DNA of 64,000 nucleotides, taken from NCBI RefSeq assembly GCF_046105845.1, contig NZ_CP151004.1; one strand, written 5' to 3'. Of the stretch, positions 1 through 64,000 are shown piece after piece. Both the position numbers and the translations under genes were made by a program. The notes beneath the pieces were generated by a model, which searched no databases, had not been told where the DNA came from, and saw only the letters and a list, made by a program, of their open reading frames with translations. Positions within the stretch are counted from its first letter, which is position 1, and the number at the start of each line of letters is the position of its first letter. Source of the stretch: Escherichia coli. Its GTDB lineage: Bacteria > Pseudomonadota > Gammaproteobacteria > Enterobacterales > Enterobacteriaceae.

Positions 1-20875: not shown

Positions 20876-20963
20876 ATATTACCGGAGATATGACAGAGTG
20901 AAGATCAATATCACTCCCCTGTTAAAAGATTCTTGTCGTCTCAGGTAAAATACATGATTAATA

Positions 20964-21848
20964 TCAATCATGTATTTTTACAGCAAGACAACCACGAACA
21001 AATTCAGGATTAAAATGTTTTACCGACTCCCCAACATAACCCAAATCAAGCGAACTAATTTGTGCCATTTCTTTCTCTGTCAGTGAGAAATCCCAGATAG
21101 CAAAATTTTCTTCGATACGCTGTTGATGTGTCGATTTCGGAATAACGACCACTCCCCGTTGAATATTCCAACGCAGAATGACCTGAGAAATCGATTTTTG
21201 ATGGGCATCTGCAATACTCTGAAGCAGATTATTTTCAAAGGGTTTATGTCGTCCACCACCTAACGGAGCCCATGCTTCAGGCTGCACGTTATAATACTTC
21301 ATGGTTGCCAGCGCCTCTGGTTGGGCAAAATAGGGATGCAACTCGACCTGGTTGACCATCGGTTTAACTCTTACCGTTTCACAAAAGTTCGCCAGAACAT
21401 GAGGGTAGAAATTGGAAACCCCAATCGCTTTTAATTTGCCCTCTTCATAGGCATCTTCGAGTGCACGCCACGCACTGAAATAATCGCGCATGGCCTGGTG
21501 CAATAAAAAGAGATCGAAGTATTCCAGTCCCGATTTTTTTAATGATTCTTCAATACCTGCTGCTGCAATATCCTGATTCAACATATCCTGCACCCACAAT
21601 TTAGACGTTATAAATAACTCTTCTCGGGTACATAAACCTTCAGATATGGCTTCACGAACGGCTTCACCGACGGCATCTTCATTACCGTATACCGCTGCAG
21701 TGTCGATGAGTCGATAACCCGTGCGGATAGCATTCAACACTGACTGTTTGCACACGTTTTTATCGGTAACCTGAAAAACACCAAATCCCATCATCGGCAT
21801 TTTCAGATTGTTACTTAATACGGAAAATTCCACTGTCAGTCCCTCCAT
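20964..21848 (-). CDS. Aldo-keto reductase (intact)
   Basis: 294 aa; AKR motifs ([23 protein letters not shown]); paralogous to the AKR at 27879-28730. Confidence 0.85.
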   Translation of the reverse strand: MEGLTVEFSVLSNNLKMPMMGFGVFQVTDKNVCKQSVLNAIRTGYRLIDTAAVYGNEDAVGEAVREAISEGLCTREELFITSKLWVQDMLNQDIAAAGIEESLKKSGLEYFDLFLLHQAMRDYFSAWRALEDAYEEGKLKAIGVSNFYPHVLANFCETVRVKPMVNQVELHPYFAQPEALATMKYYNVQPEAWAPLGGGRHKPFENNLLQSIADAHQKSISQVILRWNIQRGVVVIPKSTHQQRIEENFAIWDFSLTEKEMAQISSLDLGYVGESVKHFNPEFVRGCLAVKIHD

Positions 21849-22048
21849 TAGGCATGAACAATGAGTCTACGTTAAAACATAACCTCAAATTAGTATGTGG
21901 ATTTTGATATCACTTATGCAAAAAATTCATTAATAATGTAGGACTGAAACCTCTCTATTTTCGGGGACAACGAAGCAGACGCTACCAGTGCTTTTGCCTT
22001 GGGCCTTGCTGTTTTTGATACACTTAGGGCCCAGGGCATAACGAAAAT

Positions 22049-22939
22049 GTGCGATATGACAAAGAATTAATGGAGAATGTGATGATCAGGCAGAAGATTC
22101 TACAGCAGCTCCTGGAGTGGATTGAGTGCAATCTCGAGCACCCTATTTCAATCGAAGATATCGCACAGAAATCTGGCTACAGCAGACGCAACATCCAGCT
22201 TCTGTTCCGAAATTTCATGCATGTGCCTTTGGGAGAATACATTCGCAAACGAAGGCTTTGTCGCGCCGCCATTCTTGTCCGGCTCACCGCGAAATCTATG
22301 CTTGATATTGCACTCTCTTTGCATTTTGACTCACAGCAGTCATTCAGCCGCGAATTTAAAAAGTTATTCGGCTGCTCTCCCCGTGAATACCGCCACCGTG
22401 ATTATTGGGATCTCGCAAATATCTTCCCTTCTTTTTTAATACGTCAACAGCAAAAGACGGAGTGTAAATTAGTCAACTTTCCTGAGACACCTATTTTTGG
22501 CGATTCATTTAAATATGACATTGAAGTGTCGAATAAATCACCGGATGAAGAAGTCAAACTGCGACGTCATCATTTAGCCAGATGTATGAAGAGTTTTAAG
22601 ACGGATATCTATTTCGTCTCCACATTCGAACCGTCAACAAAATCGGTCGATTTGCTCACAGTTGAAACTTTTGCCGGTACGGTATGCAAACAAACCGATT
22701 CAGAGATGTCGAAAGAGTGGACAATTAACCGAGGACTGTATGCCTCTTTCCGCTATGAAGGTGAGTGGGAGCACTACCCTGAATGGACGCGAAACCTCTA
22801 TCTGATGGAATTACCTGCCAGGGGGTTAGCCAGAGTGAACGGCAGTGATATTGAGCGATTTTATTACAATGAAAACTTCGTCGAAATTGATAGCAATAAC
22901 ATTGTTTGCGAAATTTTTATCCCCGTTCGCCCGGTTTAG
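22049..22939 (+). CDS. AraC-family transcriptional regulator (ykgA-like), N-terminal HTH
   Basis: 296-aa ORF; N-terminal AraC-type HTH (ISIEDIAQKSGYSRRNIQLLFRN...FKKLFGCSPREYR); true start may be M8 or M12. Confidence 0.75.
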   Translation: MRYDKELMENVMIRQKILQQLLEWIECNLEHPISIEDIAQKSGYSRRNIQLLFRNFMHVPLGEYIRKRRLCRAAILVRLTAKSMLDIALSLHFDSQQSFSREFKKLFGCSPREYRHRDYWDLANIFPSFLIRQQQKTECKLVNFPETPIFGDSFKYDIEVSNKSPDEEVKLRRHHLARCMKSFKTDIYFVSTFEPSTKSVDLLTVETFAGTVCKQTDSEMSKEWTINRGLYASFRYEGEWEHYPEWTRNLYLMELPARGLARVNGSDIERFYYNENFVEIDSNNIVCEIFIPVRPV

Positions 22940-22993
22940 CTGTAGCGATGTTTACATGAATTTATAACGAGACTACTGTCAGGCAATTCAATA

Positions 22994-23026
22994 AATAATG
23001 GCGTTGAAGATGTCAACGCCATTATT
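22994..23026. terminator. 14-bp perfect stem hairpin (aataatggcgttga-agatg-tcaacgccattatt) followed by T-rich tract; bidirectional terminator between AraC gene and eaeH
   Basis: Seen directly between convergent gene ends. Confidence 0.6.
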
Positions 23027-23059
23027 GTTTATTAGAATGTTACTTTCATATTCTTAATA

Positions 23060-26000
23060 TTATTTCATCGCCTCCTCGCCCTTTGCCGTATCGGCATCCA
23101 CCGCGGTTATGGTCACCGTCACTGGCTTCATTTCGTACCCGCCATACGTCAGGGCGTTAAATGTAAACGTATAGACACCTGGCTTGTTGGTACTAAATTT
23201 ACGCGTGATTTTTCCGCTCACGAAATGGTCATTTTTCGACGGCAGGAATTGATAATCCTTCTCCGTCACTCCTTCCGGAGCCTCAATGTCGACCCACACA
23301 TTCCCCCCAACAGGGTTATTTGCCGAGAACAGGGTAACCGTCATTGTTGCGGTCTGTACCCCATCCGCCACCAGAGAAGTCACATCAGATGATGCGGCGA
23401 GCACCGCGTTTTTATCATCCGCGACGAATTTAGATTCAGCAGTTTTCGTCGATTCCTGACCGTTGGCCTGTTCCACTTTCGCCGTGAGTGTATATTTCGC
23501 TGCGACAGTGGTCGTGGCGGTGAAAATAGCCTGCCCTTGCTCATTAGTTTTCGCCGTCCCATCGGGATCCAGAGCTAAATTTGCCGGGCTGGCAGTCAGC
23601 GTCACCTCGCTATCTTTCAACAGGTTGTTATTGGCATCAGTCACCGTAACTTTATACGTCTGTTTGGCTTTGCCGTCCGCCAGTGCATAGTTGCCAATCA
23701 CCTCAATACTGGAAACGGTTGCGGTAGCCTTATCGGCTACAAACGTTATAGTCTGCGTATTCGAAGGCTGGCTATTCCCTGCCGATGCCGTGATCTCATA
23801 CGTTCCGGCAGTCACTGAAACCACCTGCAACTCTGCTTTCCCCTCATCGTTGGCTTTCACCCAGACATTATCGCCTGTAAGCGGCTTGACACCCCGGGGC
23901 AGATTAAAGGTCACCAGAGTTCCTGGAACAGGGTTACCGTTTTTATCCTCAACGGTCGCCGTCAGCGTAAAGGCATCTTTGCCGTTTGCCACTTTTTGAA
24001 CGGCGGTGTTAACCTGCAGGTTTGCCTGACCGGTGCTGGCATCCGCGTTGAATTTCACCGTGACCGTCTTCTGAGAGTTTTTCACCACGGCCGCGATTTC
24101 AAGTTCCCCTGCAACGGTTGATATCAACTCAATATCCGCTTTACCTGCCGCATTGGTTGTTACTGTATTCCCCGTATTGCTAGTCACACCCTGCGGTAAA
24201 GTCAGCGTAACTTCTTGCCCCTGCAACGGGTTACCATAGCTGTCCACGACGGTCAGGGTTATCTGGTTAGCAGACTGTCCATTAGCCAGTTGGTTATTAA
24301 CCTTCACTGTCATATCACGAATCTCAGCCTGAGAAGCGTCACCTGCAACGTTCAGCACCAGTGGCTGAGCAACGGCATTTTGGCCGTTCACTCGCGGCAT
24401 CACAGACAACTGACCCGCAGCCGATCCCAGCGTTAAGGTCGCAACATAGATGCCGTTACTTTGCTCTGTCCAGCTTCCTGCTGAAGGACGCTCACTCCCC
24501 GTGCTGGCGGCACCGCTAAACACTGGTGCATCTGGCTTCAGCCCGGTGACCGGGTTCCCGTACGCATCCTTCACGGTGAAGGTGAGTTCCGTCGTCGTTT
24601 TAACCGTTGGAGTCTTATTGTCCGCAACAAGCGTAGAGTTCGCTGATGACATCTCCCCGGCGATGACCGTCAACTGCGCGGCTTCGGTGGCTGCTGGCTG
24701 GCCGTTGAAGAGAGGCATGACACGAAGCTCGCCCGTCTTTCCGCCTGTGGTCAACGTAGCAACATAGGAACCGTCACCTTTTTCGGTCCAACTGGAAATA
24801 GTCGCCCCTTCAGAGGCGGTCCCCGTCAAACTTGCCGACAACGAAAGACCACTGATAGCGTTGCCATGCGCATCTTTCGCCACCAGCGTCACGGTTGTGC
24901 TTTCACCGGCTTTTACGTGATCTTCTGCGACAGAGACTTTCGACTGGTTTGAAGATAACGCATCAGCCACCACGGTTACTTTTGCCGCGTTTGCTGCCGC
25001 ATCCTGTCCATTTAGCTTCGGCATAACTTCTAATTCACCCGCCGTAGAGCCGAGAGTAATCTGCGCAGTCCACGTTCCATCACCATTATTTGTCCAGCCA
25101 GATGCTGTAGAACCTACAGCCGCAGCACCCGCTAATGACGGCGCTTCCGGCGTGAGGCTGGTCACAGGGTTGTCATAGGCATCTTTTGCCGTCCAGATTG
25201 CCGTAACTGTACCGCCAACCACCGGTTTATCAGGATTCAGTGTGATGGACGAATGTGCTGCATCAAGCGGCCCGGCAACAAACTTCAGCGTTTGTTGTAA
25301 TGTGCCCAGCTGATACTGCTCGCTGAAGGCACGCACAACAACGTTTCCGGCACGGGTCGAAGAAACCGTGGCGCTGTAAACCCCAGGTTTTATTTCCGAA
25401 ATGGCACCAACGGTAACACCATTAGTGTCTTGCGGAACAAGTCGCAGGCGGCTGGCTTCTCCCGTCACCGGATTACCCTCGGAGTCCACCGCAGTCAGCG
25501 TCAGCGTGTAGGCTTGCTGACCATCAGCAACCACGTCACCTGACAGCTCGTTAGCGCTCAGGGTGGAGTTTGCCACATCCATCATCGTGGCCCGCAGTTC
25601 TGCAGTGACGGTTTTGCTCATGCCATCAACGCTAACAGTAATCGTTGCCTCACCTGACTGCGTTCCGGTCGTAAAGACAGACTGGTACACCCCTGCTTCA
25701 GTTTCGGTGAACTCACCCAGTGTGGGCTGTGCCTGTGATTTAGTGGCCTTCAGGGTACGAGTCACAATATTTCCAGCCGGTTTGAAGGTTAGTTCAGTCT
25801 TGATCTGATCTTTCATGCCCGTGACTGGCTGGCCCTCGGCGTCGCGCAGAGACAGCACCAGCGGCTTTTGCTCATTACCGTTAGCAAGCATTTGAATACG
25901 GCTCTGACCGTCAAGCGTTAACGCCGTACGATCGGCGCTCATACCAGCTCCGCTAATAACCACTTCTGTCTGCACACGTTTCGAGGCATTGCCTTTGTTA

Positions 26001-27313
26001 TCGTAGGCAATCGCTGAAATCGCATAATAATTGTCTTTGCCTGGACGATAAGCCGGGAGCGTTACTTGCCACTGACTACCCTGACCGGTAATTTTGCCAC
26101 CTTCAGCCAGTAATGACGGCGCTTCCCACTGCACATTTTTCAGTCCGTGAGTTGCTTTGCTGACCACAAGCCCCAGGGAAACCGTCTGACCGCCCTTACC
26201 TTCAATCCGCTCAGGCAGAGCAATACGGATCACTTCAGATTTGCGGTACTCAAGAACGATGTTGTTATTACGCTCAACCAGGTCATAGCGGCTGCCTGCC
26301 AGCATTCGACGCTCGCGAATGCTGTCTGTATCGAGTTGTTTTTGCAGAGGTTCGCCAATCCGATAATTAACTTCCAGGCCAAAGCGAGTGTCATTCTCAC
26401 CACTCTTGCCCTGCTTATGCCCGGCGCTCAGTGTCAGAAGAGGCACTGGTGTATAGGTTACCTCGGCAGAAATAGCATGCGGGTCTTTCTGGCGTTTATC
26501 TTTACCAAACAGCCCGACTTCATCACCATAATACTGCTCATACATCAGGCTTGCGCCAAGCTGCGGCCAGGCAGGTAAATAGCCCTCAGCACGAATATCC
26601 CAGCCATTCGCCGGGCGTTCCTGATAATCCTCAACATCCGGCGATTTTTTCCAGCCAGAAGCCCGAATATAACCATTGGCGCTCAGTTTCAAATAATCGC
26701 GCCAGTATTCCGCACCAACACCAATCCGGGTATGACTACGGGATAAATCATGATCGATAAAAGTATTCACCCCCGCCATCCAGTCATTTCCTGAAAAATG
26801 ACGCCAGCCAAAACCAATATTTGACTGAGTACGATCGTCGGTACGATGTATTGCCCCCTGAGTGAACAACATATTTGTCGGCGTATCATAAATAGGATAA
26901 AGCATTTCCAGCGAAGAATCCTTCAGCGAGAAATCTTTATCGACATTCAGTTTGACGCGCGCAGTACCGTATTTCCCGAGCCACTCCTGAATTTCCTGGT
27001 TAGCTTTAGCGGTGGCCATTCCGGTAATAAAGTTACGTGTCGCATCGCTATCTGGCTGACTGCTTAAAAATGTCCCGGCATTTGCGGCAAACGACGCGAC
27101 ATTTTTCTCCACATTATTATCAGCAGCTACTGTGGTATTTTCCATGCTCAAACGTGGCTGAACCGTATGCTGCGCACGTGCTGCCATTACTGGCGTAAAG
27201 GTGACAGCGAGTGGAAAAAGAACCTGAACAGAGATATTTGCCCACGCCACGCAGCGGGCCAGAACTGAATAACGAAATCGTGGTTGTTTATGACCTGTTT
27301 TATAACGTGACAT
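23060..27313 (-). CDS. eaeH: Full-length inverse autotransporter (intimin/invasin family) adhesin EaeH/FdeC
   Basis: 1417 aa; N-terminus MSRYKTGHKQPRFRYSVLARCVAWANISVQVLFPLAVTF and repetitive Big-domain passenger match recalled FdeC. Confidence 0.92.
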   Translation of the reverse strand: MSRYKTGHKQPRFRYSVLARCVAWANISVQVLFPLAVTFTPVMAARAQHTVQPRLSMENTTVAADNNVEKNVASFAANAGTFLSSQPDSDATRNFITGMATAKANQEIQEWLGKYGTARVKLNVDKDFSLKDSSLEMLYPIYDTPTNMLFTQGAIHRTDDRTQSNIGFGWRHFSGNDWMAGVNTFIDHDLSRSHTRIGVGAEYWRDYLKLSANGYIRASGWKKSPDVEDYQERPANGWDIRAEGYLPAWPQLGASLMYEQYYGDEVGLFGKDKRQKDPHAISAEVTYTPVPLLTLSAGHKQGKSGENDTRFGLEVNYRIGEPLQKQLDTDSIRERRMLAGSRYDLVERNNNIVLEYRKSEVIRIALPERIEGKGGQTVSLGLVVSKATHGLKNVQWEAPSLLAEGGKITGQGSQWQVTLPAYRPGKDNYYAISAIAYDNKGNASKRVQTEVVISGAGMSADRTALTLDGQSRIQMLANGNEQKPLVLSLRDAEGQPVTGMKDQIKTELTFKPAGNIVTRTLKATKSQAQPTLGEFTETEAGVYQSVFTTGTQSGEATITVSVDGMSKTVTAELRATMMDVANSTLSANELSGDVVADGQQAYTLTLTAVDSEGNPVTGEASRLRLVPQDTNGVTVGAISEIKPGVYSATVSSTRAGNVVVRAFSEQYQLGTLQQTLKFVAGPLDAAHSSITLNPDKPVVGGTVTAIWTAKDAYDNPVTSLTPEAPSLAGAAAVGSTASGWTNNGDGTWTAQITLGSTAGELEVMPKLNGQDAAANAAKVTVVADALSSNQSKVSVAEDHVKAGESTTVTLVAKDAHGNAISGLSLSASLTGTASEGATISSWTEKGDGSYVATLTTGGKTGELRVMPLFNGQPAATEAAQLTVIAGEMSSANSTLVADNKTPTVKTTTELTFTVKDAYGNPVTGLKPDAPVFSGAASTGSERPSAGSWTEQSNGIYVATLTLGSAAGQLSVMPRVNGQNAVAQPLVLNVAGDASQAEIRDMTVKVNNQLANGQSANQITLTVVDSYGNPLQGQEVTLTLPQGVTSNTGNTVTTNAAGKADIELISTVAGELEIAAVVKNSQKTVTVKFNADASTGQANLQVNTAVQKVANGKDAFTLTATVEDKNGNPVPGTLVTFNLPRGVKPLTGDNVWVKANDEGKAELQVVSVTAGTYEITASAGNSQPSNTQTITFVADKATATVSSIEVIGNYALADGKAKQTYKVTVTDANNNLLKDSEVTLTASPANLALDPDGTAKTNEQGQAIFTATTTVAAKYTLTAKVEQANGQESTKTAESKFVADDKNAVLAASSDVTSLVADGVQTATMTVTLFSANNPVGGNVWVDIEAPEGVTEKDYQFLPSKNDHFVSGKITRKFSTNKPGVYTFTFNALTYGGYEMKPVTVTITAVDADTAKGEEAMK

Positions 27314-27863
27314 TGAGATAATTTCCTGATGAACGAATTAACGAACATAGGCAGACACAAATAATGGCGTCTGCTTGTCAGAAAAACCGGGGATTTCCCG
27401 GTTTCCTTTTCCGCAGAAAAGGAAATACCTTTATGTAAGAAAGTACACCGCCACCTAATATATCCAGTGTCTGTAGCCACTCATCAGGTGGTTGGGCGCG
27501 GGATTATATTTTTATTTATGGGTAAAAATTTAGCTTTTTGTGCAAGTTATTAAATAGATACTTAAGTTATATTTCTTACTCTGCGGGCAGTGAATAATTC
27601 ATTATTAAGAGTGAATAATAATGACCTGTCTTTAATTAATCGCTATTGGGAATACGTCGAAGTAGGTATATACACCAGGATAAACCAATATATTTTTTAT
27701 GGATATTCATTTTCCTTCATCAGACTGTGAATTGCAGGGATATCGAACTTGCACGACTCATCGCAACACTCAAACAGATTTATGAATTTCGTTCATAACC
27801 CCTGACAAATCCTGCCGTCTAATCGAGCTTTTCCCTTTACGTTATGCTTCTCATGAACGATAA

Positions 27864-30730
<2,867 letters not shown>

Positions 30731-30870
30731 CTATTATTTTAGCCACATTATTAGTAACAATGATAATCTGGCTGTATCGAAAATAATTCTAAACTTTCAG
30801 GAGATTTATTATGAATAAACGTATCCTCACGATTGCGCCATTCTTCTTACCGATATTCTGACACATATCA

Positions 30871-31797
30871 TCAATTTTCGAGTTTTACTCTTTTCTCCAC
30901 CATAAAATCAATAAAAGCACGAACTTTAGAGGGCATTCTCACCCGTGATGAAACATATATATAAAATCCAGGAAATGAAACGGCCCAATCCTCAAGAATC
31001 GGCTGTAACTTGCCCGCATTAATATGTTCAGCGATTGCAAAATCCAGATGTTGAATGATACCCGTTCCATTCAGCGCCATTCGTATCATGCTTTCGTCAT
31101 CATTAGAAATATACTTACCTGACACCTCTATTTCGAACTCTTCATTACCCCCCACAACATTCGAAAACTCCCATGCAGAGAGTGCACCGCTACTTTTATG
31201 CCGCAACCGAAGACAATTATGGTTACTCAATTCCTGAGGCGTTTCAGGAATACCGTGTTCTTTTAAATAATCTGGCGATGCCACAGTAACCAGTTTAATA
31301 AGCGGAGAAACAGGAACGGCAGTCATATGCTCATCCAGTCCTTGCTCAAGACGTATGCCCACATCACAGCCGTCCGCAATAATGTTAGATAAACCGTCAT
31401 CCATAATGAGTTCTATCTTTGTTTTGGGGTAACGAGTAAGAAACTCGCCAATATGAGGCTCAACAAGCATCCGTGCTGCAACACGGGAGGAATTTATTCT
31501 CAACAGGCCTGTAGGTTCAAGTTGGGTATCACCAACATCTTTCAAAGCATCATCAATTTGTCCCAAAGCCGACACCAGCACTTCATACAGACGCTGTCCT
31601 TCCTCAGTAAGCGACATATTGCGGGTCGTACGGTATATCAGCTTGGTGTTAAGACGTTCCTCAAGAGATTTTAAATTCTGGGACAATGCGGCCCGCGTAA
31701 TACCCATTTCAGAAGCGGCTCTGGAAAAACTGCCGGCACGAACAATAAGCGCAAACCAGGCAAGAGAAGGCAAAATTGAAGGCTCTATTTTCATCAT
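30871..31797 (-). CDS. LysR-family transcriptional regulator
   Basis: LysR HTH (LAWFALIVRAGSFSRAASEMGITRAALSQNLKSLE); start taken at MMKIEP. Confidence 0.8.
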   Translation of the reverse strand: MMKIEPSILPSLAWFALIVRAGSFSRAASEMGITRAALSQNLKSLEERLNTKLIYRTTRNMSLTEEGQRLYEVLVSALGQIDDALKDVGDTQLEPTGLLRINSSRVAARMLVEPHIGEFLTRYPKTKIELIMDDGLSNIIADGCDVGIRLEQGLDEHMTAVPVSPLIKLVTVASPDYLKEHGIPETPQELSNHNCLRLRHKSSGALSAWEFSNVVGGNEEFEIEVSGKYISNDDESMIRMALNGTGIIQHLDFAIAEHINAGKLQPILEDWAVSFPGFYIYVSSRVRMPSKVRAFIDFMVEKRVKLEN

Positions 31798-31953
31798 TGT
31801 AAACCTTAACTTAACACTGTGATAGATATTAGACCATTGATGATAACCAATACAAGTCATACTATTACGCCGTTCTCGATATGAACACAAATGCCAGTTG
31901 CGGATAATAGAAATGATATTTAAATCTGTTTAGGCAAATCCCCGGAGCTTGAA

Positions 31954-32874
31954 ATGAAAACTGTTTCGATAAAACACACTTACTGGGATATAGCTGCTGA
32001 TATCTATTTCCCTGACGATTTTAATAGTAAAAAAAAGTATCCTGCCATTATCAGCGCCCATCCAATTGGAAGCTGCAAAGAACAGACATCGGGTAGTGTG
32101 TATGGTGCCGCCCTGGCAAAAGCTGGCTTTATCGTCATTGCTTTTGATGCCAGTTTTCAGGGAAGCAGCGGTGGGGAACCGCGTTATCTGGAAGATCCAA
32201 CAATGCGAGTAAAAGACTTCAGCATTGTCGTTGATTACCTTACCAGCTTACCTTACGTTGATGCCGGGCGTATTGGTGTACTGGGTATTTGTGGTGGAGG
32301 TGGATATGCCATTAATGCCGCAATGACAGAACGTCGAATTAAAGCTATTGGTACTGTCACGGGTGCAAACTACGGGCGTCTTATGCGTGAGGGATTTACA
32401 GCGTTTAATCCTATCGGAGCACTCGAAGCAATGGCGCAACAAAGAACAGACGAAGCTAACGGCGCAAAACTTCGCGTAGATGATTTACTCCCCTCTTCTC
32501 CAGATGCAGCTCTTGAAGCGGGATTAACAGAAATAGACCTTTTTGAAGCCACAGAATATTATCGTTCGCCACGAGGCTGTGCACCTAATGGGGTAAATCG
32601 TTCGCTATTCTCACATCAGACTGTTGCCGTGGGTTGGGATGCATTTCATCTTGCAGAAGTCCTGTTAACTCAACCAATAATGGTTGTGGTGGGCGATAGA
32701 GTGGGCGCATTTGGTGCCTACCGTGACGGCTGCGAAATTATTGGCCGCGCTGCCTCAAAACATAAAGAGCTGGTCGTGGTTGAAGGTTATTCACATTACG
32801 ACCTGTATGATAAGCCAGAACCTGTGAAACAGGCGCTCGATAAATTAATTCCTTTTTATAAAACACATTTGTAA
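31954..32874 (+). CDS. Alpha/beta hydrolase, dienelactone-hydrolase-like (GxCxG nucleophile elbow)
   Basis: 306 aa; GICGGGGYAI motif; divergent from LysR gene. Confidence 0.7.
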   Translation: MKTVSIKHTYWDIAADIYFPDDFNSKKKYPAIISAHPIGSCKEQTSGSVYGAALAKAGFIVIAFDASFQGSSGGEPRYLEDPTMRVKDFSIVVDYLTSLPYVDAGRIGVLGICGGGGYAINAAMTERRIKAIGTVTGANYGRLMREGFTAFNPIGALEAMAQQRTDEANGAKLRVDDLLPSSPDAALEAGLTEIDLFEATEYYRSPRGCAPNGVNRSLFSHQTVAVGWDAFHLAEVLLTQPIMVVVGDRVGAFGAYRDGCEIIGRAASKHKELVVVEGYSHYDLYDKPEPVKQALDKLIPFYKTHL

Positions 32875-33118
32875 TAATCTTACAGGGAGATTCCTTATCT
32901 CCCTGACATTTATCCTTTATTGACTACACAACAATAATGAAATTACTCAAAAAGAAATTTCATTAAAGAAACAAAAAAGCAGTAACTCAATCATTAAGAT
33001 TATTAGAAACCCTTTGAAGGGATTATAAATAAAGCCAGAAATCTTGGTTCCAAAGCTGGCAACAACTAACCAGTTAAAACATACGCATCAAAATCAGATA
33101 AACATTTGAGGTATTGTT

Positions 33119-34261
33119 ATGACAAATAAACACCCATCATTGTTTTCTCCTTTTATGCTGACAGAAAAAATAAAGCTACGTAATCGTATCGTTATGGCTC
33201 CTATGACGACCTGGTCAGCGAATCCTGATGGAACCATCTCTGAGCAAGAACTCGAATTTTATAAACGCCGCTCACAAAATGTTGGTTTAGTAATAACAGG
33301 ATGCACCTATGTCACGCCAAGCGGCATTGGGTTTACTCATGAATTTGCCGCGTATGACGACCGTTTCATTAACAGCCTTGAAAAGTTAGCAGCTGCAGCC
33401 AAAAGTGGCGGTGCTCCGGCTATTTTGCAGATTTTCCACGCCGGTAATAAAGCCATCCCGGAGCTTGTGCCAAATAACGATGTTATTAGTGCCAGCGCAT
33501 CAAGCGTAAAATCTGGTGATTTTATGAAGAGAGTGGTACAAAGCAGGGAAATGACTGAAAACGAAATTCAGGAAACCATTAGAGCATTCGGAGATGTCAC
33601 AAAAAGGGCGATTAAAGCAGGTTTTGATGGCGTTGAACTTCATGGTGCGCACGGATTCCTTCTGCAGAATTTCTTCTCCCCTCTATTTAACCAGCGTAAT
33701 GACCGATGGGGAGGAGATCTTGAAGGACGTATGCGCTTCCCGCTGGCCGTATTACAGGAAGTAAAAAATGTAGTCTATGAATATGCGACAAAGCCCTTTG
33801 CTATCGGTTACAGAATATCTCCTGAAGAATCTGTAACAGGGGGGCTGCGGATAGAGGATACTTATAAACTCCTTGATCGACTCATTTCATCCGGTATTTC
33901 GTATATACATACCTCGCTGGTCAGTATTAACGATAGCTACCCTGTTGAGTCGCCAAATGGCCCCCGAACTATTGAATTGATTTTAAATCATATTGCAGGC
34001 AGAGTGCCGGTAATCGCTGCAGGTAAAATACGCACACCGTCTCAGGCTCAAGAAGCAATTTCCGCTGGCCTGCCACTTGTTGCGATCGGTAAAGGGCTGG
34101 TGATAAATCCAGAATGGGTGACTTTAGCTGAATCAGGTAGAGGCCATGAAATTCAAACAACCCTTAATCCACAACTTGTTCCTGAATTAACCATTCCGGA
34201 TAAACTATGGGATCAAATTCAGGCATCGAAAGGAACTGGCTGGTTTCCGTTAATGGATTAA
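33119..34261 (+). CDS. NADH:flavin oxidoreductase, Old Yellow Enzyme family
   Basis: 380 aa; OYE-like N-terminus (RNRIVMAPMTT...QIFHAGNKA...ELHGAHGFLLQNFFSP). Confidence 0.8.
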   Translation: MTNKHPSLFSPFMLTEKIKLRNRIVMAPMTTWSANPDGTISEQELEFYKRRSQNVGLVITGCTYVTPSGIGFTHEFAAYDDRFINSLEKLAAAAKSGGAPAILQIFHAGNKAIPELVPNNDVISASASSVKSGDFMKRVVQSREMTENEIQETIRAFGDVTKRAIKAGFDGVELHGAHGFLLQNFFSPLFNQRNDRWGGDLEGRMRFPLAVLQEVKNVVYEYATKPFAIGYRISPEESVTGGLRIEDTYKLLDRLISSGISYIHTSLVSINDSYPVESPNGPRTIELILNHIAGRVPVIAAGKIRTPSQAQEAISAGLPLVAIGKGLVINPEWVTLAESGRGHEIQTTLNPQLVPELTIPDKLWDQIQASKGTGWFPLMD

Positions 34262-34733
34262 ATATCTATTACTCTCCCGAGAGTAAAACTATCAAATCAA
34301 TGAGTAACCGATACAGCCTCACAAATTCTTTCAGATAATTAACCCGTCACTGCGGCACGTTCTCTCGTAAGGCGTGCCTGCAGTGTAATCCAGTATGTAT
34401 CTGGCATAGTTGACGGTTTAATAGAACTCAATTCCTCTCCCAGGTCACCAACAACGATATCTTGTATAACACCCCAGGAGATACGACATTATGATGAGAT
34501 GAGGTATGCTCCTCAGCGCCAATCAACGCCAGGGCTGGGCCAGTTTTGAGATCAGACTCATTCCCGGACTGACTTCAGGCGACATATATCAATGACGTTG
34601 GGGCAATAAAAGATAGCCGATGTAATACATCTATTCAAATTTGTGATACATGTCAAAAAATTGGTTGACCAAACTCGTTATTTATATAAGGGCACTTACG
34701 AAGTGCACTCTTTTTTAAAGCGAGGAAGTACCA

Positions 34734-34835
34734 ATGAAAGAGAATAAAGTACAGCAAATCAGTCATAAACTGATTAATATCGTTGTTTTTATCGCAATTG
34801 TAGAATACGCCTATTTATTTCTCCATTTCTATTAA
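34734..34835 (+). CDS. ykgR: Small membrane protein YkgR (33 aa)
   Basis: ORF MKENKVQQISHKLINIVVFIAIVEYAYLFLHFY; matches recalled YkgR; hydrophobic C-terminal half. Confidence 0.7.
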   Translation: MKENKVQQISHKLINIVVFIAIVEYAYLFLHFY

Positions 34836-35157
34836 TAACGGCAGTAAACTGTTCACTTCAGTGATATTTAAAATATGCATCCTCTCCCTTTTTGTAAGTA
34901 ATTATTATATCCGTGGGAGAGGAATACACGCTGTCAGGTAATCAATCATACTGCGATAAATCATCGGCCAGTAAAGTGGAGATAACCTCCATTCTCGAAA
35001 AAGCGAAACTATCATCAATCACTCATCCAGGCGTTTATGGGAGCGTCGCCAACGGCTGCTAACAATGCCAGACTTCCCCGTTGGGGAAATTCCACATACC
35101 ACAAATAGTCACAGGGATTGGGTGTTGAAATGATCCGGATGAGCATGTATCTTTATG

Positions 35158-35175
35158 GTTATGTTATAACATAAC
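35158..35175. promoter_or_regulatory. Zur box: perfect 18-bp palindrome GTTATGTTATAACATAAC upstream of ykgM
   Basis: Perfect palindrome read directly 9 bp upstream of the ykgM start; matches Zur-box consensus. Confidence 0.85.
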
Positions 35176-35183
35176 AGGTAAAA

Positions 35184-35450
35184 ATGATGAAACCCAATAT
35201 CCATCCTGAGTATCGTACTGTGGTGTTCCATGACACCAGTGTTGATGAGTACTTTAAAATCGGCTCGACTATCAAAACAGACCGTGAGATTGAGCTGGAT
35301 GGCGTAACGTATCCGTACGTGACAATTGATGTCTCTTCGAAATCGCACCCGTTCTATACAGGGAAGCTGAGAACAGTAGCATCAGAAGGAAATGTTGCAC
35401 GGTTCACCCAACGTTTTGGTCGTTTTGTTAGCACGAAAAAGGGGGCGTGA
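35184..35450 (+). CDS. ykgM: Zinc-independent ribosomal protein L31 paralog (type B)
   Basis: 88 aa [18 protein letters not shown]...; lacks the Zn-ribbon Cys pairs; Zur box upstream. Confidence 0.92.
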
Positions 35451-35590
35451 TGAAAGTCCTTAACTCTCTGCGTACCGCAAAAGAACGCCATCCAGACTGT
35501 CAGATTGTGAAGCGAAAAGGACGGCTATATGTGATTTGTAAATCTAATCCACGTTTTAAGGCCGTTCAGGGTCGTAAGAAAAAACGTTGA
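35450..35590 (+). CDS. ykgO: Ribosomal protein L36 paralog
   Basis: 46 aa [46 protein letters not shown]; start overlaps ykgM stop (TGATG). Confidence 0.9.
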
Positions 35591-35996
35591 TTCAAAATTC
35601 GACGGATTAATGATATTTGTCTGATTAATAATCAGACCTGATTAATGTTGGTGTATTTATTACACCAGCATTAATTTTCTTGGGGATGTATCTTCCTGTT
35701 CATTTAAGGTCAACTGCCTGACGTTTCTCTCCGAATATTCCATTATATTAATGTTGACTTGTTAACCAGGTGCGCCCTGTATGCTGGCATCAACTCTCTT
35801 TTAGACTGAACACGCCACTCAGTTTCCTCCCTTTGCGACGCAGCCTGCATTTACACTCAAACGGTTAAGATGATAAATGTGGTAAATCTGTTGGTACTGA
35901 CATAAAAACGTTTACGTCACAGGAACGGCCTGATCCACCGGTAACCCCATCGCCGACGTTCGAGTGCCAGTTAGAGTAACGCGCACAGATGACTGA

Positions 35997-36221
35997 ATGC
36001 AGTGCCCTGGCAAAGAGGCCATCGTTCCTGTGACAACTGGCAGTCTTCGTTTAACTTCACTTAATTTGGCTCTTAGGGGGCTTACCGGACAGATGACGTA
36101 CTTACACCTGTTTAATTTTTCATCACTTATTGGGATGAACACCCATAACCATTTTGTGCGGCATGTTAATCCATTAAAACACCTTACTGATTGGCAAATC
36201 ATCTTTAATTATGACTCATGA
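35997..36221 (+). CDS. Hypothetical small protein (possibly ykgL-like)
   Basis: 74-aa ORF between ykgO and ecpR; overlaps an opposite-strand ORF; no recognisable motif. Confidence 0.2.
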   Translation: MQCPGKEAIVPVTTGSLRLTSLNLALRGLTGQMTYLHLFNFSSLIGMNTHNHFVRHVNPLKHLTDWQIIFNYDS

Positions 36222-36604
36222 TAGTTTTATATTCTATTTCTTATCATTTAAACTTGTTTTTTTACTAGTCCATCACACAACACATTAAGACTATTCCTAA
36301 CACCTCAGGGCAAAGTTCCTGGCTAATATAAAATGCAAGTAAGAATTGAACGTTATATTGCCAATAACCTTATGAAACTGAATGTCTTTTTCTTCTTATC
36401 AAAAAAGCAATATTTTCATTTTTTGTAAATATTGACTTAACCATGGAATTCCTTTTCTGTTCACATATTGACACTCATCAGGAAAAAAACATAAATTTAA
36501 ACCTAATCGAAATAATTAAAACTTAATCTCGTTTAACCTATATTGATATGTGCTACGTATCTTATTTACTTCCGATTTACTAAAGAAACTGAATGTACCT
36601 GTAA

Positions 36605-37216
<612 letters not shown>

Positions 37217-37290
37217 ACTCCAGGCAAGTTAGTTTTAAAAAATGACTCACAGGGACATCACGTCCTCAATTCAACTCGGGAAGAAAAGCA

Positions 37291-37878
37291 ATGAAAAAAA
37301 AGGTTCTGGCAATAGCTCTGGTAACGGTGTTTACCGGTACAGGTGTGGCGCAGGCTGCTGACGTAACAGCTCAGGCTGTAGCGACCTGGTCAGCAACAGC
37401 CAAAAAAGACACCACCAGTAAGCTGGTTGTGACGCCACTCGGTAGCCTGGCGTTCCAGTATGCCGAAGGCATTAAAGGTTTTAACTCACAGAAAGGTCTA
37501 TTTGACGTAGCTATCGAGGGTGACTCAACGGCTACCGCCTTTAAACTGACCTCACGTCTTATCACCAACACCTTAACCCAGTTGGATACCTCAGGTTCCA
37601 CACTGAATGTGGGCGTGGATTATAACGGCGCGGCAGTCGAAAAAACTGGCGATACCGTGATGATCGATACCGCCAACGGCGTACTGGGCGGCAACCTTAG
37701 CCCACTGGCTAACGGTTACAATGCCAGCAATCGTACCACCGCACAGGATGGTTTCACTTTCTCCATCATCAGCGGCACCACCAATGGTACCACCGCAGTA
37801 ACCGATTACAGCACTCTACCGGAAGGCATCTGGAGCGGCGACGTTAGCGTACAGTTCGACGCTACCTGGACCAGTTAA
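37291..37878 (+). CDS. ecpA: E. coli common pilus major subunit EcpA (MatB)
   Basis: 195 aa with signal peptide [22 protein letters not shown]; sequence matches recalled EcpA. Confidence 0.92.
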
Positions 37879-37933
37879 TCTCTCTGATGTACCAGCAGGG
37901 GTCCCCCCTGCTTTATTCCTGGACGGAATTGTT

Positions 37934-38602
37934 ATGAAAAAGCACCTTCTGCCTCTCACTCTGCTGTTTTCCGGAATATCTCCGGCCCAGGCGCTGGATG
38001 TCGGCGATATATCATCGTTTATGAACAGTGACAGCAGCACGCTGAGCAAAACGATCAAAAACAGTACCGACAGTGGTCGCCTCATCAATATCCGTCTCGA
38101 ACGGCTCTCTTCACCGCTTGACGACGGGCAGGTTATCGCAATGGACAAGCCGGATGAGTTGCTACTCACTCCCGCCAGCTTGCTGCTACCCGCCCAAGCC
38201 AGCGAAGTGATCCGCTTCTTCTATAAGGGACCCGCAGATGAAAAAGAGCGCTACTACCGCATTGTCTGGTTTGATCAGGCCCTCAGTGATGCGCAGCGCG
38301 ATAATGCCAACCGAAGCGCTGTAGCCACTGCTTCCGCCCGCATCGGCACCATTCTGGTCGTCGCCCCTCGCCAGGCGAACTACCACTTTCAGTACGCCAA
38401 CGGCTCCCTGACAAATACAGGAAATGCGACGCTGCGGATCCTCGCCTACGGCCCCTGCCTGAAAGCCGTCAATGGTAAGGAGTGTAAAGAGAATTACTAC
38501 CTGATGCCGGGCAAGTCGCGTCGTTTTACCCGCGTGGACACTGCGGATAACAAAGGACGGGTTGCACTTTGGCAGGGTGATAAGTTCATTCCCGTGAAAT
38601 AG
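37934..38602 (+). CDS. ecpB: ECP periplasmic chaperone EcpB
   Basis: 222 aa, signal peptide, position in operon. Confidence 0.85.
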
Positions 38603-38627
38603 ATAGCTGTGCAGATGGATAACGACA

Positions 38628-41153
38628 ATGCCTTTACGACGGTTCTCCCCAGGACTGAAAGCCCAGTTTGCCTTCGGCATGGTCTTTTTGTTCGTTCAGC
38701 CCGATGCCAGCGCTGCTGACATAAGTGCGCAGCAAATAGGTGGGGTGATTATTCCGCAGGCCTTCAGTCAGGCGCTTCAGGACGGCATGAGCGTCCCGCT
38801 CTATATTCATCTCGCCGGTAGCCAGGGTCGCCAGGACGATCAGCGAATCGGCAGCGCTTTTATCTGGCTGGATGATGGACAGCTACGCATCCGGAAAATA
38901 CAGCTTGAAGAGAGTGAAGATAACGCCAGTGTCAGCGAACAAACTCGACAACAGCTGATGGCTCTGGCGAACGCCCCGTTCAATGAGGCCCTTACCATCA
39001 CACTGACTGACAACGCGCAGCTGGATCTCAGCTTGCGCCAACTGCTGCTGCAGCTGGTGGTCAAGCGCGAAGCGCTTGGCACCGTACTACGCTCACGTAG
39101 CGAAGACATCGGGCAGTCCAGTGTTAACACCCTCAGCAGTAATCTGAGCTATAACTTCGGCATCTATAACAACCAGTTGCGTAACGGCGGGAGCAACACC
39201 TCCAGCTATCTGTCGCTGAATAACGTTACTGCGCTGCGCGAACATCACGTGGTGCTCGACGGCTCACTGTACGGGATTGGTAGCGGTCAACAGGACAGTG
39301 AATTATATAAAGCGATGTATGAACGCGATTTTGCCGGTCACCGATTTGCCGGTGGAATGCTCGACACCTGGAACTTGCAGTCCTTAGGGCCGATGACCGC
39401 CATTTCAGCAGGGAAGATTTACGGCCTTTCCTGGGGAAACCAGGCCAGCTCCACCATCTTCGACAGCAGCCAGTCGGCCACGCCAGTGATCGCCTTTTTA
39501 CCGGCGGCGGGCGAAGTACATCTCACCCGTGATGGCAGGCTACTAAGCGTTCAGAACTTCACCATGGGCAATCATGAAGTGGATACCCGGGGTCTACCGT
39601 ACGGTATTTACGATGTGGAAGTTGAGGTCATCGTTAACGGTCGCGTGATCAGCAAACGCACTCAACGGGTCAATAAGCTGTTTAGCCGGGGGCGCGGCGT
39701 CGGTGCACCACTGGCGTGGCAGATATGGGGCGGTAGCTTTCATATGGATCGCTGGTCGGAAAACGGGAAAAAGACGCGACCAGCCAAAGAGAGTTGGCTG
39801 GCAGGTGCCTCGACCTCCGGCTCACTGAGTACGCTTAGCTGGGCGGCAACGGGATATGGATACGATAATCAGGCCGTGGGTGAAACCCGTCTGACGCTGC
39901 CGCTTGGGGGGGCGATCAACGTTAACCTGCAAAATATGCTGGCCAGTGACAGCTCATGGAGCAGCATCGGCAGCATCAGCGCCACTCTACCGGGAGGCTT
40001 TAGTTCGCTGTGGGTTAATCAGGAAAAAACCCGCATTGGCAATCAATTGCGACGTAGCGATGCCGACAACCGTGCTATCGGCGGCACACTCAACCTGAAC
40101 TCACTGTGGTCGAAGCTGGGTACGTTCAGCATCAGCTACAATGATGACCGCCGCTACAACAGCCATTATTACACGGCAGATTACTATCAAAGTGTCTACA
40201 GCGGTACCTTTGGTTCGCTTGGCCTGCGGGCCGGTATTCAGCGCTATAACAACGGCGACAGCAGCGCCAATACAGGGAAATATATCGCTCTCGATCTCTC
40301 GCTACCACTGGGCAACTGGTTTAGCGCAGGGATGACCCATCAAAACGGCTACACCATGGCAAACCTGTCAGCACGCAAACAGTTTGATGAAGGAACCATT
40401 CGCACTGTTGGTGCCAATCTGTCACGAGCCATCTCCGGCGATACCGGTGATGACAAAACCCTCAGCGGTGGGGCGTATGCACAGTTCGACGCTCGTTACG
40501 CCAGCGGAACGCTGAACGTCAATAGCGCGGCGGACGGCTACATCAATACCAACTTGACCGCCAATGGCAGCGTCGGCTGGCAGGGTAAAAACATCGCTGC
40601 CAGCGGGCGGACTGATGGCAACGCTGGGGTGATATTCAACACCGGGCTGGAGGACGACGGTCAGATCAGCGCCAAAATCAACGGGCGGATTTTCCCGCTT
40701 AACGGCAAGCGTAACTATCTCCCGCTCTCTCCCTATGGAAGATATGAGGTGGAGTTACAGAACAGCAAAAACTCACTCGACAGCTACGATATCGTCAGCG
40801 GCCGCAAAAGCCATCTGACTCTCTATCCAGGCAATGTCGCTGTCATTGAGCCAGAGGTGAAGCAGATGGTTACCGTCTCCGGTCGTATCCGTGCGGAAGA
40901 CGGCACACTGCTGGCTAACGCACGGATTAACAACCATATCGACCGAACCCGAACCGATGAAAACGGCGAGTTTGTCATGGATGTGGACAAGAAATACCCC
41001 ACTATCGATTTTCGCTACAGTGGCAATAAAACCTGCGAAGTGGCACTGGAACTCAACCAGGCGCGCGGTGCCGTCTGGGTCGGTGATGTGGTCTGCAGCG
41101 GCCTCTCATCGTGGGCGGCGGTGACGCAGACAGGAGAAGAGAATGAGAGTTAA
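38628..41153 (+). CDS. ecpC: ECP outer-membrane usher EcpC
   Basis: 841 aa, signal peptide, usher-size beta-rich protein. Confidence 0.88.
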
Positions 41154-42786
41154 CCTACTGATAGCGATGATAATCTTTGCGCTAATCTGGCCTGCAACCG
41201 CGCTCAGAGCGGCAGTGAGCAAAACAACCTGGGCGGATGCTCCGGCACGCGAGTTTGTGTTTGTCGAAAACAACTCAGACGACAACTTTTTCGTCACGCC
41301 TGGCGGGGCGCTGGATCCGCGCCTGACCGGTGCCAACCGCTGGACCGGTTTAAAATACAATGGTTCAGGAACCATCTATCAGCAAAGTCTCGGCTACATT
41401 GATAACGGTTACAACACCGGCCTTTATACCAACTGGAAGTTTGATATGTGGCTGGAAAATTCACCAGTTTCATCTCCTTTAACTGGCTTGCGCTGCATCA
41501 ACTGGTACGCCGGGTGTAATATGACCACCAGTCTTATCCTGCCGCAAACCACCGACGCCAGTGGATTTTATGGCGCGACGGTGACCAGCGGCGGCGCGAA
41601 GTGGATGCACGGCATGTTGTCAGACGCGTTTTACCAGTATCTGCAACAAATGCCCGTCGGCAGCAGCTTTACAATGACCATCAATGCCTGCCAGACCTCT
41701 GTGAACTATGACGCCAGCAGCGGCGCACGCTGTAAGGATCAGGCCTCCGGCAACTGGTATGTTCGCAACGTCACCCATACGAAAGCAGCAAATCTACGGT
41801 TGATAAATACCCACTCGCTGGCGGAGGTGTTTATCAACAGCGACGGAGTACCGACTCTGGGCGAAGGGAACGCCGACTGCCGGACGCAAACCATCGGCAG
41901 CCGTTCAGGATTAAGTTGTAAGATGGTTAACTATACCCTGCAAACAAACGGACTCAGCAACACCTCAATCCATATCTTCCCGGCGATCGCCAACTCGTCG
42001 TTAGCCTCGGCCGTCGGGGCGTACGATATGCAGTTCAGTCTGAATGGCAGTTCATGGAAACCGGTGAGCAATACTGCCTATTACTACACCTTCAACGAGA
42101 TGAAGAGCGCAGACTCGATCTATGTTTTCTTCTCGAGCAACTTCTTTAAGCAGATGGTGAACCTCGGGATCAGCGATATCAACACCAAAGATCTATTCAA
42201 CTTTCGCTTTCAGAACACCACATCACCGGAGTCTGGCTGGTATGAATTTTCTACCTCCAACACGCTGATTATCAAACCCCGTGATTTCAGCATCAGTATT
42301 ATCTCCGATGAATATACTCAGACACCGTCGCGGGAGGGATATGTTGGCAGCGGCGAGTCGGCACTCGATTTCGGCTATATCGTAACCACCAGCGGTAAAA
42401 CAGCTGCCGACGAAGTGCTGATCAAGGTGACCGGACCCGCGCAGGTGATTGGCGGGCGCTCCTATTGTGTCTTCAGCTCCGATGATGGTAAGGCGAAAGT
42501 ACCGTTCCCGGCGACGCTTTCCTTTATTACCCGCAGCGGAGCTACAAAAACCTACGATGCCGGGTGCGATGATAGCTGGCGGGATATGACCGATGCGCTG
42601 TGGCTGACCACACCGTGGACTGATATCTCTGGCGAAGTGGGGCAGATGGATAAGACCACAGTCAAATTTTCGATTCCAATGGATAACGCCATTTCGCTGC
42701 GTACGGTAGATGATAACGGCTGGTTTGGCGAAGTCAGCGCTTCAGGAGAGATTCATGTTCAGGCGACGTGGCGTAACATTAACTAA
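41143..42786 (+). CDS. ecpD: ECP tip adhesin / polymerised minor subunit EcpD
   Basis: 547 aa, signal peptide; overlaps ecpC end by 11 bp. Confidence 0.88.
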
Positions 42787-43465
42787 GGCCCTGCTGACAG
42801 TGGTCTGTATGCTGGCGGCACCTTTGACACAGGCGATTTCGGTCGGCAATCTGACTTTTTCACTGCCGTCCGAGACTGACTTTGTCAGCAAACGTGTAGT
42901 GAATAACAACAAAAGCGCACGGATATACCGTATTGCCATCAGTGCTATTGATAGCCCGGGCAGCAGTGAATTGCGCACCCGACTGGTGGATGGTGAACTG
43001 CTTTTCGCCCCCCGCCAGCTGGCGTTGCAGGCTGGTGAGAGCGAGTATTTTAAATTTTACTATCATGGTCCACGGGATAACCGCGAGCGCTACTACCGGG
43101 TCTCATTTCGCGAGGTCCCCACTCGCAACCAGACAAGACGCAGCCCAACCGGCGGCGAGGTCAGCACGGAGCCGGTGGTGGTGATGGATACCATTCTGGT
43201 AGTACGACCTCGTCAGGTTCAGTTTAAATGGTCCTTCGACCAGGTGACAGGAACGGTAAGTAACACTGGCAACACATGGTTTAAGCTACTGATTAAGCCA
43301 GGATGTGATTCGACCGAAGAGGAAGGCGATGCCTGGTATCTACGTCCGGGAGACGTGGTTCATCAGCCTGAGTTACGTCAGCCGGGGAATCATTATCTGG
43401 TCTATAACGACAAATTCATTAAGATTAGCGATTCCTGTCCGGCTAAGCCCCCTTCGGCGGACTAA
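42755..43465 (+). CDS. ecpE: ECP second chaperone EcpE
   Basis: 236 aa from [14 protein letters not shown]; paralogous to EcpB (shared YYRxxF / RPRQ motifs); overlaps ecpD end. Confidence 0.85.
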
Positions 43466-43777
43466 GACTTATCCATCGGTCGAGGGAAGAATTCCACCTC
43501 AGAGCCCCAAAAATCGTTTAAATGATGTGGAAGCGATCGTCAATGTCACCTGTAATGATGGGCTTTCTCATATGCACACCATAGTGTTCAGGAGACACGG
43601 AAAGGTACCAGGCAGCCTGCTAACGAGTGGTTTATTCACGAATTAGTACGTAAAATCGGTAAAGGCTGGAAATCATTCAATACTCACACTATCGAAAGTT
43701 CCCCAGCCAACCGCGGTACGTTCTTACATACGATGTACCGCTGTTCTCTTTACGATTTATAGCTGTACTGGTGAATT

Positions 43778-44107
43778 ATGAGCAATCTGAATCCATGCAT
43801 GACGTGTGGTGCCTGTTGTGCATTTTTCCGCGTCTCTTTTTACTGGGCCGAAGCCGACGATGCTGGCGGTACCATTCCCGCCAGGCTCACTGAACAAATA
43901 TCCCCTTTTCACCGATGCATGAGCGGTACCAATCAGAAAAACCCCCGATGTATTGCCCTTGCAGGAACACCGGGCAAAAATGCCTGCTGCACGATATATA
44001 AAAATCGATCGTCCACGTGCAGAGAATTCGCCATGTCTGGTGAGAACGGAGTCGTCAATGAGGCTTGCAATCGTGCAAGAGCTAAATACGGGCTGACACC
44101 GTTATAA
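43778..44107 (+). CDS. ykgJ: Cys-rich putative Fe-S/zinc-binding protein YkgJ
   Basis: 109 aa; CxxCGxCC and further Cys motifs. Confidence 0.8.
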
Positions 44108-44355
44108 ATATGCAATAATTAATTGCACTGCCCCGCCAGCTATAATCGCGGGGCTTCGTTTTTCAGGGATAACAAAACCCGAAACTTCTTCCATCTGCCA
44201 GCAACAATGCCTCTTCCTCTATAGTGTTCTCCGGATCTACAGCATCCTGAAGTAGCGCGATGTACTCATTGGCTATCTGCGTCAGAAAGTTAAAAACAAT
44301 GTTTTTAACCTATAAAAATGGCGCTGTATTTGCGCCATTTTTATCATTCAATGCA

Positions 44356-44970
44356 TTATCTGTTTGAGCCTAAAGGGATCTCAGGGTCTGGCTCATGAGT
44401 AATTCTGTTTCGTAAATCTCTGCGAATAATTTCAATGGACCAGAACCAGACTAAATGTCCAAAAATTTCAGAAACATTCTCATACCACGGGAGATCAAAC
44501 AGAGGTGGCGTCAGTCCCATGAGAGGGAATGAAATCATATGAACAAAAAGTTGGGCTAAAGCACCTGCCAGTAAGCCCTGCCAGAGTTTAATTTTTGGAA
44601 ATACTTCAGCGACCACACAGTAACCAACGGCAAACACTATCGAAAAGATAATGTGCGTAACGCCAACCCAGTTAAAGACATGCCCGGCAAAGGTATAAAC
44701 AGCCGCATTGGGATCTGTCAGCCCTAGCCAGTCTCGAAGAAAAATATACGGAGGATTGAGAAAATTACGGGAGCAATCAATTTGCCCAGCAGCCCTGATT
44801 AATGATTCCGGGCCACACGCTGCATTAAACATATCCACCGGGCTACGTGGCGGCAATGGAACTTCAGCCCCCCACTTCACAAATGCGGAAACAACGCCAG
44901 CAATCAGCCCAATGAATGCAGCAAGACCATAACGTCTGCGGTTCGGTGGAGTTTGTTCAAATATATTCAT
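44356..44970 (-). CDS. yagU: Inner-membrane protein YagU (DUF1440)
   Basis: 204 aa, multi-TM; matches recalled YagU. Confidence 0.8.
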
Positions 44971-45376
44971 ATCTACCCTGCTTGTACCATTATGTTATAC
45001 ACCTCTTCAGGAGTATTCATAAAACAAGACAAATGTAAAGAACTGTATTGTTTTGTATAACAAAATAGTTTCCTAATCGCCAATGAATATAAGCACCATC
45101 ATTTCTCCCTATTTTTATGTTAGAAGTGACAAAGATTTGTAGGGTGATGCAGAGCTGACAATCACAGGTTTCCTTATCGGTTTTTGCATCGCACAACTAA
45201 AGCAATAAACGAGCTCCCGTCATCGGCGAATATGAATTAATTAGCCGGGCTCATAGCTGCATTCGCGTTTTAAGAATAATCCTCCTGCTCTCACCGACTA
45301 TGCTTAACATTTAAAAAAGCATCAGCACTCTCGCAACGCTCTCTTATTTTCCCCTTTAGAATACCGGAGGCCTGGT

Positions 45377-46066
45377 ATGAGCAACCAAGGCGAATACCCC
45401 GAAGATAATCGGGTTGGGAAGCACGAGCCGCACGATTTTAGTTTGACCCGTCGCGATCTGATTAAAGTCAGCGCCGCAACGGCGGCGACCGCCGTGGTTT
45501 ATCCTCATTCTACGCTTGCAGCAAGCGTTCCGGCAGCTACACCCGCGCCCGAGATAATGCCCCTGACACTTAAGGTGAACGGCAAAACCGAGCAGTTGGA
45601 CGTTGATACCCGAACCACGCTACTGGACGCTTTGCGTGAAAATCTGCATCTGATCGGTACCAAGAAAGGTTGCGATCACGGGCAGTGCGGAGCCTGTACC
45701 GTGCTGGTCAATGGTCGCAGGCTTAATGCCTGCCTGACGCTTGCAGTCATGCATCAGGGGGCCGAGATCACCACCATTGAAGGCCTGGGTTCACCAGAGA
45801 ATCTTCACCCCATGCAGGCGGCCTTTATCAAGCATGATGGCTTCCAGTGCGGCTACTGCACCTCCGGGCAAATTTGCTCATCAGTAGCGGTGCTAAAAGA
45901 GATTCAGGACGGCATTCCCAGTCACGTCACGGTCGATTTGGTTTCCCCTCCAGAAAGAACTGCCGATGAGATCCGTGAACGTATGAGCGGCAACATCTGT
46001 CGCTGTGGTGCATACGCTAACATCCTTGCCGCCATTGAAGATGCTGCGGGGGAGATAAAATCATGA
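45377..46066 (+). CDS. paoA: Periplasmic aldehyde oxidoreductase 2Fe-2S subunit PaoA (Tat signal)
   Basis: 229 aa; twin-arginine motif TRRDLIKV; 2Fe-2S Cys motifs [10 protein letters not shown] and CGYC...CRCG. Confidence 0.92.
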
Positions 46067-47019
46067 AGGCGTTTACCTATGAACGAGTGAACACCCCGGC
46101 CGAGGCGGCACTTAGCGCTCAGCGCGTACCCGGCGCAAAATTTATCGCTGGCGGGACCAATCTGCTGGACCTGATGAAGCTGGAAATTGAAACGCCCACC
46201 CACCTTATCGATGTGAACGGCCTCGGGCTCGATAAGATTGAAGTGACCGACGCGGGTGGGCTGCGCATCGGCGCACTGGTACGGAACACCGACCTGGCGG
46301 CTCACGAGCGCGTGCGTCGTGATTACGCGGTACTCTCCCGCGCCCTGCTCGCTGGCGCGTCTGGTCAGTTACGTAATCAGGCAACCACCGCAGGTAATCT
46401 GCTCCAGCGCACGCGCTGCCCCTATTTTTACGACACCAATCAGCCCTGCAATAAGCGCCTGCCCGGGAGCGGCTGCGCGGCACTTGAAGGCTTTAGCCGT
46501 CAGCACGCGGTGGTAGGCGTAAGCGAAGCCTGCATTGCCACCCATCCGAGCGATATGGCGGTCGCAATGCGGTTGCTGGATGCGGTAGTGGAAACCATCA
46601 CGCCGGAGGGAAAGACTCGCAGTATCACACTGGCTGATTTTTATCACCCACCGGGGAAAACGCCGCACATTGAAACCGCCCTGCTTCCCGGTGAGCTTAT
46701 CGTTGCGGTGACGTTACCTCCGCCGCTCGGCGGAAAACATATCTACCGCAAGGTGCGCGATCGCGCCTCCTACGCCTTTGCTCTGGTGTCGGTCGCGGCG
46801 ATTATCCAGCCAGACGGCAGCGGGCGCGTCGCACTGGGCGGAGTAGCTCATAAGCCCTGGCGCATTGAGGCTGCGGATGCTCAGCTATCCCAGGGGGCGC
46901 AGGCCGTGTATGACGCGCTGTTCGCCAGCGCCCATCCCACCGCTGAAAACACCTTTAAACTCCTGTTGGCGAAGCGAACGCTTGCCTCCGTACTGGCTGA
47001 AGCGAGGGCACAGGCATGA
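46063..47019 (+). CDS. paoB: Aldehyde oxidoreductase FAD-binding subunit PaoB
   Basis: 318 aa; CO-dehydrogenase flavoprotein-like; 4-bp overlap with paoA. Confidence 0.9.
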
Positions 47020-49214
47020 AATTTGATAAACCCGCAGGGGAAAACCCGATCGATCAGCTGAAGGTTGTCGGTCGTCCCCATGACCGCATCGACGGACCGC
47101 TGAAAACTACTGGCACGGCACGCTACGCCTACGAATGGTATGAAGAAGCTCCCAACGCCGCCTATGGTTATATCGTCGGTTCCGCCATTGCCAAAGGATC
47201 CCTCACCGCCCTCGATACGGACGCCGCGCAAAAAGCGCCGGGCGTACTGGCTGTCATTACCGCCAGTAACGCCGGGGCACTCGGCAAAGGCGACAAAAAC
47301 ACCGCCAGGCTGTTAGGCGGCCCCACTATTGAGCACTATCATCAGGCCATTGCGCTGGTAGTGGCTGAGACCTTCGAACAGGCGCGAGCGGCGGCCTCGC
47401 TGGTGCAGGCGCACTATCGCCGTAATAAAGGAGCTTACTCCCTGGCGGACGAGAAACAGGCCGTCAGTCAGCCGCCGGAAGACACGCCCGATAAAAATGT
47501 TGGTGACTTTGACGGGGCTTTCACCTCCGCTGCGGTGAAGATTGATGCTACCTACACGACCCCGGACCAGAGCCATATGGCGATGGAGCCGCATGCCTCG
47601 ATGGCCGTCTGGGATGGAAATAAGCTTACTCTCTGGACCTCAAATCAGATGATTGACTGGTGCCGCACCGATCTGGCAAAAACGCTGAAAGTGCCCGTGG
47701 AGAATGTGCGTATTATCTCCCCGTATATCGGCGGAGGGTTTGGCGGCAAGCTGTTCCTGAGAAGCGATGCGCTGCTGGCGGCCCTCGCCGCCCGTGCGGT
47801 GAAACGTCCGGTTAAAGTGATGCTCCCCCGCCCCACTATTCCCAATAACACCACGCACCGCCCCGCCACCCTTCAGCACTTGCGTATCGGTACTGACCAG
47901 AGCGGGAAAATCACCGCTATCTCACATGAAAGCTGGTCCGGAAACCTGCCCGGCGGCACGCCGGAAACGGCGGTACAGCAAAGCGAATTACTCTACGCCG
48001 GAGTGAGTCGTCATACCGGCCTGCGGCTCGCCACGCTTGATTTGCCGGAAGGGAACGCCATGCGTGCGCCCGGCGAAGCCCCCGGTCTGATGGCGCTCGA
48101 AATCGCGATCGATGAACTGGCGGAAAAAGCGGGCATCGATCCCGTCGAGTTTCGCATCCTGAATGACACTCAGGTTGACCCCGCCGACCCGACGCGCCGC
48201 TTCTCTCGCCGTCAGCTTATCGAGTGCTTGCGCACCGGAGCGGATAAATTTGGCTGGAAGCAGCGCAACGCCACACCCGGACAGGTGCGCGACGGGGAGT
48301 GGCTAGTCGGCCACGGCGTCGCAGCGGGCTTTCGCAATAATCTGCTGGAAAAATCGGGTGCGCGGGTTCATCTCGAACAAAACGGCACCGTTACCGTGGA
48401 AACGGACATGACCGATATTGGCACTGGCAGCTACACCATTCTGGCCCAGACGGCAGCGGAAATGCTTGGCGTACCGCTGGAGCAGGTTGCGGTTCACCTC
48501 GGCGATTCCAGTTTCCCGGTTTCTGCGGGGTCTGGTGGACAATGGGGCGCGAATACCTCCACCTCCGGCGTTTACGCCGCCTGTGTGAAGCTTCGCGAAA
48601 TGATTGCCTCGGCAGTCGGGTTTGATCCTGAGCAGTCGCAGTTTGCCGACGGCAAGATTACCAACGGTACCCGAAGCGCCATGCTACATGAGGCCACCGC
48701 AGGCGGCAGACTGACAGCGGAAGAAAGCATTGAATTCGGAACACTGAGCAAGGAGTACCAGCAGTCGACCTTTGCCGGGCATTTTGTGGAGGTCGGCGTG
48801 CATAGCGCGACGGGAGAAGTTCGGGTCCGGCGTATGCTCGCTGTGTGTGCTGCAGGACGCATCCTGAATCCGAAAACTGCACGCAGCCAGGTCATTGGCG
48901 CAATGACTATGGGCATGGGCGCGGCACTGATGGAGGAGCTGGCGGTGGATAACCGTTTGGGCTACTTCGTTAATCACGATATGGCGGGGTATGAGGTTCC
49001 GGTCCATGCGGATATCCCAAAACAGGAGGTGATTTTCCTGGATGATACCGACCCCATATCCTCCCCGATGAAGGCCAAAGGTGTCGGTGAGCTGGGCCTG
49101 TGCGGCGTGAGCGCGGCTATCGCCAACGCGGTGTATAACGCCACCGGTATTCGGGTACGGGATTATCCCATCACTCTGGATAAGCTGCTCGATAAGCTGC
49201 CGGATGTGGTTTAA
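47016..49214 (+). CDS. paoC: Aldehyde oxidoreductase molybdopterin-binding subunit PaoC
   Basis: 732 aa xanthine-dehydrogenase-family Mo subunit; 4-bp overlap with paoB. Confidence 0.9.
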
Positions 49215-49223
49215 GGAGGAACA

Positions 49224-50180
49224 ATGTCATACCCACTTTTTGACAAAGACGAGCACTGGCATAAGCCAGAGCAGGCGTTTCTCACCGATGACCACCAGGC
49301 CATTCTGCGCTTCGCCGTAGAGGCGCTAATGTCCGGTAAAGGAGCGGTGCTGGTGACGCTGGTGGAAATACGCGGCGGCGCGGCGCGCCCGCTCGGGGCG
49401 CAGATGGTGGTGCGCGAAGATGGCCGTTACTGCGGTTTTGTCTCTGGCGGCTGCGTGGAGGCCGCTGCCGCTTTTGAAGCGCTGGAGGTGATGGGCTCAG
49501 GCCGCGATCGCGAAGTTCGCTATGGCGAAGGTTCACCGTGGTTTGACATCGTTCTGCCCTGCGGCGGTGGGATCACGCTGACGCTCCATAAACTACGCTC
49601 GGCACAGCCTCTGCTCGCCGTGCTGAACCGCCTGGAACAGAGAAAACCGGCGGGTCTGCGCTACGATCCGCAAGCTCAATCGCTGGTGTGCCTGCCCACG
49701 CAAACCCGGACGGGCTGGAATCTCAATGGCTTTGAGGTGGGGTTCAGGCCATGCGTCAGGCTGATGATTTACGGACGTTCTCTTGAGGCGCAGGCAACCG
49801 CGAGTCTTGCAGCAGCCACAGGCTATGACAGCCATATCTTCGATCTTTTTCCGGCCTCAGCCAGCGCTCAGATCGATACCGATACGGCGGTCATTTTGCT
49901 GTGCCATGATCTCAACCGGGAGCTGCCAGTGTTGCAGGCCGCGCGAGAAGCAAAACCCTTTTATCTCGGCGCATTGGGCAGCTATCGAACCCACACGTTA
50001 CGTCTGCAAAAGCTCCACGAGCTGGGATGGTCCAGGGAGGAAACAACGCAAATCCGGGCACCCGTCGGGATATTCCCCAAAGCCCGGGATGCGCATACTC
50101 TGGCACTCTCCGTGCTGGCAGAAGTCGCCTCTGTACGTCTCCATCAGGAGGAGGATTCATGCCTGCCCCCGTCGTCCTGA
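49224..50180 (+). CDS. paoD: XdhC-like molybdenum cofactor insertion chaperone PaoD
   Basis: 318 aa; follows paoC. Confidence 0.88.
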   Translation: MSYPLFDKDEHWHKPEQAFLTDDHQAILRFAVEALMSGKGAVLVTLVEIRGGAARPLGAQMVVREDGRYCGFVSGGCVEAAAAFEALEVMGSGRDREVRYGEGSPWFDIVLPCGGGITLTLHKLRSAQPLLAVLNRLEQRKPAGLRYDPQAQSLVCLPTQTRTGWNLNGFEVGFRPCVRLMIYGRSLEAQATASLAAATGYDSHIFDLFPASASAQIDTDTAVILLCHDLNRELPVLQAAREAKPFYLGALGSYRTHTLRLQKLHELGWSREETTQIRAPVGIFPKARDAHTLALSVLAEVASVRLHQEEDSCLPPSS

Positions 50181-50240
50181 TCCTTGCGGCCGGGCGTGGA
50201 GAGCGCTTTCTCGCCTCCGGGGGAAATACCCATAAATTAA
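50160..50240 (+). pseudogene. N-terminal fragment of a MobA/MocA-like molybdopterin nucleotidyltransferase
   Basis: MPAPVVLILAAGRGERFLASGGNTHKL has the nucleotidyltransferase P-loop (L-x-x-AAG-x-G-x-R); homology ends after about 27 codons; ATG overlaps paoD 3' end. Confidence 0.4.
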
Positions 50241-50359
50241 GAGAAAAATCTGCAGTAGTCGTTTTAGAAAATCACCTAAATCGTTTAAAAGAGCGCCCAA
50301 CCCATAGTGGGCGCTCATCGCCTTGTGTGACTTATTCAGCAACGCGCACCCTCGCCGGA

Positions 50360-51553
50360 CTAAAGCGCACCGGCCTTCTGGCGTGCGGTAACAAAGGTCA
50401 GTACGCCAGCGCAAAGGAGCAGCACGCTACTCATAGCAAACGTGCTCTGCCAGCCAAGGCGGTCAAATACGATGCCTCCTGCTGTTGATCCAAGGGCGAT
50501 GGCGAGCTGAATCACCGCGACCATGAGCCCGCCTCCGGCTTCGGCGTTGTCAGGCAACGTACGCGCAATCCATGTCCACCATCCGGTTGGCGCGGCGGTG
50601 GCCAGCATGCCCCAGAGTCCTAACAGCAGCGAGACCGTCCAGACGTGATGCCCGGTCAGCATCAGACCGATAGCAATGACGGCCATCAGTCCGGGTATGG
50701 CCATCAGCGTGGGGTAGAATTTTCTGTTGAGAAATGCCGAAACAACCAGCGTGCCAATAAAACCGGCCACGCCGATAATCAGCAAAATCAACGACAAGCC
50801 TAAGGAATTAACCCGTGTCACCGACTCCAGAAACGGGCGCACATAGGTGAATAGTGCAAACTGCCCCATGAAAAACAGGCAGCAGGCTATCATGCCGACC
50901 ACAACCATGCGGCGGCTAAATAAGCGGAATACCGCGCCACATGAAGTGTGGCTTTTATTCGCATCCATGCTTGGCAGGCTGATGCACTGCCAGATAAAGG
51001 CGACAACCGCGATGGGCACCAGGCACAAGAAAGCGCCTCGCCATCCGACCGTAGCCCCCAGATAGCTTCCCAGCGGTGCGGCCACGACCGTCGCCAGCGC
51101 ATTACCGGCGTTGAAAATTGCCAGCGCACGCGTGACCTGATGCTGCGGCACCAGACGAATCGCCGTTGCCGCTGACATCGACCAGAATCCGCCAATAGCC
51201 ACACCAATCATCGCACGACCGACCATATACATCAGATAACTGGAAGCCAGCGCAATAATAAGCCCCGATACGGCCATCAGAACCGTCATCCCCAGCAGCA
51301 GGAACTTACGATTCATCTTTCCAGCTAGCGTTGAAAGCGTCAGGCTGGTCAGAACCGCCAGCGCGCCGGAGATAGCAATCCCCTGCCCTGCCAGCCCCTC
51401 CGTCACGCCTAAATCGCGGGTAATCGGCGTGAGCAGGCTGACGGGCATAAATTCAGAAGCAATCAGCACAAACACGCACAGGGTCATGGCAAAAATACCG
51501 CCCCAGTATGCGCGCTGATGATGAGGTGATAGTGTTTGGCTTAGTGTCGACAT
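50360..51553 (-). CDS. MFS transporter (12 TM, drug/metabolite efflux-like)
   Basis: 397-aa hydrophobic ORF with MFS-like repeated TM pattern. Confidence 0.8.
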   Translation of the reverse strand: MSTLSQTLSPHHQRAYWGGIFAMTLCVFVLIASEFMPVSLLTPITRDLGVTEGLAGQGIAISGALAVLTSLTLSTLAGKMNRKFLLLGMTVLMAVSGLIIALASSYLMYMVGRAMIGVAIGGFWSMSAATAIRLVPQHQVTRALAIFNAGNALATVVAAPLGSYLGATVGWRGAFLCLVPIAVVAFIWQCISLPSMDANKSHTSCGAVFRLFSRRMVVVGMIACCLFFMGQFALFTYVRPFLESVTRVNSLGLSLILLIIGVAGFIGTLVVSAFLNRKFYPTLMAIPGLMAVIAIGLMLTGHHVWTVSLLLGLWGMLATAAPTGWWTWIARTLPDNAEAGGGLMVAVIQLAIALGSTAGGIVFDRLGWQSTFAMSSVLLLCAGVLTFVTARQKAGAL

Positions 51554-51628
51554 AGTGAAATTTCACAAAGATCAGGATAAAAGCCACCAGCCTATGGCCG
51601 GTGGCTTTGCATCAATTCAGGAGAGGTT

Positions 51629-52786
51629 TTATTTCAGTTTGGTCTGGAAAAATTGTTCGAACTTCGCGAAAGGTATTTTTCCGGCCACGTTATCGTACAG
51701 GTCCACGTGATTTGCCCCTGGTACCACCACCAACTCTTTGTCTTTACTGCCAACCGCCTTGTAAGCATCTTCAGCAAAATAGCGTGAATGTGCTTTCTCA
51801 CCGGTCACAATCAGCGTCGGAATGGTGATTTCACTGGCGTAGCTCAACAGCGGCATATTCATAAATGACAGCGGCATCGTTGCCGTCCACGCCCCGGTAG
51901 AGTTAACGGAACGTTCGTGGAAGCCGCGCGGCATGCGATAGTAGTCAAAGAACTCTTTCAGTACCGGATGAGGATTTGCCGGCAGCGTTTCTGGCAGAAT
52001 GCGCTCGCCAGCACTGACCTTGCCGTTGCTATCGACATTAATATCATGACCACCGTGAGCGAACGTTCCGCTCTGCGCATCCTGCCAGCGCTGTTCATTC
52101 AGATATTGCAGAACGGCACGACGGTCGGCGGTAGAATAACGGTCTTTGCCATCCCCCACACCATGACCCATCGCCCGGCTCATGTCATACATCACGCTGG
52201 TAGCTACCGCTTTAACGCGGGTATCCATCGCCACGTCGTTCAGCGCCATGCCGCCCCAGCCACAAATACCGAGCAGCCCGATACGGTTGCGATCTACCTC
52301 TTTTTGCAGCCCTAAGAAATCCACCGCCGCGCTGAAATCTTCAGTGTTGATATCCGGTGAGGCGACGTTTCGCGGATAGCCGCCGCTTTCCCCGGTGTAA
52401 GAAGGATCGAACGCCAGGGTAACAAACCCTCGTTCCGCCAGCGTCTGCGCATACAGGCCGCTGGATTGCTCTTTCACCGCGCCAAATGGCCCACTGACCG
52501 CAATCGCCGCCAGCTTGCGATCGCCACGGTCTTTAGGCAGGTAAAGATCGCCCACTAAGGTGATGCCATATCGGTTCGGGAACGAGACTTTACGGTGATC
52601 GACTTTCTGGCTCTCGGCGAACGTTTTATCCCATTTATCTGTCATGGACACAGGGGCATTAGGATTGGTTGAATCAGCATAACTCATTGTCGTGACCCCA
52701 CTTAATGATGCGAAAAGCAGCATGGTCGGCATCGCGGTTTTTAGCGTTCGGGTGAAGGCTTTCATAAAAATCCCCATAAAAAACAA
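51629..52786 (-). CDS. Secreted alpha/beta hydrolase, dienelactone-hydrolase-like (GxCxG)
   Basis: 385 aa; signal peptide; GICGWGG nucleophile elbow; paralog of 31954-32874. Confidence 0.7.
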   Translation of the reverse strand: MFFMGIFMKAFTRTLKTAMPTMLLFASLSGVTTMSYADSTNPNAPVSMTDKWDKTFAESQKVDHRKVSFPNRYGITLVGDLYLPKDRGDRKLAAIAVSGPFGAVKEQSSGLYAQTLAERGFVTLAFDPSYTGESGGYPRNVASPDINTEDFSAAVDFLGLQKEVDRNRIGLLGICGWGGMALNDVAMDTRVKAVATSVMYDMSRAMGHGVGDGKDRYSTADRRAVLQYLNEQRWQDAQSGTFAHGGHDINVDSNGKVSAGERILPETLPANPHPVLKEFFDYYRMPRGFHERSVNSTGAWTATMPLSFMNMPLLSYASEITIPTLIVTGEKAHSRYFAEDAYKAVGSKDKELVVVPGANHVDLYDNVAGKIPFAKFEQFFQTKLK

Positions 52787-52951
52787 CAGAGAGATACAGG
52801 TTTCCGACGGACAACGCTGCGGTGCTTTACTTTGATGGGGTCATTATAGTGAGCAGAATTAGTGCTGATTAGGGGGCGATTAATGCTAAGATTAATACCA
52901 TATTGTTATAAATTAATGCGGAGATTGCCGGCATGAAGGGGGGATGTTTCA

Positions 52952-53836
52952 ATGGCGAAAAGGGAGAACTACAACGAGCTGTACCTGTTTATGCAGGTGG
53001 TGCGGGAAGGCAGCTTTACCGCAGCGGCTCAGCGGCTGGGTCTTGCTCAGTCAGGAGTCAGCCGTTCTGTTCGCGAGCTTGAAGAAAGGCTCGGCGTCCA
53101 GCTGCTAGTGCGCACCACGCGTAAACTGTCGCTGACACAAGCAGGCGAGCAGCTCTACCAGAAGACGGCATCTGGATTTGAAATGTTAGATCTTGGGCTT
53201 GCCACGCTGGCGCACTATCGAGAGACGCCCTCCGGCACGGTGCGTATCAATGCCAGCCAGCACGCGATTGATAAATGCCTGCTGCCAAAGCTGGCGGTAT
53301 TTAAACAGCGATATCCTGATATCCGGCTTGAACTGATAAATGAGAGCCGGTTCGTCGATATCATCGAGGAAAGATTCGATGCAGGTGTCCGCCTGGGGCC
53401 TGAAGTCGGCCAGGGTATGGTCGCGGTACGCATCACGCCCGATATGGAGATGGCAATTGTGGGGACTCCGGAACATTTTCGTCGCTATGGTTTTCCGCAA
53501 ACCCCGGCGGATTTAAAGGCGCATCCCTGTATCGCCTATCAGTTTGCCGACGGCAGCGTATACCAGTGGGAACTCAATCAGGATGATAAAAAAATCACTC
53601 ATCGCCCTGAAGGGCAATGGGCCTTATCCGACAGCTATATGGAAGCAGAAGCCGCCCGGCTGGGCCTCGGATTGGCCTATGTTCCTGTTGAACTGGTCGC
53701 GGATGATTTAGAACACGGTAAGCTTATCAGGGTGTTGCAGCGTTACAGCCTGCGAATGGAGGGATTGTTTCTCTATTACCCTCATCGCAACGTCTCCCCC
53801 GCCCTGCGGATGGTCATTGATACATTGAAAATCTGA
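52952..53836 (+). CDS. LysR-family transcriptional regulator
   Basis: 294 aa; LysR HTH (LYLFMQVVREGSFTAAAQRLGLAQSGVSRSVRELEERLG); divergent from hydrolase gene. Confidence 0.8.
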   Translation: MAKRENYNELYLFMQVVREGSFTAAAQRLGLAQSGVSRSVRELEERLGVQLLVRTTRKLSLTQAGEQLYQKTASGFEMLDLGLATLAHYRETPSGTVRINASQHAIDKCLLPKLAVFKQRYPDIRLELINESRFVDIIEERFDAGVRLGPEVGQGMVAVRITPDMEMAIVGTPEHFRRYGFPQTPADLKAHPCIAYQFADGSVYQWELNQDDKKITHRPEGQWALSDSYMEAEAARLGLGLAYVPVELVADDLEHGKLIRVLQRYSLRMEGLFLYYPHRNVSPALRMVIDTLKI

Positions 53837-54061
53837 ACGTTAATAACGACCGACTCTTCACTGTGCAACATTGTGTCAGGTAGTCCCTCTGCGTTCAATT
53901 CCAGGGTCTGCTTTGAGCGAGAAAGAGGGGACTATCCAGCAATGGAGATCACCCAAAAGAAAAAACCACCTGGCTCCCTCGACAACCTTCATCCAGGCAT
54001 TTAGCCTCAATCAACATTTTTATATCTGTCAGGTTACTTCATGATGAAAACTGATCATTAT

Positions 54062-54315
54062 CGTTGTTTTTGTTGCAATAGTAGAATACGCGTATTTATT
54101 CCTCCATCTCTATTAATAACGGCAATAAACTGTTCACTTCACTGATATTTAAAATATGTATCCTTTTCAAGCTGTTCAGCGGCGTAAGAAAAAGTATTAA
54201 TTATGAATTCGACGATTTAACCATATCTGTCTGATTGGTAATCATCCGTGATTAATGTTGGTCTATTGATTACGCCAGCATTAACCGCTTAGGGATGTAT
54301 TCTTCCTGTTGATAT
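54062..54315 (+). repeat. Degenerate paralogous copy of the ykgR 3' half fused to the ykgO 3' end plus downstream sequence
   Basis: About 90% identity over about 100 bp to 34776-34885 and about 75-80% over about 145 bp to 35561-35705, by eye; ykgM/ykgO and the Zur box are missing from this copy. Confidence 0.7.
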
Positions 54316-54607
54316 CCCCCCCTCGAAAAAGAGAGAAAATAAAACTGTGTCCAATATTACTCTACCACTCCAGACCGAAGCATCGGTGGGATTAGCAGGA
54401 CGACTGGTACAGAAGGATGGTATAGCGTCATTTGTCGGGCATTCCATTGCCATAATAATGACAATTTTGAATCAATAGACATGCTTCTTGATCATGTCTT
54501 AAAAATTAGACCATGAGCCTTACGAAGCATCATTTTTACTGACTGGTATTAACTTTGCTATCATATAAACTCTGTTCTTAAAAACGCGCCCAGAATTTAT
54601 ATGATTT

Positions 54608-54745
54608 TCATTGTTTTTCTGCCTGTAAAGAAATTTCTTTTTCAGTGCTGTCGATGGTTGAACCGACGGCAGTAATCGTTTTGGCGACGCTACTGAAGGA
54701 TATTAAAGACAGTGTAACCACAACAATTAAAGAATAGATAATATT
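54608..54745 (-). CDS. Hypothetical small hydrophobic protein (about 45 aa from MNIIYSLIVVVTLSLISF)
   Basis: ORF only; single predicted TM/signal-like segment; no homology recognised. Confidence 0.2.
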   Translation of the reverse strand, partial: NIIYSLIVVVTLSLISFSSVAKTITAVGSTIDSTEKEISLQAEKQ

Positions 54746-54963
54746 CATGCTAATTCTCCTGACAATTGAGAGGATGAGTTTTATATACAAAGGCATTAAA
54801 TATGAGTCATGTTTACTCCCTGTGAAAATAATCTTACTGTAATTAAACCTTCATCTCCTTCGGAGTGAGCAATGCATAATATAATGCATCTTGCTATTCA
54901 AAACAGTGGATATAAATTTTCCTCGCGACCTATTTAATAAAACGTGAATATAAAAGTTAGTCT

Positions 54964-55515
54964 TCAGTTTGCAGATGCAGTAGGTCTGATGGTAATTTCG
55001 GTTGTATCAACTGTTTCGGGAGATTCAATAATATGCCTTACAGCACGGGCAATATCCGCGGGTTGAAGTGCAACAGAACGGTAGGCGTCCATTGACTTCA
55101 TGGTTTCCACATGGGTAATGGTTGAAGCCAGTTCACTTTCTACAACCCCAGGATTTACGCAGGTCACACGGATTTTCGAGCTTTCCTGCCGTAAGCCATC
55201 CGAAATAGCCCGTACTGCAAATTTTGATGCACAATAGACTGCGCCTGTGGGCACAACAGAAAGGACACCAATAGAACCAAGATTGATTATCTGACCGGAA
55301 CCCTGTGCTTCCATCACCGGAAGTACAGCGCCAATTCCCCAAAGTACGCCTTTGATATTCACGTCAATAGTGAGTTCCCATTCATCTTGTTTTCCTGCTG
55401 CAAGCGGTGAAAGCGGCATAACGCCCGCATTATTGATAAGAACATCAACTCGCCCCCAGCTATCCAGCGCTGCTTGCACGAAATCGGCCATGGACTGCCG
55501 GTCTGTGACATCCAA
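54964..55515 (-). pseudogene. 5'-truncated short-chain dehydrogenase/reductase (SDR) gene
   Basis: Contains SDR catalytic region (NNAG, YCASK) but lacks the N-terminal Rossmann TGxxxGxG segment; reading frame terminates at the junction with the integrase fragment. Confidence 0.6.
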
Positions 55516-55686
55516 CTTGCATTTTCAGAAATGGGAGGCTGGGAGTCTATCGAAATGGTTCGTCGATATGCTCACCTCGCGCCTAATCACCTTACCGAAC
55601 ACGCACGGCAAATAGACTCAGTCCTGAACCCATCGGTCCCAAATTTGTCCCAGTCAAAAAATAAGAAAGGTACTAATGATGTGTAA
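55516..55686 (+). pseudogene. C-terminal fragment of a tyrosine (P4-type) integrase abutting thrW
   Basis: [20 protein letters not shown] is a typical integrase C-terminus including the catalytic Tyr region; ends 15 bp from the tRNA 3' end; no N-terminal or core domain present. Confidence 0.6.
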
Positions 55687-55700
55687 CTTATTGATTTAAA

Positions 55701-55776
55701 TGGTGCCGATAATAGGAGTCGAACCTACGACCTTCGCATTACGAATGCGCTGCTCTACCAACTGAGCTATATCGGC
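55701..55776 (-). tRNA. thrW: tRNA-Thr (anticodon CGU)
   Basis: 76-nt cloverleaf read on minus strand: GCCGATATAGCTCAGTTGGTAGAGCAGCGCATTCGTAATGCGAAGGTCGTAGGTTCGACTCCTATTATCGGCACCA; anticodon loop contains CGT. Confidence 0.93.
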
Positions 55777-55890
55777 CCTGAAAGGACATGTTCACGAACG
55801 TGAATCACGGTGGACAAGGTTAAAACTAACCGGGCGATGCGTCAATGGCCTTGTGAATCAAATGGCTACTTTTGCATCACCCGGTTTTAT

Positions 55891-57144
55891 TTACGCACGA
55901 ATGGTGTAATCACCAATGCCGATCCACTTGTAAGTGGTCAGTGCTTCCAGCCCCATTGGGCCACGCGCGTGGAGTTTTTGTGTGCTTACCGCCACTTCCG
56001 CACCCAGACCAAACTGGCCGCCGTCGGTAAAACGCGTAGAGGCGTTAACGTAAACAGCGGACGAATCCACTTCGTTAACAAAACGCTGGGCGTTGCGCAT
56101 ATCGCGGGTCAGGATCGCATCGGAGTGTTGTGTGCCGTGTTCACGAATATGGGTGATGGCATCGTCAAGATCGCTGACGATTTTGACGTTCAAATCTAAT
56201 GACAGAAACTCATCGTCATACTCTTCCGCTTTCACAGCCACCACCTTCGCGGGGCCTGTCTGCAACTGCGCCAGCGCAGCTGCATCTGCGTGTAATGTCA
56301 CGCCGCTTTCCGCCATTTGTTTGCTTAATGCGGGCAGGAAGCTGTCGGCGATGTTTTTATTCACCAGCAACGTTTCAACCGTATTACATGTGCTCGGACG
56401 CTGGGTTTTCGCGTTGACGATTACTTTCAGGGCTTCAGCGATCTCTGCACTTTCATCAACATAAATATGGCATACGCCTATACCACCTGTGATCACCGGG
56501 ATCGTCGACTGTTCGCGGCACAGTTTATGCAGGCCAGCGCCACCACGCGGGATCAGCATGTCGATGTATTTATCCATACGCAGCATTTCACTGACCAGCA
56601 CACGGTCAGGATTATCAATCGCCTGCACGGCACCCGCCGGTAAGCCGCAGGATTTCAGGGCGTCCTGAATCACCGCCACCGTTGCAGCGTTAGTGCGACA
56701 CGTTTCTTTGCCGCCGCGCAGGATCACCGCGTTACCTGTTTTCAGGCACAGCGAAGCGACATCTACCGTCACGTTCGGGCGCGCTTCATAAATCACGCCA
56801 ATCACCCCCAGCGGCACGCGACGGCGCTCCAGACGCAGACCACTGTCCAGTACGCCGCCATCGATTACCTGCCCCACCGGATCGGCGAGATTACACACCT
56901 GACGCACATCGTCGGCGATGTCTTTCAGCCGTGCGGGCGTCAGTGCCAGACGGTCAAGCATCGCTTCGCTAAGGCCATTGGCACGCGCGTCAGCAACATC
57001 CTGGGCGTTAGCGTTGAGGATGATTTCGCTTTGTGCTTCCAGTTCATCGGCGATTTTTTCCAGCACACGATTTTTTTCGCGGCTGGAGAGTTGCGCTAAT
57101 TTATACGAGGCTTGCTTTGCGGCAATGCCCATTTGTTCCAGCAT
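55891..57144 (-). CDS. proA: Gamma-glutamyl phosphate reductase ProA
   Basis: 417 aa; sequence matches recalled ProA. Confidence 0.93.
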
Positions 57145-57155
57145 CGGCCAGCTCC

Positions 57156-64000: not shown

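What the first reader, a model, noticed from the sequence alone, without database searches (positions are those of the whole stretch)
23060..27313. Full-length eaeH/fdeC inverse autotransporter adhesin
The 1417-aa ORF is uninterrupted and matches recalled FdeC from N-terminus to C-terminus. In K-12 as I recall it, this gene is truncated and flanked by IS3. Here no IS element is present and the neighbouring AKR and ykgA-like AraC genes are also intact, suggesting this strain retains an ancestral functional adhesin locus.
Basis: partly seen in the sequence, partly recalled or inferred. Interest (0 to 1): 0.45.

Follow-up and report, generated by a model that had tools for sequence, protein, structure and literature searches.

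The report
Intact fdeC (eaeH) adhesin gene
This is an intact copy of the well-known E. coli surface adhesin gene fdeC (eaeH); most E. coli strains carry it whole and the truncated K-12 laboratory copy is the exception, so the finding is correct but ordinary.

Summary
Window 23060..27313 (minus strand) is one uninterrupted 1417-aa ORF. It encodes a complete inverse autotransporter: an IAT beta-barrel (aa 76-350) followed by about 10 Ig-like domains (aa 358-1403). RefSeq annotates the same ORF as 'fdeC' in an O169:H41 genome that differs by 1 nucleotide. It aligns end-to-end with other FdeC alleles (92.5-96.7% aa identity, at most 3 gap columns). It is about 95.7% identical to the crystallised FdeC fragment (PDB 4E9L).

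The K-12 recollection is also correct. MG1655 keeps only the first ~292 codons. IS3A replaces window 22743..26437, which holds the rest of fdeC and the 3' end of ykgA. K-12 also lacks window 27865..34169 and most of the AKR gene at 20964..21848. The window has no IS3 sequence.

None of this is new. An intact fdeC (>=80% coverage) is in 4585 of 5426 complete E. coli genomes. Nesta et al. 2012 (PMC3324786) already described the gene, its locus, its ~99% prevalence and the K-12 pseudogene. The allele is an uncommon mosaic of common segments, which is typical of this gene. Function and expression cannot be tested from sequence. Verdict: already known, low interest.

The parts
23060..27313 (-). fdeC (eaeH) coding sequence, 1417 aa, intact
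   Evidence: ORF. (RefSeq fdeC of the same length, 1 nt different). (end-to-end alignment with 3 other alleles).
27173..27313 (-). Predicted long Sec signal peptide (aa 1 to ~47: basic n-region, hydrophobic core, A-R-A then QH)
   Evidence: Read by eye from the translation. No signal-peptide predictor was run, so this is an inference.
26264..27088 (-). Inverse-autotransporter beta-barrel domain (aa 76-350)
   Evidence: Pfam IAT_beta PF11924, E=6.2e-109, model positions 3-279 of 279; matches the invasin (4E1T) and intimin (4E1S) barrel structures at aa 113-357.
23105..26242 (-). Passenger: about 10 tandem Ig-like (Big_1/Invasin_D3) domains, aa 358-1403. No LysM or C-type lectin domain among the reported hits.
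   Evidence: Pfam. (intimin D00 6TQD at aa 358-466). (aa 595-1008 about 95.7% identical to FdeC fragment B, PDB 4E9L). Heinz 2016 reports 10 Big domains.
27314..27878 (.). 565-bp AT-rich intergenic region between divergent fdeC and the AKR gene; presumed fdeC promoter and regulatory region
   Evidence: GC about 0.41; sequence; AGGAAA 9 nt before the ATG. The promoter scan was not above chance. H-NS control is known only from the title of Easton 2014, cited.
22994..23026 (.). 14-bp-stem hairpin between convergent ykgA-like and fdeC genes; candidate bidirectional terminator
   Evidence: The total number of terminator-like sites in the region was not above the shuffle expectation, so this is suggestive only.
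22049..22939 (+). ykgA-like AraC/Rob-type regulator, intact (RefSeq start at 22082)
   Evidence: RobA profile positions 3-286 of 286, below the equivalog cut-off. (annotation). It is a pseudogene in K-12.
20964..21848 (-). Aldo/keto reductase, intact. In K-12 it is the ykgQ remnant, with two internal deletions.
27879..34261 (.). Two AKR genes, two LysR regulators, an alpha/beta hydrolase and a flavin oxidoreductase: the rest of the published 'fdeC cluster'. Window 27865..34169 is missing from K-12.
   Evidence: genes. (K-12 deletion junction). Nesta 2012 describes the locus.
22743..26437 (.). Segment that IS3A replaces in K-12 MG1655 (3' three quarters of fdeC plus the 3' end of ykgA)
   Evidence: alignment breakpoints. 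(junction sequences, no matching target-site duplication).

Best explanation
The ORF is the chromosomal core-genome gene fdeC (also called eaeH). It encodes a type Ve (inverse autotransporter) adhesin, and it is present here in its usual intact form. Inferred mechanism, from family knowledge and published work on FdeC: a long Sec signal peptide directs export to the periplasm. The N-terminal 12-stranded beta-barrel (aa ~76-350) is inserted into the outer membrane by BAM, with help from TAM. The C-terminal passenger of about 10 tandem Ig-like domains is threaded out through the barrel and forms a long rod on the cell surface. That rod binds host epithelial cells and collagens and promotes biofilm and colonisation. 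Expression is low in laboratory culture (H-NS silencing of the AT-rich upstream region) and is induced on contact with host cells. The K-12 state is derived: an IS3-associated deletion removed the passenger-coding 3.7 kb. Shown here: intactness, domain architecture, orthology, synteny, population frequency and the K-12 breakpoints. Inferred: secretion route, ligand, regulation, and whether this strain expresses the protein.
For: The ORF is intact. It is annotated fdeC in thousands of RefSeq genomes at the same locus, between the rcl and ecp operons. Pfam finds IAT_beta at E=6.2e-109 plus about 10 Big_1/Invasin_D3 domains. PDB matches are 4E9L (FdeC fragment B, E about 1e-249, about 95.7% identity) and the intimin and invasin barrels. 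Alignment with the O18 (B2), O55:H7 and VCSW7 alleles is end-to-end at 92.5-96.7% aa identity. The gene is full-length in 4585 of 5426 genomes. K-12 breakpoints and junctions are mapped. Published function and biogenesis: Nesta 2012, PMC3324786 (adhesion, collagen binding, expression on host contact, K-12 pseudogene); Heinz 2016, PMC4943183 (10 Big domains, TAM-assisted assembly, surface exposure); Goh 2019, PMC6714894 (prevalence).
Against: Nothing in the sequence contradicts it. There are limits. Expression and adhesion are untested for this allele. The promoter and terminator scans were no better than shuffled sequence. No NCBIfam model reached its curated cut-off, because the library appears to hold no FdeC-specific HMM; the best hit was IatC N-terminal at 642 bits against a cut-off of 2400. 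The signal peptide was judged by eye only. The H-NS paper (Easton 2014) is not held in the library, so that step rests on its title and on citations in other papers.
Confidence: 0.93

Rival explanations
1. The gene is intact but effectively cryptic in this strain. It is permanently silenced, by H-NS or a promoter defect, and contributes nothing to adhesion. On this reading it is an intact ORF drifting toward pseudogene status.
For: FdeC is reported as poorly expressed in laboratory culture and induced only on host contact (Nesta 2012; Heinz 2016 discussion). The upstream region is AT-rich. Independent inactivations occur in several lineages: K-12, BL21 and 1000C-3. About 15% of genomes lack a full-length copy.
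Against: A 4.25-kb ORF without a stop, kept intact in 84.5% of genomes and conserved at 92-97% aa identity, implies ongoing purifying selection. The barrel is 98-100% identical across alleles. The upstream region and 5' end are 100% identical to the VCSW7 allele over nt 1-1500.
Confidence: 0.05
2. The ORF is not FdeC but a different E. coli inverse autotransporter (intimin, YeeJ, IatA-D, SinH-like) that the reader mis-named from memory.
For: All of these share the IAT_beta barrel and Big domains. NCBIfam lists IatC, Ilp, intimin and SinH models as the top, sub-threshold, hits.
Against: All of those models fall far below their curated cut-offs. The locus (rclABC - AKR - ykgA - fdeC - AKR ... 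ykgR - ecp) is syntenic with K-12 eaeH and with RefSeq fdeC in thousands of genomes. Identity to crystallised FdeC is about 95.7%. No LysM or C-type lectin domain was reported.
Confidence: 0.01

Closest known systems
FdeC of ExPEC IHE3034 (ECOK1_0290; PDB 4E9L), also known as EaeH of ETEC H10407
   Same: It has the same chromosomal locus and the same length (1415-1417 aa). The architecture is the same: signal peptide, IAT barrel and 10 Big domains. It is 92.5% identical at the aa level to the FdeC of an O18 (B2) strain and about 95.7% identical to crystallised fragment B.
   Different: The differences are allelic only. They are concentrated in the distal Ig domains (Ig8 73%, Ig10 82% against the B2 allele) and the last few residues. 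The exact allele is near-identical (>=99%) in only 1 of 5426 complete genomes. It is a mosaic of segments that are individually common.
eaeH pseudogene (b0297) of E. coli K-12 MG1655
   Same: It is the orthologous 5' 876 nt plus the upstream region, about 96-97% identical.
   Different: K-12 lacks codons ~293-1417. IS3A sits at the breakpoint, and ykgA is truncated on its far side. K-12 also lacks 6.3 kb upstream (window 27865..34169) and most of the AKR gene. BL21 and strain 1000C-3 share the two flanking deletions but carry different fdeC lesions without an IS.
Intimin (EaeA) and Yersinia invasin
   Same: Both are type Ve secretion proteins with a homologous 12-stranded barrel (PDB 4E1S and 4E1T match aa 113-357) and an Ig-like passenger.
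   Different: The window protein has no LysM periplasmic domain and no C-terminal C-type-lectin receptor-binding domain among the reported hits. Its rod is much longer (10 Ig domains against 4-5). It is not linked to the LEE or Tir. The NCBIfam intimin model scores 380 bits against a cut-off of 1400.

Membership tests
Inverse autotransporter (type Ve secretion) family | Beta-barrel domain (Pfam IAT_beta PF11924) located N-terminal to the passenger | tested here: met
   aa 76-350, E=6.2e-109, full model coverage; matches the solved intimin and invasin barrels.
Inverse autotransporter (type Ve secretion) family | C-terminal passenger made of IgSF/Big domains | tested here: met
   about 10 Big_1/Invasin_D3 domains between aa 358 and 1403.
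Inverse autotransporter (type Ve secretion) family | N-terminal Sec signal peptide | tested here: inconclusive
   The basic n-region, hydrophobic core and A-R-A motif at about aa 45-47 are visible in the translation. No predictor was available.
Inverse autotransporter (type Ve secretion) family | Passenger exported through the protein's own barrel and displayed on the cell surface | not testable with these tools
   Shown experimentally for CFT073 FdeC by proteinase K shaving (Heinz 2016), but not for this allele.
FdeC/EaeH orthologue group | High identity to characterised FdeC (published range >91% aa) | tested here: met
   92.5% to O18 (B2) FdeC, 95.4% to O55:H7, 96.7% to VCSW7. About 95.7% to PDB 4E9L over 414 aa. 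The published range is from Nesta 2012.
FdeC/EaeH orthologue group | Conserved chromosomal context (the fdeC cluster of regulators and reductases/hydrolases, between rcl and ecp) | tested here: met
   same gene order as RefSeq fdeC loci; flanks are colinear with the K-12 eaeH region.
FdeC/EaeH orthologue group | Full length (about 1415-1417 aa) with no frameshift or premature stop | tested here: met
FdeC/EaeH orthologue group | Adhesion to epithelial cells and collagen | not testable with these tools
   Known only from published experiments on other alleles.
Intimin | NCBIfam intimin_all equivalog score; LysM domain; C-terminal lectin-like Tir-binding domain | tested here: not met
   380 bits against a cut-off of 1400; no LysM or Intimin_C/lectin hit among the reported domains.

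The most novel reading that the evidence does not exclude
This particular mosaic allele is near-identical (>=99%) in only 1 of 5426 complete genomes. It has VCSW7-type ends and a different middle that includes an O55:H7-like Ig8 cassette. It could have a binding or antigenic specificity distinct from the ExPEC FdeC used as a vaccine antigen. If so, FdeC domain shuffling would generate functional or antigenic variants that matter for vaccine coverage.
Probability: 0.1. Interest if true: 0.2.

Novelty: already known. Interest (0 to 1): 0.06.

Why it matters
It matters little beyond correct annotation. FdeC/EaeH is a studied adhesin and vaccine candidate. An intact copy says this strain is like most natural E. 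coli isolates and unlike K-12 or BL21. The comparison is a reminder that K-12 is a poor reference for this region. K-12 carries at least four separate deletions within the ~13 kb between rclC and ykgR, plus a missing ~6.5-kb block between betA and ykgH. The allele-level mosaicism is relevant only to the breadth of FdeC-based vaccine coverage, and that variation has already been described.

Tried and rejected

(2) NCBIfam had no model passing its cut-off for FdeC, so orthology rests on identity, synteny and the RefSeq annotation rather than an HMM.

(3) The promoter and terminator consensus scans around fdeC were no better than shuffled sequence. I make no promoter claim, and the 22994..23026 hairpin is only a candidate terminator.

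(4) I searched for IS3 remnants with a sensitive blastn (word size 7, E<=10). It returned only 12-20 nt chance hits.

(5) Easton 2014, the H-NS regulation paper, is not held in the library.

(6) I considered and rejected mis-identification as another inverse autotransporter; see the rivals.

(7) I chose not to spend the large protein-database or genome-contig scans on an outgroup test of 'ancestral', because the verdict does not depend on it. The only outgroup evidence is a paper reporting a 27.6%-identical homologue in E. albertii.

(8) The Rfam scan found nothing in or next to fdeC.
Full report
**Observation.** The window holds one open reading frame at 23060..27313 on the minus strand. It starts with ATG, is 1417 codons long and has a single terminal stop. 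GC content rises to 0.50-0.56 across the gene, against about 0.42-0.45 in the flanks.

**Identity.** An 11-kb stretch around the gene (window 20000-31000) matches 5216 of 5426 complete E. coli genomes. In all 30 listed top hits the ORF is annotated 'fdeC: inverse autotransporter adhesin FdeC'.
- The closest genome is NZ_CP062824.1 (O169:H41, pig faeces). It annotates a CDS of identical length that differs at 1 of 4254 nt, giving R93L. R is the residue in the other three alleles aligned.
- The window is colinear with that genome from position 1 to 55717 at 99.2% identity.

**Domain architecture.**
- Pfam finds a complete IAT_beta barrel at aa 76-350 (E=6.2e-109).
- It finds a series of Big_1/Invasin_D3 domains at about 474-573, 579-680, 684-783, 788-885, 890-986, 1000-1090, 1097-1193, 1199-1298 and 1309-1403.
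- Residues 358-466 match the intimin D00 domain (PDB 6TQD). That makes ten Ig-like domains, the number published for FdeC (Heinz 2016, PMC4943183).
- No LysM or C-type lectin domain appears among the reported hits.
- Residues 595-1008 match the crystallised FdeC fragment B (PDB 4E9L) at E about 1e-249, with 18 mismatches in 414 aligned positions and no gaps by my count (about 95.7%).
- The barrel region matches the solved invasin and intimin barrels (4E1T, 4E1S).
- The N-terminus looks by eye like the long signal peptide typical of this family. No predictor was run.

**Test for hidden lesions.** I aligned the translation with FdeC from an O18 (B2) strain, O55:H7 RM12579 and the soil isolate VCSW7.
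- Identities are 92.5%, 95.4% and 96.7%. The alignment runs from the first to the last residue with at most three gap columns. The refutation condition 'internal frameshift or premature stop' is therefore not met.
- Variation is uneven. The barrel is 98-100% identical. Ig8 is 73% identical to the O18 and VCSW7 alleles but 95% identical to O55:H7. Ig10 is 82-100% identical.
- At the nucleotide level the allele matches VCSW7 exactly over nt 1-1500 and 3751-4257 of the alignment but not in between.
- The Ig8 segment falls into two classes across E. coli: about 2660 genomes are >=90% identical to the window's type and 1971 are at 80-90%.
- The allele is therefore a recombinational mosaic of common segments. 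The exact combination is rare: one genome at >=99%, and the next best at 97.1%. Heinz 2016 already depicts FdeC subtypes with domain-wise conservation of 60-95%.

**K-12 comparison.** In MG1655, eaeH (b0297) is an 888-bp pseudogene that abuts IS3A, followed by pseudogenes ykgA and ykgQ. ykgP lies upstream. Local alignment and junction inspection show four lesions.
- (i) K-12 retains window 27864..26438, that is, the upstream region plus the first ~292 codons.
- (ii) IS3A replaces window 22743..26437, which holds the other ~1125 codons and the 3' end of ykgA. The sequences flanking the IS carry no matching target-site duplication, so this is an IS-adjacent deletion and not a simple insertion.
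- (iii) Window 27865..34169 (6.3 kb) is cleanly deleted in K-12. It holds two AKRs, two LysR regulators, an alpha/beta hydrolase and a flavin oxidoreductase.
- (iv) The AKR gene at 20964..21848 carries two internal deletions in K-12. One lies between 9-bp direct repeats (GATTTCTCA).

BL21 and strain 1000C-3 share lesions (iii) and (iv). They have an intact ykgA and different, IS-free fdeC lesions. The flanking deletions are therefore older and shared by that lineage, while the IS3 event is specific to K-12. IS3A finds only chance matches in the window. The second refutation condition, 'the K-12 locus is identical', is also not met.

**How common is the intact state?** With the gene alone as query, 5077 of 5426 complete genomes have a match and 4585 (84.5%) cover at least 80% of it. 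In the spread sample listed there, the low-coverage hits are mostly laboratory derivatives of K-12 and BL21. Published surveys agree:
- Nesta 2012: about 99% of ExPEC and 92-100% of intestinal pathotypes, with >91% aa identity (PMC3324786).
- Goh 2019: a complete gene in 67% of 126 genomes and 83% of the ECOR collection (PMC6714894).
- Nesta 2012 also states that K-12 strains carry only an N-terminal pseudogene, and that the gene sits in a locus with up to three regulators and five reductases or hydrolases. That is the content found here.

**Mechanism.** By orthology, the protein is a type Ve adhesin.
- It is exported by Sec. The barrel is inserted by BAM with TAM assistance, and the Ig-domain rod is exported through the barrel (Heinz 2016).
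- It binds epithelial cells and collagens and is expressed on host-cell contact (Nesta 2012).
- Several papers cite H-NS and temperature control (Easton 2014), but that paper is not held in the library.
- The 565-bp upstream region is AT-rich, which is compatible with H-NS silencing. The consensus promoter scan was uninformative.
- These steps are inferred for this allele. Only intactness, architecture, orthology and context are shown here.

**'Ancestral'.** Within E. coli the direction of change is clear: the truncated copies are fragments of the full gene with different lesions. I did not test outgroups. One paper reports only a distant homologue (27.6% aa identity) in E. albertii (PMC11420993). 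The claim should therefore be limited to E. coli.

**Verdict.** Novelty: already known. Interest: low.

Noticed in passing
window 6655..13161: A block sits between betA and ykgH. It holds an ipbA (fimX/hbiF)-type tyrosine invertase (7700..8299), the LuxR regulator hyxR (8629..9423), hyxA (9577..10338) and an 877-aa autotransporter ORF (10347..12980). In K-12, betA and ykgH are adjacent, so K-12 lacks this block as well. I recall it as the PAI-X island, but I did not check that name.
   Followed up: partly
window 55701..55776: The tRNA-Thr(CGT) gene (thrW) is an unoccupied integration site. The window runs straight on to proA/proB/phoE/frsA/pepD. The otherwise near-identical O169:H41 genome carries a CbtA/YeeU-type island there, and colinearity ends at 55717, inside the tRNA.
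   Followed up: partly
window 33119..34261: The NADH-dependent flavin oxidoreductase is an intact 380-aa ORF here. The O169:H41 RefSeq record annotates it as frameshifted.
   Followed up: partly
window 23735..24025 (fdeC Ig8): This segment of fdeC is dimorphic across E. coli: about 2660 genomes are >=90% identical and 1971 are at 80-90%. The window's allele is a mosaic, matching VCSW7 exactly at both ends but not in the middle.
   Followed up: yes
window 44150..44350 (-): An Rfam match to RF02111 'IS009' (190 bits against a gathering score of 117) lies between ykgJ and yagU. The 'IS' in the family name has no link here to an insertion sequence: the annotation of the colinear O169:H41 region lists no transposase gene.
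   Followed up: no
window 54048..54313: A second, partial copy of the ykgR-ykgM/ykgO-adjacent sequence (91% and 75% identical to the K-12 ykgR/ykgO region). The O169:H41 genome annotates it as an incomplete ykgR next to a LysR gene. It is probably the remnant of an old local duplication.
   Followed up: no
window 21084..21192: One of K-12's deletions inside the AKR gene lies between 9-bp direct repeats (GATTTCTCA). The repeats are intact here, which is consistent with loss by slipped or illegitimate recombination.
   Followed up: partly

What the first reader, a model, noticed from the sequence alone, without database searches (positions are those of the whole stretch)
30871..32874. Duplicated divergent LysR / Cys-hydrolase module (second copy at 51629-53836)
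Two separate loci each pair a LysR regulator divergently with a dienelactone-hydrolase-like enzyme carrying a GxCxG nucleophile motif (GICGGGGY at 31954-32874; GICGWGG at 51629-52786). The hydrolases share further motifs (LAFDPSYTGESGG vs IAFDASFQGSSGG). The second copy has a signal peptide and an adjacent MFS transporter, suggesting a periplasmic variant with export or import. Paralogous regulator-enzyme cassettes about 20 kb apart suggest module duplication and divergence.
Basis: seen in the sequence. Interest (0 to 1): 0.5.

Follow-up and report, generated by a model that had tools for sequence, protein, structure and literature searches.

The report
Two unrelated-by-duplication LysR–cysteine hydrolase cassettes
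This E. coli chromosome segment carries two regulator-plus-enzyme cassettes whose enzymes are true but very ancient relatives (YcjY/PA2218 family, function unknown), so they were inherited or acquired separately and are not a local duplication, which makes this an ordinary finding.

Summary
Both loci pair a LysR regulator divergently with an alpha/beta hydrolase carrying a G-I-C-x-G nucleophile elbow.

The hydrolases are 32% identical over their full length (E 2e-43).

They are not a duplication in this genome:
- They share no DNA similarity.
- Their GC content differs (44-46% against 54-57%).
- They fall in separate clades with 100% bootstrap support, and each clade spans several phyla.
- Hyd1 is 72-82% identical to Burkholderia and Rhodococcus proteins. 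Hyd2 is 84-95% identical to enterobacterial proteins and far closer to PA2218 than to Hyd1.
- The two LysR proteins are 29% identical, which is background for their LysR subgroup.

Each locus is a conserved three-gene cassette found in other genera within different flanks:
- LysR1-Hyd1-OYE reductase, cytoplasmic.
- LysR2-Hyd2-MFS transporter, exported. The signal peptide is real; relatives carry Sec or Tat signals.

E. coli also has a third cassette of this kind, pgrR-ycjY. All are accessory or core genes already annotated in RefSeq. The substrate is unknown. Interest is low.

The parts
30871..31797 (-). LysR1, LysR-type regulator of cassette A (308 aa; the 339-aa TTG ORF reaching 31890 is probably too long)
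   Evidence: best NCBIfam hit YafC, E 7e-57, below cut-off. It is 51-57% identical to the LysR genes that sit divergently next to Hyd1-type operons in Burkholderia, Shewanella, Stenotrophomonas, Myxococcus and Rudaea.
31798..31953 (.). Divergent intergenic region of cassette A, with a candidate regulator dyad TGTAA-N8-TTA(A/C)(C/A) at 31798-31816 abutting the LysR1 start codon
   Evidence: Alignment of 7 distant orthologous intergenic regions keeps TGTAAA and the second half-site. Function is inferred. The promoter scan is not above shuffled sequence.
31954..32874 (+). Hyd1, cytoplasmic YcjY-family alpha/beta hydrolase. Cys113 codon is 32290-32292 and His281 codon is 32794-32796.
33119..34261 (+). 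OYE-family NADH-dependent flavin oxidoreductase, third gene of cassette A
   Evidence: (NamA 178 bits, below the 431 cut-off). An OYE gene recurs next to Hyd1-type genes in E. albertii, Paraburkholderia, Burkholderia, Acinetobacter and Stenotrophomonas. The LysR1-Hyd1-OYE trio alone is shared with E. albertii.
29777..30712 (-). LysR0, a second LysR gene in tandem downstream of LysR1. It is not part of the mobile trio. It is closest to PgrR (48%) and LysR2 (42%).
   Evidence: Its 56-57% orthologues sit divergently from MFS plus Hyd2-type genes in Bosea and Rhizobium. It is absent from the E. albertii locus.
50360..51553 (-). MFS transporter (NepI-like / sugar-efflux-like group), third gene of cassette B
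   Evidence: NepI 294 bits, below the 584 cut-off. An MFS gene is conserved next to Hyd2-type genes.
51629..52765 (-). Hyd2, exported PA2218-type hydrolase (378 aa). Signal peptide residues 1-30 are 52676-52765, with cleavage predicted after SYA. Cys168 codon is 52262-52264 and His353 codon is 51707-51709.
   Evidence: 2HDW, E 8e-125; the 378-aa form dominates in Enterobacterales; Sec or twin-arginine signals in relatives.
52766..52951 (.). Divergent intergenic region of cassette B. On the minus strand it holds a conserved imperfect dyad ATAACAATATGGTAT (52895-52909, about -66), AGCA-N7-TGCT (52852-52866), TATAAT (52843-52848) and a GGGGA ribosome-binding site before the ATG at 52765.
   Evidence: These blocks are invariant in the alignment with Dickeya, Yersinia and Klebsiella. 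Their roles as LysR box and promoter are inferred.
52952..53836 (+). LysR2, LysR-type regulator of cassette B (294 aa)
   Evidence: A 294-aa LysR sits divergently from Hyd2 orthologues in Dickeya, Yersinia and Klebsiella, and these form their own LysR cluster.

Best explanation
The window is E. coli chromosome (the proA/thrW, pao, ecp, ykgMO, fdeC region). The two loci are two different, anciently separated cassette types. Both are built around paralogous cysteine-nucleophile alpha/beta hydrolases of the YcjY/PA2218 family, and each has its own divergently transcribed LysR regulator. Cassette A is LysR1 <-> Hyd1-OYE reductase and is cytoplasmic. Cassette B is LysR2 <-> Hyd2-MFS, and Hyd2 is exported to the periplasm through a Sec signal peptide. 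The two cassettes came into, or were kept in, E. coli independently. They are present or absent independently among strains, and each occurs as the same three-gene unit in other genera. E. coli's core pgrR-ycjY pair is a third example.

Likely working, all inferred. Each LysR binds the dyad in its intergenic region, autoregulates, and switches the hydrolase operon in response to a small-molecule ligand; PgrR, the characterised relative, is a repressor. The hydrolase attacks an ester, lactone or thioester carbonyl with Cys113 activated by His281, forms a thioester acyl-enzyme, and releases an acid. In cassette A the substrate or product is also handled by an NAD(P)H-dependent reductase: OYE here, a 211-aa NmrA-like protein in most other taxa. 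That points to an unsaturated or electrophilic carbonyl compound. In cassette B hydrolysis happens outside the cytoplasm, and the MFS protein moves substrate or product across the inner membrane.

For: Separate ancestry. Pairwise identity is 32% Hyd1/Hyd2, 41% Hyd1/YcjY and 34% Hyd2/YcjY. The Hyd2-type and YcjY-type clades have 100/100 bootstrap support. Hyd1 has 72-82% orthologues in Burkholderia, Rhodococcus, Gordonia and Myxococcus with saturated third codon positions. Hyd2 has 84-95% orthologues across Enterobacterales. There is no DNA similarity between the cassettes and GC is 44-46% against 54-57%.

Cassette conservation. LysR1-type regulator, Hyd1-type hydrolase and a reductase occur together in loci L003, L007-L010, L014, L021, L031 and L081. 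E. albertii shares only the trio. LysR, Hyd2 and MFS occur together in Dickeya, Yersinia and Klebsiella within different flanks, and in Bosea and Rhizobium.

Export. The N-terminus is conserved in enterics, and relatives carry Sec or twin-arginine signals.

Independent distribution. Hyd1 is in 2115, Hyd2 in 945 and ycjY in 5210 of 5426 complete E. coli genomes. K-12 has a clean deletion of window 27865-34169.

Regulation precedent. PgrR represses ycjY-ymjDC-mpaA and autoregulates. The intergenic dyads are conserved.
Against: No member of the family has a demonstrated substrate, so the chemistry rests on the fold, the conserved Cys/His and the neighbouring genes. The acid member of a triad is not identified: position 248 after strand 7 varies (S/D/E), and D/E258 lies in a helix. 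Operon structure was not shown. There is a 244-bp gap between Hyd1 and OYE, and a weak terminator-like hairpin lies in the 75-bp Hyd2-MFS gap. The closest E. coli strain has a frameshifted OYE, so the reductase is dispensable in at least one strain. The trees are neighbour-joining on a sample biased towards Hyd1 relatives. Signal-peptide cleavage is predicted by eye, not by a dedicated predictor.
Confidence: 0.72

Rival explanations
1. Local or recent module duplication: one LysR-hydrolase cassette was copied within the E. coli (or enterobacterial) chromosome and the copies diverged.
For: Both cassettes have the same divergent architecture and sit 20 kb apart. The hydrolases are homologous over their full length. 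Short direct repeats (ykgR and ykgO fragments, 91% and 79% identical) lie to the right of both cassettes.
Against: Amino-acid identity is 32% with no DNA similarity. The repeated fragments cover only about 270 nt outside the cassettes. The hydrolases sit in different clades that each span several phyla. LysR1/LysR2 identity of 29% equals background. GC content and strain distribution differ. Each cassette occurs alone in other genera.
Confidence: 0.03
2. Ancient module duplication: a LysR-hydrolase pair duplicated as a unit early in Proteobacteria. The descendants then co-diverged and spread by horizontal transfer, so the two E. coli cassettes are distant module-level paralogues.
For: About 20 of roughly 30 proteobacterial or myxobacterial loci have a divergent LysR of one subgroup next to the hydrolase operon, for all three hydrolase subfamilies. 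Regulator and hydrolase distances correlate (r 0.58, 0 of 2000 permutations). LysR0, LysR2 and PgrR are 41-48% identical to one another.
Against: LysR1-type regulators are no closer to LysR2 than to non-partner LysR genes. Regulator types are exchanged between hydrolase types: LysR1-type sits with YcjY-first operons in loci L014, L018 and L081, while Hyd2-type genes have LysR0-type regulators in Bosea but LysR2-type in enterics. Members outside Proteobacteria use other regulators or none of this kind. The mirror correlation can arise from shared species history and from co-transfer of cassettes.
Confidence: 0.2
3. The enzymes are acyl-transferring or lactone/ester-forming catalysts rather than hydrolases. 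Candidates are thioesterase/cyclase or polyester-synthase-like activities, as proposed long ago for YcjY as a possible short-chain polyhydroxybutyrate polymerase.
Against: There is no carrier protein, PKS or CoA-ligase gene in either cassette. Hyd2 is exported, where thioester donors are not expected. The neighbours are reductases and a transporter, typical of catabolism or detoxification. Sequence identity to DcsB and GrgF is only 18-22%.
Confidence: 0.1

Closest known systems
E. coli K-12 pgrR(ycjZ)-ycjY cassette (YcjY structure, PDB 5XB6)
   Different: It belongs to a different orthologous subfamily. ycjY is near-core in E. coli (96% of genomes) and is linked to the mpaA murein-peptide genes. 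Hyd1 and Hyd2 are accessory genes with OYE or MFS partners. The substrate of YcjY is also unknown.
Pseudomonas aeruginosa PA2218 (PDB 2HDW), next to PA2219 (OpdE membrane protein) and PA2220 (transcriptional regulator)
   Same: Hyd2 matches PA2218 at E 8e-125 over residues 30-382, including the N-terminal extension. The neighbouring membrane protein and regulator are named. That they are MFS-type and LysR-type is from my own memory and was not checked here.
   Different: PA2218 is a structural-genomics entry with no known function. Gene order and flanks were not examined here.
Dienelactone hydrolase (ClcD type, Pfam PF01738)
   Same: Both have the alpha/beta fold and a Cys at the nucleophile elbow. 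The family also has a conserved Glu after strand 3 and conserved Arg residues (E43, R77, R128, R164), which recall Glu36 and Arg81 of DLH; that comparison is from memory and is only a lead.
Fungal polyketide-associated alpha/beta hydrolases DcsB (PDB 7D78) and GrgF (PDB 6LZH)
   Different: Identity is 18-22%. They act on PKS-bound or CoA thioesters within biosynthetic clusters, and there is no such context here.
UilS acyl-homoserine lactonase of Serratia (NCBIfam NF047920) and MHET/BHET esterases (PDB 9PJB, 8B4U)
   Same: UilS is the best NCBIfam hit for both hydrolases, and these are the best non-family sequence hits over the N-terminal 130 residues.
   Different: Scores are 75 and 63 bits against a cut-off of 400. 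Only the N-terminal half aligns. The MHET/BHET and PET esterases are, as far as I recall, serine enzymes; the nucleophile of UilS was not found in the paper.

Membership tests
YcjY/PA2218 family of alpha/beta hydrolases | Full-length sequence and fold match to the two solved members | tested here: met
YcjY/PA2218 family of alpha/beta hydrolases | Cys at the nucleophile elbow (G-I-C-x-G) and His in the S/N-H-x-D-L-Y-D motif | tested here: met
   Cys113 is in 113/113 and His281 in 111/113 family sequences, and both are present in Hyd1 and Hyd2. The elbow geometry appears in the model.
YcjY/PA2218 family of alpha/beta hydrolases | Hydrolytic activity that depends on the Cys | not testable with these tools
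   No biochemical data were found for any member.
Dienelactone hydrolase (Pfam PF01738) | Significant full-domain match to the DLH profile | tested here: not met
   Hyd1 gives i-E 6e-5 covering model positions 12-123 of 217. Hyd2 gives i-E 8.5e-3 covering 50 residues. Other alpha/beta profiles score better.
Dienelactone hydrolase (Pfam PF01738) | Structurally closer to DLHs than to other alpha/beta hydrolases | tested here: not met
Dienelactone hydrolase (Pfam PF01738) | Cys-His-Asp triad | tested here: inconclusive
   Cys and His are conserved, but no conserved acid was found at the canonical post-strand-7 position.
LysR-type transcriptional regulators | N-terminal HTH plus LysR substrate-binding domain, about 300 aa | tested here: met
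   There are full-length NCBIfam LysR hits (YafC E 1e-57, AaeR, GcvA). Orthologous partners carry PF00126 plus PF03466. PGAP annotates them as LysR.
LysR-type transcriptional regulators | Divergent target gene with a T-N11-A-type dyad near -65 | tested here: inconclusive
   The divergent layout is met. A conserved imperfect dyad, ATAAC-N5-GGTAT, lies about 66 nt upstream of the inferred start, measured from the conserved TATAAT, in cassette B. A TGTAA-N8-TTACA-like dyad is present in cassette A. No binding data exist.
Duplicated module within this genome | The copies are each other's closest relatives, for both enzyme and regulator, with residual DNA similarity | tested here: not met
UilS quorum-quenching lactonase (NF047920) | Score above the curated cut-off of 400 bits | tested here: not met
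   Scores are 74.8 and 63.5 bits, over the N-terminal third only.
NepI purine-ribonucleoside efflux pump (NF007578), tested for the MFS gene | Score above the curated cut-off of 584 bits | tested here: not met
   The score is 294 bits. The protein is an MFS member of the same broad group, not an equivalog.

The most novel reading that the evidence does not exclude
The YcjY/PA2218 family is an uncharacterised class of cysteine hydrolases under unusually strong constraint: 72-82% protein identity between E. coli and Burkholderia, Rhodococcus or Myxococcus, although synonymous sites are saturated. It has cytoplasmic branches partnered with ene- or quinone-type reductases and exported (Sec or Tat) branches partnered with an MFS transporter, and several paralogues often share one operon. 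On this reading the cassettes form a widespread, horizontally mobile two-compartment system for one still-unknown class of common electrophilic esters or lactones, and some E. coli strains carry three independently regulated versions.
Probability: 0.25. Interest if true: 0.45.

Novelty: new member of a known kind. Interest (0 to 1): 0.2.

Why it matters
As found, it matters little. These are annotated accessory genes, and their arrangement (a LysR gene divergent from an enzyme operon) is the commonest regulatory layout in Proteobacteria.

Four modest points are useful:
- The cassettes define three clean orthologous subfamilies of a structurally solved but functionally blank enzyme family (about 1,200 clusters at E<=1e-30). 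Their conserved partners (OYE or NmrA-like reductase, MFS, export signals) narrow the search for a substrate.
- The PGAP start of Hyd2 in many records removes its signal peptide.
- The K-12 pseudogenes ykgP and ymjC/ymjD are explained as remnants of the OYE reductase gene and the NmrA-like reductase gene of these cassettes.
- The extreme protein conservation of Hyd1-type and YcjY-type enzymes across phyla makes them reasonable targets for function discovery.

Tried and rejected
- **Literature.** Searches for YcjY, PA2218, 5XB6/2HDW and DcsB gave no biochemical function. Only the PgrR regulon and an old GXCXG 'polymerase candidate' prediction turned up.
- **Promoter and terminator scans.** Counts of promoter-like sites were not above shuffled sequence, so I used phylogenetic footprints instead.
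- **K-12 YagP as a remnant of LysR2.** Rejected: only 28% identity.
- **DNA similarity between the two regions.** Only about 270 nt of ykgR and ykgO fragments outside the cassettes are shared.
- **UilS lactonase, NepI and NamA equivalog membership.** All scores are far below the curated cut-offs.
- **Catalytic acid.** Conservation did not identify it: position 248 is variable, and D/E258 is 87% conserved but lies in a helix.
- **A 'Hyd1-type' clade defined by a 50% identity threshold.** It was not monophyletic (bootstrap 18/100). The Hyd1 group contains a core set (72-82% identity) and a 'Hyd1b' set (53-67%) that usually sits in tandem with a YcjY-type gene.
Full report
**What the window is.** Megablast against complete E. 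coli genomes matches both regions at 98.5-99.9% identity. RefSeq annotation of colinear strains gives this gene order: rclRABC, an aldo/keto reductase, fdeC, two aldo/keto reductases, LysR, LysR, alpha/beta hydrolase, NADH-dependent flavin oxidoreductase, ykgR, ykgMO, ecpRABCDE, ykgJ, yagU, paoABCD, MFS transporter, alpha/beta hydrolase, LysR, fragments of ykgR, an SDR gene and an integrase, tRNA-Thr, proA. The finding therefore concerns annotated accessory genes of E. coli.

**Check of the observation.**
- For LysR1 the start shared with orthologues and used by PGAP is the ATG at 31797 (308 aa), not the TTG at 31890.
- For Hyd2 the start is best placed at the ATG at 52765 (378 aa). This is the length of nearly all enterobacterial orthologues, and the ATG is preceded by GGGGA-N5.
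- Both motif pairs exist.
- The hydrolases align over their whole length at 32% identity, E 2e-43.

**What the hydrolases are.**
- Pfam gives only weak, partial hits to many alpha/beta families. The best are Peptidase_S15 at 4e-10 for Hyd1 and PETase at 8e-6 for Hyd2; DLH scores only 6e-5 and 8.5e-3.
- Against solved structures, Hyd1 matches E. coli K-12 YcjY (5XB6) at E 1e-66, and Hyd2 matches P. aeruginosa PA2218 (2HDW) at E 8e-125. Each matches the other structure at about 1e-44.
- An AlphaFold model of Hyd1 (pLDDT 96.5) places Cys113 at a classical strand-turn-helix nucleophile elbow and shows a helical lid at about residues 140-240.
- In 113 distinct family sequences from 80 genomes, Cys113 is invariant and His281 is present in all complete sequences. 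A set of charged residues is also conserved: K42-E43-Q44, D65, R77, D88, R128, R164, Y202-Y203, R207 and D286.
- Among the 150 best representatives of a 1.84-billion-protein library, the position is Cys in 136 of the 146 that have a residue there and Ser in 3.
- The acid of a putative triad is unresolved.
- No paper in the library reports a substrate for any member.

**Duplication or not.** A scan of one genome per species returned 80 loci. These, plus loci fetched by protein identity, fall into three subfamilies.
- *Hyd1-type:* E. coli Hyd1 is 72-82% identical to proteins of Burkholderia, Stenotrophomonas, Shewanella, Acinetobacter, Myxococcus, Rhodococcus and Gordonia.
- *YcjY-type:* 68-82% identical to K-12 YcjY in Alpha-, Beta- and Gammaproteobacteria, Bacteroidota and Corynebacterium.
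- *Hyd2/PA2218-type:* 84-95% identical across Enterobacterales, and 53-61% in Bosea, Rhizobium, Microvirga, Sutterella, Gastranaerophilales, Synergistales and Methanobacterium.

The evidence against a duplication within this genome is as follows.
- The Hyd2-type and YcjY-type clades have 100/100 neighbour-joining bootstrap support. The smallest clade containing both E. coli Hyd1 and Hyd2 holds 82 of 113 sequences.
- Mean identity between the Hyd1 and Hyd2 groups is 32%.
- At DNA level the two cassettes share nothing.
- GC content is 44-46% for LysR1-Hyd1-OYE and 54-57% for MFS-Hyd2-LysR2.
- The Hyd1 gene is in 2115, Hyd2 in 945 and ycjY in 5210 of 5426 complete E. coli genomes.
- K-12 lacks window 27865-34169 by a clean deletion whose right edge leaves the ykgP pseudogene, the last 90 bp or so of the OYE gene.

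These results exclude a duplication in the E. coli lineage.

**The regulators.**
- LysR1 and LysR2 are 29% identical.
- LysR0 is 42% identical to LysR2 and 48% to PgrR. LysR2 is 41% identical to PgrR. LysR1 is the outlier at 29-35%.
- LysR1 is 28-31% identical to LysR genes that merely lie near family hydrolases without being their divergent partner. The LysR1/LysR2 value is therefore background for this LysR subgroup.
- LysR1 does have clear orthologues (51-57%) that sit divergently next to Hyd1-type operons in six other genera.
- PgrR-type regulators (59-73%) accompany YcjY-type operons in Alphaproteobacteria.
- LysR0-type regulators (56-57%) accompany MFS plus Hyd2-type genes in Bosea and Rhizobium.
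- LysR2-type regulators accompany Hyd2 in Dickeya, Yersinia and Klebsiella.
- Regulator and enzyme distances correlate (r 0.58, 0 of 2000 permutations), which shows that cassettes travel as units.
- Regulator types are nevertheless exchanged between hydrolase types, and members outside Proteobacteria lack this LysR. An ancient co-duplication is therefore possible but not shown.

**The cassettes.** Cassette A is LysR1 <-> Hyd1-OYE (window 30871-34261).
- E. albertii shares exactly this trio at 85-88% nucleotide identity, in unrelated flanks.
- Elsewhere the Hyd1-type gene is followed or preceded by a 211-aa NmrA-like NAD(P)-binding protein and/or an OYE gene, and often by a YcjY-type paralogue in the same operon.
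- In K-12, ymjD/ymjC downstream of ycjY are remnants of such an NmrA-like gene (54% identity over 46 residues, E 1e-14).

Cassette B is LysR2 <-> Hyd2-MFS (window 50360-53836).
- The same three genes occur in Dickeya, Yersinia and Klebsiella between different neighbours, sometimes with a cyclophilin-like gene.
- In Bosea the order is LysR <-> MFS-Hyd2; in Rhizobium the same LysR and MFS pair has another gene-sized gap before the Hyd2-type gene.
- In P. aeruginosa, PA2218 is followed by PA2219 (OpdE membrane protein) and PA2220 (transcriptional regulator).

**Export of Hyd2.**
- The N-terminus, MKAFTRTLKTAMPTMLLFASLSGVTTMSYA|DSTNP, has a basic n-region, a hydrophobic core and an S-x-A cleavage motif.
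- It is conserved at protein level in Dickeya, Yersinia and Klebsiella.
- Hyd2-type proteins of Gastranaerophilales and Synergistales have textbook Sec signals. Those of Bosea, Microvirga, Rhizobium and Sutterella have twin-arginine signals (RRDLMKLTG, RRNLLKMTG, RRTFLKLTG, RRTFISAS).
- Export is therefore a trait of the subfamily. The 352-aa PGAP models that start at M34 are probably too short.

**Regulatory DNA.**
- The cassette B intergenic region keeps four blocks invariant across four genera. They are an imperfect dyad ATAACAATATGGTAT (52895-52909), an AGCA-N7-TGCT element, a TATAAT box (52843-52848) about 70 nt before the ribosome-binding site, and the site itself.
- The dyad centre lies about 66 nt upstream of the inferred transcription start, which is the usual position of a LysR recognition site according to general knowledge of the family.
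- The cassette A region keeps a TGTAA-N8-TTACA-like dyad touching the LysR1 start codon in seven distant taxa.
- These are candidates only. The simple promoter scans were not above shuffled controls.
- PgrR, the one studied relative, represses ycjY-ymjDC-mpaA and its own gene.

**Likely working.**
- *Shown:* family membership, the conserved Cys and His, the cassette composition and its conservation, the export signals, and independent ancestry.
- *Inferred:* each LysR senses a small molecule and controls its divergent operon. The enzyme forms a Cys113 thioester with an ester, lactone or thioester substrate. In cassette A an NAD(P)H-dependent reductase acts on the same unsaturated or electrophilic compound. 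In cassette B hydrolysis is periplasmic and the MFS protein carries substrate or product.
- *Alternative:* an acyl-transfer or lactone-forming role, by analogy with DcsB and GrgF and with an old prediction for YcjY. I judge it less likely because of the gene context and the export of Hyd2.

**Verdict.** The duplication reading is not supported, apart from a possible very ancient event. The cassettes are new, uncharacterised members of the known pgrR-ycjY kind. One feature is mildly unusual: Hyd1-type proteins keep 72-82% identity across phyla, while third codon positions are at 24-30% identity and GC3 ranges from 0.34 to 0.87. That indicates old transfers and very strong purifying selection on an enzyme whose substrate nobody knows.

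Noticed in passing
window 34767-34883 and 35554-35703 versus 54048-54164 and 54164-54313: Direct repeats: the 3' half of ykgR plus its downstream sequence (117 nt, 91% identical) and the end of ykgO plus its downstream sequence (151 nt, 79% identical) recur just right of LysR2. There the two pieces are contiguous, with ykgM-ykgO missing. A degenerate copy of the ykgR..ykgO locus therefore sits beside the SDR and integrase fragments near tRNA-Thr. It does not include either cassette.
   Followed up: partly
window 27865-34169: K-12 MG1655 lacks exactly this 6.3-kb block (two aldo/keto reductase genes, LysR0, LysR1, Hyd1 and most of OYE). Its ykgP pseudogene is the last 90 bp or so of the OYE gene.
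   Followed up: yes
L002 6681-6934 (K-12 ymjC/ymjD, downstream of ycjY): These two tiny K-12 'genes' are remnants of the 211-aa NmrA-like NAD(P)-binding reductase gene that follows family hydrolases in other taxa (54% identity over 46 residues, E 1e-14).
   Followed up: partly
window 52664-52765 (Hyd2 N-terminus): RefSeq/PGAP models in several strains start Hyd2 at Met34 (352 aa) and so drop the signal peptide. The 378-aa form is the one conserved across Enterobacterales.
   Followed up: yes
window 31954-32874 and loci L005, L009, L011, L031: The Hyd1 protein is 72-82% identical to actinobacterial, betaproteobacterial and myxobacterial orthologues. Third codon positions are at random-level identity (24-30%) and GC3 differs (0.34 against 0.77-0.87). 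This is an unusually constrained accessory enzyme.
   Followed up: partly
loci L013, L014, L018, L019, L023-L028, L035, L043, L047, L048, L052, L054, L058, L081: Two or three paralogues of the family commonly lie in tandem in one operon: YcjY-type with Hyd1b-type, or a distant YcjY-like gene with a Hyd2-type gene. One library representative (P0241, 632 aa) matches the profile in two stretches and may be a fusion of two family domains; this was not examined. This hints at paralogues working together.
   Followed up: no
L007 851-3874 and L005 7397-9268: Fusaric-acid-resistance / AaeAB-type aromatic-acid efflux genes lie next to Hyd1 orthologues in Shewanella and Rhodococcus. This is a possible hint at an aromatic acid product.
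   Followed up: no
L092 23420-24566 (strain Res13-Lact-PER13-34): The OYE gene of cassette A is frameshifted in the E. coli strain closest to the window, whereas it is an intact 380-codon ORF in the window at 33119-34261.
   Followed up: no
window 54964-55800: Truncated SDR oxidoreductase and integrase fragments lie beside tRNA-Thr (thrW) downstream of proA. These are remnants of an island at the site where K-12 carries prophage CP4-6.
   Followed up: no

What the first reader, a model, noticed from the sequence alone, without database searches (positions are those of the whole stretch)
34665..34733. Promoter-like hexamer and hairpin-plus-U-tract immediately upstream of the ykgR start codon
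TTGACC at about 34665 is followed by a short hairpin (gcactt-acg-aagtgc, about 34693-34707) and a TTTTTT run ending about 17 bp before the ykgR ATG. A terminator-like structure placed inside a 5' leader could act as an attenuator controlling expression of the small membrane protein, or it may simply terminate read-through from the upstream OYE gene.
Basis: seen in the sequence. Interest (0 to 1): 0.3.

Follow-up and report, generated by a model that had tools for sequence, protein, structure and literature searches.

The report
Conserved small hairpin before ykgR
A short, weak hairpin followed by six T's sits 17 bases before the E. coli small-membrane-protein gene ykgR; it is real and evolutionarily maintained, but it most likely marks the very 5' end of the ykgR message rather than being a regulatory attenuator, and it is an ordinary kind of element.

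Summary
As a pattern this is at chance level (22 such sites in 20 kb, 21.6 expected) and the stem is weak (-4.8 to -6.6 kcal/mol).

Conservation sets it apart. The 113 bp before the ATG are 88-100% identical in two divergent Escherichia lineages whose adjacent intergenic DNA is 61-77% identical. One lineage carries a compensatory A-U to G-C change in the stem (chance about 0.01).

TTGACC cannot be the -35 of a transcript that contains the whole hairpin: it would put +1 near 34700, in the loop. A conserved CRP-like site (TGTGA-N6-TCAAA, centre 34649.5) in class II geometry puts +1 at about G34691, one base before the stem. CRP activation of ykgR is my recollection of Hemm et al. 2010, not verified here.

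My best reading (confidence 0.4) is a 5'-terminal stem-loop of a CRP-activated ykgR mRNA, with weak terminator likeness. I found no antiterminator, no conserved leader ORF and no Term-seq 3' end. No start-site data could be obtained, so rivals remain open. Interest is low.

The parts
34621..34691 (+). Phylogenetically footprinted ykgR promoter and regulatory block.
   Evidence: Identity to the E1V33 and E69 lineages is 89-100% here, against 61-77% in 34472-34620. The stretch 34662-34693 is invariant in all six lineage sequences.
34639..34660 (+). CRP-like 22-mer ATTTGTGATACATGTCAAAAAA. The core TGTGA-N6-TCAAA is at 34642-34657 and the centre is at 34649.5.
   Evidence: It has one mismatch to TGTGA-N6-TCACA, which is not significant alone (2 matches in the window, 2.05 expected). 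The half-sites are invariant while spacer positions 34651-34652 vary in both divergent lineages. CRP activation of ykgR is recalled from Hemm et al. 2010 (own knowledge, not checked here).
34661..34672 (.). In the favoured model it lies at about -30 to -19, so it is not a -35 element. It may be an operator for an unidentified regulator.
   Evidence: a unique perfect match in the window; the pattern is not significant by chance. Positions 34662-34672 are invariant across lineages; 34661 is C in E1V33. No usable -10 lies at 16-18 bp from TTGACC.
34679..34690 (+). AT-rich -10 region TATTTATATAAG. TATTTA (34679-34684) is the hexamer that fits a CRP site at -41.5. TATATA and TATAAG are alternatives.
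   Evidence: Geometry computed from the sequence. All hexamers here lack either A at -11 or T at -7, and heuristic PWM scores are at background. The region is invariant in all lineages.
34690..34692 (+). Predicted transcription start (GGG; G34691 is favoured). This is inferred, not mapped.
   Evidence: CRP centre 34649.5 plus 41.5 equals 34691. This is inference only; no TSS dataset could be retrieved.
34692..34706 (+). Stem-loop GCACUU-ACG-AAGUGC, extendable to 34690-34709 through G91-C08 and G90-U09.
   Evidence: Found by the scan. Free energy is -4.8 or -6.6 kcal/mol, and three representative stem pairs have probabilities 0.67-1.0. It carries a compensatory A34694G with T34704C change in Escherichia sp. 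E1V33.
34707..34716 (+). Spacer ACTC followed by the T6 run (34711-34716).
   Evidence: The T6 run is invariant in all lineages. Spacer positions 34707 (A/G within E. coli) and 34710 (C to A in E1V33) vary.
34722..34728 (+). Shine-Dalgarno sequence GAGGAAG of ykgR.
   Evidence: Read from the sequence. Predicted to be mostly unpaired (0.7) in transcripts starting at 34690-34692.
34734..34835 (+). ykgR coding sequence (33 aa small membrane protein).

Best explanation
The hairpin is the 5'-terminal stem-loop of the ykgR mRNA.

Model:
- ykgR is transcribed from a weak, activator-dependent promoter. A CRP site centred at 34649.5 replaces the -35 element (class II arrangement).
- TATTTA at 34679-34684 serves as the -10, and transcription starts at about G34691.
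- The message then begins pppG-[GCACUUACGAAGUGC]-ACUC-UUUUUU-AAAGC-GAGGAAG-UACCA-AUG, with the stem closing within 0-2 nt of the 5' end.
- A stem in that position is the classic arrangement that shields an E. coli mRNA from 5'-end-dependent RppH and RNase E attack.
- The unstructured U/A-rich stretch after it leaves the Shine-Dalgarno sequence open for ribosome loading.
- Being a hairpin followed by U6, it may also cause some promoter-proximal termination near +25 and block stray upstream transcription. It is too weak, and lacks any alternative fold, to be a regulated attenuator.
- TTGACC is not the -35. It lies in the promoter spacer inside a small palindrome.

Shown: the sequence features, their conservation, the compensatory change, and the absence of a competing fold. 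Inferred: the start site, CRP binding at this site, and the stabilising function.
For: - A sharp conservation boundary at 34621 gives a 113-bp block, which equals about -70 to +43 if +1 is 34691.
- CRP-like half-sites are conserved while the site's spacer varies.
- Only the -41.5 position places an AT-rich -10-like box correctly. The -61.5 and -71.5 positions would require -10 hexamers such as CGAAGT or TCTTTT.
- CRP activation of ykgR is recalled from Hemm et al. 2010, J Bacteriol 192:46 (own knowledge, not verifiable here). YkgR is described as stationary-phase induced in PMC10502375.
- Genomic SELEX with RpoD holoenzyme alone found a promoter for ykgMO but none listed for ykgR (PMC3946193), and no good sigma-70 match exists. 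Both fit activator dependence.
- The compensatory A-U to G-C change shows that pairing matters, so both arms must be transcribed (P about 0.01).
- In transcripts starting at 34690-34692 the stem forms with probability about 1 and the SD is about 0.7 unpaired. Starting at 34694 or later destroys the stem.
- No Term-seq 3' end is reported here in K-12.
Against: - No experimental TSS could be retrieved.
- TATTTA lacks the T at -7, and every -10 candidate in the box lacks one of the two critical bases.
- The CRP-like match alone is at chance frequency.
- Covariation rests on one event among three distinct sequences, and the tool's shuffle control is not significant (162 of 500).
- The invariance of the promoter 'spacer' 34662-34678 is not explained by this model.
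- The invariant U6 immediately after the stem is what a terminator needs, not what a stabiliser needs.
- The best-scoring conserved sigma-70-like pair is TTCAAA-17-AAAATT (TSS about 34669), which would place the hairpin inside a 66-nt leader.
Confidence: 0.4

Rival explanations
1. The hairpin is a weak intrinsic terminator that insulates ykgR from transcription coming from the upstream hydrolase/OYE genes. The ykgR promoter overlaps it, for example TTGACC-16-TAAGGG or TTGGTT-18-TATAAG, with +1 at about 34697-34700. The hairpin is therefore not in the ykgR mRNA at all.
For: - The arrangement is stem, then 1-4 nt, then a perfect U6, on the + strand only.
- With the extension G91-C08 and G90-U09, the U tract starts 1 nt after the stem in all alleles.
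- The U6 is invariant.
- TTGACC is the best -35-like hexamer here, and its geometry puts +1 in the loop.
- The upstream OYE gene is co-directional and intact in this strain and in E1V33.
Against: - The stem is weak (-4.8 to -6.6 kcal/mol), compared for instance with the ecpA terminator-like site of 8 pairs with 6 GC.
- It lies 430 nt from the OYE stop codon, and a far stronger conserved stem-loop lies 87 nt after that stop.
- TAAGGG and TATAAG lack the T at -7.
- A CRP site at -47 to -50 would be on the wrong helical face for the recalled CRP activation.
- No 3' end is seen in K-12 Term-seq. K-12 lacks the OYE gene, so this is weak evidence.
Confidence: 0.25
2. The hairpin is a leader terminator or attenuator. 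Transcription starts upstream (for example about A34668 from TTCAAA-17-AAAATT). A fraction of transcripts stops at the U6, giving an RNA of about 49 nt, and the rest read through into ykgR.
For: - TTCAAA (34634-34639) and AAAATT (34657-34662) form the best conserved sigma-70-like pair. A at -11 and T at -7 are kept in all lineages.
- The invariance of 34668-34691 would then be RNA-level constraint on the leader's 5' end.
- The 34668-34740 fold has z = -2.0 and pairs CUCGU with GCGAG, which overlaps the SD.
- An A/U-rich stretch followed by a hairpin and a U tail resembles an Hfq-binding 3' module (own knowledge).
Against: - The promoter score is at background level, with about 5 equally good matches per kb.
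- The CRP-like site would lie in the spacer at -18.5, which is a repressing position. This contradicts the recalled CRP activation.
- No antiterminator fold exists and there is no conserved leader peptide.
- No 5'-UTR 3' end appears in Term-seq under three conditions.
- There is no Rfam match.
Confidence: 0.15
3. The hairpin has no RNA function. The inverted repeat is either a chance feature of AT-rich promoter DNA or a DNA-level palindromic operator at +2 to +16 for an unknown dimeric regulator. In this reading the T run is just AT-rich leader.
For: - The pattern occurs at chance frequency.
- Only one covarying pair exists, and the shuffle control is not significant.
- The whole block is under strong constraint of unknown nature, including the nearby TTGGTTGACCAA palindrome.
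Against: - Two of only seven substitutions in the block hit the two partners of one stem pair and restore pairing (P about 0.007-0.011).
- A symmetric change in both half-sites of an operator would have to be tolerated or co-evolved.
- There is no second copy of the palindrome in the window.
Confidence: 0.15

Closest known systems
5'-terminal stabilising stem-loops of E. coli mRNAs, such as the ompA 5' UTR hairpin (Emory, Bouvet and Belasco 1992; own knowledge)
   Same: A short stem-loop is predicted to close within 0-2 nt of the 5' end. It is followed by a single-stranded U/A-rich segment and an accessible SD.
   Different: The start site is inferred, not mapped. The stem is weaker and shorter than in ompA. 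No half-life data exist. The stem is followed by a perfect U6, which stabilisers do not need.
Rho-independent (intrinsic) terminators
   Same: A hairpin with a 3-nt loop is followed within 1-4 nt by six U's on one strand only. An A-rich stretch lies upstream.
   Different: The core stem has 6 bp with only 3 G-C pairs (-4.8 to -6.6 kcal/mol). It is located 17 nt before a start codon and 430 nt from the nearest upstream stop codon. No mapped 3' end exists in the published K-12 Term-seq tables.
Transcription attenuators in 5' leaders (trp and pyrBI type, riboswitch expression platforms)
   Same: A terminator-like element lies between a promoter region and the SD of the regulated gene.
   Different: There is no mutually exclusive antiterminator, no conserved leader peptide, no aptamer (no Rfam hit) and a very short leader.
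Class II CRP-dependent promoters such as galP1 (own knowledge)
   Same: A TGTGA-N6-TCAAA site lies 29.5 bp upstream of an AT-rich -10 box, there is no usable -35, and RNA polymerase recognition alone is poor.
   Different: The -10 (TATTTA) lacks the T at -7 and has no extended TG. CRP binding at this site was not tested here. An invariant palindrome sits in the spacer.

Membership tests
Intrinsic (Rho-independent) terminator | A stable G+C-rich stem-loop. Typical stems are 5-14 bp with free energy well below about -8 to -10 kcal/mol. | tested here: inconclusive
   The stem has 6 bp (8 with a bulge), 3 G-C pairs and a 3-nt loop. Free energy is -4.8 or -6.6 kcal/mol in this strain, -9.3 in the common E. 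coli A34707G allele and -8.4 in E1V33. It passes the lenient scan but sits at the weak end.
Intrinsic (Rho-independent) terminator | A U tract immediately (0-2 nt) after the stem. | tested here: met
   The U6 at 34711-34716 starts 1 nt after the extended stem (G90-U09) and 4 nt after the core stem.
Intrinsic (Rho-independent) terminator | RNA 3' ends map to the U tract in vivo. | tested here: not met
   Adams et al. 2021 supplementary files 1-3 (stored uncut) hold no 3' end for ykgR or ykgP, nor at K-12 313240-313299. Caveats: only three conditions were sampled, K-12 lacks the upstream OYE gene, and RNAs of about 25-50 nt may escape the method.
Transcription attenuator | The terminator lies downstream of the gene's own transcription start. 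| not testable with these tools
   No TSS data could be retrieved. Sequence models place +1 at about 34669, about 34691 or about 34697-34700.
Transcription attenuator | An alternative antiterminator structure, leader peptide or ligand- or protein-binding element that switches the terminator. | tested here: not met
   Three representative hairpin pairs have probabilities 0.67-1.0, essentially unchanged whichever upstream start is used. The 22-aa leader ORF is not conserved. There is no Rfam family.
5'-terminal stabilising stem-loop | The stem closes within about 0-4 unpaired nt of the mRNA 5' end. | tested here: inconclusive
   This is met if +1 is 34690-34692, as the CRP class II geometry predicts. 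The start site is inferred only.
5'-terminal stabilising stem-loop | Base pairing, not sequence, is what is selected. | tested here: met
   There is one compensatory A-U to G-C change and no broken pair in any of three distinct alleles. The chance of this is about 0.007-0.011. It is a single event, so the support is thin.
5'-terminal stabilising stem-loop | The stem prolongs mRNA half-life. | not testable with these tools
   This needs rifampicin chase experiments on stem mutants.
Sigma-70 promoter with TTGACC as the -35 element | A -10 hexamer (TATAAT-like, with A at -11 and T at -7) lies 16-18 bp downstream. | tested here: not met
   The hexamers at 16, 17 and 18 bp are TAAGGG, AAGGGC and AGGGCA. 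The tool's scan reports no promoter here.
Class II CRP-dependent promoter | A CRP consensus site is centred near -41.5, with conserved half-sites. | tested here: inconclusive
   The core matches 9 of 10 positions. The half-sites are invariant and the spacer is variable across lineages. The -41.5 position follows only if TATTTA is the -10. Binding was not tested.

The most novel reading that the evidence does not exclude
The hairpin and U6 act as a genuine promoter-proximal terminator on the CRP-dependent ykgR transcript itself, or on a transcript starting near 34668. Most initiations would then yield a tiny RNA of about 25-50 nt that standard Term-seq cannot see. ykgR expression would be set by how often polymerase escapes this site, for example through early-elongation state, Hfq or another factor binding the invariant 34662-34691 sequence. 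That would be a factor-tuned mini-attenuator without an antiterminator fold.
Probability: 0.07. Interest if true: 0.5.

Novelty: new member of a known kind. Interest (0 to 1): 0.2.

Why it matters
ykgR encodes a 33-aa membrane protein of unknown function that is used as a model for post-translational SRP targeting (PMC7549839). Knowing its promoter, start site and leader would help anyone who wants to express or perturb it at native levels. The analysis gives a concrete, testable map: a CRP site, a -10 region, a +1 at the foot of a conserved stem-loop, and an unexplained invariant palindrome. Beyond this gene the element is a routine example of a small 5' stem-loop or weak terminator, so it is not expected to change any general view.

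Tried and rejected
Start-site and 3'-end data were sought without success.
- Hemm 2008 and 2010, Thomason 2015, the Storz 2014 review and the EcoSal small-proteome review are not held.
- The SMRT-Cappable-seq, Cappable-seq and Kim 2012 supplements hold nothing for ykgR or the expected coordinates.
- The Conway 2014, Dar and Sorek 2018, Term-seq 2022 and Rend-seq 2024 supplements are not held.
- The Reg-Seq 2025 preprint lists ykgR among its targets but reports no result for it.

Other lines that led nowhere:
- Rfam gave no match in 33000-36500, even at E<=1.
- YkgR is too short for the protein-homology and related-locus tools.
- A degenerate N-terminal pattern found only two Escherichia genomes among GTDB species representatives and two E69-like metagenome contigs. 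The comparative depth is therefore three distinct leader alleles.

Ideas considered and rejected:
- The leader ORFs are not coding. The ATG 34650 ORF (22 aa) loses its start codon in other lineages. In the frame of the GTG 34643 ORF (34 aa), 5 of 7 substitutions are non-synonymous.
- A long-range AUUGGU (34660-34665) with ACCAAU (34730-34735) helix is broken by both E1V33 changes.
- The ATAACA-18-TATGAT promoter at 34466-34495 is not conserved.
- Sigma-54, sigma-E, sigma-32 and minus-strand promoter readings fail on spacing or consensus.
- The FadR/PdhR-type operator reading for TTGGTTGACCAA has a spacer one base too short.
- There are no other copies of the hairpin palindrome or of the TTGGT-NN-ACCAA palindrome in the window.

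Full report
**Locus.** The window around 34200-35200 is the E. coli ykgR region.
- A 380-aa Old Yellow Enzyme-type flavin oxidoreductase is at 33119-34261 (Pfam Oxidored_FMN, E=1.2e-77; RefSeq 'NADH-dependent flavin oxidoreductase').
- A 472-bp gene-free spacer follows.
- ykgR is at 34734-34835 (33 aa; NCBIfam YkgR equivalog).
- ykgM, ykgO and the ecp operon come next.
- From 34640 to 34790 the sequence is identical to K-12 MG1655, where ykgR is at 313141-313242 on the minus strand. K-12 data therefore apply directly. K-12 keeps only the last 90 bp of the OYE gene, as the pseudogene ykgP.

**Observation.** All three features are present.
- TTGACC is at 34665-34670.
- ACTC follows, then T6 at 34711-34716. 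Then come 17 nt containing the SD GAGGAAG (34722-34728) and the ATG at 34734.
- The motif is terminator-like only on the + strand.

**The pattern alone is at chance level.**
- The same scan finds 1 site against 1.9 expected in 2.5 kb, and 22 against 21.6 expected in 20 kb.
- The stem is weak. The core is -4.8 kcal/mol, and -6.6 when G91-C08 and G90-U09 are added.
- By comparison, the site after ecpA in the same scan has 8 pairs with 6 G-C.
- No sigma-70-type promoter passes the scan between 34496 and the ATG.

**Conservation.**
- The locus is present in 5064 of 5426 complete E. coli genomes. The 120-nt leader is at least 99% identical in 4613 of 5068 records.
- The 32 nt covering the AT-rich box and the hairpin are identical in 5003 of 5060 records.
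- All eight non-identical leaders I sampled carry the same change, A34707G, just after the stem.
- Outside E. coli proper the gene is rare. A degenerate search for the N-terminus across about 100,000 species representatives found only E. coli E69 and Escherichia sp. E1V33. A metagenome scan added two E69-like contigs.
- These two divergent lineages give a sharp footprint. Identity to the window is 61-77% in 34472-34620, rising to 89-100% from 34621 up to the hairpin at 34692. It is 88-100% in the hairpin/U-tract and SD segments, and 86-96% in the coding region.
- The stretch 34662-34693 is invariant in all six sequences.

**Covariation.**
- In E1V33 the stem reads GCGCTT-ACG-AAGCGC. Positions 34694 (A to G) and 34704 (T to C) are partners, so A-U becomes G-C.
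- All 8 pairs are intact in all three distinct alleles.
- The tool's shuffle control is not significant with so few sequences (162 of 500).
- The stem was specified before the comparison. Placing the seven observed E1V33 substitutions at random in the 113-nt block produces such a compensated pair in 0.7-1.1% of trials.
- The likely intermediate is a G-U pair at -6.2 kcal/mol, which is nearly neutral. The other single change gives -2.7.
- I take this as moderate, single-event evidence that the stem is selected as RNA.

**Where does transcription start?** This decides the interpretation, and I could not obtain it. Papers with genome-wide start sites were either not held or had nothing at the expected coordinates. 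The only usable experimental data are negative. The uncut Term-seq tables of Adams et al. 2021 (LB OD 0.4, LB OD 2.0, M63 glucose) list no 3' end for ykgR or ykgP, nor any at K-12 313240-313299.

Sequence reasoning gives three points.

(a) TTGACC cannot be the -35 of a transcript that contains the hairpin.
- A 17-bp spacer, a 6-bp -10 and about 7 bp put +1 near 34700, in the loop.
- The hexamers at 16-18 bp are TAAGGG, AAGGGC and AGGGCA.
- TTGACC is embedded in a 12-bp near-palindrome, TTGGT-TG-ACCAA.

(b) No candidate promoter scores above background.
- With a heuristic PWM built from remembered consensus frequencies, every candidate has about 5 or more equally good matches per kb.
- The known ykgM promoter TTGAAA-17-TATCTT scores far higher. 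It is also the one listed in PMC3946193.
- The two candidates conserved in every lineage are TTCAAA-17-AAAATT (+1 about 34669) and TTGACC-16-TAAGGG (+1 about 34699).

(c) A CRP-like site lies in the conserved block.
- Its core TGTGA-TACATG-TCAAA is at 34642-34657.
- Alone it is not significant (2 matches in the window, 2.05 expected).
- Its half-sites are invariant, while spacer positions 34651-34652 changed in both divergent lineages.

From memory, the abstract of Hemm et al. 2010 (J Bacteriol 192:46) reports 'CRP activation of ykgR'. I could not check this here. If it holds, the site must sit at an activating position.
- Its centre is 34649.5. The class II position (-41.5) gives +1 = 34691 and a -10 at 34679-34684 (TATTTA).
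- The -61.5 and -71.5 positions would require -10 hexamers in CGAAGT or TCTTTT.
- The other two promoter candidates put CRP at -18.5 or about -49.5, which are non-activating positions.

A start at 34691 also makes the conserved block run from about -70 to +43, a normal promoter plus leader.

**Best model.**
- With +1 at G34691 (plus or minus 1), the hairpin occupies nucleotides +2 to +16 of the ykgR mRNA.
- Folding transcripts that start at 34690-34692 gives the stem with probability about 1 and an SD that is about 0.7 unpaired. Starting at 34694 or later abolishes the stem.
- A stem-loop flush with the 5' end is the established arrangement for protecting E. coli mRNAs from 5'-end-dependent decay (own knowledge: Emory, Bouvet and Belasco 1992). 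I propose that as the main role.
- The U/A-rich segment would be an unstructured ribosome-loading region.
- Because the stem is followed by U6, some termination near +25 and some blocking of upstream read-through are plausible side effects.
- My confidence is 0.4. The start site, CRP binding and the stabilising effect are all inferred.

**Rivals.**
1. An insulating weak terminator with the ykgR start inside or after the stem (0.25). The terminator geometry and invariant U6 favour it. Against it stand the weak stem, the 430-nt distance from the OYE stop, and a much stronger conserved stem-loop 87 nt after that stop (34348-34385; -21.7 kcal/mol, z = -3.8, with compensatory CUGCGG/CUGCAG to CCGCAG/CUGCGG changes).
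2. A leader terminator or attenuator transcribed from about 34669 (0.15). The best conserved -35/-10 pair and RNA-level invariance of 34668-34691 favour it. Against it: no antiterminator fold, a non-conserved leader ORF, no Rfam hit, no Term-seq 3' end, and a CRP site in a repressing position.
3. Chance, or a DNA operator (0.15). The chance frequency of the motif favours it; the compensatory change argues against it.

A terminator-like element does lie just upstream of ykgR. However, the TTGACC-promoter-plus-leader-attenuator combination is geometrically impossible as described. The defining parts of an attenuator are absent. The 'OYE terminator' alternative is not the most economical reading.

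**Novelty and interest.** This is a new member of a known kind: a small conserved 5' stem-loop or weak terminator in the control region of a known small-protein gene. Interest is low (0.2). The unexplained residue is the complete invariance of 34662-34691, including the TTGGTTGACCAA palindrome. This exceeds what a promoter spacer needs and points to an unidentified regulator or RNA-level function.

Noticed in passing
window 34348-34385 (+): A strong G+C-rich stem-loop (CACUGCGGCACG...CGUGCCUGCAGUG, -21.7 kcal/mol, z = -3.8) lies 87 nt after the OYE gene stop codon, with no U tract after it. Its arms show compensatory changes in E1V33 and the E69-like contigs (CUGCGG/CUGCAG to CCGCAG/CUGCGG). 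It is probably the 3' stem-loop of the OYE transcript. K-12 retains it although the gene is deleted.
   Followed up: partly
window 34661-34672: The near-palindrome TTGGT-TG-ACCAA contains the TTGACC hexamer. It is invariant across lineages apart from a T-to-C change at 34661 in E1V33. It resembles GntR/FadR-family operators (the PdhR box AATTGGTnnnACCAATT, from memory), but its spacer is one base shorter. No regulator was identified.
   Followed up: partly
L016 (E. coli E41) 1791-2534; L029 (E. coli YPE10) 300-420: Two natural strains carry IS insertions right at the hairpin. In E41 an IS1 (with deletion back to betA) ends so that homology resumes at window 34707. In YPE10 an IS2 is inserted after window 34699, in the hairpin loop. 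Both separate ykgR from its native upstream region.
   Followed up: partly
L019 (E. coli O157:H7 Balcarce_14.2) 514-614; window 34781-34790: ykgR is annotated as frameshifted in this O157:H7 genome, with one T missing in the GTTGTTTTT run. An ISEc8 lies just downstream. I did not check whether this is lineage-wide or a homopolymer sequencing error.
   Followed up: no
window 34707: There is a common E. coli polymorphism, A34707G, immediately 3' of the stem. All 8 sampled non-identical leaders carry it. A is the state in the divergent lineages. G raises the predicted hairpin stability from -6.6 to -9.3 kcal/mol.
   Followed up: partly
Genome contigs and metagenome-contig scans (L011, L012, L026, L028): ykgR appears confined to E. 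coli and very close cryptic Escherichia lineages. The MKENKxQQI pattern hit only 2 Escherichia genomes among about 100,000 species representatives. The other hits were unrelated chance matches.
   Followed up: partly
window 35125-35183 (+): The ykgM promoter TTGAAA-17-TATCTT is the same one listed in PMC3946193. It is followed by a Zur-box-like palindrome, ATGTTATAACATAAC, just before the ykgM start.
   Followed up: no
window 34879-34923: An inverted repeat TCCTCTCCC...GGGAGAGGA with a 27-nt loop lies about 45 nt after the ykgR stop codon. No U tract follows it on either strand, and how the ykgR transcript ends is unclear.
   Followed up: no
L021 (E. coli C5) 1-164: In strain C5 the gene about 350 bp upstream of ykgR is yahI on the opposite strand. 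This implies a large deletion or rearrangement that removed the OYE region while keeping the ykgR leader.
   Followed up: no

What the first reader, a model, noticed from the sequence alone, without database searches (positions are those of the whole stretch)
35158..35590. Zur-box-controlled ykgM-ykgO ribosomal protein paralogs with overlapping stop/start
A perfect 18-bp palindrome, GTTATGTTATAACATAAC, sits 9 bp upstream of ykgM. The encoded L31 paralog lacks zinc-ribbon cysteines, and ykgO (L36 paralog) is translationally coupled via TGATG. This is the known zinc-sparing response; it is noted because the locus is embedded between accessory blocks and is absent from the duplicated copy at 54062-54315.
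Basis: partly seen in the sequence, partly recalled or inferred. Interest (0 to 1): 0.3.

Follow-up and report, generated by a model that had tools for sequence, protein, structure and literature searches.

The report
Known zinc-repressed ykgM-ykgO ribosomal paralog operon
This is the ordinary, already well-studied E. coli operon that makes zinc-free versions of two ribosomal proteins when zinc is scarce, with its known Zur repressor binding site intact; the only mildly new detail is a decayed second copy of its flanks elsewhere in the window.

Summary
GTTATGTTATAACATAAC (35158-35175) is a perfect 18-bp palindrome and the only perfect palindrome of 16 bp or more in the window. It lies between a sigma-70-like promoter (TTGAAA-17-TATCTT, 35125-35153) and ykgM (35187-35450). 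ykgO (35450-35590) starts on the last base of the ykgM stop codon (TGATG).

Both proteins are 100% identical to E. coli K-12 YkgM and YkgO. The promoter and operator from the -35 hexamer through the ATG start codon are base-for-base identical to K-12. Published work on K-12 shows this operator is the tightest Zur site, with about 560-fold repression. Upstream of ykgM in seven gammaproteobacterial taxa, only this box is conserved. YkgM has no cysteine. YkgO keeps two of the four zinc ligands of L36.

Small corrections:
- The box ends 11 nt before the real start codon (8 nt before an extra in-frame ATG), not 9.
- Only the left flank is accessory (33% of E. coli genomes). The ecp operon on the right is in 91%.
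- The "duplicate" is at 54048-54310. It keeps the ykgR 3' part, the last ~37 nt of ykgO and the terminator, so it is a deletion remnant rather than an empty site.

Verdict: already known, low interest.

The parts
34734..34835 (+). ykgR, a 33-aa small membrane protein gene. It is the upstream neighbour, and its 3' two-thirds are part of the segment duplicated at 54048-54164.
   Evidence: ORF; annotated as ykgR in PCN033 and K-12; self-BLAST.
35125..35153 (+). Predicted sigma-70 promoter of ykgMO: -35 TTGAAA (35125-35130), 17-nt spacer, -10 TATCTT (35148-35153). The predicted start site falls at about 35160, inside the Zur box.
   Evidence: Consensus scan, 9 of 12 matches; identical to K-12. The start site is inferred, not measured.
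35158..35175 (.). Zur box: the perfect 18-bp inverted repeat GTTATGTTA|TAACATAAC, operator for two Zn2-Zur dimers.
   Evidence: Fits RxxxYRxxR*YxxYRxxxY and 19 of 20 positions of TGWNAYRWTATAWYRTNWCA (motifs from PMC4219657). Identical to K-12. It is the only conserved upstream block across 7 taxa.
35176..35179 (+). Shine-Dalgarno-like AGGT for ykgM, 7 nt before ATG 35187.
   Evidence: Read from the sequence; an AG-rich block at the same place in orthologues.
35187..35450 (+). ykgM, encoding type B (zinc-free) ribosomal protein bL31B, 87 aa, no cysteines. An extra in-frame ATG lies at 35184.
   Evidence: NCBIfam NF002462, 122.9 bits against a cut-off of 86; Pfam PF01197; 100% identical to K-12 YkgM; PDB 6i7v chain identical over 68 residues; alignment to RpmE.
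35438..35452 (+). ykgM/ykgO junction: Shine-Dalgarno-like AAGGGGG (35438-35444), then TGATG, in which stop TGA (35448-35450) and start ATG (35450-35452) share one base.
   Evidence: Sequence; ORF table; annotated coordinates in PCN033 and K-12. No significant local RNA structure (z +0.5).
35450..35590 (+). ykgO, encoding type B ribosomal protein bL36B, 46 aa. It keeps C17 and C30 but has lost the other two zinc ligands of RpmJ.
   Evidence: NCBIfam NF002021, 91 bits against a cut-off of 70; Pfam PF00444; 100% identical to K-12 YkgO; PDB 6i7v; alignment to RpmJ.
35640..35682 (.). Terminator-like hairpin between the convergent genes ykgO and ykgL: a 16-bp stem (35640-35655 with 35661-35676), then TTTTCTT. 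It is retained in the duplicate copy.
   Evidence: Inverted repeat I1. Fold of 35591-35690 gives -31.2 kcal/mol, z -5.5, with 0 of 200 shuffles as stable. Aligned with copy B.
54048..54310 (+). Decayed second copy: ykgR 3' part (pseudogene lacking its N-terminus), joined directly to the last ~37 nt of ykgO (frameshifted ...VQRRKKKY*) and the terminator hairpin. The promoter, Zur box, ykgM and most of ykgO are missing.
   Evidence: Self-BLAST; alignments; annotated as partial ykgR in PCN033 and O157:H7; present in 589 of 5426 genomes.

Best explanation
This is the native E. coli ykgM-ykgO operon, a zinc-starvation switch for two ribosomal proteins.

When zinc is sufficient, two Zn2-Zur dimers bind the 18-bp inverted repeat at 35158-35175. 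The repeat starts 4 bp after the predicted -10 hexamer and covers the predicted transcription start, so bound Zur blocks RNA polymerase. In K-12 this gives about 560-fold repression.

When zinc falls, Zur releases the DNA and one short-leader mRNA is made, ending at the hairpin at 35640-35682. That mRNA encodes bL31B (no cysteines) and bL36B (two of four zinc ligands lost). ykgO is read from a start codon that overlaps the ykgM stop, so the two proteins are probably made together.

The zinc-free proteins take the places of zinc-binding L31 and L36 in the ribosome. bL31B additionally represses translation of rpmE (L31), which completes the swap.

What is shown here: the sequence anatomy, identity to K-12, family membership and conservation of the operator. 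What comes from published K-12 work: Zur binding, the fold repression, incorporation into ribosomes and repression of rpmE. What is inferred: the start site, the promoter-occlusion geometry, translational coupling, the terminator, and that this strain behaves like K-12.
For: The window is E. coli, 100% identical to strain PCN033 across the locus.

The proteins are 100% identical to K-12 YkgM and YkgO and score above the NCBIfam cut-offs for type B L31 and L36. PDB 6i7v, an E. coli ribosome structure, contains chains identical to both.

YkgM has none of the four RpmE cysteines. YkgO lacks C11 and H33 of RpmJ.

Promoter and operator from TTGAAA to the ATG are identical to K-12. The promoter-like site ends at 35153.

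The box fits the structure-based Zur motifs of PMC4219657. That paper reports the L31p operator as the tightest of the four (Kd-app 0.025e-18 M2) with 560-fold in vivo repression.

In E. coli, Salmonella, K. aerogenes, K. pneumoniae, Enterobacter, Proteus and Pseudoalteromonas, the only conserved upstream block is this box. The neighbouring genes differ in the six of these loci that carry annotation (none is annotated at the Proteus locus).

PMC9825181 shows Zur represses ykgMO and that L31p represses L31 translation.

The locus is present in 5061 of 5426 complete E. coli genomes at 95% identity or more.
Against: Nothing in the data contradicts this explanation. The limits are as follows.

- No expression or binding data exist for this strain, and the zur gene lies outside the window.
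- The transcription start is predicted only from a 9-of-12 consensus match, and such matches are no more frequent here than in shuffles.
- A perfect 18-bp palindrome somewhere in 64 kb is not rare by chance (59 of 200 shuffles).
- The skeletal purine/pyrimidine Zur motif is uninformative (247 matches against 269 expected).
- ykgO has its own Shine-Dalgarno-like sequence, so strict translational coupling is not required.
Confidence: 0.95

Rival explanations
1. The palindrome acts mainly at the RNA level. As part of the 5' leader it would form a hairpin next to the ribosome-binding site and control translation or stability of ykgM mRNA, rather than serving as a DNA operator.
For: RNA 35158-35200 folds with the palindrome as a 7-bp hairpin directly before the AGGT, at -6.4 kcal/mol.
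Against: The fold is not unusual (z -1.66; 12 of 200 shuffles fold as well). The predicted start site at about 35160 lies inside the left arm, so the full hairpin may not be transcribed. Across taxa the box is conserved as an exact sequence, with no compensatory changes. Published EMSA and footprinting show Zur binds this DNA (PMC4219657).
Confidence: 0.03
2. The palindrome is a chance AT-rich palindrome, or the site of another regulator such as Fur, and ykgMO in this strain is not under Zur control.
For: One or more perfect 18-bp palindromes appear in 30% of shuffled windows. Fur-family boxes are all AT-rich inverted repeats.
Against: The sequence is identical to the experimentally defined K-12 Zur operator. 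It matches the specific 20-mer Zur pattern at 19 of 20 positions and is the only hit in the window. It is the sole conserved upstream element in seven taxa.
Confidence: 0.01
3. The main role of the operon is not zinc sparing. Instead it would remodel ribosomes in stationary phase and provide regulation, with bL31B acting as a translational repressor of rpmE; zinc would be only one of several inputs.
For: PMC9825181 reports L31p and L36p are more abundant in stationary-phase ribosomes and that L31p represses L31 translation. PMC7363858 (listed) studies phenotypic differences between bL31A and bL31B.
Against: This reading is compatible with Zur control rather than an alternative to it. It changes the emphasis on physiological benefit, not the mechanism at this locus. 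The operator and the cysteine losses point directly to zinc.
Confidence: 0.3

Closest known systems
E. coli K-12 ykgM-ykgO (L31p/L36p, bL31B/bL36B) operon with its PL31p Zur operator
   Same: The proteins are 100% identical. The promoter, Zur box, Shine-Dalgarno sequence and double ATG are identical. The TGATG junction is the same, and so are the neighbours ykgR on one side and ykgL, ecpR on the other.
   Different: This strain keeps a 6.5-kb oxidoreductase/LysR block upstream that K-12 has lost (K-12 carries only the ykgP pseudogene there). ykgL is frameshifted here. This strain also carries the decayed second copy near thrW, where K-12 has the CP4-6 prophage.
ykgM-ykgO (rpmE2-rpmJ2) operons of Salmonella, Klebsiella, Enterobacter, Proteus and Pseudoalteromonas
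   Same: They share the gene pair, a tight junction (1-nt overlap to 5-nt gap), and a GTTATGTTATAACATAAC-type box 8 to 15 nt before the start codon.
   Different: The chromosomal neighbourhood differs: ylaB/ylaC in Salmonella, K. aerogenes and Enterobacter, and a LacI-family regulator in K. pneumoniae. There is no ykgR. DNA identity is only 64-72% outside the box.
Zur-regulated zinc-free (C-) ribosomal protein paralogs in Gram-positives (B. subtilis ytiA/rpmEB, mycobacterial altRP operon)
   Same: The logic is the same: zinc-free paralogs of zinc-ribbon ribosomal proteins are repressed by Zur and made during zinc starvation. This rests on general knowledge plus PMC6094098 and PMC9825181, listed.
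   Different: The sets of paralogs, operator sequences and Zur lineages differ. None of this was tested here.
ykgM singleton on the tellurite/urease island of Shiga-toxin-producing E. coli (O157:H7 and others)
   Same: It is a full-length type B L31 gene, 80.7% identical in DNA to ykgM. Its -35/-10 region is recognisably homologous.
   Different: It has no ykgO. Its start codon is GTG. Other sequence occupies the canonical Zur-box position. It sits between ureG and a hok gene on a mobile island, and it is not present in this window.

Membership tests
E. coli Zur operator (Zur box) | 18-bp inverted repeat fitting RxxxYRxxR*YxxYRxxxY (PMC4219657) | tested here: met
   G-TTA-T-G-TT-A*T-AA-C-A-TAA-C fits at every R/Y position. 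35158 is among the hits. The skeletal motif alone is not discriminating (247 hits against 269 expected).
E. coli Zur operator (Zur box) | Match to the two-dimer pattern TGWNAYRWTATAWYRTNWCA | tested here: met
   19 of 20 positions at 35157-35176. It is the only hit in the window with up to 2 mismatches (0.23 expected). K-12's own operator has the same single mismatch, because the sequences are identical.
E. coli Zur operator (Zur box) | Identity or near-identity to an operator shown to bind Zur | tested here: met
   Identical to K-12 from the -35 hexamer to the ATG. The K-12 PL31p operator was bound in EMSA and footprinting, with 560-fold repression (PMC4219657).
E. coli Zur operator (Zur box) | Overlaps the core promoter or transcription start, so that binding blocks RNA polymerase | tested here: inconclusive
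   The consensus scan puts the -10 hexamer at 35148-35153, 4 nt before the box. This is a prediction, with no measured start site for this sequence.
E. coli Zur operator (Zur box) | Zinc-dependent Zur binding and repression in this strain | not testable with these tools
   This needs EMSA or expression assays. The zur gene is outside the window.
Type B (zinc-free, C-) ribosomal protein bL31 | Scores above the curated cut-off of the type B L31 model | tested here: met
   NF002462: 122.9 bits against a cut-off of 86. The type A models score below their cut-offs (59 and 53.7 against 70).
Type B (zinc-free, C-) ribosomal protein bL31 | Lacks the two cysteine pairs that bind zinc in type A L31 | tested here: met
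   No cysteine in the 87 residues. RpmE C16, C18, C37 and C40 all align to non-cysteine residues.
Type B (zinc-free, C-) ribosomal protein bL31 | Occupies the L31 site in the ribosome | tested here: met
   PDB 6i7v chain D7, named '50S ribosomal protein L31 type B', is identical over residues 1-68. This is support by sequence identity, not an experiment on this strain.
Type B ribosomal protein bL36 | Scores above the curated cut-off of the type B L36 model | tested here: met
   NF002021: 91 bits against a cut-off of 70. PDB 6i7v chain C5 is identical over 45 residues.
Type B ribosomal protein bL36 | Incomplete zinc-ribbon ligand set | tested here: met
   RpmJ C11 aligns to H14 and RpmJ H33 aligns to F36. 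C14 and C27 are retained as C17 and C30. Whether the protein still binds metal was not tested.
Translationally coupled gene pair | Stop and start codons overlap (TGATG) | tested here: met
   TGA at 35448-35450 and ATG at 35450-35452. The same overlap occurs in K. pneumoniae and Pseudoalteromonas, while Salmonella, K. aerogenes and Enterobacter have gaps of 2 to 5 nt.
Translationally coupled gene pair | Translation of the downstream gene depends on translation of the upstream gene | not testable with these tools
   This needs a premature-stop or start-codon mutant of ykgM with a ykgO reporter. An independent AAGGGGG Shine-Dalgarno-like sequence 5 nt upstream means coupling need not be obligatory.

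The most novel reading that the evidence does not exclude
The segment at 54048-54310 may be the relic of a second, once-complete ykgR / Zur box / ykgM / ykgO / terminator cassette beside the thrW island-integration hotspot. A roughly 670-bp deletion between short direct repeats (ATCC..TTTT.AAG, at 34879-34898 and 35547-35561 in the intact copy) would have inactivated it, removing exactly the regulated part.

Strains that make Shiga toxin also carry a ykgM singleton on the tellurite/urease island with no Zur box at the usual position. Together these would mean the zinc-free paralog operon has been copied and moved repeatedly within Escherichia, and that extra copies are either lost or escape Zur control.
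Probability: 0.5. Interest if true: 0.2.

Novelty: already known. Interest (0 to 1): 0.08.

Why it matters
The locus is a textbook part of the bacterial zinc-starvation response, relevant to survival under host-imposed zinc limitation. Finding it intact in this strain adds nothing new. It is still a useful annotation anchor: the window is the ykgF-to-proA region of an E. coli chromosome. The small added value is evolutionary. A fixed deletion remnant of a second copy occurs in 589 of 5426 genomes, and an island-borne ykgM has no Zur box at the usual position. Both hint that gene dosage and regulation of these paralogs have been tried out more than once in the species.

Tried and rejected
1. 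The skeletal Zur motif RNNNYRNNRYNNYRNNNY gave 247 hits against 269 expected. It is useless as a test, so I relied on the specific 20-mer and on identity to K-12.

2. The repeat finder with a minimum length of 10 did not report the palindrome, because its arms are 9 nt. I verified it by pattern search and my own script.

3. Palindromy as a statistic was rejected as evidence in itself, because 59 of 200 shuffles contain an 18-bp palindrome.

4. I spent the single genome-contig scan on the conserved 26-mer downstream of ykgR, hoping to find an intact copy-B-type locus in another species. It returned only a 403-bp contig in a Sulfoacidibacillus thermotolerans assembly. Over the stretch aligned (contig bases 178-403, reaching K-12's ykgR region), that contig is identical to K-12, so it is most likely contamination. 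Dead end.

5. I searched for an intact second operon inside E. coli. The ykgO 5' part has essentially no second copy (5068 places in 5061 records). The extra ykgM places seen in distant mode proved, in the records inspected, to be a ykgM-only gene on the tellurite/urease island, not copy B.

6. 'ykgMO on plasmids': the 13 plasmid places appear to be laboratory K-12 plasmids of about 214-242 kb (probably F-prime plasmids), small fragments, and chromosomes or chromosome pieces deposited as plasmids, judging from record names and sizes. I did not inspect them further. They are not evidence of mobility.

7. Phage collection: no match.

8. Rfam found no RNA family at the locus.

9. Wider segmental duplication: only about 260 bp are alike at the DNA level. 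The LysR regulators and alpha/beta hydrolases near both copies are only 42% and 31% identical, too distant to claim one duplication event.

10. Reading L002 (K-12) from the Python sandbox failed because the file was not synced. I used protein comparison and DNA alignment instead.

Full report
WHAT IS IN THE SEQUENCE

Reading 34900-35900 shows GTTATGTTATAACATAAC at 35158-35175. It is its own reverse complement. A pattern search finds it once in the window even with three mismatches allowed (0.03 expected). My own scan shows it is the only perfect palindrome of 16 bp or more in the 64 kb.

Palindromy by itself is not strong evidence. In 200 shuffles that keep local composition, 59 contained at least one perfect 18-bp palindrome.

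Downstream, the ORF table gives an 88-codon ORF from ATG 35184 and a 47-codon ORF from GTG 35447. The starts annotated in strain PCN033 and in K-12 are ATG 35187 (87 aa) and ATG 35450 (46 aa). All six orthologues aligned have a single ATG that lines up with 35187. The box therefore ends 11 nt before the real start, and 8 nt before the extra ATG.

The ykgM stop TGA (35448-35450) and the ykgO ATG (35450-35452) share one base, giving TGATG as described. A Shine-Dalgarno-like AAGGGGG sits 5 nt upstream of the ykgO ATG.

WHAT THE GENES ARE

The window is E. coli. The 1-kb region is 100% identical to strain PCN033 and three others, and it is found in 5081 of 5426 complete genomes. The operon itself is in 5061 genomes, all at 95% identity or more.

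The two proteins score above the curated cut-offs of the NCBIfam models for type B L31 (122.9 against 86 bits) and type B L36 (91 against 70 bits). They score below the cut-offs of the type A L31 models, and Pfam agrees. They are 100% identical to K-12 YkgM and YkgO. PDB entry 6i7v, an E. coli ribosome, contains chains identical to both.

Aligned with K-12 RpmE, YkgM has non-cysteine residues at all four cysteine positions and no cysteine anywhere. Aligned with RpmJ, YkgO keeps two cysteines (C17, C30) but has H14 in place of C11 and F36 in place of H33.

THE OPERATOR

A sigma-70-like promoter, TTGAAA-17-TATCTT, occupies 35125-35153. This places the expected start site at about 35160, inside the left arm of the palindrome.

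From the -35 hexamer through the ATG start codon the sequence is base-for-base identical to K-12.

Gilston et al. [quoted passage not shown] The window's box fits the first exactly. It fits the second at 19 of 20 positions and is the only hit in the window. The skeletal purine/pyrimidine motif alone is uninformative (247 hits against 269 expected).

The same paper ranks the L31p operator as the most palindromic and the tightest of the four E. coli operators (Kd-app 0.025e-18 M2), with 560-fold repression in vivo.

COMPARATIVE EVIDENCE

A distant search of the plasmid collection happened to retrieve chromosomal or chromid ykgMO loci from Salmonella, Klebsiella aerogenes, K. pneumoniae, Enterobacter hormaechei, Proteus mirabilis and Pseudoalteromonas.

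Their neighbours differ from E. coli's. Salmonella, K. aerogenes and Enterobacter have ylaB/ylaC-type neighbours. K. pneumoniae has a LacI-family regulator. No gene is annotated around the Proteus locus.

In an alignment of the roughly 90 nt upstream of ykgM, the only conserved block is GTTAT(G/A)TTATAACATAAC. Everything else has diverged. This is a clean phylogenetic footprint of the operator.

The ykgM/ykgO junction is always tight, from a 1-nt overlap to a 5-nt gap, but the overlap itself is not universal.

HOW IT MOST LIKELY WORKS

With zinc, two Zn2-Zur dimers sit on 35158-35175, with a published footprint of about 30 bp. They cover the end of the -10 hexamer, the start site and the leader, and so block RNA polymerase.

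Without zinc, Zur leaves and a short-leader bicistronic mRNA is made. It probably ends at the strong hairpin at 35640-35676 followed by UUUUCUU. The fold of 35591-35690 is -31.2 kcal/mol, z -5.5, and 0 of 200 shuffles are as stable.

bL31B and bL36B then replace the zinc-binding L31 and L36. bL31B also represses rpmE translation through a hairpin in the rpmE leader (PMC9825181).

Evidence status:
- Shown here: the sequence anatomy, identity to K-12 and conservation.
- Taken from K-12 experiments: Zur binding, the fold repression, ribosome incorporation and the rpmE feedback.
- Inferred: the start site, promoter occlusion, coupling and termination.

RIVALS

An RNA-level role for the palindrome is weak. 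The hairpin is only -6.4 kcal/mol with z -1.66. The predicted start lies inside it. Conservation is of the exact sequence, with no compensatory changes.

Chance, or another regulator's site, is excluded for practical purposes by identity to the characterised operator.

A stationary-phase or regulatory role complements Zur control rather than replacing it.

THE FLANKS

"Embedded between accessory blocks" is half right.

The 6.5-kb block on the left (27800-34300) holds two aldo/keto reductases, two LysR regulators, an alpha/beta hydrolase and an NADH-flavin oxidoreductase. It is present at 80% coverage or more in only 1785 of 5426 genomes. In K-12 it is reduced to the ykgP pseudogene.

The ecp pilus operon on the right is present in 4936 of 5426 genomes.

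One genome lacking ykgMO (SC516) has an IS1 element in place of the genes from rclB through ykgO, consistent with an IS1-mediated deletion.

THE "DUPLICATED COPY"

Self-BLAST confirms it and refines it. Window 34767-34883 matches 54048-54164 at 90.6%. Window 35554-35700 matches 54164-54310 at 79%.

The copy therefore consists of three parts:
- the 3' two-thirds of ykgR, preceded in frame by two stop codons, and annotated as a partial pseudogene in PCN033 and O157:H7;
- fused directly to it, the last ~37 nt of ykgO, still recognisable as ...VQRRKKKY* after a 1-nt deletion;
- the terminator hairpin.

Because a piece of ykgO coding sequence survives, the copy descends from a locus that once had the operon. 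It is not an empty site.

The missing roughly 670 bp are bounded in the intact copy by similar short repeats: ATCCTCTCCCTTTTTGTAAG at 34879-34898 and ATCCACGTTTTAAGG at 35547-35561. That pattern is what a deletion between direct repeats would leave.

The remnant is present in 589 of 5426 genomes. No E. coli genome has a second copy of the ykgO 5' part (5068 places in 5061 records). So no intact version exists in this collection.

The origin of the copy therefore remains open.

The LysR and hydrolase genes near both copies are only distant paralogs (42% and 31% identity).

SIDE FINDING OUTSIDE THE WINDOW

Distant searches showed about 650 extra ykgM-like places in E. coli genomes. In the three plasmid-collection records that hold this divergent form, two of which were inspected, it is a full-length ykgM at 80.7% DNA identity, without ykgO. 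It lies between ureG and a hok gene on the tellurite/urease island of strains such as O157:H7 EDL933.

Its -35/-10 region is homologous to the native promoter, but unrelated sequence occupies the Zur-box position. I did not follow this further.

VERDICT

The finding is correct and describes a well-known system: Zur-repressed zinc-free paralogs of L31 and L36. It is identical in sequence to the K-12 locus on which the published work was done.

Novelty: already known. Interest: low. The remnant copy is a small curiosity of genome history.

Noticed in passing
window 54048-54310: Decayed second copy of the ykgR...ykgO-3'...terminator segment near thrW. The junction lies at short direct repeats, the ykgO tail is frameshifted, and the copy is present in 589 of 5426 E. 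coli genomes. No E. coli genome holds an intact version.
   Followed up: yes
L014 5820-6420 and L015 (O157:H7 EDL933 and strain B39 records; not in the window): A full-length ykgM paralog (80.7% nt identity, GTG start, no ykgO) lies between ureG and hok on the tellurite/urease island of Shiga-toxin-producing E. coli. The promoter is homologous, but other sequence occupies the Zur-box position. An AT-rich TTATAATTATATAACATATTG lies about 100 nt upstream.
   Followed up: partly
window 35660-35850 (- strand): ykgL, convergent with ykgO, is frameshifted here. Only the first ~25 residues match K-12 YkgL (75 aa), and PCN033 annotates it as a frameshifted pseudogene.
   Followed up: partly
window 27800-34300: A 6.5-kb block of two aldo/keto reductases, two LysR regulators, an alpha/beta hydrolase and an NADH-flavin oxidoreductase is present in only 33% of complete E. 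coli genomes. In K-12 it is reduced to the ykgP pseudogene.
   Followed up: yes
window 29780-32871 versus 51632-53833: The LysR regulator and alpha/beta hydrolase next to the intact operon have distant paralogs (42% and 31% identity) next to the remnant copy. This could be an old segmental paralogy or just shared family membership.
   Followed up: partly
window 44150-44350 (- strand): Rfam match to IS009 (RF02111), 190 bits against a gathering score of 117. By position it lies between ykgJ and yagU.
   Followed up: no
window 55474-55776: tRNA-Thr (thrW) at 55704-55776 (- strand) has an integrase fragment and a truncated SDR oxidoreductase gene beside it. This is a decayed island-integration site, at the position where K-12 carries the CP4-6 prophage.
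   Followed up: no
window 54608-54796 (- strand): A 62-aa ORF has a signal-peptide-like start. PCN033 annotates a 92-aa hypothetical protein in the corresponding region. It is unrelated to YkgL.
   Followed up: no
L012 (NZ_MPDK01000122.1, 403 bp, Sulfoacidibacillus thermotolerans assembly): Over bases 178-403, the stretch aligned against K-12, the contig is identical to the E. coli K-12 ykgR region. It is almost certainly E. coli contamination in that public assembly.
   Followed up: partly
plasmid records: All 'plasmid' hits to ykgMO appear to be laboratory K-12 plasmids of about 214-242 kb (probably F-prime plasmids carrying this chromosomal region), small fragments, or whole chromosomes and chromosome pieces deposited as plasmids. 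This is judged from record names and sizes only.
   Followed up: partly
L013 (E. coli SC516): One of the roughly 7% of genomes lacking ykgMO has an IS1 element directly between rclA and ykgL, replacing the genes from rclB to ykgO. This is consistent with an IS1-mediated deletion.
   Followed up: partly

What the first reader, a model, noticed from the sequence alone, without database searches (positions are those of the whole stretch)
35600..35660. Clustered TGATTAAT motifs including a 17-bp palindrome downstream of ykgO
Within about 60 bp the motif gattaat occurs three times. The middle occurrence forms a perfect palindrome, tctgattaataatcaga (35620-35636). The homologous stretch in the degenerate second copy (about 54225-54265) is partly eroded. 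This could be a regulator-binding array or a terminator for ykgMO.
Basis: seen in the sequence. Interest (0 to 1): 0.3.

Follow-up and report, generated by a model that had tools for sequence, protein, structure and literature searches.

The report
ykgMO terminator hairpins, not regulator array
The clustered GATTAAT motifs lie in the AT-rich 3' untranslated region of the E. coli zinc-starvation ribosomal-protein operon ykgMO, where one forms the foot of a conserved terminator-type hairpin, one is the core of an E. coli-specific palindrome and one is a strain-private base change, so this is an ordinary operon end rather than a regulator-binding array.

Summary
GATTAAT occurs at 35605, 35623 and 35640, and the palindrome is perfect; it is in fact 19 bp long (35619-35637). 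Such clustering never arose in 200 simulated windows.

It is not a conserved array:
TTTTCTT follows it, 50-86 nt after the ykgO stop.
  - It ranks 13th among terminator-like sites on both strands of the window.
  - It is kept in all 10 E. coli sampled, a divergent Escherichia genome, E. albertii and the degenerate second copy.
  - E. albertii carries one compensatory G-C to A-U change.
  - Published Term-seq places a bicyclomycin-insensitive RNA 3' end at its foot on the opposite (ykgL) strand.
- **Motif 2**, the palindrome, is invariant in the E. coli sampled. It is absent from both outgroups and from copy 2.
- **Motif 1** reads GATTAAC or AATTAAC in nearly all E. coli. The exact three-motif allele occurs in 10 of 5,061 records.

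Outside Escherichia the sequence downstream of ykgO is unrelated.

Verdict: this is an ordinary, sub-canonical intrinsic terminator region at the convergent ykgO/ykgL junction. The function of the palindrome is unproven. Interest is low.

The parts
35158..35175 (.). 18-bp perfect palindrome GTTATGTTATAACATAAC upstream of ykgM. It sits where the known Zur operator of ykgMO lies. This is context only, not part of the finding.
   Evidence: Palindrome scan and sequence. Zur repression of ykgMO is described in PMC7297116. Equating this palindrome with the Zur box rests on my own knowledge.
35187..35450 (+). ykgM, the zinc-independent type B ribosomal protein L31
   Evidence: RefSeq annotation of the identical PCN033 sequence; ORF list
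35450..35590 (+). ykgO, the type B ribosomal protein L36 and last gene of the operon
35585..35604 (+). Weak 6-bp stem-loop spanning the ykgO stop codon (CGUUGA...UCGACG)
   Evidence: Minimum-free-energy fold. It is not robust: it is replaced by another fold when the folded range changes.
35605..35611 (+). GATTAAT motif 1. It is a lineage-private variant; other E. coli carry GATTAAC or AATTAAC.
35619..35637 (.). 19-bp palindrome GTCTGATTAATAATCAGAC, which contains motif 2 (35623-35629). As RNA it is an 8-bp stem with a 3-nt loop, -8.1 kcal/mol.
   Evidence: The 17-bp core is invariant in 10 E. coli and absent from L005, E. albertii and copy 2.
35640..35676 (+). Terminator-type hairpin. Arms are ATTAATGTTGGTGTA / TACACCAGCATTAAT and the loop is TTTAT. 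Motif 3 (35640-35646) is its 5' foot.
   Evidence: -20.5 kcal/mol, z = -6.9; d = +3.7, rank 13 in the window; conserved in all Escherichia copies
35676..35681 (+). Short interrupted U-tract, TTTCTT (TTTCCT in most E. coli)
35639..35639 (-). Position equivalent to the Term-seq RNA 3' end mapped in MG1655 at 312325(+). It lies 2 nt past the hairpin on the ykgL-sense strand.
   Evidence: PMC7815308 supplementary files 1 and 3; coordinate mapping verified
35625..35850 (-). ykgL remnant. It is a pseudogene in this strain, with several in-frame stops. In K-12 the stop codon of the intact ORF falls inside the palindrome.
54048..54313 (+). Degenerate second copy: the ykgR 3' part fused directly to the ykgO 3' end and the eroded hairpin region

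Best explanation
The 35600-35680 stretch is the 3' untranslated region and transcription-end region of the Zur-repressed ykgM-ykgO operon. It sits where that operon converges on the decaying, oppositely oriented ykgL.

The functional core is a long A/U-rich hairpin at 35640-35676 with a G/C-containing upper stem, followed by UUU(U)CUU. When ykgMO is derepressed under zinc starvation, RNA polymerase most likely terminates here, probably with some read-through (inferred). The hairpin would also protect the mRNA 3' end.

On the other strand the same hairpin marks the 3' end of ykgL-sense transcripts. This is shown by published Term-seq in K-12.

ATTAAT is self-complementary, so it appears in both feet of this stem and in the neighbouring palindrome. 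The palindrome is a second, E. coli-specific stem-loop in the 3' UTR. Its function is unproven: it may be an auxiliary RNA hairpin or have no function at all. The first GATTAAT results from a single C-to-T change private to this strain's lineage.

The apparent array is therefore a by-product of two inverted repeats plus one substitution. It is not a set of protein-binding sites.
For: - Hairpin arms are 15 nt, 93% complementary, with a 5-nt loop.
- The + strand RNA fold of the region is -35.3 kcal/mol, z = -6.2. The hairpin alone is -20.5 kcal/mol, z = -6.9.
- My d'Aubenton-Carafa-type scan of all 128,000 positions on both strands gives d = +3.7, rank 13, with only 15 sites above 0.
- The hairpin lies 50-86 nt after the stop codon of the last gene of the operon.
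- It is retained in 10 of 10 E. coli, in L005, in E. albertii and in copy 2. One pair has a compensatory G-C to A-U change, and another shows U-G, U-A and C-G.
- Term-seq in MG1655 maps a 3' end at 312325(+), 2 nt past the hairpin on the opposite strand. Its Rho score is 0.91 and it is not in a Rho termination region.
- ykgL-ykgO is listed as a convergent overlapping transcript pair in MG1655 (PMC12288877).
- ykgL reads rise together with ykgM and ykgO under calprotectin zinc chelation in E. coli Nissle (PMC12279244).
- PMC7297116, Fig. 2A, draws a terminator after ykgO.
- Non-conservation of the motif array.
Against: - No RNA 3' end has been mapped on the ykgMO strand. The operon is repressed in the published Term-seq conditions.
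- The U-tract is short and interrupted. It is TTTCCT in most E. coli and is not kept in L005 (GCATGCTG) or E. albertii (CTTATCTG).
- The tool's simple terminator scan did not call the hairpin.
- The d-score is only marginally positive.
- The covariation support is not statistically significant on 11 distinct sequences.
- The intrinsic-terminator score given by Adams et al. for the antisense 3' end is 2.35, below their cut-off of 3.0. That end may therefore come from exonuclease trimming.
- The palindrome is not explained mechanistically.
Confidence: 0.72

Rival explanations
1. The three TGATTAAT copies form an array of binding sites for one transcription factor, as direct repeats 17-18 bp apart. 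The factor would control ykgMO, ykgL or ecp expression.
For: The clustering is far above chance in this window. CTGATTAAT occurs twice exactly, 17 nt apart.
Against: - Motif 1 is not GATTAAT in any of 9 other E. coli sampled. The exact allele occurs in 10 of 5,061 records.
- Motif 3 is GGATTAAT, or GGTTTAAT in one strain.
- Motifs 1 and 2 are absent from E. albertii and L005.
- The site lies after the operon's last gene and about 1 kb from the ecpR start.
- No other copy of the palindrome occurs in the 64-kb window.
- The only literature match to the core is a yeast Yap8 element.
Confidence: 0.04
2. The 17-19-bp palindrome alone is an operator for a dimeric DNA-binding protein or a nucleoid-associated protein such as Fis. 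It would act as a roadblock or architectural site between the convergent ykgMO and ykgL units.
For: - It is a perfect odd-centred palindrome and is invariant in 10 of 10 E. coli.
- A degenerate Fis-type consensus, recalled from memory, matches twice in the palindrome and once at the top of the hairpin. That is 3 of only 10 matches in the window.
- The other long intergenic palindrome at this locus is a true operator, the Zur box.
Against: - Invariance of 17 bp among sequences 95-98% identical is expected about one time in five.
- The palindrome is absent from both outgroups and from copy 2.
- Any G-(AT-rich)-C palindrome satisfies the Fis pattern, and the pattern is not enriched in the window overall (10 found, 10.6 expected).
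- There is no promoter context.
Confidence: 0.1
3. The ykgO 3' UTR (palindrome hairpin, terminator hairpin and U-tail) is released as a zinc-starvation-induced 3'UTR-derived small RNA. Alternatively it serves mainly as the overlap segment of a ykgMO/ykgL antisense ('excludon') switch.
For: - The architecture of two hairpins plus a U-tail resembles 3'UTR-derived sRNAs.
- ykgL-ykgO is listed as a convergent excludon.
- Antisense 3' ends and a Rho termination region lie opposite ykgO and ykgM.
- An antisense RNA, ECS017, opposite the ykgM promoter has been reported.
Against: - No Rfam family matches.
- No literature links ykgO with Hfq-bound sRNAs.
- ykgL is frameshifted or interrupted in many strains, including this one, so there is little to regulate.
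- The single-stranded GAUUAAU candidate seeds are not conserved.
Confidence: 0.08
4. Apart from the conserved hairpin, the palindrome and the extra motifs have no function. They would be neutral products of substitutions and small indels in AT-rich, TpA-rich, weakly constrained DNA.
For: - The palindrome appears to derive from an ancestral ...TAATCATGCC / TAATCATCC state kept in L005, E. albertii and copy 2.
- Motif 1 arose by a single private substitution.
- The local G+C content is 30%.
- The palindrome hairpin is not part of every minimum-free-energy fold.
Against: - A perfect 19-bp palindrome is uncommon: 98 of 200 simulated windows had at least one with arms of 9 or more, and the real window has six.
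- L005 has a different 5-bp hairpin (GTCTG-GTTAG-CAGAC) at the same place, made by a 6-bp insertion. This hints at selection for some stem there.
Confidence: 0.3

Closest known systems
Rho-independent (intrinsic) transcription terminators of E. coli, including bidirectional terminators between convergent genes
   Same: - A stable stem-loop lies directly after the last gene of the operon and is followed by a U-rich run.
- An A/U-rich stem foot extends the pairing into the U-tract.
- The hairpin is shared by two convergent transcription units, with a mapped 3' end at its foot on one strand.
- It is among the best-scoring terminator-like sites in the window.
   Different: - The stem is unusually long and A/U-rich: 4 G-C pairs out of 15-16.
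- The U-tract is short and interrupted, and it is not conserved outside E. coli.
- No U-tract exists on the ykgL strand.
- There is no direct 3' end evidence on the ykgMO strand.
Excludon-type convergent overlapping transcription units
   Same: ykgL-ykgO is listed among 165 convergent excludons of MG1655 (PMC12288877). Antisense transcripts run into ykgO and ykgM and are stopped by Rho.
   Different: ykgL is a pseudogene in many strains, so mutual regulation has no obvious beneficiary. No experimental test has been reported.
Zur box of the ykgM promoter (regulator-binding palindrome at the same locus)
   Same: Both are perfect AT-rich palindromes in the same operon.
   Different: The Zur box is an even 9+9 palindrome, GTTATGTTA/TAACATAAC, overlapping the promoter. 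The finding's palindrome has an unrelated sequence, has an odd centre and lies after the operon.
Yeast Yap8 response element TGATTAATAATCA
   Same: The 13-bp core is identical.
   Different: It is a eukaryotic bZIP site. This is coincidence and has no relevance in E. coli.

Membership tests
Intrinsic (Rho-independent) terminator | Stable RNA stem-loop with G-C pairs and a loop of 3-8 nt | tested here: met
   15-16 bp stem with 4 G-C pairs and a 5-nt loop; -20.5 kcal/mol, z = -6.9
Intrinsic (Rho-independent) terminator | U-rich tract immediately 3' of the stem | tested here: inconclusive
   UUU(U)CUU in the window and UUUUCCU in most E. coli. The tail score is 3.8 and d = +3.7 in my scan, but the tool's simple scan did not call it. 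The tract is not kept in L005 or E. albertii.
Intrinsic (Rho-independent) terminator | Position just downstream of the last gene of a transcription unit | tested here: met
   The stem begins 50 nt after the ykgO stop codon.
Intrinsic (Rho-independent) terminator | Hairpin conserved in orthologous loci, with pairing-preserving changes | tested here: met
   Present in 10 of 10 E. coli, L005, E. albertii and copy 2. There is 1 compensatory pair and several wobble exchanges. Statistical support is weak.
Intrinsic (Rho-independent) terminator | Mapped RNA 3' end in the U-tract on the strand concerned, independent of Rho | not testable with these tools
   No ykgMO-strand 3' end appears in PMC7815308, because the operon is repressed under those conditions. 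Only the opposite-strand end at the hairpin foot is recorded, and it is bicyclomycin-insensitive.
Transcription-factor binding-site array | Motif recurrence above chance | tested here: met
   3 GATTAAT within 45 bp in 0 of 200 simulations
Transcription-factor binding-site array | Motif copies and their spacing conserved in orthologous loci | tested here: not met
   Motif 1 differs in 9 of 9 other E. coli and the exact allele occurs in 10 of 5,061 records. Motifs 1 and 2 are absent from both outgroups. No homology is found outside Escherichia.
Transcription-factor binding-site array | Placement relative to a promoter that it could control | tested here: not met
   No promoter-like site at 35550-35750. 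It lies after ykgO and about 1 kb upstream of ecpR.
Transcription-factor binding-site array | Match to a known factor's matrix, or ChIP/footprint evidence | not testable with these tools
   No motif library or ChIP tracks are available. The only lead is a degenerate Fis-type pattern recalled from memory, which matches.
Described RNA family (Rfam) | Covariance-model match | tested here: not met
   0 matches at E <= 1 in 33000-38000, both strands

The most novel reading that the evidence does not exclude
The E. coli-specific perfect 19-bp palindrome is a real functional element acquired recently. It could be an operator or roadblock for an unidentified dimeric DNA-binding or nucleoid protein at the ykgMO/ykgL convergence point. 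Alternatively it could be the body of a zinc-starvation-induced 3'UTR-derived small RNA released from the ykgMO transcript.
Probability: 0.07. Interest if true: 0.45.

Novelty: new member of a known kind. Interest (0 to 1): 0.1.

Why it matters
It matters little. The result tidies the annotation of a well-studied zinc-starvation operon in three ways:
- It places the probable ykgMO terminator at 35640-35681.
- It shows that this hairpin lies inside the annotated ykgL reading frame. The mapped ykgL-sense RNA ends 14 nt before the ykgL stop codon, which argues that ykgL is not a normal protein-coding gene.
- It shows that a visually striking motif cluster can result from two inverted repeats plus a strain-private substitution.

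If the terminator is leaky, read-through from a 1000-fold-induced promoter into the ykgL/ecpR region could be worth a look.

Tried and rejected
- **Rfam.** A search of 33000-38000 at E <= 1 found nothing.
- **Tandem Repeats Finder.** It found no tandem array, so an origin by 17-18-bp tandem duplication is unsupported, despite 78% similarity between 35597-35614 and 35615-35632.
- **Simple terminator and promoter scan.** It called neither the hairpin nor any promoter here. The miss is explained by the maximal stem swallowing one T of a short tract; my own scoring ranks the site 13th.
- **Orthologous loci.** About 75 of the 80 loci fetched with YkgM are from other genera and have unrelated sequence after ykgO. 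This sequence is often the end of a convergent gene or a G+C-rich terminator, so they give no information on this element.
- **Literature search for the palindrome core.** It returned only yeast Yap8 papers, rejected as coincidence.
- **Other copies in the window.** No further copies of the palindrome were found with up to 3 mismatches.
- **Dispersed repeats.** A dispersed repeat or mobile element is rejected: there is a median of one place per E. coli genome.
- **NCBIfam.** It has no model matching K-12 YkgL.
- **Term-seq supplements.** Supplements of other Term-seq papers were not held or did not mention the locus.
- **Known operator consensus sequences.** From memory I compared the palindrome with FNR/CRP, Fur, ArgR, LexA, PmrA and IHF. 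The half-site spacing or sequence did not fit any of them. This was not a tool test.

Full report
**Where this is**

The window is Escherichia coli. Positions 35100-35800 are 100% identical to strain PCN033 and 95-99% identical to about 5,050 other complete E. coli genomes. RefSeq annotation of the identical sequence and the ORF list give the following, all on the + strand:
- ykgR at 34734-34835;
- ykgM at 35187-35450;
- ykgO at 35450-35590;
- ecpR from about 36626.

On the minus strand, a ykgL remnant lies at about 35625-35850. In K-12 ykgL is an intact 75-codon ORF convergent with ykgO. In this strain it carries several in-frame stops. The finding therefore lies in the 3' untranslated region of the Zur-repressed ykgMO operon, at a convergent junction.

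**Observation**

- GATTAAT occurs at 35605, 35623 and 35640.
- The palindrome is perfect and is in fact 19 bp long, 35619-35637.
- Three GATTAAT within 45 bp, or four ATTAAT within 75 bp, never arose in 200 Markov simulations of the window.
- The second copy is real. Window 34767-34883 aligns to 54048-54164 at 90.6% identity, and window 35554-35703 aligns to 54164-54313 at 78.8%. Copy 2 is therefore the same locus with about 670 bp deleted: the Zur box, ykgM and most of ykgO. Its palindrome is eroded to tctgattGGtaatcaTCc.

Immediately 3' of the palindrome lies a much larger inverted repeat.
- The arms are ATTAATGTTGGTGTA (35641-35655) and TACACCAGCATTAAT (35661-35675). They are 93% complementary, and the one mismatch is a G-U pair in the + strand RNA. 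The loop is 5 nt.
- TTTTCTT follows the stem.
- The third GATTAAT is simply the 5' foot of this stem. Because ATTAAT is its own reverse complement, the 3' foot carries a fourth ATTAAT at 35670.
- As + strand RNA the region folds into separate hairpins at -35.3 kcal/mol, z = -6.2.
- The big hairpin alone is -20.5 kcal/mol, z = -6.9. On the minus strand it is -14.2 kcal/mol. The palindrome hairpin alone is -8.1 kcal/mol.

**Terminator quality**

The built-in scan did not call the hairpin. The maximal stem absorbs one T, which leaves too few in the tail window.

I therefore scored every position of the window on both strands with a d'Aubenton-Carafa-type function, using ViennaRNA energies and a weighted U-tail. 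The + strand hairpin, with its stem ending at 35674, scores d = +3.7. That is rank 13 overall, with only 15 sites above zero. On the minus strand the same hairpin scores -48.

It is therefore a credible but sub-canonical intrinsic terminator for ykgMO. It is not a canonical terminator for the ykgL strand.

**Conservation**

I fetched 80 loci encoding YkgM relatives from one genome per species. In every genus other than Escherichia, the sequence after ykgO is unrelated.

Only two outgroups are homologous: E. albertii (L004) and a divergent Escherichia genome (L005), which is about 79% identical to E. coli in this stretch. I aligned these with nine further E. coli, K-12 and copy 2.

1. **The big hairpin is present in every sequence.**
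   - E. albertii has a compensatory G-C to A-U change.
   - One pair appears as U-G, U-A and C-G.
   - Overall 94% of cells in this helix are paired.
   - It is part of the minimum-free-energy fold in the window, K-12, L005, E. albertii and copy 2.
   - The covariation is not significant against shuffles, which is expected with 11 distinct, closely related rows.
2. **The 17-bp palindrome core is invariant within E. coli but absent elsewhere.**
   - L005 has a 6-bp insertion giving a different small hairpin, GTCTG-GTTAG-CAGAC.
   - It is also absent from E. albertii and from copy 2.
   - All three non-palindromic sequences share ...TAATCAT(G/C)(C/T)C, so the palindrome looks derived in E. coli.
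3. **Motif 1 is GATTAAC or AATTAAC in all nine other E. coli.** A 57-bp query across the motifs finds the exact allele in 10 of 5,061 records, 20 more records with one or two differences, and 5,031 with three or more.
4. **Motif 3 varies slightly.** It is GGATTAAT in most strains and GGTTTAAT in one.

The three-motif array is therefore private to this strain's lineage.

**Experimental evidence from the literature**

- **Term-seq (Adams et al. 2021, PMC7815308).** The tables list an RNA 3' end at MG1655 312325 on the + strand, which is the ykgL-sense strand.
  - It appears in two of the data tabs of their supplementary file 1.
  - It is classed as internal to ykgL and antisense to ykgO.
  - I verified that their 61-mer equals K-12 312275-312335. 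The end lies 2 nt past the hairpin foot and corresponds to window 35639 on the minus strand.
  - The end is 14 nt upstream of the annotated ykgL stop codon. Together with the frequent frameshifts of ykgL across strains, this argues against ykgL being a normal coding gene.
  - The same paper lists a Rho termination region at 312466(+), antisense to ykgO and ykgM.
- **No ykgMO-strand end is listed.** This is expected, because the operon is silent without zinc starvation (PMC7297116).
- **ExcludonFinder.** It lists ykgL-ykgO among convergent overlapping transcript pairs (PMC12288877).
- **Calprotectin experiment in E. coli Nissle.** ykgL reads rise together with ykgM and ykgO (PMC12279244). This fits a ykgMO transcript that extends into the ykgL annotation, at least as far as the hairpin and perhaps beyond it.
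- **Operon diagram.** PMC7297116 draws a terminator after ykgO in its operon scheme.

**Mechanism**

- **Shown:**
  - the hairpin exists;
  - it is conserved in Escherichia;
  - it is among the best terminator-like sites in the window;
  - it coincides with a mapped 3' end on the opposite strand.
- **Inferred:**
  - It terminates and/or stabilises the ykgMO transcript on the + strand, probably incompletely, given the short interrupted U-tract.
  - On the ykgL strand it acts as a non-canonical stop or as a block to 3'-5' exonucleases.
  - The palindrome would form a second stem-loop in the ykgMO 3' UTR.
- **Unresolved:** whether the palindrome does anything. Its recent origin, and the existence of an alternative fold that excludes it, make a neutral origin a serious possibility.

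**Rivals**

- **Direct-repeat regulator array.** Effectively excluded by the lack of conservation.
- **Operator or nucleoid-protein site on the palindrome.** This cannot be excluded. A degenerate Fis-type pattern, recalled from memory, matches twice in the palindrome and once at the hairpin top, which is 3 of 10 matches in the window. However, any G-(AT-rich)-C palindrome satisfies that pattern, and the pattern is not enriched in the window overall.
- **3'UTR-derived sRNA or excludon function.** This is speculative. There is no Rfam match, no supporting literature, and the candidate seeds are not conserved.

**Verdict**

This is an ordinary operon end. Interest is low.

Noticed in passing
window 54048-54313: The second copy of the locus is a deletion derivative. 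The ykgR 3' part (90.6% identical to 34767-34883) abuts the ykgO 3' end plus hairpin region (78.8% identical to 35554-35703) at 54164. About 670 bp are missing: the Zur box, ykgM and most of ykgO. It lies between a LysR-family regulator gene and a hypothetical gene, about 1.5 kb from tRNA-Thr and an integrase remnant. PGAP annotates a partial ykgR there. The two blocks differ markedly in divergence. Roughly 460-730 extra blastn places across about 5,060 E. coli records suggest that a minority of strains carry it.
   Followed up: partly
window 35625-35850 (- strand); K-12 312112-312339: ykgL is intact in K-12-like strains but frameshifted or interrupted in this strain and in several others sampled. 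The published Term-seq 3' end of ykgL-sense RNA lies 14 nt before the annotated stop codon, and NCBIfam has no matching model. ykgL may not be a real protein-coding gene.
   Followed up: partly
window 35158-35175: A perfect 18-bp palindrome, GTTATGTTATAACATAAC, lies upstream of ykgM where the known Zur operator sits. It is one of six palindromes with arms of 9 bp or more in the window. About half of the simulated windows (98 of 200) had at least one.
   Followed up: no
window 8573-8599, 13933-13959, 44319-44337: Other long palindromes in the window score as terminator-like hairpins in both orientations in my scan. They are probably bidirectional terminators between convergent genes.
   Followed up: no
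K-12 312466 (+), equivalent to about window 35498 on the minus strand: Adams et al. list a Rho termination region antisense to ykgO and ykgM. An older sRNA survey reported an antisense RNA (ECS017, ~275 nt on northern blot) opposite the ykgM promoter. Antisense transcription therefore crosses the silent ykgMO operon.
   Followed up: no
L062 (CACSKA010000001.1): A contig labelled Chryseobacterium sp. 18061 carries an enterobacterial ykgM-ykgO locus whose downstream sequence closely resembles that of Citrobacter sp. 18056 (L054). The record is probably mislabelled or contaminated.
   Followed up: no
E. coli plasmid records: 13-14 of the matches to the ykgMO 3' region lie on records typed as plasmids. 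I did not inspect them.
   Followed up: no
window 35691-35729: TTCCT followed 17 nt later by TGCCT loosely resembles the TTCCT-N17-TTCCT EcpR site, which I recall from the literature. However, it is about 900 bp upstream of ecpR and was not tested.
   Followed up: no

What the first reader, a model, noticed from the sequence alone, without database searches (positions are those of the whole stretch)
50160..50360. MocA/MobA-like gene start immediately after paoD that decays after about 27 codons
MPAPVVLILAAGRGERFLASGG carries the P-loop of molybdopterin nucleotidyltransferases and would be the logical fifth gene of a pao (molybdoenzyme) operon, but homology stops abruptly. A 9-bp stem hairpin (gagcgccca...tgggcgctc, about 50283-50309) follows, and then the convergent MFS gene. 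This suggests a deletion removed the rest of the cofactor-maturation gene when the downstream MFS/hydrolase/LysR block was joined.
Basis: partly seen in the sequence, partly recalled or inferred. Interest (0 to 1): 0.4.

Follow-up and report, generated by a model that had tools for sequence, protein, structure and literature searches.

The report
Stub of lost pao cofactor gene
Right after paoD, E. coli keeps only the first 27 codons of a MocA-like cofactor-maturation gene that is intact in other enteric bacteria; it is a real but ordinary gene remnant at a junction with imported DNA.

Summary
An ATG at 50159 (not 50160) has a strong ribosome-binding site and overlaps the paoD stop by 22 nt. 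It opens 27 codons (50159-50239, MPAPVVLILAAGRGERFLASGGNTHKL) that match the start of an intact 177-197 aa MobA-like NTP transferase gene. That gene follows paoD directly in 26 other Enterobacterales pao loci.

The closest relatives are 89-92% identical in DNA across the pao operon, and their alignments stop at 50236-50239. None of 5,426 complete E. coli genomes holds the rest of the gene.

After the remnant comes a unique 95-nt AT-rich spacer. It holds the 9-bp hairpin, which is really at 50291-50316 and looks like the terminator of the convergent MFS gene. Next comes a portable LysR-hydrolase-MFS module.

The K-12 arrangement is derived. A 6.1-kb deletion between two CATAA repeats fused remnant codons 1-26 in frame to the tail of a LysR gene, producing the annotated 136-aa YagP. 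In O157:H7 the remnant has two amino-acid changes and a frameshift.

Conclusion: a dead 5' stub at an illegitimate-recombination junction near the thrW integration hot spot. Whether the gene was ever intact in E. coli is unresolved. Low interest.

The parts
49224..50180 (+). paoD, the XdhC-family molybdenum cofactor insertion chaperone. It is the last intact gene of paoABCD.
   Evidence: Pfam XdhC_CoxI and XdhC_C. RefSeq annotation of near-identical genomes.
50146..50155 (+). Shine-Dalgarno-like AGGAGGAGGA, 4 nt upstream of the remnant's ATG and inside the end of paoD.
   Evidence: Read directly from the sequence. The same arrangement precedes the intact gene in Pluralibacter L003.
50159..50239 (+). 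5' remnant (27 codons, MPAPVVLILAAGRGERFLASGGNTHKL) of a MocA/MobA-like NTP transferase gene, the lost fifth gene of the pao operon.
   Evidence: Profile of 26 intact homologues: 37.8 bits. 70/81 nt identical to L003, and alignments end at 50239. Intact homologues are PF12804, E about 1e-26.
50240..50334 (.). Unique 95-nt spacer, 43% G+C, of unknown origin. It lies between the remnant and the portable MFS module.
   Evidence: No match in any fetched locus except E. coli genomes with the MFS arrangement. Module homology with L086, L089 and L090 stops at 50335-50363.
50278..50316 (-). Hairpin (9-bp stem 50291-50299/50308-50316, 8-nt loop) followed on the minus strand by TTTTAAACGATTT. Probably the intrinsic terminator of the MFS gene, 44 nt past its stop.
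   Evidence: Perfect inverted repeat. The RNA fold keeps the stem on both strands. It was not called by the consensus terminator scan because only 4 T follow directly.
50360..51553 (-). Convergent MFS transporter gene. RefSeq calls a 375-aa version.
   Evidence: ORF list, annotation, homologues carry PF07690.
50335..53932 (.). Portable LysR / alpha-beta hydrolase / MFS module.
   Evidence: 89-91% nt identity to L086, L089 and L090, which lie in unrelated gene contexts.
45133..45198 (+). Left edge of the pao segment. It is an internal fragment of a Bcr/CflA-like MFS gene that is intact upstream of paoA in Enterobacter oligotrophicus.
   Evidence: 94% identity to L091 2977-3045; about 975 nt are deleted at a CACAACT microhomology. 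pao-negative E. coli diverge at 45135.
55701..55776 (-). thrW (tRNA-Thr CGT), an integration hot spot that bounds the variable region.
   Evidence: ARAGORN. Partial thrW copies lie next to the intact fifth gene in other genera.

Best explanation
Window 50159-50239 is the dead 5' stub of a fifth pao gene. In other Enterobacteriaceae that gene encodes a roughly 184-aa MobA-like nucleotidyltransferase, a distant paralogue of the cytidylyltransferase MocA. It is translationally coupled to paoD.

In every pao-positive E. coli the gene is cut after codon 27 by an illegitimate-recombination junction at 50239/50240. The junction joins it to a 95-nt spacer carrying the terminator-like hairpin of the convergent MFS gene, followed by a portable LysR-hydrolase-MFS module.

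All of this lies in the variable DNA that has accumulated between the pao operon and the thrW tRNA integration hot spot. I infer the stub has no function of its own. It keeps its ribosome-binding site and ATG only because these lie in or next to the end of paoD. E. coli PaoABC gets its molybdopterin cytosine dinucleotide from MocA (ygfJ), encoded elsewhere.

Shown here: the homology, the exact breakpoint, the absence of the rest of the gene in E. coli, lineage-specific decay, and the secondary K-12 deletion.

Inferred: that erosion at the thrW hot spot caused the loss, and that the intact relatives make the cytosine dinucleotide cofactor.
For: - Intact genes sit directly after paoD in 26 Enterobacterales loci, with no internal stops.
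- They are PF12804. Their best NCBIfam match is MocA/YgfJ.
- pao DNA is 89-92% identical to Pluralibacter, a Salmonella mobile-element-like contig, Enterobacter oligotrophicus and L093. All alignments end at 50236-50239.
- The remainder of the gene is absent from all 5,426 complete E. coli genomes.
- No Escherichia-named protein is among the best 120 homologues of the intact protein.
- Decay: O157:H7 has E15K, A19T and a 1-nt deletion that gives a stop. K-12 has R16C.
- K-12 type is a 6.1-kb deletion at CATAA microhomology from an O157-like arrangement.
- The spacer is unique and the module is portable.
- thrW context: in Leclercia the stop codon is 4 nt from a thrW 3' copy. E. oligotrophicus and L093/94 have thrW or att fragments downstream.
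- RefSeq annotates no gene between paoD and the MFS gene.
- MocA supplies PaoD with the cofactor (PMC3909100, PMC2997495).
Against: - No att site, IS end or repeat was found at 50239/50240, so the link to thrW-island turnover rests on context only.
- The origin of the 95-nt spacer is unknown.
- The enzymatic activity of the intact relatives is untested. They score well below the MocA equivalog cut-off (79-85 bits against 186) and are only 21% identical to E. coli MocA.
- The ORF stays open for 109 codons here and 136 codons in K-12, so translation of a junk peptide is not excluded.
Confidence: 0.9

Rival explanations
1. The gene was never intact in E. coli. The pao segment (about 45133-50239) was acquired horizontally as a fragment, and its right end happened to fall inside the fifth gene. 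The stub then marks the edge of imported DNA rather than a later deletion in place.
For: - The pao segment has about 59% G+C against 41-47% for the adjacent yagU region.
- It is 89-92% identical to pao loci in other genera, and in Salmonella it sits on a contig with TraI-like conjugation genes.
- Both ends of the segment are cut genes. The left end is an MFS gene fragment at 45133-45198.
- About 1,380 complete E. coli genomes lack pao and diverge at 45135.
- The species-representative scan returned no Escherichia pao locus. The best hit was Pluralibacter at 90%.
Against: - pao-negative genomes do not show a clean empty site. They carry 273 nt of unrelated filler, so they could equally be secondary losses.
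- The thrW-proximal position of pao is shared with Enterobacter oligotrophicus, Leclercia and L093. This fits vertical inheritance of the neighbourhood.
- The direction of transfer was not tested.
Confidence: 0.4
2. The stub is retained because it works. The ribosome-binding site and ATG that overlap the paoD stop would drive re-initiation that matters for paoD expression or makes a small protein. In K-12 the in-frame MocA-N/LysR-C chimera YagP could be a functional ligand-binding protein.
For: - A strong AGGAGG lies 4 nt from the ATG, with a 22-nt overlap with paoD.
- The ORF is open for 109 aa here and 136 aa in K-12, and yagP is kept as a CDS in NC_000913.3.
Against: - The part downstream of codon 26-27 differs completely between lineages: antisense of the MFS gene here, a LysR tail in K-12, and a stop after 26 codons (the 27th is TAA) in O157:H7.
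- The observed changes are non-synonymous or frameshifting.
- RefSeq does not call the ORF in genomes with the MFS arrangement.
- Most of the start region is constrained anyway by the paoD coding sequence.
Confidence: 0.04
3. The match is a chance resemblance to a common glycine-rich nucleotide-binding motif in a spurious ORF.
For: - Pfam finds nothing in the 109-aa ORF on its own.
- The motif LAAGxGxR is widespread in sugar-nucleotide transferases (GlmU and IspD hits).
Against: - The similarity is also at the DNA level and continues from paoD without a break: 86% over 81 nt, then 26%.
- Position, overlap with paoD and start context are the same as for the intact gene in relatives.
- Profile score is 37.8 bits.
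Confidence: 0.01

Closest known systems
MocA (YgfJ), CTP:molybdopterin cytidylyltransferase of E. coli
   Same: - The intact relatives of the stub share the MobA-like NTP transferase domain (PF12804).
- They share the N-terminal (L/T)AAGxxxR(F/M) nucleotide-binding signature.
- They are linked to an XdhC-family chaperone and to an enzyme that uses the cytosine dinucleotide cofactor.
- MocA/YgfJ (TIGR03310) is their best NCBIfam model for two of the three scanned; for L005 NF045665 scores marginally higher.
   Different: - Only 21% identity over 115 aa to E. coli MocA.
- They score 79-85 bits against a cut-off of 186, so they are a distinct paralogue, not the MocA equivalog.
- In E. coli only 27 codons are left, so no enzyme can be made.
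xdhC-mocA gene pairs, such as pucA-pucB of Bacillus subtilis and xdhC-mocA on plasmid pAO1 or in Oligotropha carboxidovorans (reviewed in PMC2997495)
   Same: A chaperone gene of the XdhC family is immediately followed by, or co-transcribed with, a MocA-like transferase gene. That is the arrangement found after paoD in 26 Enterobacterales loci and in several Rhizobium loci.
   Different: In E. coli the second gene of the pair is reduced to a stub. The literature therefore describes paoD as the last gene of the operon (PMC3909100).
Gene remnants at tRNA-linked genomic island borders, such as the thrW / CP4-6 region of E. coli K-12
   Same: The surrounding region is a mosaic of cut genes with microhomology deletion junctions, next to thrW:
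- an integrase fragment
- an SDR gene fragment
- a ykgR fragment
- the yagP fragment
   Different: No att repeat or integrase lies at the 50239/50240 junction itself.
YagP (b0282) of E. coli K-12, annotated as a putative LysR family substrate binding domain-containing protein
   Same: It shares the same first 26 codons, start codon and overlap with paoD.
   Different: YagP is a later in-frame fusion to the last 110 codons of a LysR gene. The window has the older junction to the MFS block instead.

Membership tests
MobA-like NTP transferase (Pfam PF12804, NTP_transf_3) | Domain match above the Pfam gathering score | tested here: not met
   The 109-aa E. coli ORF gives no Pfam hit because only 27 residues of the domain remain. 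The intact homologues score 91-94 bits against a cut-off of 27. The stub is derived from a member but is not itself a member.
MobA-like NTP transferase (Pfam PF12804, NTP_transf_3) | N-terminal glycine-rich nucleotide-binding signature, LAAGxGxR(F/M) | tested here: met
   The stub has VVLILAAGRGERF. It aligns to profile positions 1-27 of the family-specific profile at 37.8 bits.
MocA/YgfJ equivalog (NCBIfam TIGR03310, molybdenum cofactor cytidylyltransferase) | Score above the curated equivalog cut-off (186.45 bits) | tested here: not met
   Intact relatives score 78.9-84.7 bits and are 21% identical to E. coli MocA.
MocA/YgfJ equivalog (NCBIfam TIGR03310, molybdenum cofactor cytidylyltransferase) | CTP-specific transfer of CMP to Mo-molybdopterin | not testable with these tools
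   This needs an enzyme assay or complementation of a mocA mutant.
xdhC-mocA type operon pair | Transferase gene directly downstream of, and overlapping or abutting, the XdhC-family chaperone gene of a xanthine-oxidase-family enzyme operon | tested here: met
   The start lies from 21 nt before the end of the paoD stop codon to directly after it in most Enterobacterales loci (a few are listed at larger offsets). E. coli keeps the same 22-nt overlap.
Pseudogene / gene remnant | Homologous to only part of a gene that is intact in relatives, with the remainder absent from the genome | tested here: met
   Codons 1-27 only. The remainder gives no match in 5,426 E. coli genomes.
Pseudogene / gene remnant | Lineage-specific decay without conservation of the reading frame | tested here: met
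   O157:H7 has E15K, A19T and a 1-nt deletion. K-12 has R16C and a different fusion partner. Only four E. coli sequences were compared base by base.
Rho-independent terminator (for the hairpin) | G+C-rich stem-loop followed directly by a U-run on the transcribed strand | tested here: inconclusive
   The 9-bp stem has 7 G-C pairs. On the minus strand it is followed by UUUUAAACGAUUU. It fails the scan's rule of at least 5 T in 8. No U-run follows on the plus strand.

The most novel reading that the evidence does not exclude
Enterobacterial pao operons normally have five genes. The fifth would encode a dedicated MocA-like transferase ('PaoE'), only 21% identical to MocA, that feeds cofactor to PaoD. 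On this reading E. coli lost it, and the well-studied PaoD-MocA hand-off in E. coli is a secondary make-do. A further possibility is that the retained start site still drives translation of lineage-specific peptides, including the chimeric YagP of K-12, under pao operon control.
Probability: 0.3. Interest if true: 0.35.

Novelty: new member of a known kind. Interest (0 to 1): 0.25.

Why it matters
- It explains why paoD looks like the last gene of the E. coli operon, and why E. coli PaoABC depends on MocA encoded 2.7 Mb away.
- It points to an uncharacterised, operon-linked MocA paralogue in other Enterobacteriaceae. Its nucleotide specificity and partnership with PaoD could be tested.
- It corrects annotation. 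K-12 YagP is a fusion of two gene fragments. The 109-aa ORF in other strains is sometimes mislabelled as a LysR regulator because of the 26 shared residues.
- Beyond that, it is a routine example of gene erosion in a variable, island-prone region.

Tried and rejected
- Pfam scan of the 109-aa ORF: no hit, because too little of the domain is left.
- Consensus promoter/terminator scan of 49900-50700: nothing called.
- Rfam at permissive threshold on 49900-50700: nothing.
- Residual homology beyond codon 27. The stretch KSAVVVLENHL looked faintly like DKSVLEHVI of relatives. It was rejected: the DNA alignment and the profile both stop at codon 27, and the next 81 nt are 26% identical.
- Origin of the 95-nt spacer: blastn-short against all fetched loci and the window gave only chance 10-13-mers. 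It is not the 3' flank of the fifth gene in relatives, nor the flank of other copies of the MFS module.
- Plasmid collection search for the MFS junction: only E. coli records and matches of about 70% inside the gene.
- K-12 arrangement as the older state: rejected. K-12 lacks the TTA of codon 27 that the window shares with intact genes, and O157:H7 has the full-length LysR gene.
- Neumann et al. 2009 (PMC2755913) could not be read. The dependence of PaoABC on MocA is cited through PMC3909100 and PMC2997495 and my own recollection.
- No paper mentioning the remnant or the chimeric nature of yagP was found.
Full report
**Setting.** The window is E. coli chromosome. The gene order is:
- ykgJ (43778-44107, +)
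- yagU (44356-44970, -)
- paoABCD (45377-50180, +)
- an MFS transporter gene (50360-51553, -)
- an alpha/beta hydrolase gene (51629-52786, -)
- a LysR regulator gene (52952-53836, +)
- gene fragments
- thrW (55701-55776, -)
- proA (55891-57144, -)

**The observation.**
- AGGAGGAGGA lies at 50146-50155, 4 nt upstream of it.
- The frame overlaps the paoD stop (50178-50180) by 22 nt.
- It reads MPAPVVLILAAGRGERFLASGGNTHKL and then continues without a stop to 50488, giving 109 aa that run antisense through the 3' end of the MFS gene.

**What the 27 codons are.** I fetched pao loci from one genome per species and looked downstream of the paoD homologue.
- In 26 Enterobacterales loci an ORF of 177-197 aa, with no internal stop, begins at or just before the paoD stop. 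These include Pluralibacter, Leclercia, Enterobacter, Silvania, Siccibacter, Franconibacter, Citrobacter, Cedecea, Kosakonia, Atlantibacter, Pseudocitrobacter and others. The ORF starts M..PVVIILAAGRGERFLASGG.THKLDALL....
- Three of these proteins were scanned. All are MobA-like NTP transferases (PF12804, E about 1e-26).
- MocA/YgfJ (TIGR03310) is the best NCBIfam model for two of the three scanned (L005 scores marginally higher on NF045665). They score 79-85 bits against a curated cut-off of 186.
- The Pluralibacter protein is only 21% identical to E. coli MocA over 115 residues.
- The nearest solved structure by sequence is the mycobacterial MobA/MocA-related protein 2WE9.
- They are therefore a distinct paralogue in the MocA/MobA superfamily. 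Pairing of an xdhC-type chaperone gene with a mocA-type gene is known from other systems (PMC2997495).

**Where homology ends.**
- A profile of the 26 intact proteins aligns to the E. coli ORF over positions 1-27 (alignment reported to position 30) at 37.8 bits, and to K-12 YagP over positions 1-26.
- At the DNA level the window is 91.3% identical to Pluralibacter L003 from 45192 to 50239, and the alignment stops there.
- The same end point (50236-50239) is seen with Enterobacter asburiae, a Salmonella contig, Enterobacter oligotrophicus and an unnamed metagenome organism.
- Inside the remnant 70 of 81 bases match L003. In the next 81 bases 21 match, which is random.

**Is the rest of the gene anywhere in E. 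coli?** No.
- The 3' 471 nt of the Pluralibacter gene find nothing in 5,426 complete E. coli genomes at blastn sensitivity.
- The closest full-length proteins are 82-98% identical to the Pluralibacter one. Their N-termini match the E. coli remnant at up to 25 of 27 residues.
- They come from Pluralibacter, Salmonella enterica, Enterobacter oligotrophicus and unnamed sources. None of the best 120 is named Escherichia.

**What lies to the right of the junction.**
- The LysR-hydrolase-MFS triad (window about 50335-53932) recurs at 89-91% nucleotide identity in three unrelated gene contexts (L086, L089, L090). The similarity ends 0-25 nt after the MFS stop. It is a portable module.
- Between it and the remnant lies a 95-nt stretch (50240-50334, 43% G+C). 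It matches nothing else I fetched.
- This stretch holds the hairpin. On the minus strand the stem is followed by TTTTAAACGATTT, 44 nt past the MFS stop. That is the layout of an intrinsic terminator for the MFS gene. On the plus strand no U-run follows.
- The consensus scan did not call it, and Rfam has nothing there.

**States within E. coli.**
- Of 5,426 complete genomes, 3,598 match the paoD end.
- 912-913 of these continue into the MFS gene as in the window.
- The rest match only up to window 50235.
- About 1,380 further genomes have yagU but no pao. They diverge at 45135 and carry 273 nt of other sequence, an integrase fragment and a partial thrW copy in place of 45136-55515.
- O157:H7 has the MFS arrangement plus a full SDR gene and a full-length (299 aa) LysR gene further on.

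**The K-12 arrangement.** It is explained by one 6.1-kb deletion between CATAA in remnant codons 25-26 and CATAA in that LysR gene.
- The K-12 junction reads ACCCATAA|GTGTATCGG. The O157 LysR gene reads AATCATAAGTGTATCGG.
- The fusion is in frame. The annotated K-12 protein YagP (b0282, 136 aa) therefore consists of 26 residues of the MocA-like gene and 110 residues of a LysR C-terminus.
- The window keeps TTA (codon 27), which matches the intact genes, and K-12 does not. So the MFS junction is the older one.

**Decay.**
- O157:H7 has E15K, A19T and a 1-nt deletion that gives a stop in the 27th codon (26 sense codons).
- K-12 has R16C.
- RefSeq annotates no gene between paoD and the MFS gene in genomes with the MFS arrangement.
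- Some GenBank records name the 109-aa ORF a LysR-type regulator. This name evidently spread from YagP through the 26 shared residues.

**How the loss may have come about.** The stop codon of the intact gene faces the thrW integration hot spot in several genera.
- In Leclercia it lies 4 nt from a 46-nt copy of the thrW 3' end.
- In Enterobacter oligotrophicus, thrW and proA lie 8.6 kb downstream, beyond island remnants.
- In L093/L094 a P4-like island with an integrase and a thrW fragment follows.

The E. coli DNA between the stub and thrW is a mosaic of cut genes: a ykgR fragment, an SDR fragment, an integrase fragment, and yagP in other strains.

The left edge of the pao segment is also a cut gene. 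Window 45133-45198 is an internal piece of a Bcr/CflA-like MFS gene that is intact in E. oligotrophicus, with about 975 nt removed at a CACAACT microhomology.

The pao segment is about 59% G+C, against 41-47% for the adjacent yagU region. It is far more similar to pao of other genera than I would expect for the rest of the genome; that expectation is my own knowledge and was not measured here.

Two scenarios fit. Either an E. coli ancestor had the intact gene and lost its 3' part during turnover of thrW-linked DNA, or the pao segment was imported already cut. I could not separate them. No att site or IS end marks the junction, and pao-negative genomes do not show a clean empty site.

**Function.** I infer the stub has none.
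- E. coli PaoABC carries the cytosine dinucleotide form of the cofactor.
- MocA makes it and passes it to PaoD (PMC3909100, PMC2997495). From memory, Neumann et al. 2009 is the primary source, but I could not open it.
- The start site probably still allows some re-initiation after paoD. The products differ completely between lineages, which argues against a conserved role.

**Verdict.** The feature is an ordinary gene remnant at a recombination junction. I found no paper describing it. Its main value is an annotation fix for yagP and a pointer to an untested, operon-linked MocA paralogue in other Enterobacteriaceae.

Noticed in passing
L001 3260-3670 (K-12 type); NC_000913.3 297381-297791: K-12 yagP (b0282, annotated CDS, 136 aa) is an in-frame chimera. 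Codons 1-26 come from the MocA-like remnant and codons 27-136 from the C-terminus of a LysR gene that is full length in O157:H7. It was made by a 6.1-kb deletion at a CATAA microhomology.
   Followed up: yes
window 50159-50488: The 109-aa ORF that starts with the remnant and runs antisense into the MFS gene is named 'transcriptional regulator LysR-type' in a few GenBank records, although it has no LysR part. The name was apparently transferred from YagP through the 26 shared residues.
   Followed up: partly
window 45133-45198: The left edge of the pao segment is an internal fragment (about codons 45-68) of a Bcr/CflA-like MFS gene that is intact upstream of paoA in Enterobacter oligotrophicus (L091 2840-4036). 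About 975 nt are missing at a CACAACT microhomology. The pao segment is therefore flanked by cut genes on both sides.
   Followed up: partly
window 45135/45136 and 55515/55516; L084, L085: About 1,380 complete E. coli genomes have yagU but no pao. They replace window 45136-55515 with 273 nt of unrelated sequence, followed by the same integrase fragment and thrW att copy.
   Followed up: partly
window 50335-53932; L086, L089, L090: The LysR / alpha-beta hydrolase / MFS triad is a portable three-gene module. It is 89-91% identical in DNA in unrelated genomic contexts. A more distant copy (83%) lies 6.7 kb downstream of the intact fifth gene on a Salmonella contig that carries TraI-like genes (L095).
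   Followed up: partly
L004 6418-6470; L091 18151-18234; L093 17716-17753: In Leclercia the stop codon of the intact fifth pao gene lies 4 nt from a 46-nt copy of the thrW 3' end. In other genera thrW or thrW fragments follow within 9 kb. The pao operon end faces the thrW integration hot spot in several genera.
   Followed up: partly
window 54048-54313: Diverged partial duplicate (79-91%) of window 34767-34883 and 35554-35703, the ykgR region. It is annotated as a YkgR fragment in related genomes.
   Followed up: no
window 54964-55686: An SDR oxidoreductase gene (full length in O157:H7) is cut at 55516, where an integrase C-terminal fragment (55474-55686) begins next to thrW.
   Followed up: no
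window 27818-30464: Two aldo-keto reductase genes here are 84-85% identical to genes that lie between the pao operon and thrW in Enterobacter oligotrophicus and downstream of pao in Pluralibacter. This suggests a rearrangement or insertion that separated them from pao in E. coli.
   Followed up: no
L002 12600-14487 (strain 1190, beyond the window's equivalent region): A retron St85 reverse transcriptase and effector pair sits in the same thrW-proximal variable region in a close relative of the window strain.
   Followed up: no

What the first reader, a model, noticed from the sequence alone, without database searches (positions are those of the whole stretch)
54062..54315. Degenerate second copy of the ykgR / ykgO-3' region, in direct orientation about 19 kb from the first
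Sequence at 54062-54165 is about 90% identical to the 3' half of ykgR plus downstream (34776-34885), and 54168-54315 is about 75-80% identical to the last codons of ykgO plus downstream (35561-35705). In the second copy the ykgM-ykgO genes and their Zur box are absent, with the junction near 54160-54170. The two copies bracket the ecp-ykgJ-yagU-pao-MFS-hydrolase-LysR block as direct repeats. They could mark an ancient duplication, the ancestral state before ykgMO insertion, or recombination substrates that allow deletion or amplification of the intervening adhesin/aldehyde-oxidase region.
Basis: seen in the sequence. Interest (0 to 1): 0.6.

Follow-up and report, generated by a model that had tools for sequence, protein, structure and literature searches.

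The report
Dead ykgR/ykgO remnant beside thrW
The second copy is real but is a dead scrap of the ykgR and ykgO genes, most likely left when two alternative versions of this E. coli chromosome stretch were joined end to end, so it is an evolutionary scar and not a working element.

Summary
Window 54048-54164 is 91% identical to 34767-34883 (ykgR codons 12-33 plus 51 nt). Window 54164-54313 is 79% identical to 35554-35703 (last 11 ykgO codons, stop, terminator). The 670 bp between them in copy 1, which hold the Zur box, ykgM and most of ykgO, are missing from copy 2.

Copy 2 is a pseudogene. It has no start codon, in-frame stops lie just upstream, and its substitutions look neutral. RefSeq already annotates the ykgR part as an N-terminally truncated pseudogene; the ykgO scrap is unannotated. 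Copy 2 occurs in 883 of 5426 complete E. coli genomes.

It is not an empty site predating ykgMO, because it keeps ykgO coding sequence and outgroup species have intact ykgMO. It is not an active recombination substrate: the longest exact match is 16 bp and no amplification junction was found.

A full-length form (ykgR, the same deletion scar, then hyp-SDR-thrW, without ykgMO/ecp/pao) is the only ykgR locus in three E. coli genomes and in a species-level divergent Escherichia lineage. The ykgR part groups by species and the ykgO part by version.

Copy 2 is therefore an old, mosaic relic, most likely of an alternative ykgMO-less version stacked behind the ecp-pao version. Interest is low to moderate.

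The parts
34735..34836 (+). ykgR, intact 33-codon small membrane protein gene (copy 1)
   Evidence: Sequence. Annotated as YkgR in the nearest genome. A Pfam family PF28062:YkgR is listed for the orthologue.
34767..34883 (+). Copy 1, segment A: ykgR codons 12-33 with the stop, plus 51 nt downstream
   Evidence: 91% identical to 54048-54164, E 7e-42.
34884..35553 (+). 670 bp present only in copy 1: Zur box 35158-35175, ykgM 35187-35450 and the first 35 codons of ykgO (35450-35590)
   Evidence: No counterpart in copy 2. The Zur box is unique in the window. Translations.
35554..35705 (+). Copy 1, segment B: last 11 ykgO codons and stop, an 8-bp hairpin, and a 16-bp hairpin followed by TTTTCTT (ykgO terminator). 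It overlaps the 3' end of ykgL on the minus strand.
   Evidence: 79% identical to 54164-54313. Fold energy -33.5 kcal/mol, z -5.0. ykgL maps to 35625-35850.
53837..54047 (+). Spacer between the LysR stop codon and copy 2, with no homology to copy 1. Its right end is the left junction of copy 2.
   Evidence: Found in at least 592 E. coli genomes at 87-100% identity.
54048..54116 (+). ykgR pseudogene: codons 12-33 and the stop only, with TGA TGA immediately upstream in frame and no ATG/GTG/TTG start
   Evidence: RefSeq annotates it as 'small membrane protein YkgR, incomplete, missing N-terminus'. Substitutions among 14 alleles are 8 nonsynonymous to 3 synonymous.
54117..54164 (+). Non-coding tail of segment A in copy 2, ending at the ykgMO deletion scar at 54164/54165
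   Evidence: Some alleles and all single-locus genomes keep 9 more bases (TTTTCYTGC) at the scar.
54165..54200 (+). ykgO pseudogene scrap: last 11 codons and stop (FQAVQRRKKKY*)
   Evidence: Not annotated in any genome inspected (features 'none').
54201..54315 (+). Degenerate copy of the ykgO terminator region. The first hairpin is lost, the second is weakened, and the T tract is replaced by CCGCTTAGGG.
   Evidence: fold -30.7 kcal/mol, z -3.2. No terminator call.
54520..55776 (-). Right flank that travels with copy 2: small hypothetical gene (truncated to 62 codons here), SDR oxidoreductase pseudogene, integrase scrap and tRNA-Thr (thrW) at 55701-55776

Best explanation
Copy 2 is a non-functional relic, made of a ykgR pseudogene fragment, a ykgO pseudogene fragment and a decayed terminator. 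It is the left end of a second, ykgMO-less version of the chromosome interval between ykgR and thrW.

Two versions of that interval exist in the genus. Version 1 is ykgR-ykgM-ykgO-ecp(-pao...). Version 2 is ykgR, a 670-bp deletion scar, the ykgO 3' scrap, then hyp-SDR-LysR-thrW.

In the lineage of this window both versions lie in tandem. Version 1, through the LysR gene and a 210-bp spacer, is joined to the middle of the ykgR gene of version 2. That join cut off the promoter and first 11 codons of the second ykgR and killed it.

The most economical route is a single event with one homologous crossover to the left and one illegitimate join to the right (homology-facilitated illegitimate recombination). 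This step is inferred, not shown.

Before the join, the ykgR part of version 2 kept recombining with the ykgR allele of version 1 within E. coli, so it looks young. The ykgO scrap lies beyond the indel, could not recombine, and stayed old.

Today the element does nothing. It makes no peptide and has no Zur box, and it is too diverged to drive homologous recombination.

Shown: the relic status, the mosaic ages and the existence of version-2-only genomes. Inferred: the order of events and the joining mechanism.
For: 1. Pseudogene status. Copy 2 has no start codon and in-frame stops lie just upstream. Only 11 ykgO codons remain. There is no Zur box, no promoter-like site upstream on the + strand and no Rfam match. 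Among 14 alleles, 8 of 11 substitutions in the ykgR frame are nonsynonymous, including changes to Pro, Thr and Ser in the membrane helix. PGAP marks it as a pseudogene.

2. Version-2-only genomes. E. coli GF4-3, 6EVA and wlxctx60 carry fdeC, full-length ykgR, the same scar, the ykgO scrap, then hyp-SDR-LysR and thrW. GF4-3 has no ykgMO, ecpC or paoC anywhere in its chromosome at megablast sensitivity. GF4-3 and 6EVA differ by 3.6% over 19 kb, so the arrangement is not recent. Contigs from a species-level divergent Escherichia lineage (85-91% identical to the window) have the same arrangement and the same scar.

3. Mosaic history. Neighbour-joining trees put segment A together by species (E. 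coli copy 1, copy 2 and the single locus together; the divergent lineage groups with the other non-coli species, 78%). Segment B groups by version (copy 2, single locus and divergent lineage, 100%). In A, 5 sites support species and 0 support version. In B, 0 support species and 9 support version. Divergence between the copies is 9% in A and 23% in B (Fisher p = 0.003). For the single locus against copy 1 it is 3/117 against 36/156 (p = 4e-7).

4. Relationship of the single locus to copy 2. The single-locus A segment shares two derived states with copy 2. All 14 copy 2 alleles share further derived states that the single locus lacks (positions 45, 54 and 95, and the TAA stop). The single locus is therefore sister to copy 2, not a copy1-left/copy2-right hybrid. 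No copy 1 allele in 5073 genomes carries the single-locus SNPs.

5. Outgroups. E. albertii and another Escherichia species have intact ykgR-ykgM-ykgO-B, so version 2 is a deletion derivative.
Against: The joining event itself is not observed, and no genome was found with version 2 before its ykgMO deletion (intact ykgMO followed by hyp-SDR).

The model needs both versions to have coexisted in the E. coli lineage from its split with the sister lineage until the join.

The 165 bp of ykgR promoter and 5' half in the single-locus genomes show only one fixed difference from copy 1 (an indel in a T tract), where about four would be expected at the rate seen in segment A. That fits a copy 1 origin of the 5' half as well as it fits allelic recombination.

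The trees rest on 117 and about 150 columns. Only two non-coli species, one divergent lineage and 14 copy 2 alleles were sampled.
Confidence: 0.55

Rival explanations
1. An old tandem duplication followed by trimming. The 19.3-kb unit from mid-ykgR to the spacer duplicated in an ancestor of E. coli and its sister lineage. Two deletions then removed ykgMO and the second ecp-pao block from the second unit. Ectopic gene conversion later homogenised the ykgR parts within E. coli. The version-2-only genomes would be secondary deletions made by recombination between the two ykgR segments, which is the reader's 'recombination substrate' idea acting in the past.
For: Tandem duplication with later loss is the commonest bacterial rearrangement (established knowledge). 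The spacer-end to A-start junction has the form of a duplication join. Recombination within A would regenerate an intact ykgR, as seen in GF4-3, 6EVA and the divergent lineage. Every state in the single-locus A segment is either the copy 1 or the copy 2 state, which patchy heteroduplex repair could produce. The 5' half of the single-locus ykgR is copy-1-like.
Against: It needs more events: a duplication, two deletions, ectopic conversion of a 117-bp repeat over 19 kb, and at least two independent deletions. The single-locus A segment is copy-2-like on the left and copy-1-like on the right, the reverse of a single crossover. A crossover left of the first informative site would have at most 8 bp of homology. 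Copy 2 alleles share derived states in B and at the ykgO stop that the single locus lacks, so the single locus lies outside the sampled copy 2 diversity. No amplification junction occurs in 5426 genomes.
Confidence: 0.3
2. Copy 2 is the ancestral empty site and ykgM-ykgO were inserted into copy 1.
For: Copy 2 and the single-locus genomes lack ykgMO and the Zur box.
Against: Copy 2 contains the last 11 codons, the stop and the terminator hairpin of ykgO in frame. E. albertii, another Escherichia species and about 80 other enterobacterial species carry ykgM-ykgO, and the two Escherichia species have ykgR directly upstream. The scar sequence is shared by all ykgMO-less forms, consistent with a single deletion.
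Confidence: 0.02
3. Copy 2 is functional today. It might encode a small protein (the truncated YkgR frame or the +1-frame 34-codon ORF at 54041-54145, MMKTDHYRCFCC...), act as a regulatory RNA or terminator, or serve as a live recombination site controlling loss or gain of the ecp-pao block.
For: The +1 ORF is open in all alleles inspected, and 6 of 11 substitutions fall on its third codon positions. A weakened hairpin persists.
Against: The codon-position distribution of 2/6/3 does not differ significantly from uniform (reasoned). The first ATG is private to the window type and no Shine-Dalgarno sequence or promoter-like site precedes the ORF. There is no Rfam hit. The T tract of the terminator is lost. 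The longest exact match between the copies is 16 bp, below the roughly 20-30 bp needed for RecA-dependent exchange in E. coli (and established knowledge). Copy 2 is absent from 84% of E. coli genomes.
Confidence: 0.05

Closest known systems
RefSeq/PGAP pseudogene 'small membrane protein YkgR, incomplete; missing N-terminus' between the LysR gene and hyp-SDR in O157:H7 and other E. coli
   Same: It is this very feature. The 69-nt ykgR remnant (window 54048-54116) is annotated at the same position in many genomes.
   Different: The annotation is automatic. In some genomes it reads only 'hypothetical protein'. The adjoining ykgO scrap and terminator remnant are unannotated. Nothing is said about origin. 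The 15 listed of 30 papers mentioning ykgR did not appear from title or abstract to address a second copy; none was opened for this.
The ykgR / ykgM-ykgO locus of E. coli K-12 (Zur-repressed zinc-independent paralogues of ribosomal proteins L31 and L36; YkgR, a 33-residue membrane protein)
   Same: Copy 2 derives from this cassette. It has the same order and orientation, 91% identity over the ykgR 3' half and 79% over the ykgO 3' end.
   Different: Copy 2 lacks the ykgR promoter and first 11 codons, the Zur box, all of ykgM and 35 of 46 ykgO codons. K-12 itself has no copy 2, because the CP4-6 prophage and a truncated LysR gene (yagP) occupy that place.
Scars of homology-facilitated illegitimate recombination, or trimmed tandem duplications (general mechanisms, recalled from the literature and not looked up here)
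   Same: There is one seamless homologous side (an intact ykgR at copy 1) and one abrupt non-homologous join in mid-gene (spacer to ykgR codon 12). The result is a direct repeat that brackets the incoming DNA.
   Different: Neither mechanism can be demonstrated from sequence alone. No microhomology longer than a few bases is evident at the join.
thrW-linked variable region of E. coli (attachment site of prophage CP4-6 in K-12)
   Same: Copy 2 lies 1.4 kb from thrW, with an integrase scrap and truncated genes in between. Its presence varies between strains, at 16% of genomes.
   Different: Copy 2 is not part of a prophage or integrative element. The bracketed block contains no integrase or transposase in this window, and the repeats are gene fragments, not att sites.

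Membership tests
YkgR small membrane protein (Pfam PF28062) | Complete ORF of about 33 codons with a start codon and ribosome-binding site | tested here: not met
   Copy 2 matches codons 12-33 only. TGA TGA lies directly upstream in frame and there is no ATG, GTG or TTG in frame.
YkgR small membrane protein (Pfam PF28062) | Purifying selection on the C-terminal hydrophobic helix | tested here: not met
   Among copy 2 alleles, 8 of 11 substitutions are nonsynonymous, including Leu to Pro, Ile to Thr and Phe to Ser. The intact genes differ only synonymously in this stretch, apart from one conservative Val/Ile variant in the window's own allele.
Type B ribosomal protein L36 (YkgO) / ykgMO operon | 46-codon ORF downstream of ykgM under a Zur box | tested here: not met
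   Only the last 11 codons remain. ykgM is absent. The single Zur box in the window is at 35158-35175.
Intrinsic terminator (of ykgO) | Stable GC-containing hairpin followed by a T tract | tested here: not met
   Copy 1 has a 16-bp hairpin followed by TTTTCTT. In copy 2 the hairpin has internal mismatches and is followed by CCGCTTAGGG. The scan finds no terminator there.
Attachment-site or target-site duplication of a mobile element or genomic island | Short near-identical direct repeats at both ends, with an integrase or transposase inside | tested here: not met
   The repeats are 117 and 150 bp gene fragments separated by a 670-bp indel and are 9% and 23% diverged. No integrase or transposase lies between them in this window.
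Active homologous-recombination substrate (direct repeats giving deletion or amplification) | Uninterrupted identity above about 20-30 bp, and recombinant junctions present in the population | tested here: not met
   The longest exact run is 16 bp in this window. None of 5426 genomes has the duplication junction. The three genomes without the block have the reverse SNP order and are old. The actual rate was not measured.
Dispersed repeat family (REP, BIME, ERIC and the like) | Many copies per genome | tested here: not met
   There are two copies in the window. Segment B of copy 2 occurs once per genome at the median and at most twice.
Known RNA family | Match to an Rfam covariance model | tested here: not met
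   No relevant match with E up to 1 around either copy.

The most novel reading that the evidence does not exclude
The two copies are a fossil of 'allele stacking'. Two alternative versions of the ykgR-thrW interval arose before E. coli split from a sister Escherichia lineage; they persisted in the E. coli lineage and were then fused in tandem by one illegitimate join. One version carries the zinc-independent ribosomal paralogues ykgMO together with the ecp pilus and pao genes, and the other lacks them all. Copy 2 would then be a datable scar that orders how E. coli assembled its ecp-pao region. It would also identify natural lineages (GF4-3, 6EVA, wlxctx60 and a cryptic Escherichia lineage) in which at least GF4-3 lacks ykgMO altogether and the others lack it at this locus.
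Probability: 0.5. Interest if true: 0.35.

Novelty: new member of a known kind. Interest (0 to 1): 0.25.

Why it matters
It matters little for function, because the element is inert. It has three modest uses.

It corrects annotation. A ykgO pseudogene scrap sits next to the already flagged ykgR pseudogene.

It shows that the ecp pilus, the pao aldehyde oxidoreductase and the Zur-regulated ykgMO genes, which are nearly universal in E. coli, are missing as one block from a few natural E. coli. In GF4-3 they are absent from the whole chromosome; in 6EVA and wlxctx60 they are absent at this locus. A sister lineage also lacks them within the 16 kb read. These strains are ready-made comparators for work on zinc limitation and adhesion.

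It is also a clean small example of a mosaic relic, with one half kept young by recombination and the other half old. That is a caution against dating duplications from a single identity figure.

Tried and rejected
I used YkgM to fetch loci from 80 species instead. Only two Escherichia loci were informative. tblastn did not detect ykgR next to ykgM outside Escherichia, which is a limited test.

2. The E. albertii flank downstream of ykgO has no homology to hyp-SDR, so it did not reveal the ancestral right flank.

3. I considered whether GF4-3 and 6EVA are an outgroup (cryptic clade I). Their proB and proA divergences fall inside normal E. coli diversity. The paper describing GF4-3 only calls it a novel ST, ST9286 (PMC8115903). 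No clade claim is made here.

4. I looked for hyp homologues next to an intact ykgMO. The contigs were short, ended at the repeat, or showed the ykgMO-less form again.

5. The +1-frame ORF hypothesis was rejected because the codon-position skew is not significant.

6. The idea of an sRNA or known RNA family was rejected.

7. The 9-bp deletion at the scar looked at first like a marker of all copy 2 alleles. It is polymorphic: F9792 and MFDS keep the 9 bp, and one single-locus genome lacks them.

8. A composite query for 'spacer directly abutting hyp' was not run, because the search tool would merge the two halves in stacked genomes and could not separate the two cases.

Full report
**Observation**

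BLASTN of window 53900-54500 against the whole window gives two collinear direct matches and nothing else of note.
- 54048-54164 matches 34767-34883: 106/117 identical, no gaps, E 7e-42.
- 54164-54313 matches 35554-35703: 119/151 identical, E 6e-30.

The first segment (A) is ykgR codons 12-33 with the stop, plus 51 nt downstream. The second (B) is the last 11 codons and stop of ykgO plus its terminator region. In the homologous frames copy 2 reads KLIIIVVFVAIVEYAYLFLHLY* and FQAVQRRKKKY*. Copy 1's ykgO ends [11 protein letters not shown].

The 670 bp that separate A and B in copy 1 are absent from copy 2. They hold the only Zur box of the window (35158-35175), ykgM and 35 of 46 ykgO codons. 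The copies are direct repeats 19,281 bp apart. They bracket ykgMO, ykgL, ecpRABCDE, ykgJ, yagU, paoABCD, an MFS transporter, a hydrolase and a LysR regulator.

**What copy 2 is today**

- In the ykgR frame, TGA TGA lies immediately upstream and there is no canonical start.
- No promoter-like site precedes it on the + strand and no terminator is called.
- The ykgO terminator is decayed. In copy 1 it is a 16-bp hairpin followed by TTTTCTT. In copy 2 the hairpin carries mismatches and the T tract is gone.
- Rfam finds nothing at either copy.
- I aligned 14 copy 2 alleles from E. coli genomes. All have the same left boundary.
- Eight of 11 substitutions in the ykgR frame are nonsynonymous, among them Leu to Pro, Ile to Thr and Phe to Ser within the membrane helix. 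Their codon positions (2/6/3) do not favour any frame.
- The +1-frame ORF at 54041-54145 has its first ATG only in the window type.

Copy 2 is therefore a pseudogene. RefSeq already says so for the ykgR part ('small membrane protein YkgR, incomplete, missing N-terminus'). The ykgO scrap is unannotated.

Copy 2 is present in 883 of 5426 complete E. coli genomes. In some of them it is cut short by an AbiE island. K-12 lacks it because CP4-6 and a truncated LysR gene occupy the site.

**Test of the 'recombination substrate' idea**

I built two composite queries from the flanks of the two copies.
- The amplification junction (copy 2 left flank joined to copy 1 right flank) occurs in none of 5426 genomes.
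- The deletion junction is approached in three genomes: GF4-3, 6EVA and wlxctx60.

In GF4-3 and 6EVA the annotated order is fdeC, a full-length ykgR, the ykgO scrap, hyp, SDR, LysR and thrW, with no ykgMO, ecp or pao. The same junction hit and feature list indicate this order for wlxctx60. GF4-3 lacks ykgMO, ecpC and paoC anywhere in its chromosome.

Other strains with deletions in this region have IS1 at the junction. In this window the longest exact identity between the copies is 16 bp. That is below the roughly 20-30 bp needed for RecA-dependent exchange, a figure taken from established knowledge.

**Are the three genomes recent deletions?**

Several results say no.
- GF4-3 and 6EVA differ by 3.6% over the 19-kb locus.
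- With E. albertii and another Escherichia species as outgroups, the single-locus A segment shares two derived states with copy 2 (positions 9 and 33) and lacks the copy 1 derived state at position 27.
- All 14 copy 2 alleles share further derived states that the single locus lacks: positions 45, 54 and 95, and TAA instead of TGA at the ykgO stop.
- Along the sequence the single locus is copy-2-like on the left and copy-1-like on the right. A deletion crossover would give the reverse order.
- No copy 1 allele in 5073 genomes carries the single-locus states.

**Other Escherichia**

E. albertii and a divergent Escherichia species (L011, about 88% identical to the window) have intact ykgR-ykgM-ykgO plus segment B. 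In L011, ecp then runs straight into thrW. Copy 2 is therefore a deletion derivative, not an empty site.

A search with the small hyp protein that flanks copy 2, followed by context look-ups, found contigs of another species-level divergent lineage. The protein name comes from Escherichia sp. KTE114, and the contigs are 85-91% identical to the window. These contigs carry a full ykgR, the same ykgMO deletion scar, the ykgO scrap, hyp, SDR, LysR and an integrase. They have no ykgMO, ecp or pao within 16 kb.

An assembly labelled E. fergusonii shows the same arrangement, but its flanks are 97.5-98.4% identical to GF4-3 and 6EVA, so the label is doubtful.

**Mosaic history**

Neighbour-joining trees with 500 bootstraps give discordant results for the two segments.
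- Segment A groups by species. E. coli copy 1, copy 2 and the single locus fall together, and the divergent lineage joins L011 (78%).
- Segment B groups by version. Copy 2, the single locus and the divergent lineage fall together (100%), and the copy 1 sequences form their own group (100%).

Site counts agree: 5 species-grouping and 0 version-grouping sites in A, against 0 and 9 in B. Divergence between the copies is 9% in A and 23% in B (p = 0.003). For the single locus against copy 1 it is 3/117 against 36/156 (p = 4e-7).

The ykgO-derived half of copy 2 therefore separated from copy 1 before E. coli split from the divergent lineage. The ykgR-derived half shared an ancestor with copy 1 after that split.

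**Interpretation**

The simplest account has two versions of the ykgR-thrW interval.
- Version 1 carries ykgMO and ecp (plus pao and its neighbours in E. coli).
- Version 2 has the ykgMO deletion scar followed by hyp-SDR-LysR.

The versions share the left flank and ykgR, where ordinary allelic recombination keeps them alike within a species. They differ beyond the scar, where 150 bp of homology sit between non-homologous DNA and cannot recombine.

In the ancestor of the stacked genomes, version 1 DNA was joined, after the LysR gene and a 210-bp spacer, to codon 12 of the version 2 ykgR. That left an intact ykgR at copy 1 and a beheaded one at copy 2. One homologous crossover and one illegitimate join would be enough. 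This step is inferred.

The main rival is an old tandem duplication of the 19.3-kb unit, followed by two trimming deletions, ectopic conversion of segment A, and later deletions between the A segments to give the single-locus genomes. It explains the copy-1-like 5' half of the single-locus ykgR. It needs more events, and it needs a crossover within the first 8 bp of homology or patchy heteroduplex repair.

I put stacking at about 0.55 and duplication with trimming at about 0.3. Under either model the element is a relic, and I rate that conclusion at 0.9 or higher.

**Comparison and verdict**

The ykgR part is already flagged by automatic annotation. The ykgO scrap, the mosaic ages and the version-2-only lineages do not appear in the titles or abstracts of the 15 listed of 30 papers that mention ykgR. 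This is a new member of a known kind, a gene-fragment scar at the edge of a variable region next to a tRNA gene. It is of modest evolutionary interest and of no evident functional interest.

Noticed in passing
L006 (E. coli GF4-3, NZ_CP053258.1) and L007 (6EVA, NZ_CP138428.1), whole loci: These natural E. coli lack ykgM-ykgO, the ecp pilus operon, ykgJ, yagU and paoABCD at this locus. GF4-3 lacks ykgMO, ecpC and paoC genome-wide at megablast sensitivity. They also lack the rcl and ykgEFG region between betA and fdeC, with gene scraps left behind.
   Followed up: partly
window 34692-34715: A terminator-like hairpin (GCACTTACGAAGTGC followed by a T tract) sits between the ykgR promoter region and its Shine-Dalgarno sequence, so it may be a leader or attenuator. 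The single-locus genomes all carry 2-4 nt deletions in the T tract.
   Followed up: no
L009 (O157:H7 WS4202, NZ_CP012802.1 343500-349500): In O157:H7 the genuine ykgR (copy 1) is frameshifted, and an IS66-family element (ISEc8) is inserted between ykgR and ykgM. That strain therefore has two dead ykgR copies.
   Followed up: no
rows H56-H63 (several E. coli chromosomes): Several strains have large deletions in the betA-ykgM-ecp-pao region with IS1 at the junction (betA-IS1-ykgM, ecpC-IS1-ykgM). Two (H56, H57) have betA next to paoC with no IS1 listed under the match. Where a junction element is listed it is IS1, not the copy 1/copy 2 repeats.
   Followed up: no
window 54520-54796 (- strand): The small hypothetical gene next to copy 2 is 92 codons in O157:H7 but is cut to 62 codons here by a stop. 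One source names a homologue 'multiple stress resistance protein BhsA'. Its alleles differ by up to about 30% in protein sequence within E. coli.
   Followed up: partly
window 55891-57144 (proA) and 54964-55700: proA differs by 5.1% from the otherwise closest genome (19KM1831) while proB differs by 1.0%. A truncated SDR gene and an integrase scrap lie next to thrW. These are signs of repeated recombination and island turnover at this tRNA.
   Followed up: partly
L011 (GTDB species representative labelled E. coli SCPM-O-B-8794), 10717-18790: In this roughly 88%-identical Escherichia species the ecp operon runs directly into thrW. There is no ykgJ, yagU, pao, MFS, hydrolase, LysR, copy 2 or hyp-SDR.
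   Followed up: no
L104 (GCA_048109445.1, labelled Escherichia fergusonii): The locus is 97.5-98.4% identical to E. coli GF4-3 and 6EVA across thrW, proA, proB and phoE, so the species label looks doubtful.
   Followed up: no
window 54041-54145 (+ strand): A 34-codon Cys-rich ORF (MMKTDHYRCFCCNSRIRVFIPPSLLITAINCSLH) lies in the +1 frame of the ykgR remnant. It is open in all alleles seen, but no signals or significant constraint support it.
   Followed up: yes
loci L096, L097, L105 and L108: In about 270 genomes copy 2 is truncated at about window 54278-54280 by an island that carries an AbiEi/AbiEii toxin-antitoxin (abortive infection) pair.
   Followed up: no

What the first reader, a model, noticed from the sequence alone, without database searches (positions are those of the whole stretch)
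54608..54745. Unannotated small hydrophobic ORF in the thrW-proximal scar region
A 45-62-aa minus-strand ORF (MNIIYSLIVVVTLSLISFSSVAKTITAVGS...) with one predicted TM or signal-like segment lies in otherwise non-coding AT-rich DNA between the ykgR-like repeat and the truncated SDR gene. It could be a small membrane protein or toxin-like peptide, or a spurious ORF.
Basis: seen in the sequence. Interest (0 to 1): 0.25.

Follow-up and report, generated by a model that had tools for sequence, protein, structure and literature searches.

The report
Broken remnant of small periplasmic-protein gene
The small hydrophobic ORF is real, but it is only the front 60% of a decayed 76-codon gene for an exported stress/biofilm-family (DUF1471, BhsA-like) protein that is intact in other E. 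coli, so it is an ordinary pseudogene rather than a new small membrane protein or toxin.

Summary
It runs 46 aa from the ATG at 54748, or 62 aa from 54796, to a TGA at 54610-54608. Its length is no more than chance gives in this AT-rich DNA.

Homology shows what it is. In other E. coli (435 of 5,426 complete genomes, including O157:H7, O55:H7 and O145), E. fergusonii and cryptic Escherichia clades, the same locus holds an intact 76-aa gene. RefSeq lists it as a 92-aa "hypothetical protein".

The window allele carries three lesions:
- GGA to TGA at codon 47
- a 1-base deletion in an A run
- a 1-base deletion in a T run

All nine other carriers aligned have identical DNA, so this is a lineage-fixed pseudogene and not a sequencing error.

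The intact protein has a Sec-type signal peptide (…SVA|K) and a roughly 50-residue β-α-β-β domain. A profile search links it to short enterobacterial YdgH/BhsA/McbA (DUF1471) proteins (hhalign 99.8%), although it scores below Pfam's own cut-off. Intact orthologues show purifying selection (dN/dS 0.14-0.31).

The gene is the last member of a conserved LysR–SDR–small-protein cassette. In the window that cassette has lost its LysR gene and the 5' end of its SDR gene.

Verdict: a real gene remnant, almost certainly non-functional, and of low interest.

The parts
54608..54748 (-). Surviving ORF: 46 codons (MNIIY...QAEKQ) plus the premature TGA. This is the finding itself.
   Evidence: The exact product is P0162, found on at least 24 public contigs.
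54520..54748 (-). Full footprint of the pseudogene: 229 bases homologous to the intact 231-base, 76-codon CDS of other E. coli. The original TAA is at 54522-54520.
   Evidence: Alignments to intact alleles in L001 and L002.
54683..54748 (-). Codons 1-22, the Sec-type signal peptide (hydrophobic core, S-V-A then K cleavage motif). There is no lipobox.
   Evidence: Read from the sequence. The Ala at -1 is nearly invariant across 43 homologues. The AF2 model puts helix 3-19 ahead of the folded domain.
54756..54760 (-). Shine-Dalgarno AGGAG, 7 nt upstream of the ATG at 54748.
   Evidence: The upstream region is aligned across lineages.
54749..54796 (-). In-frame upstream extension that gives the 62-aa form here and the 92-aa form in PGAP. 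It is probably not translated.
   Evidence: In the cryptic-clade orthologues the upstream ATG is ATT and a 1-nt indel breaks the frame. No SD precedes it.
54608..54610 (-). Lesion 1: nonsense codon TGA, which is GGA (Gly47) in intact alleles.
54596..54598 (-). Lesion 2: A run shortened from 4 to 3 (a -1 frameshift).
54580..54584 (-). Lesion 3: T run shortened from 6 to 5 (a -1 frameshift). P0067 carries a frameshift consistent with the same change on a different allelic background (inferred from its protein sequence).
54048..54116 (+). ykgR fragment: the C-terminal 22 of 33 codons plus the stop, convergent with the small gene as in the ancestral arrangement.
   Evidence: PGAP annotates it in related genomes.
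54964..55515 (-). SDR oxidoreductase remnant, the upstream member of the cassette. It lacks the first 57 codons, which hold the N-terminal part of the SDR domain.
   Evidence: 98% identical to residues 58-240 of the intact 240-aa SDR. The Pfam adh_short match starts at profile position 56.
55528..55686 (+). C-terminal integrase fragment abutting thrW. It marks where an integrative element replaced the 5' end of the SDR gene and the cassette's LysR gene.
   Evidence: Annotated as a partial integrase in the 98%-identical record H1. It has no Pfam hit of its own.
55701..55776 (-). tRNA-Thr (CGT), thrW, an integration hotspot.

Best explanation
The ORF is the 5' remnant of an inactivated accessory gene.

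The intact gene:
- It has 76 codons and starts at the ATG equivalent to 54748.
- It encodes a precursor with a 22-residue Sec signal peptide, cleaved after S-V-A.
- The mature periplasmic or secreted domain is about 54 residues with a β-α-β-β fold.
- It belongs to a short-form, Escherichia-specific branch of the YhcN/BhsA/McbA (DUF1471, PF07338) family of enterobacterial stress and biofilm proteins.
- It is the last gene of a conserved cassette: divergent LysR regulator, then SDR oxidoreductase, then small protein.

The window's lineage:
- The gene acquired a GGA to TGA nonsense mutation at codon 47 and two 1-base deletions in homopolymer runs further downstream.
- The cassette lost its LysR gene and the first 57 codons of its SDR gene to an event at thrW that left an integrase fragment.
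- If the remnant is still translated, it would yield the signal peptide plus strand 1 and the helix (24 mature residues). It would lack the β-hairpin that completes the sheet, so it should not fold. This is inference.

Shown: the homology, the lesions, their fixation in a lineage, purifying selection on intact alleles, and the cassette context.
Inferred: export, the biological role, and the loss of function.
For: Lesions and their reality:
- Intact 76/92-aa orthologues lie at the same locus in other E. coli. The three lesions are seen in the alignment.
- The identical triple-lesion allele occurs in nine independent public assemblies, so it is not a sequencing error. Some of these still have an intact SDR and LysR.

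Ancestry and selection:
- Intact copies occur in cryptic Escherichia clades and in a 56-59%-identical mobile version, so the intact form is ancestral.
- dN/dS is 0.14-0.31 for the small gene, against 0.04-0.08 for the SDR and LysR genes, with equal dS across all three.

Family assignment:
- A profile of the Escherichia family retrieves 62 proteins from 1.84 billion, mostly of 68-73 aa.
- 37 of 43 members of the combined alignment (A3, which includes five Escherichia-family sequences), and 31 of 35 of the non-Escherichia set (A6), hit PF07338.
- hhalign of the Escherichia family against that non-Escherichia set gives probability 99.8%, E 6.5e-28, over 72 columns.
- The intact protein hits NCBIfam BhsA weakly, at E 1.5e-4 to 8.5e-4.

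Structure:
- The AF2 model has pLDDT 91-96 over residues 21-70, with the order E-H-E-E.

Start codon:
- An SD sits before the ATG at 54748, and the upstream ATG is not conserved.
Against: - Neither the window ORF nor the intact Escherichia protein reaches Pfam's gathering score for PF07338 (14.4 against 27 bits). Family assignment is therefore transitive.
- The signal peptide lacks the usual Lys or Arg in its n-region. No signal-peptide predictor or experiment was available.
- The start codon, the SD and promoter-like hexamers are intact. Translation of the 46-aa stub cannot be excluded.
- All carriers are identical, so selection on the stub could not be tested.
Confidence: 0.88

Rival explanations
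1. The 46-aa product is still made and has acquired a function of its own. It could be a small membrane-anchored protein, or an exported peptide made of the signal peptide plus an amphipathic helix.
For: The ATG, the AGGAG SD and promoter-like hexamers upstream are all intact. The allele is fixed and unchanged in at least 24 contigs of one lineage.
Against: - Two further frameshifts accumulated downstream, and the neighbouring SDR and ykgR genes have also decayed. That pattern fits neutral erosion of the whole block.
- The stub lacks two of the domain's three strands.
- Many other, different disruptive alleles exist in the population, which argues that the gene is dispensable rather than being refashioned.
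- No family of conserved truncated forms was found.
Confidence: 0.06
2. It is a type I toxin-like or other hydrophobic toxic peptide gene.
For: It is short, has a hydrophobic N-terminus, and lies in AT-rich DNA near a tRNA integration site.
Against: - The hydrophobic segment aligns with the cleavable signal peptides of DUF1471 proteins, and the rest aligns with their soluble domain.
- Rfam finds no antisense or sRNA family and no other RNA family here.
- No terminator-like hairpins were found.
Confidence: 0.02
3. It is a spurious ORF in non-coding DNA, with no gene now or in the past.
For: The ORF length is within chance for this composition. The 46/62-aa sequence itself has no significant Pfam or NCBIfam hit.
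Against: - An intact orthologue is conserved in frame across Escherichia lineages at dS up to 0.39 with dN/dS 0.14-0.25. It is also conserved against a mobile version at dS of about 0.9 with dN/dS of about 0.3.
- The profile link to PF07338 proteins is strong.
- The AF2 domain is predicted with high confidence.
Confidence: 0.03

Closest known systems
YhcN / BhsA (YcfR) / McbA (YbiM) / YahO / SrfN family, i.e. the DUF1471 domain, Pfam PF07338 'YdgH_BhsA-like'
   Same: - Restricted to Enterobacterales.
- A small precursor with an N-terminal signal peptide ending in A-x-A.
- A soluble α+β domain of about 50-70 residues.
- Conserved core motifs (…S/T-A-x-G/A-S-T-L/I-D-x-A-E…A…G-A/K-S-Y-K-I…N-x-V-Y/H-M-T/I-A-x-L) aligned in register.
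   Different: - The Escherichia subfamily scores below Pfam's and NCBIfam's cut-offs.
- It is a short form. The mature part is about 54 residues, and the model shows three strands and one helix, where the solved DUF1471 domains have a fourth, short N-terminal strand.
- The n-region of the signal peptide has no basic residue (MN-I/T…).
- The window copy is truncated after the helix and is not a functional member.
Short (68-73 aa) 'DUF1471 domain-containing' proteins of Klebsiella, Enterobacter and other genera (e.g. P0089 WP_262830294.1, P0095), and the 73-aa mobile-island version P0146
   Same: - Same length class and architecture.
- 33-59% identity to the intact Escherichia protein.
- P0146 sits in the same LysR–SDR–small-gene cassette, with a 90%-identical SDR and an 86%-identical LysR.
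   Different: - Most of these reach the PF07338 threshold; the Escherichia chromosomal form does not.
- P0146 travels inside prophage or CP4-57-like islands rather than at the thrW-proximal chromosomal site.
RefSeq WP_024177850.1, WP_024221765.1 and WP_001301751.1: 'hypothetical protein', 92 aa, in E. coli including O145:H28 and O55:H7
   Same: The direct intact orthologue of the window ORF at the same locus. Nucleotide identity is 92.7-98.1% over the 801-base query spanning the gene and its flanks.
   Different: It is intact. PGAP starts it at the upstream ATG (92 aa), but conservation supports the internal ATG and 76 aa.

Membership tests
DUF1471 / YdgH-BhsA-McbA-like (Pfam PF07338) | The sequence matches the family HMM at or above the curated gathering score. 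| tested here: not met
   Window ORF: no hit. Intact orthologue: 14.4 bits against a cut-off of 27, E 0.041. NCBIfam BhsA: 19.8-22.2 bits against a cut-off of 90.
DUF1471 / YdgH-BhsA-McbA-like (Pfam PF07338) | Homology to bona fide members by profile methods. | tested here: met
   The Escherichia-family profile finds proteins mostly of 68-73 aa at E down to 1.7e-20 in 1.84 billion sequences. 31 of 35 of the set taken from them hit PF07338 at E of 1e-3 or better, and the first scores 33.5 bits against a cut-off of 27. hhalign between the two sets gives 99.8%, E 6.5e-28.
DUF1471 / YdgH-BhsA-McbA-like (Pfam PF07338) | N-terminal cleavable signal peptide (periplasmic or secreted protein). | tested here: inconclusive
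   A hydrophobic core and S-V-A|K are seen in the sequence. The Ala at -1 is nearly invariant in 43 homologues. There is no basic n-region, and no predictor or export assay was available.
DUF1471 / YdgH-BhsA-McbA-like (Pfam PF07338) | An α+β fold like SrfN, YahO and YdgH, with RcsF as the closest other fold (PMC4092069). | tested here: inconclusive
DUF1471 / YdgH-BhsA-McbA-like (Pfam PF07338) | A complete domain is present in the window copy. | tested here: not met
   A stop at codon 47 removes strands 2-3 (residues 48-69 of the model). Two further frameshifts lie downstream.
DUF1471 / YdgH-BhsA-McbA-like (Pfam PF07338) | A role in stress response, biofilm or the envelope. | not testable with these tools
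   Only the literature on paralogues is available (PMC4092069). There are no data on this subfamily.
Type I toxin or small hydrophobic toxic peptide | A short hydrophobic peptide with an overlapping or adjacent antisense RNA, and no homology to soluble-domain proteins. | tested here: not met
   Homologous to exported soluble-domain proteins. No RNA family at the locus.

The most novel reading that the evidence does not exclude
The gene may be a recurrent target of inactivation in E. coli. Besides the window's triple-lesion allele, public data hold at least five other kinds of disruptive allele:
- frameshifts in an A4 run
- a frameshift consistent with loss of one T from the T6 run
- another frameshift
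- a 23-codon deletion
- junction or insertion forms

There is also a compensated double frameshift. If these losses are adaptive rather than neutral, for example by removing an envelope or biofilm factor or an exposed antigen, or if the surviving signal-peptide-plus-helix stub is expressed and active, then the locus would report on selection acting on DUF1471 proteins.
Probability: 0.07. Interest if true: 0.4.

Novelty: new member of a known kind. Interest (0 to 1): 0.12.

Why it matters
It matters little for biology. For annotation it has three practical uses:
- It turns a 'hypothetical protein' with no recorded Pfam domain, found in about 8% of complete E. coli genomes and including O157:H7, into a divergent short-form DUF1471/BhsA-like exported protein with a corrected start (76 aa rather than 92 aa).
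- It shows that this gene belongs to a LysR–SDR–small-protein cassette that also circulates on mobile islands.
- It shows that the window's copy should be flagged as a pseudogene. This prevents it being reported as a novel small protein or toxin.

Tried and rejected
- Pfam and NCBIfam scans of the 46-aa and 62-aa ORF gave only noise: PsbT, DDE_Tnp_1_assoc, FliF, and the BhsA signal-peptide region at E 0.12.
- PDB sequence searches with the intact protein and with the shallow family profile found nothing useful. The broader profile gave only weak hits to DUF1471 structures 2jna, 2ma4 and 2noc, at E 0.03-0.7.
- AF2 on the shallow, Escherichia-only alignment gave a poor all-helix model (pLDDT 60.8). 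I discarded it.
- Foldseek against the PDB had no hit at E of 0.001 or better. The signal-peptide helix in the model probably hurts the alignment.
- The afdb50 fold library was unavailable.
I did not rely on it.
- The Rfam scan of 53800-55900 found only the tRNA.
- The terminator scan found none.
- Literature searches for ykgR/thrW and for DUF1471 found no description of this gene.
- I rejected the toxin, stand-alone small membrane protein and spurious-ORF readings for the reasons given under the rival explanations.

Full report
**Observation**

The minus strand carries an ORF that ends at the TGA at 54610-54608. It can start at the ATG at 54796 (62 aa, MPLYIKL…) or at the ATG at 54748 (46 aa, MNIIYSLIVVVTLSLISFSSVAKTITAVGSTIDSTEKEISLQAEKQ).

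The context is also as described:
- GC is 0.33-0.41 across 54000-55050.
- A C-terminal ykgR fragment lies at 54048-54116(+).
- An SDR gene lacking its first 57 codons lies at 54964-55515(-).
- tRNA-Thr(CGT) lies at 55701-55776(-).

The ORF's length alone means nothing. In shuffles of this AT-rich stretch, 42% contain an ORF of 62 aa or more, and the observed number of ORFs of 46 aa or more equals the shuffle mean.

**What it is**

Megablast of 54300-55100 against 5,426 complete E. coli genomes finds the segment in 615 of them, at no more than 98.1% identity. In those genomes PGAP annotates a 279-base "hypothetical protein" on the same strand at the same place.

Translation gives MPLYIKLILSIVRRIS-MNIIYSLIVVVTLSLISFSSVAKTITAVGSTIDSTEKEISLQAAKQGKSYKILGAFFKNRVYMIAKLIPVSKNDAS. 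This matches the window ORF apart from one residue (A44 in this allele, E44 in the window and in the O145 allele) and then continues for 30 more residues.

The DNA alignment shows three lesions in the window:
- GGA to TGA at codon 47 (54610-54608)
- loss of one A from an A4 run (54598-54596)
- loss of one T from a T6 run (54584-54580)

The original TAA is still recognisable at 54522-54520.

The exact 46-aa product (P0162) is on at least 24 public contigs. Nine assemblies carrying the truncated allele were aligned: eight through P0162 and one ENA contig through its 62-aa form, P0076. All nine are base-for-base identical to the window across the pseudogene, including all three lesions. The lesions are therefore real and fixed in one lineage.

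Some carriers still have the intact 240-aa SDR and its LysR neighbour (L007, L008, L011). In another carrier, the truncated SDR abuts a P4-like primase (L005). The small gene therefore died before, or independently of, the thrW-side deletion.

**Is the intact form a real gene?**

Close homologues are confined to Escherichia and Shigella: E. coli, S. dysenteriae, E. fergusonii and cryptic clades. Nei-Gojobori estimates between E. coli and clade orthologues give dS 0.30-0.39 with dN/dS 0.14-0.33, and 0.10-0.18 over the mature part.

Against a 56-58%-identical mobile version, dS is about 0.95 and dN/dS about 0.3. The adjacent SDR and LysR genes show the same dS (0.75-0.92) but dN/dS of only 0.07-0.08. 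The small gene is therefore a true coding sequence that is co-inherited with its neighbours and evolves three to four times faster at the protein level.

**Start codon**

AGGAG sits 7 nt upstream of the ATG at 54748. In the cryptic-clade orthologues the upstream ATG reads ATT, and a 1-nt indel breaks the frame between the two starts. In some alleles the internal start is GTG (P0046, P0078).

The 76-aa reading, and hence the 46-aa reading in the window, is the supported one. The 92-aa and 62-aa forms are over-extensions by the gene caller.

**Family**

Direct scans of the intact protein are sub-threshold: PF07338 at 14.4 bits against a cut-off of 27, and NCBIfam BhsA at E 1.5e-4 to 8.5e-4.

A profile of 18 Escherichia sequences searched against 1.84 billion representatives returns 62 proteins, mostly of 68-73 aa. 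Sources name two of them "DUF1471 domain-containing" or "YdgH/BhsA/McbA-like".

- Of the 43 aligned, 37 hit PF07338 at E of 0.01 or better.
- Of the 35 non-Escherichia ones, 31 hit it at E of 0.001 or better.
- hhalign of the Escherichia family against those 35 gives 99.8% probability, E 6.5e-28, over 72 columns.

With the deeper alignment, AlphaFold2 models residues 21-70 at pLDDT 91-96 as strand, helix, strand, strand, behind a signal-peptide helix.

I conclude that the intact protein is a divergent short-form member of the DUF1471 family.

**Genomic logic**

In cryptic clades, O55:H7, O145 and other E. coli, the order is: LysR (299 aa, divergent), SDR (240 aa), the small gene, then a convergent ykgR.

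The same LysR–SDR–small-gene trio (86%, 90% and 56-59% identity), followed by an Atu4866-family gene, is carried inside prophage-like and CP4-57-like islands in E. coli. Its small protein is also recorded from Klebsiella and Atlantibacter.

The gap of about 220-240 bases between the SDR gene and the small gene suggests the small gene has its own promoter. The conserved linkage suggests a shared function or shared regulation by the LysR protein. Both points are inference.

In the window, this block survives only as ykgR', small-gene' and SDR'. The block is bounded by an unrelated LysR/hydrolase/MFS segment on one side and by an integrase fragment next to thrW on the other. "Scar region" is therefore an apt description.

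**Mechanism**

By analogy with characterised paralogues (BhsA/YcfR, McbA, YahO, SrfN; PMC4092069), the intact protein would be exported by Sec, cleaved after S-V-A, and act in the periplasm or at the cell surface in stress or biofilm physiology. None of this has been tested for this subfamily.

The window allele can at most yield the signal peptide plus 24 mature residues (strand 1 and the helix). It lacks the hairpin that forms two-thirds of the sheet. It is most likely non-functional and quickly degraded. Nothing excludes residual translation, because the SD and ATG are intact.

**Rivals**

- A neo-functional stub (about 6%) cannot be excluded but has no positive support.
- A type I toxin (about 2%) conflicts with the homology and with the absence of any RNA partner.
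- A spurious ORF (about 3%) is refuted by conservation and selection.

**Novelty and score**

The thing in the window is an ordinary pseudogene. The modest new information is:
- the family assignment and start-codon correction for a "hypothetical protein" present in 435 of 5,426 complete E. coli genomes
- the cassette it belongs to
- the observation that the gene has been broken in several different ways in the population

Interest is 0.12.

Noticed in passing
Proteins P0061-P0082, homologous to window 54520-54748: Public data hold many different disrupted alleles of the same small gene:
- -1 frameshifts in an A4 run (…GNHIKFWARFLRTEFI; P0072, P0074, P0078, P0081, P0082)
- a frameshift consistent with T6 to T5, the window's third lesion, on another background (P0067, 24 contigs; inferred from its protein sequence)
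- another frameshift (P0071)
- a 23-codon in-frame deletion (P0073)
- junction forms (P0079, P0080)
- a compensated double frameshift (P0061, P0063, P0064)

This suggests recurrent loss, though some could be homopolymer sequencing errors.
   Followed up: partly
L018-L021, positions about 2035-4582: A LysR–SDR–DUF1471-like–Atu4866 cassette (SDR 90%, LysR 86%, small protein 56-59% identical to the chromosomal Escherichia version) rides inside mobile elements. These are CP4-57-like islands with CbeA, RadC, antirestriction and YfjT genes, or sites next to UmuDC, AbiTii or AbiH. The small protein is also recorded in Klebsiella pneumoniae and Atlantibacter hermannii.
   Followed up: partly
window 55474-55686 (+) and 54964-55515 (-): A C-terminal integrase fragment directly abuts thrW and replaces the first 57 codons of the SDR gene and the cassette's LysR gene. 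Carriers of the same small-gene pseudogene allele are polymorphic here. Some have an intact SDR and LysR (L007, L008, L011). One has the truncated SDR next to a P4-like primase (L005).
   Followed up: partly
window 44000-64000: The best match to any of 5,426 complete RefSeq E. coli genomes is only about 98.5% over 20 kb. The window's lineage is therefore not closely represented in that set. The exact small-ORF allele does occur on a 4.74-Mb NCBI contig that I did not identify.
   Followed up: no
window 54749-54796 (-), and RefSeq WP_024177850.1, WP_024221765.1, WP_001301751.1: PGAP calls the intact orthologue as 92 aa from an upstream ATG that has no SD and is not conserved in cryptic clades. 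The likely true product is 76 aa, so this is a systematic start-site over-extension in RefSeq.
   Followed up: yes
window 54048-54116 (+): The ykgR remnant keeps only the C-terminal 22 of 33 codons. PGAP annotates a ykgR fragment of the same length in O145, O55:H7 and strain UID2309220033. That truncation is therefore older and more widespread than the small-gene lesions. Intact ykgR persists in the cryptic clades and in the E. coli assembly GCA_044022635.1 (L012, L014, L017).
   Followed up: partly
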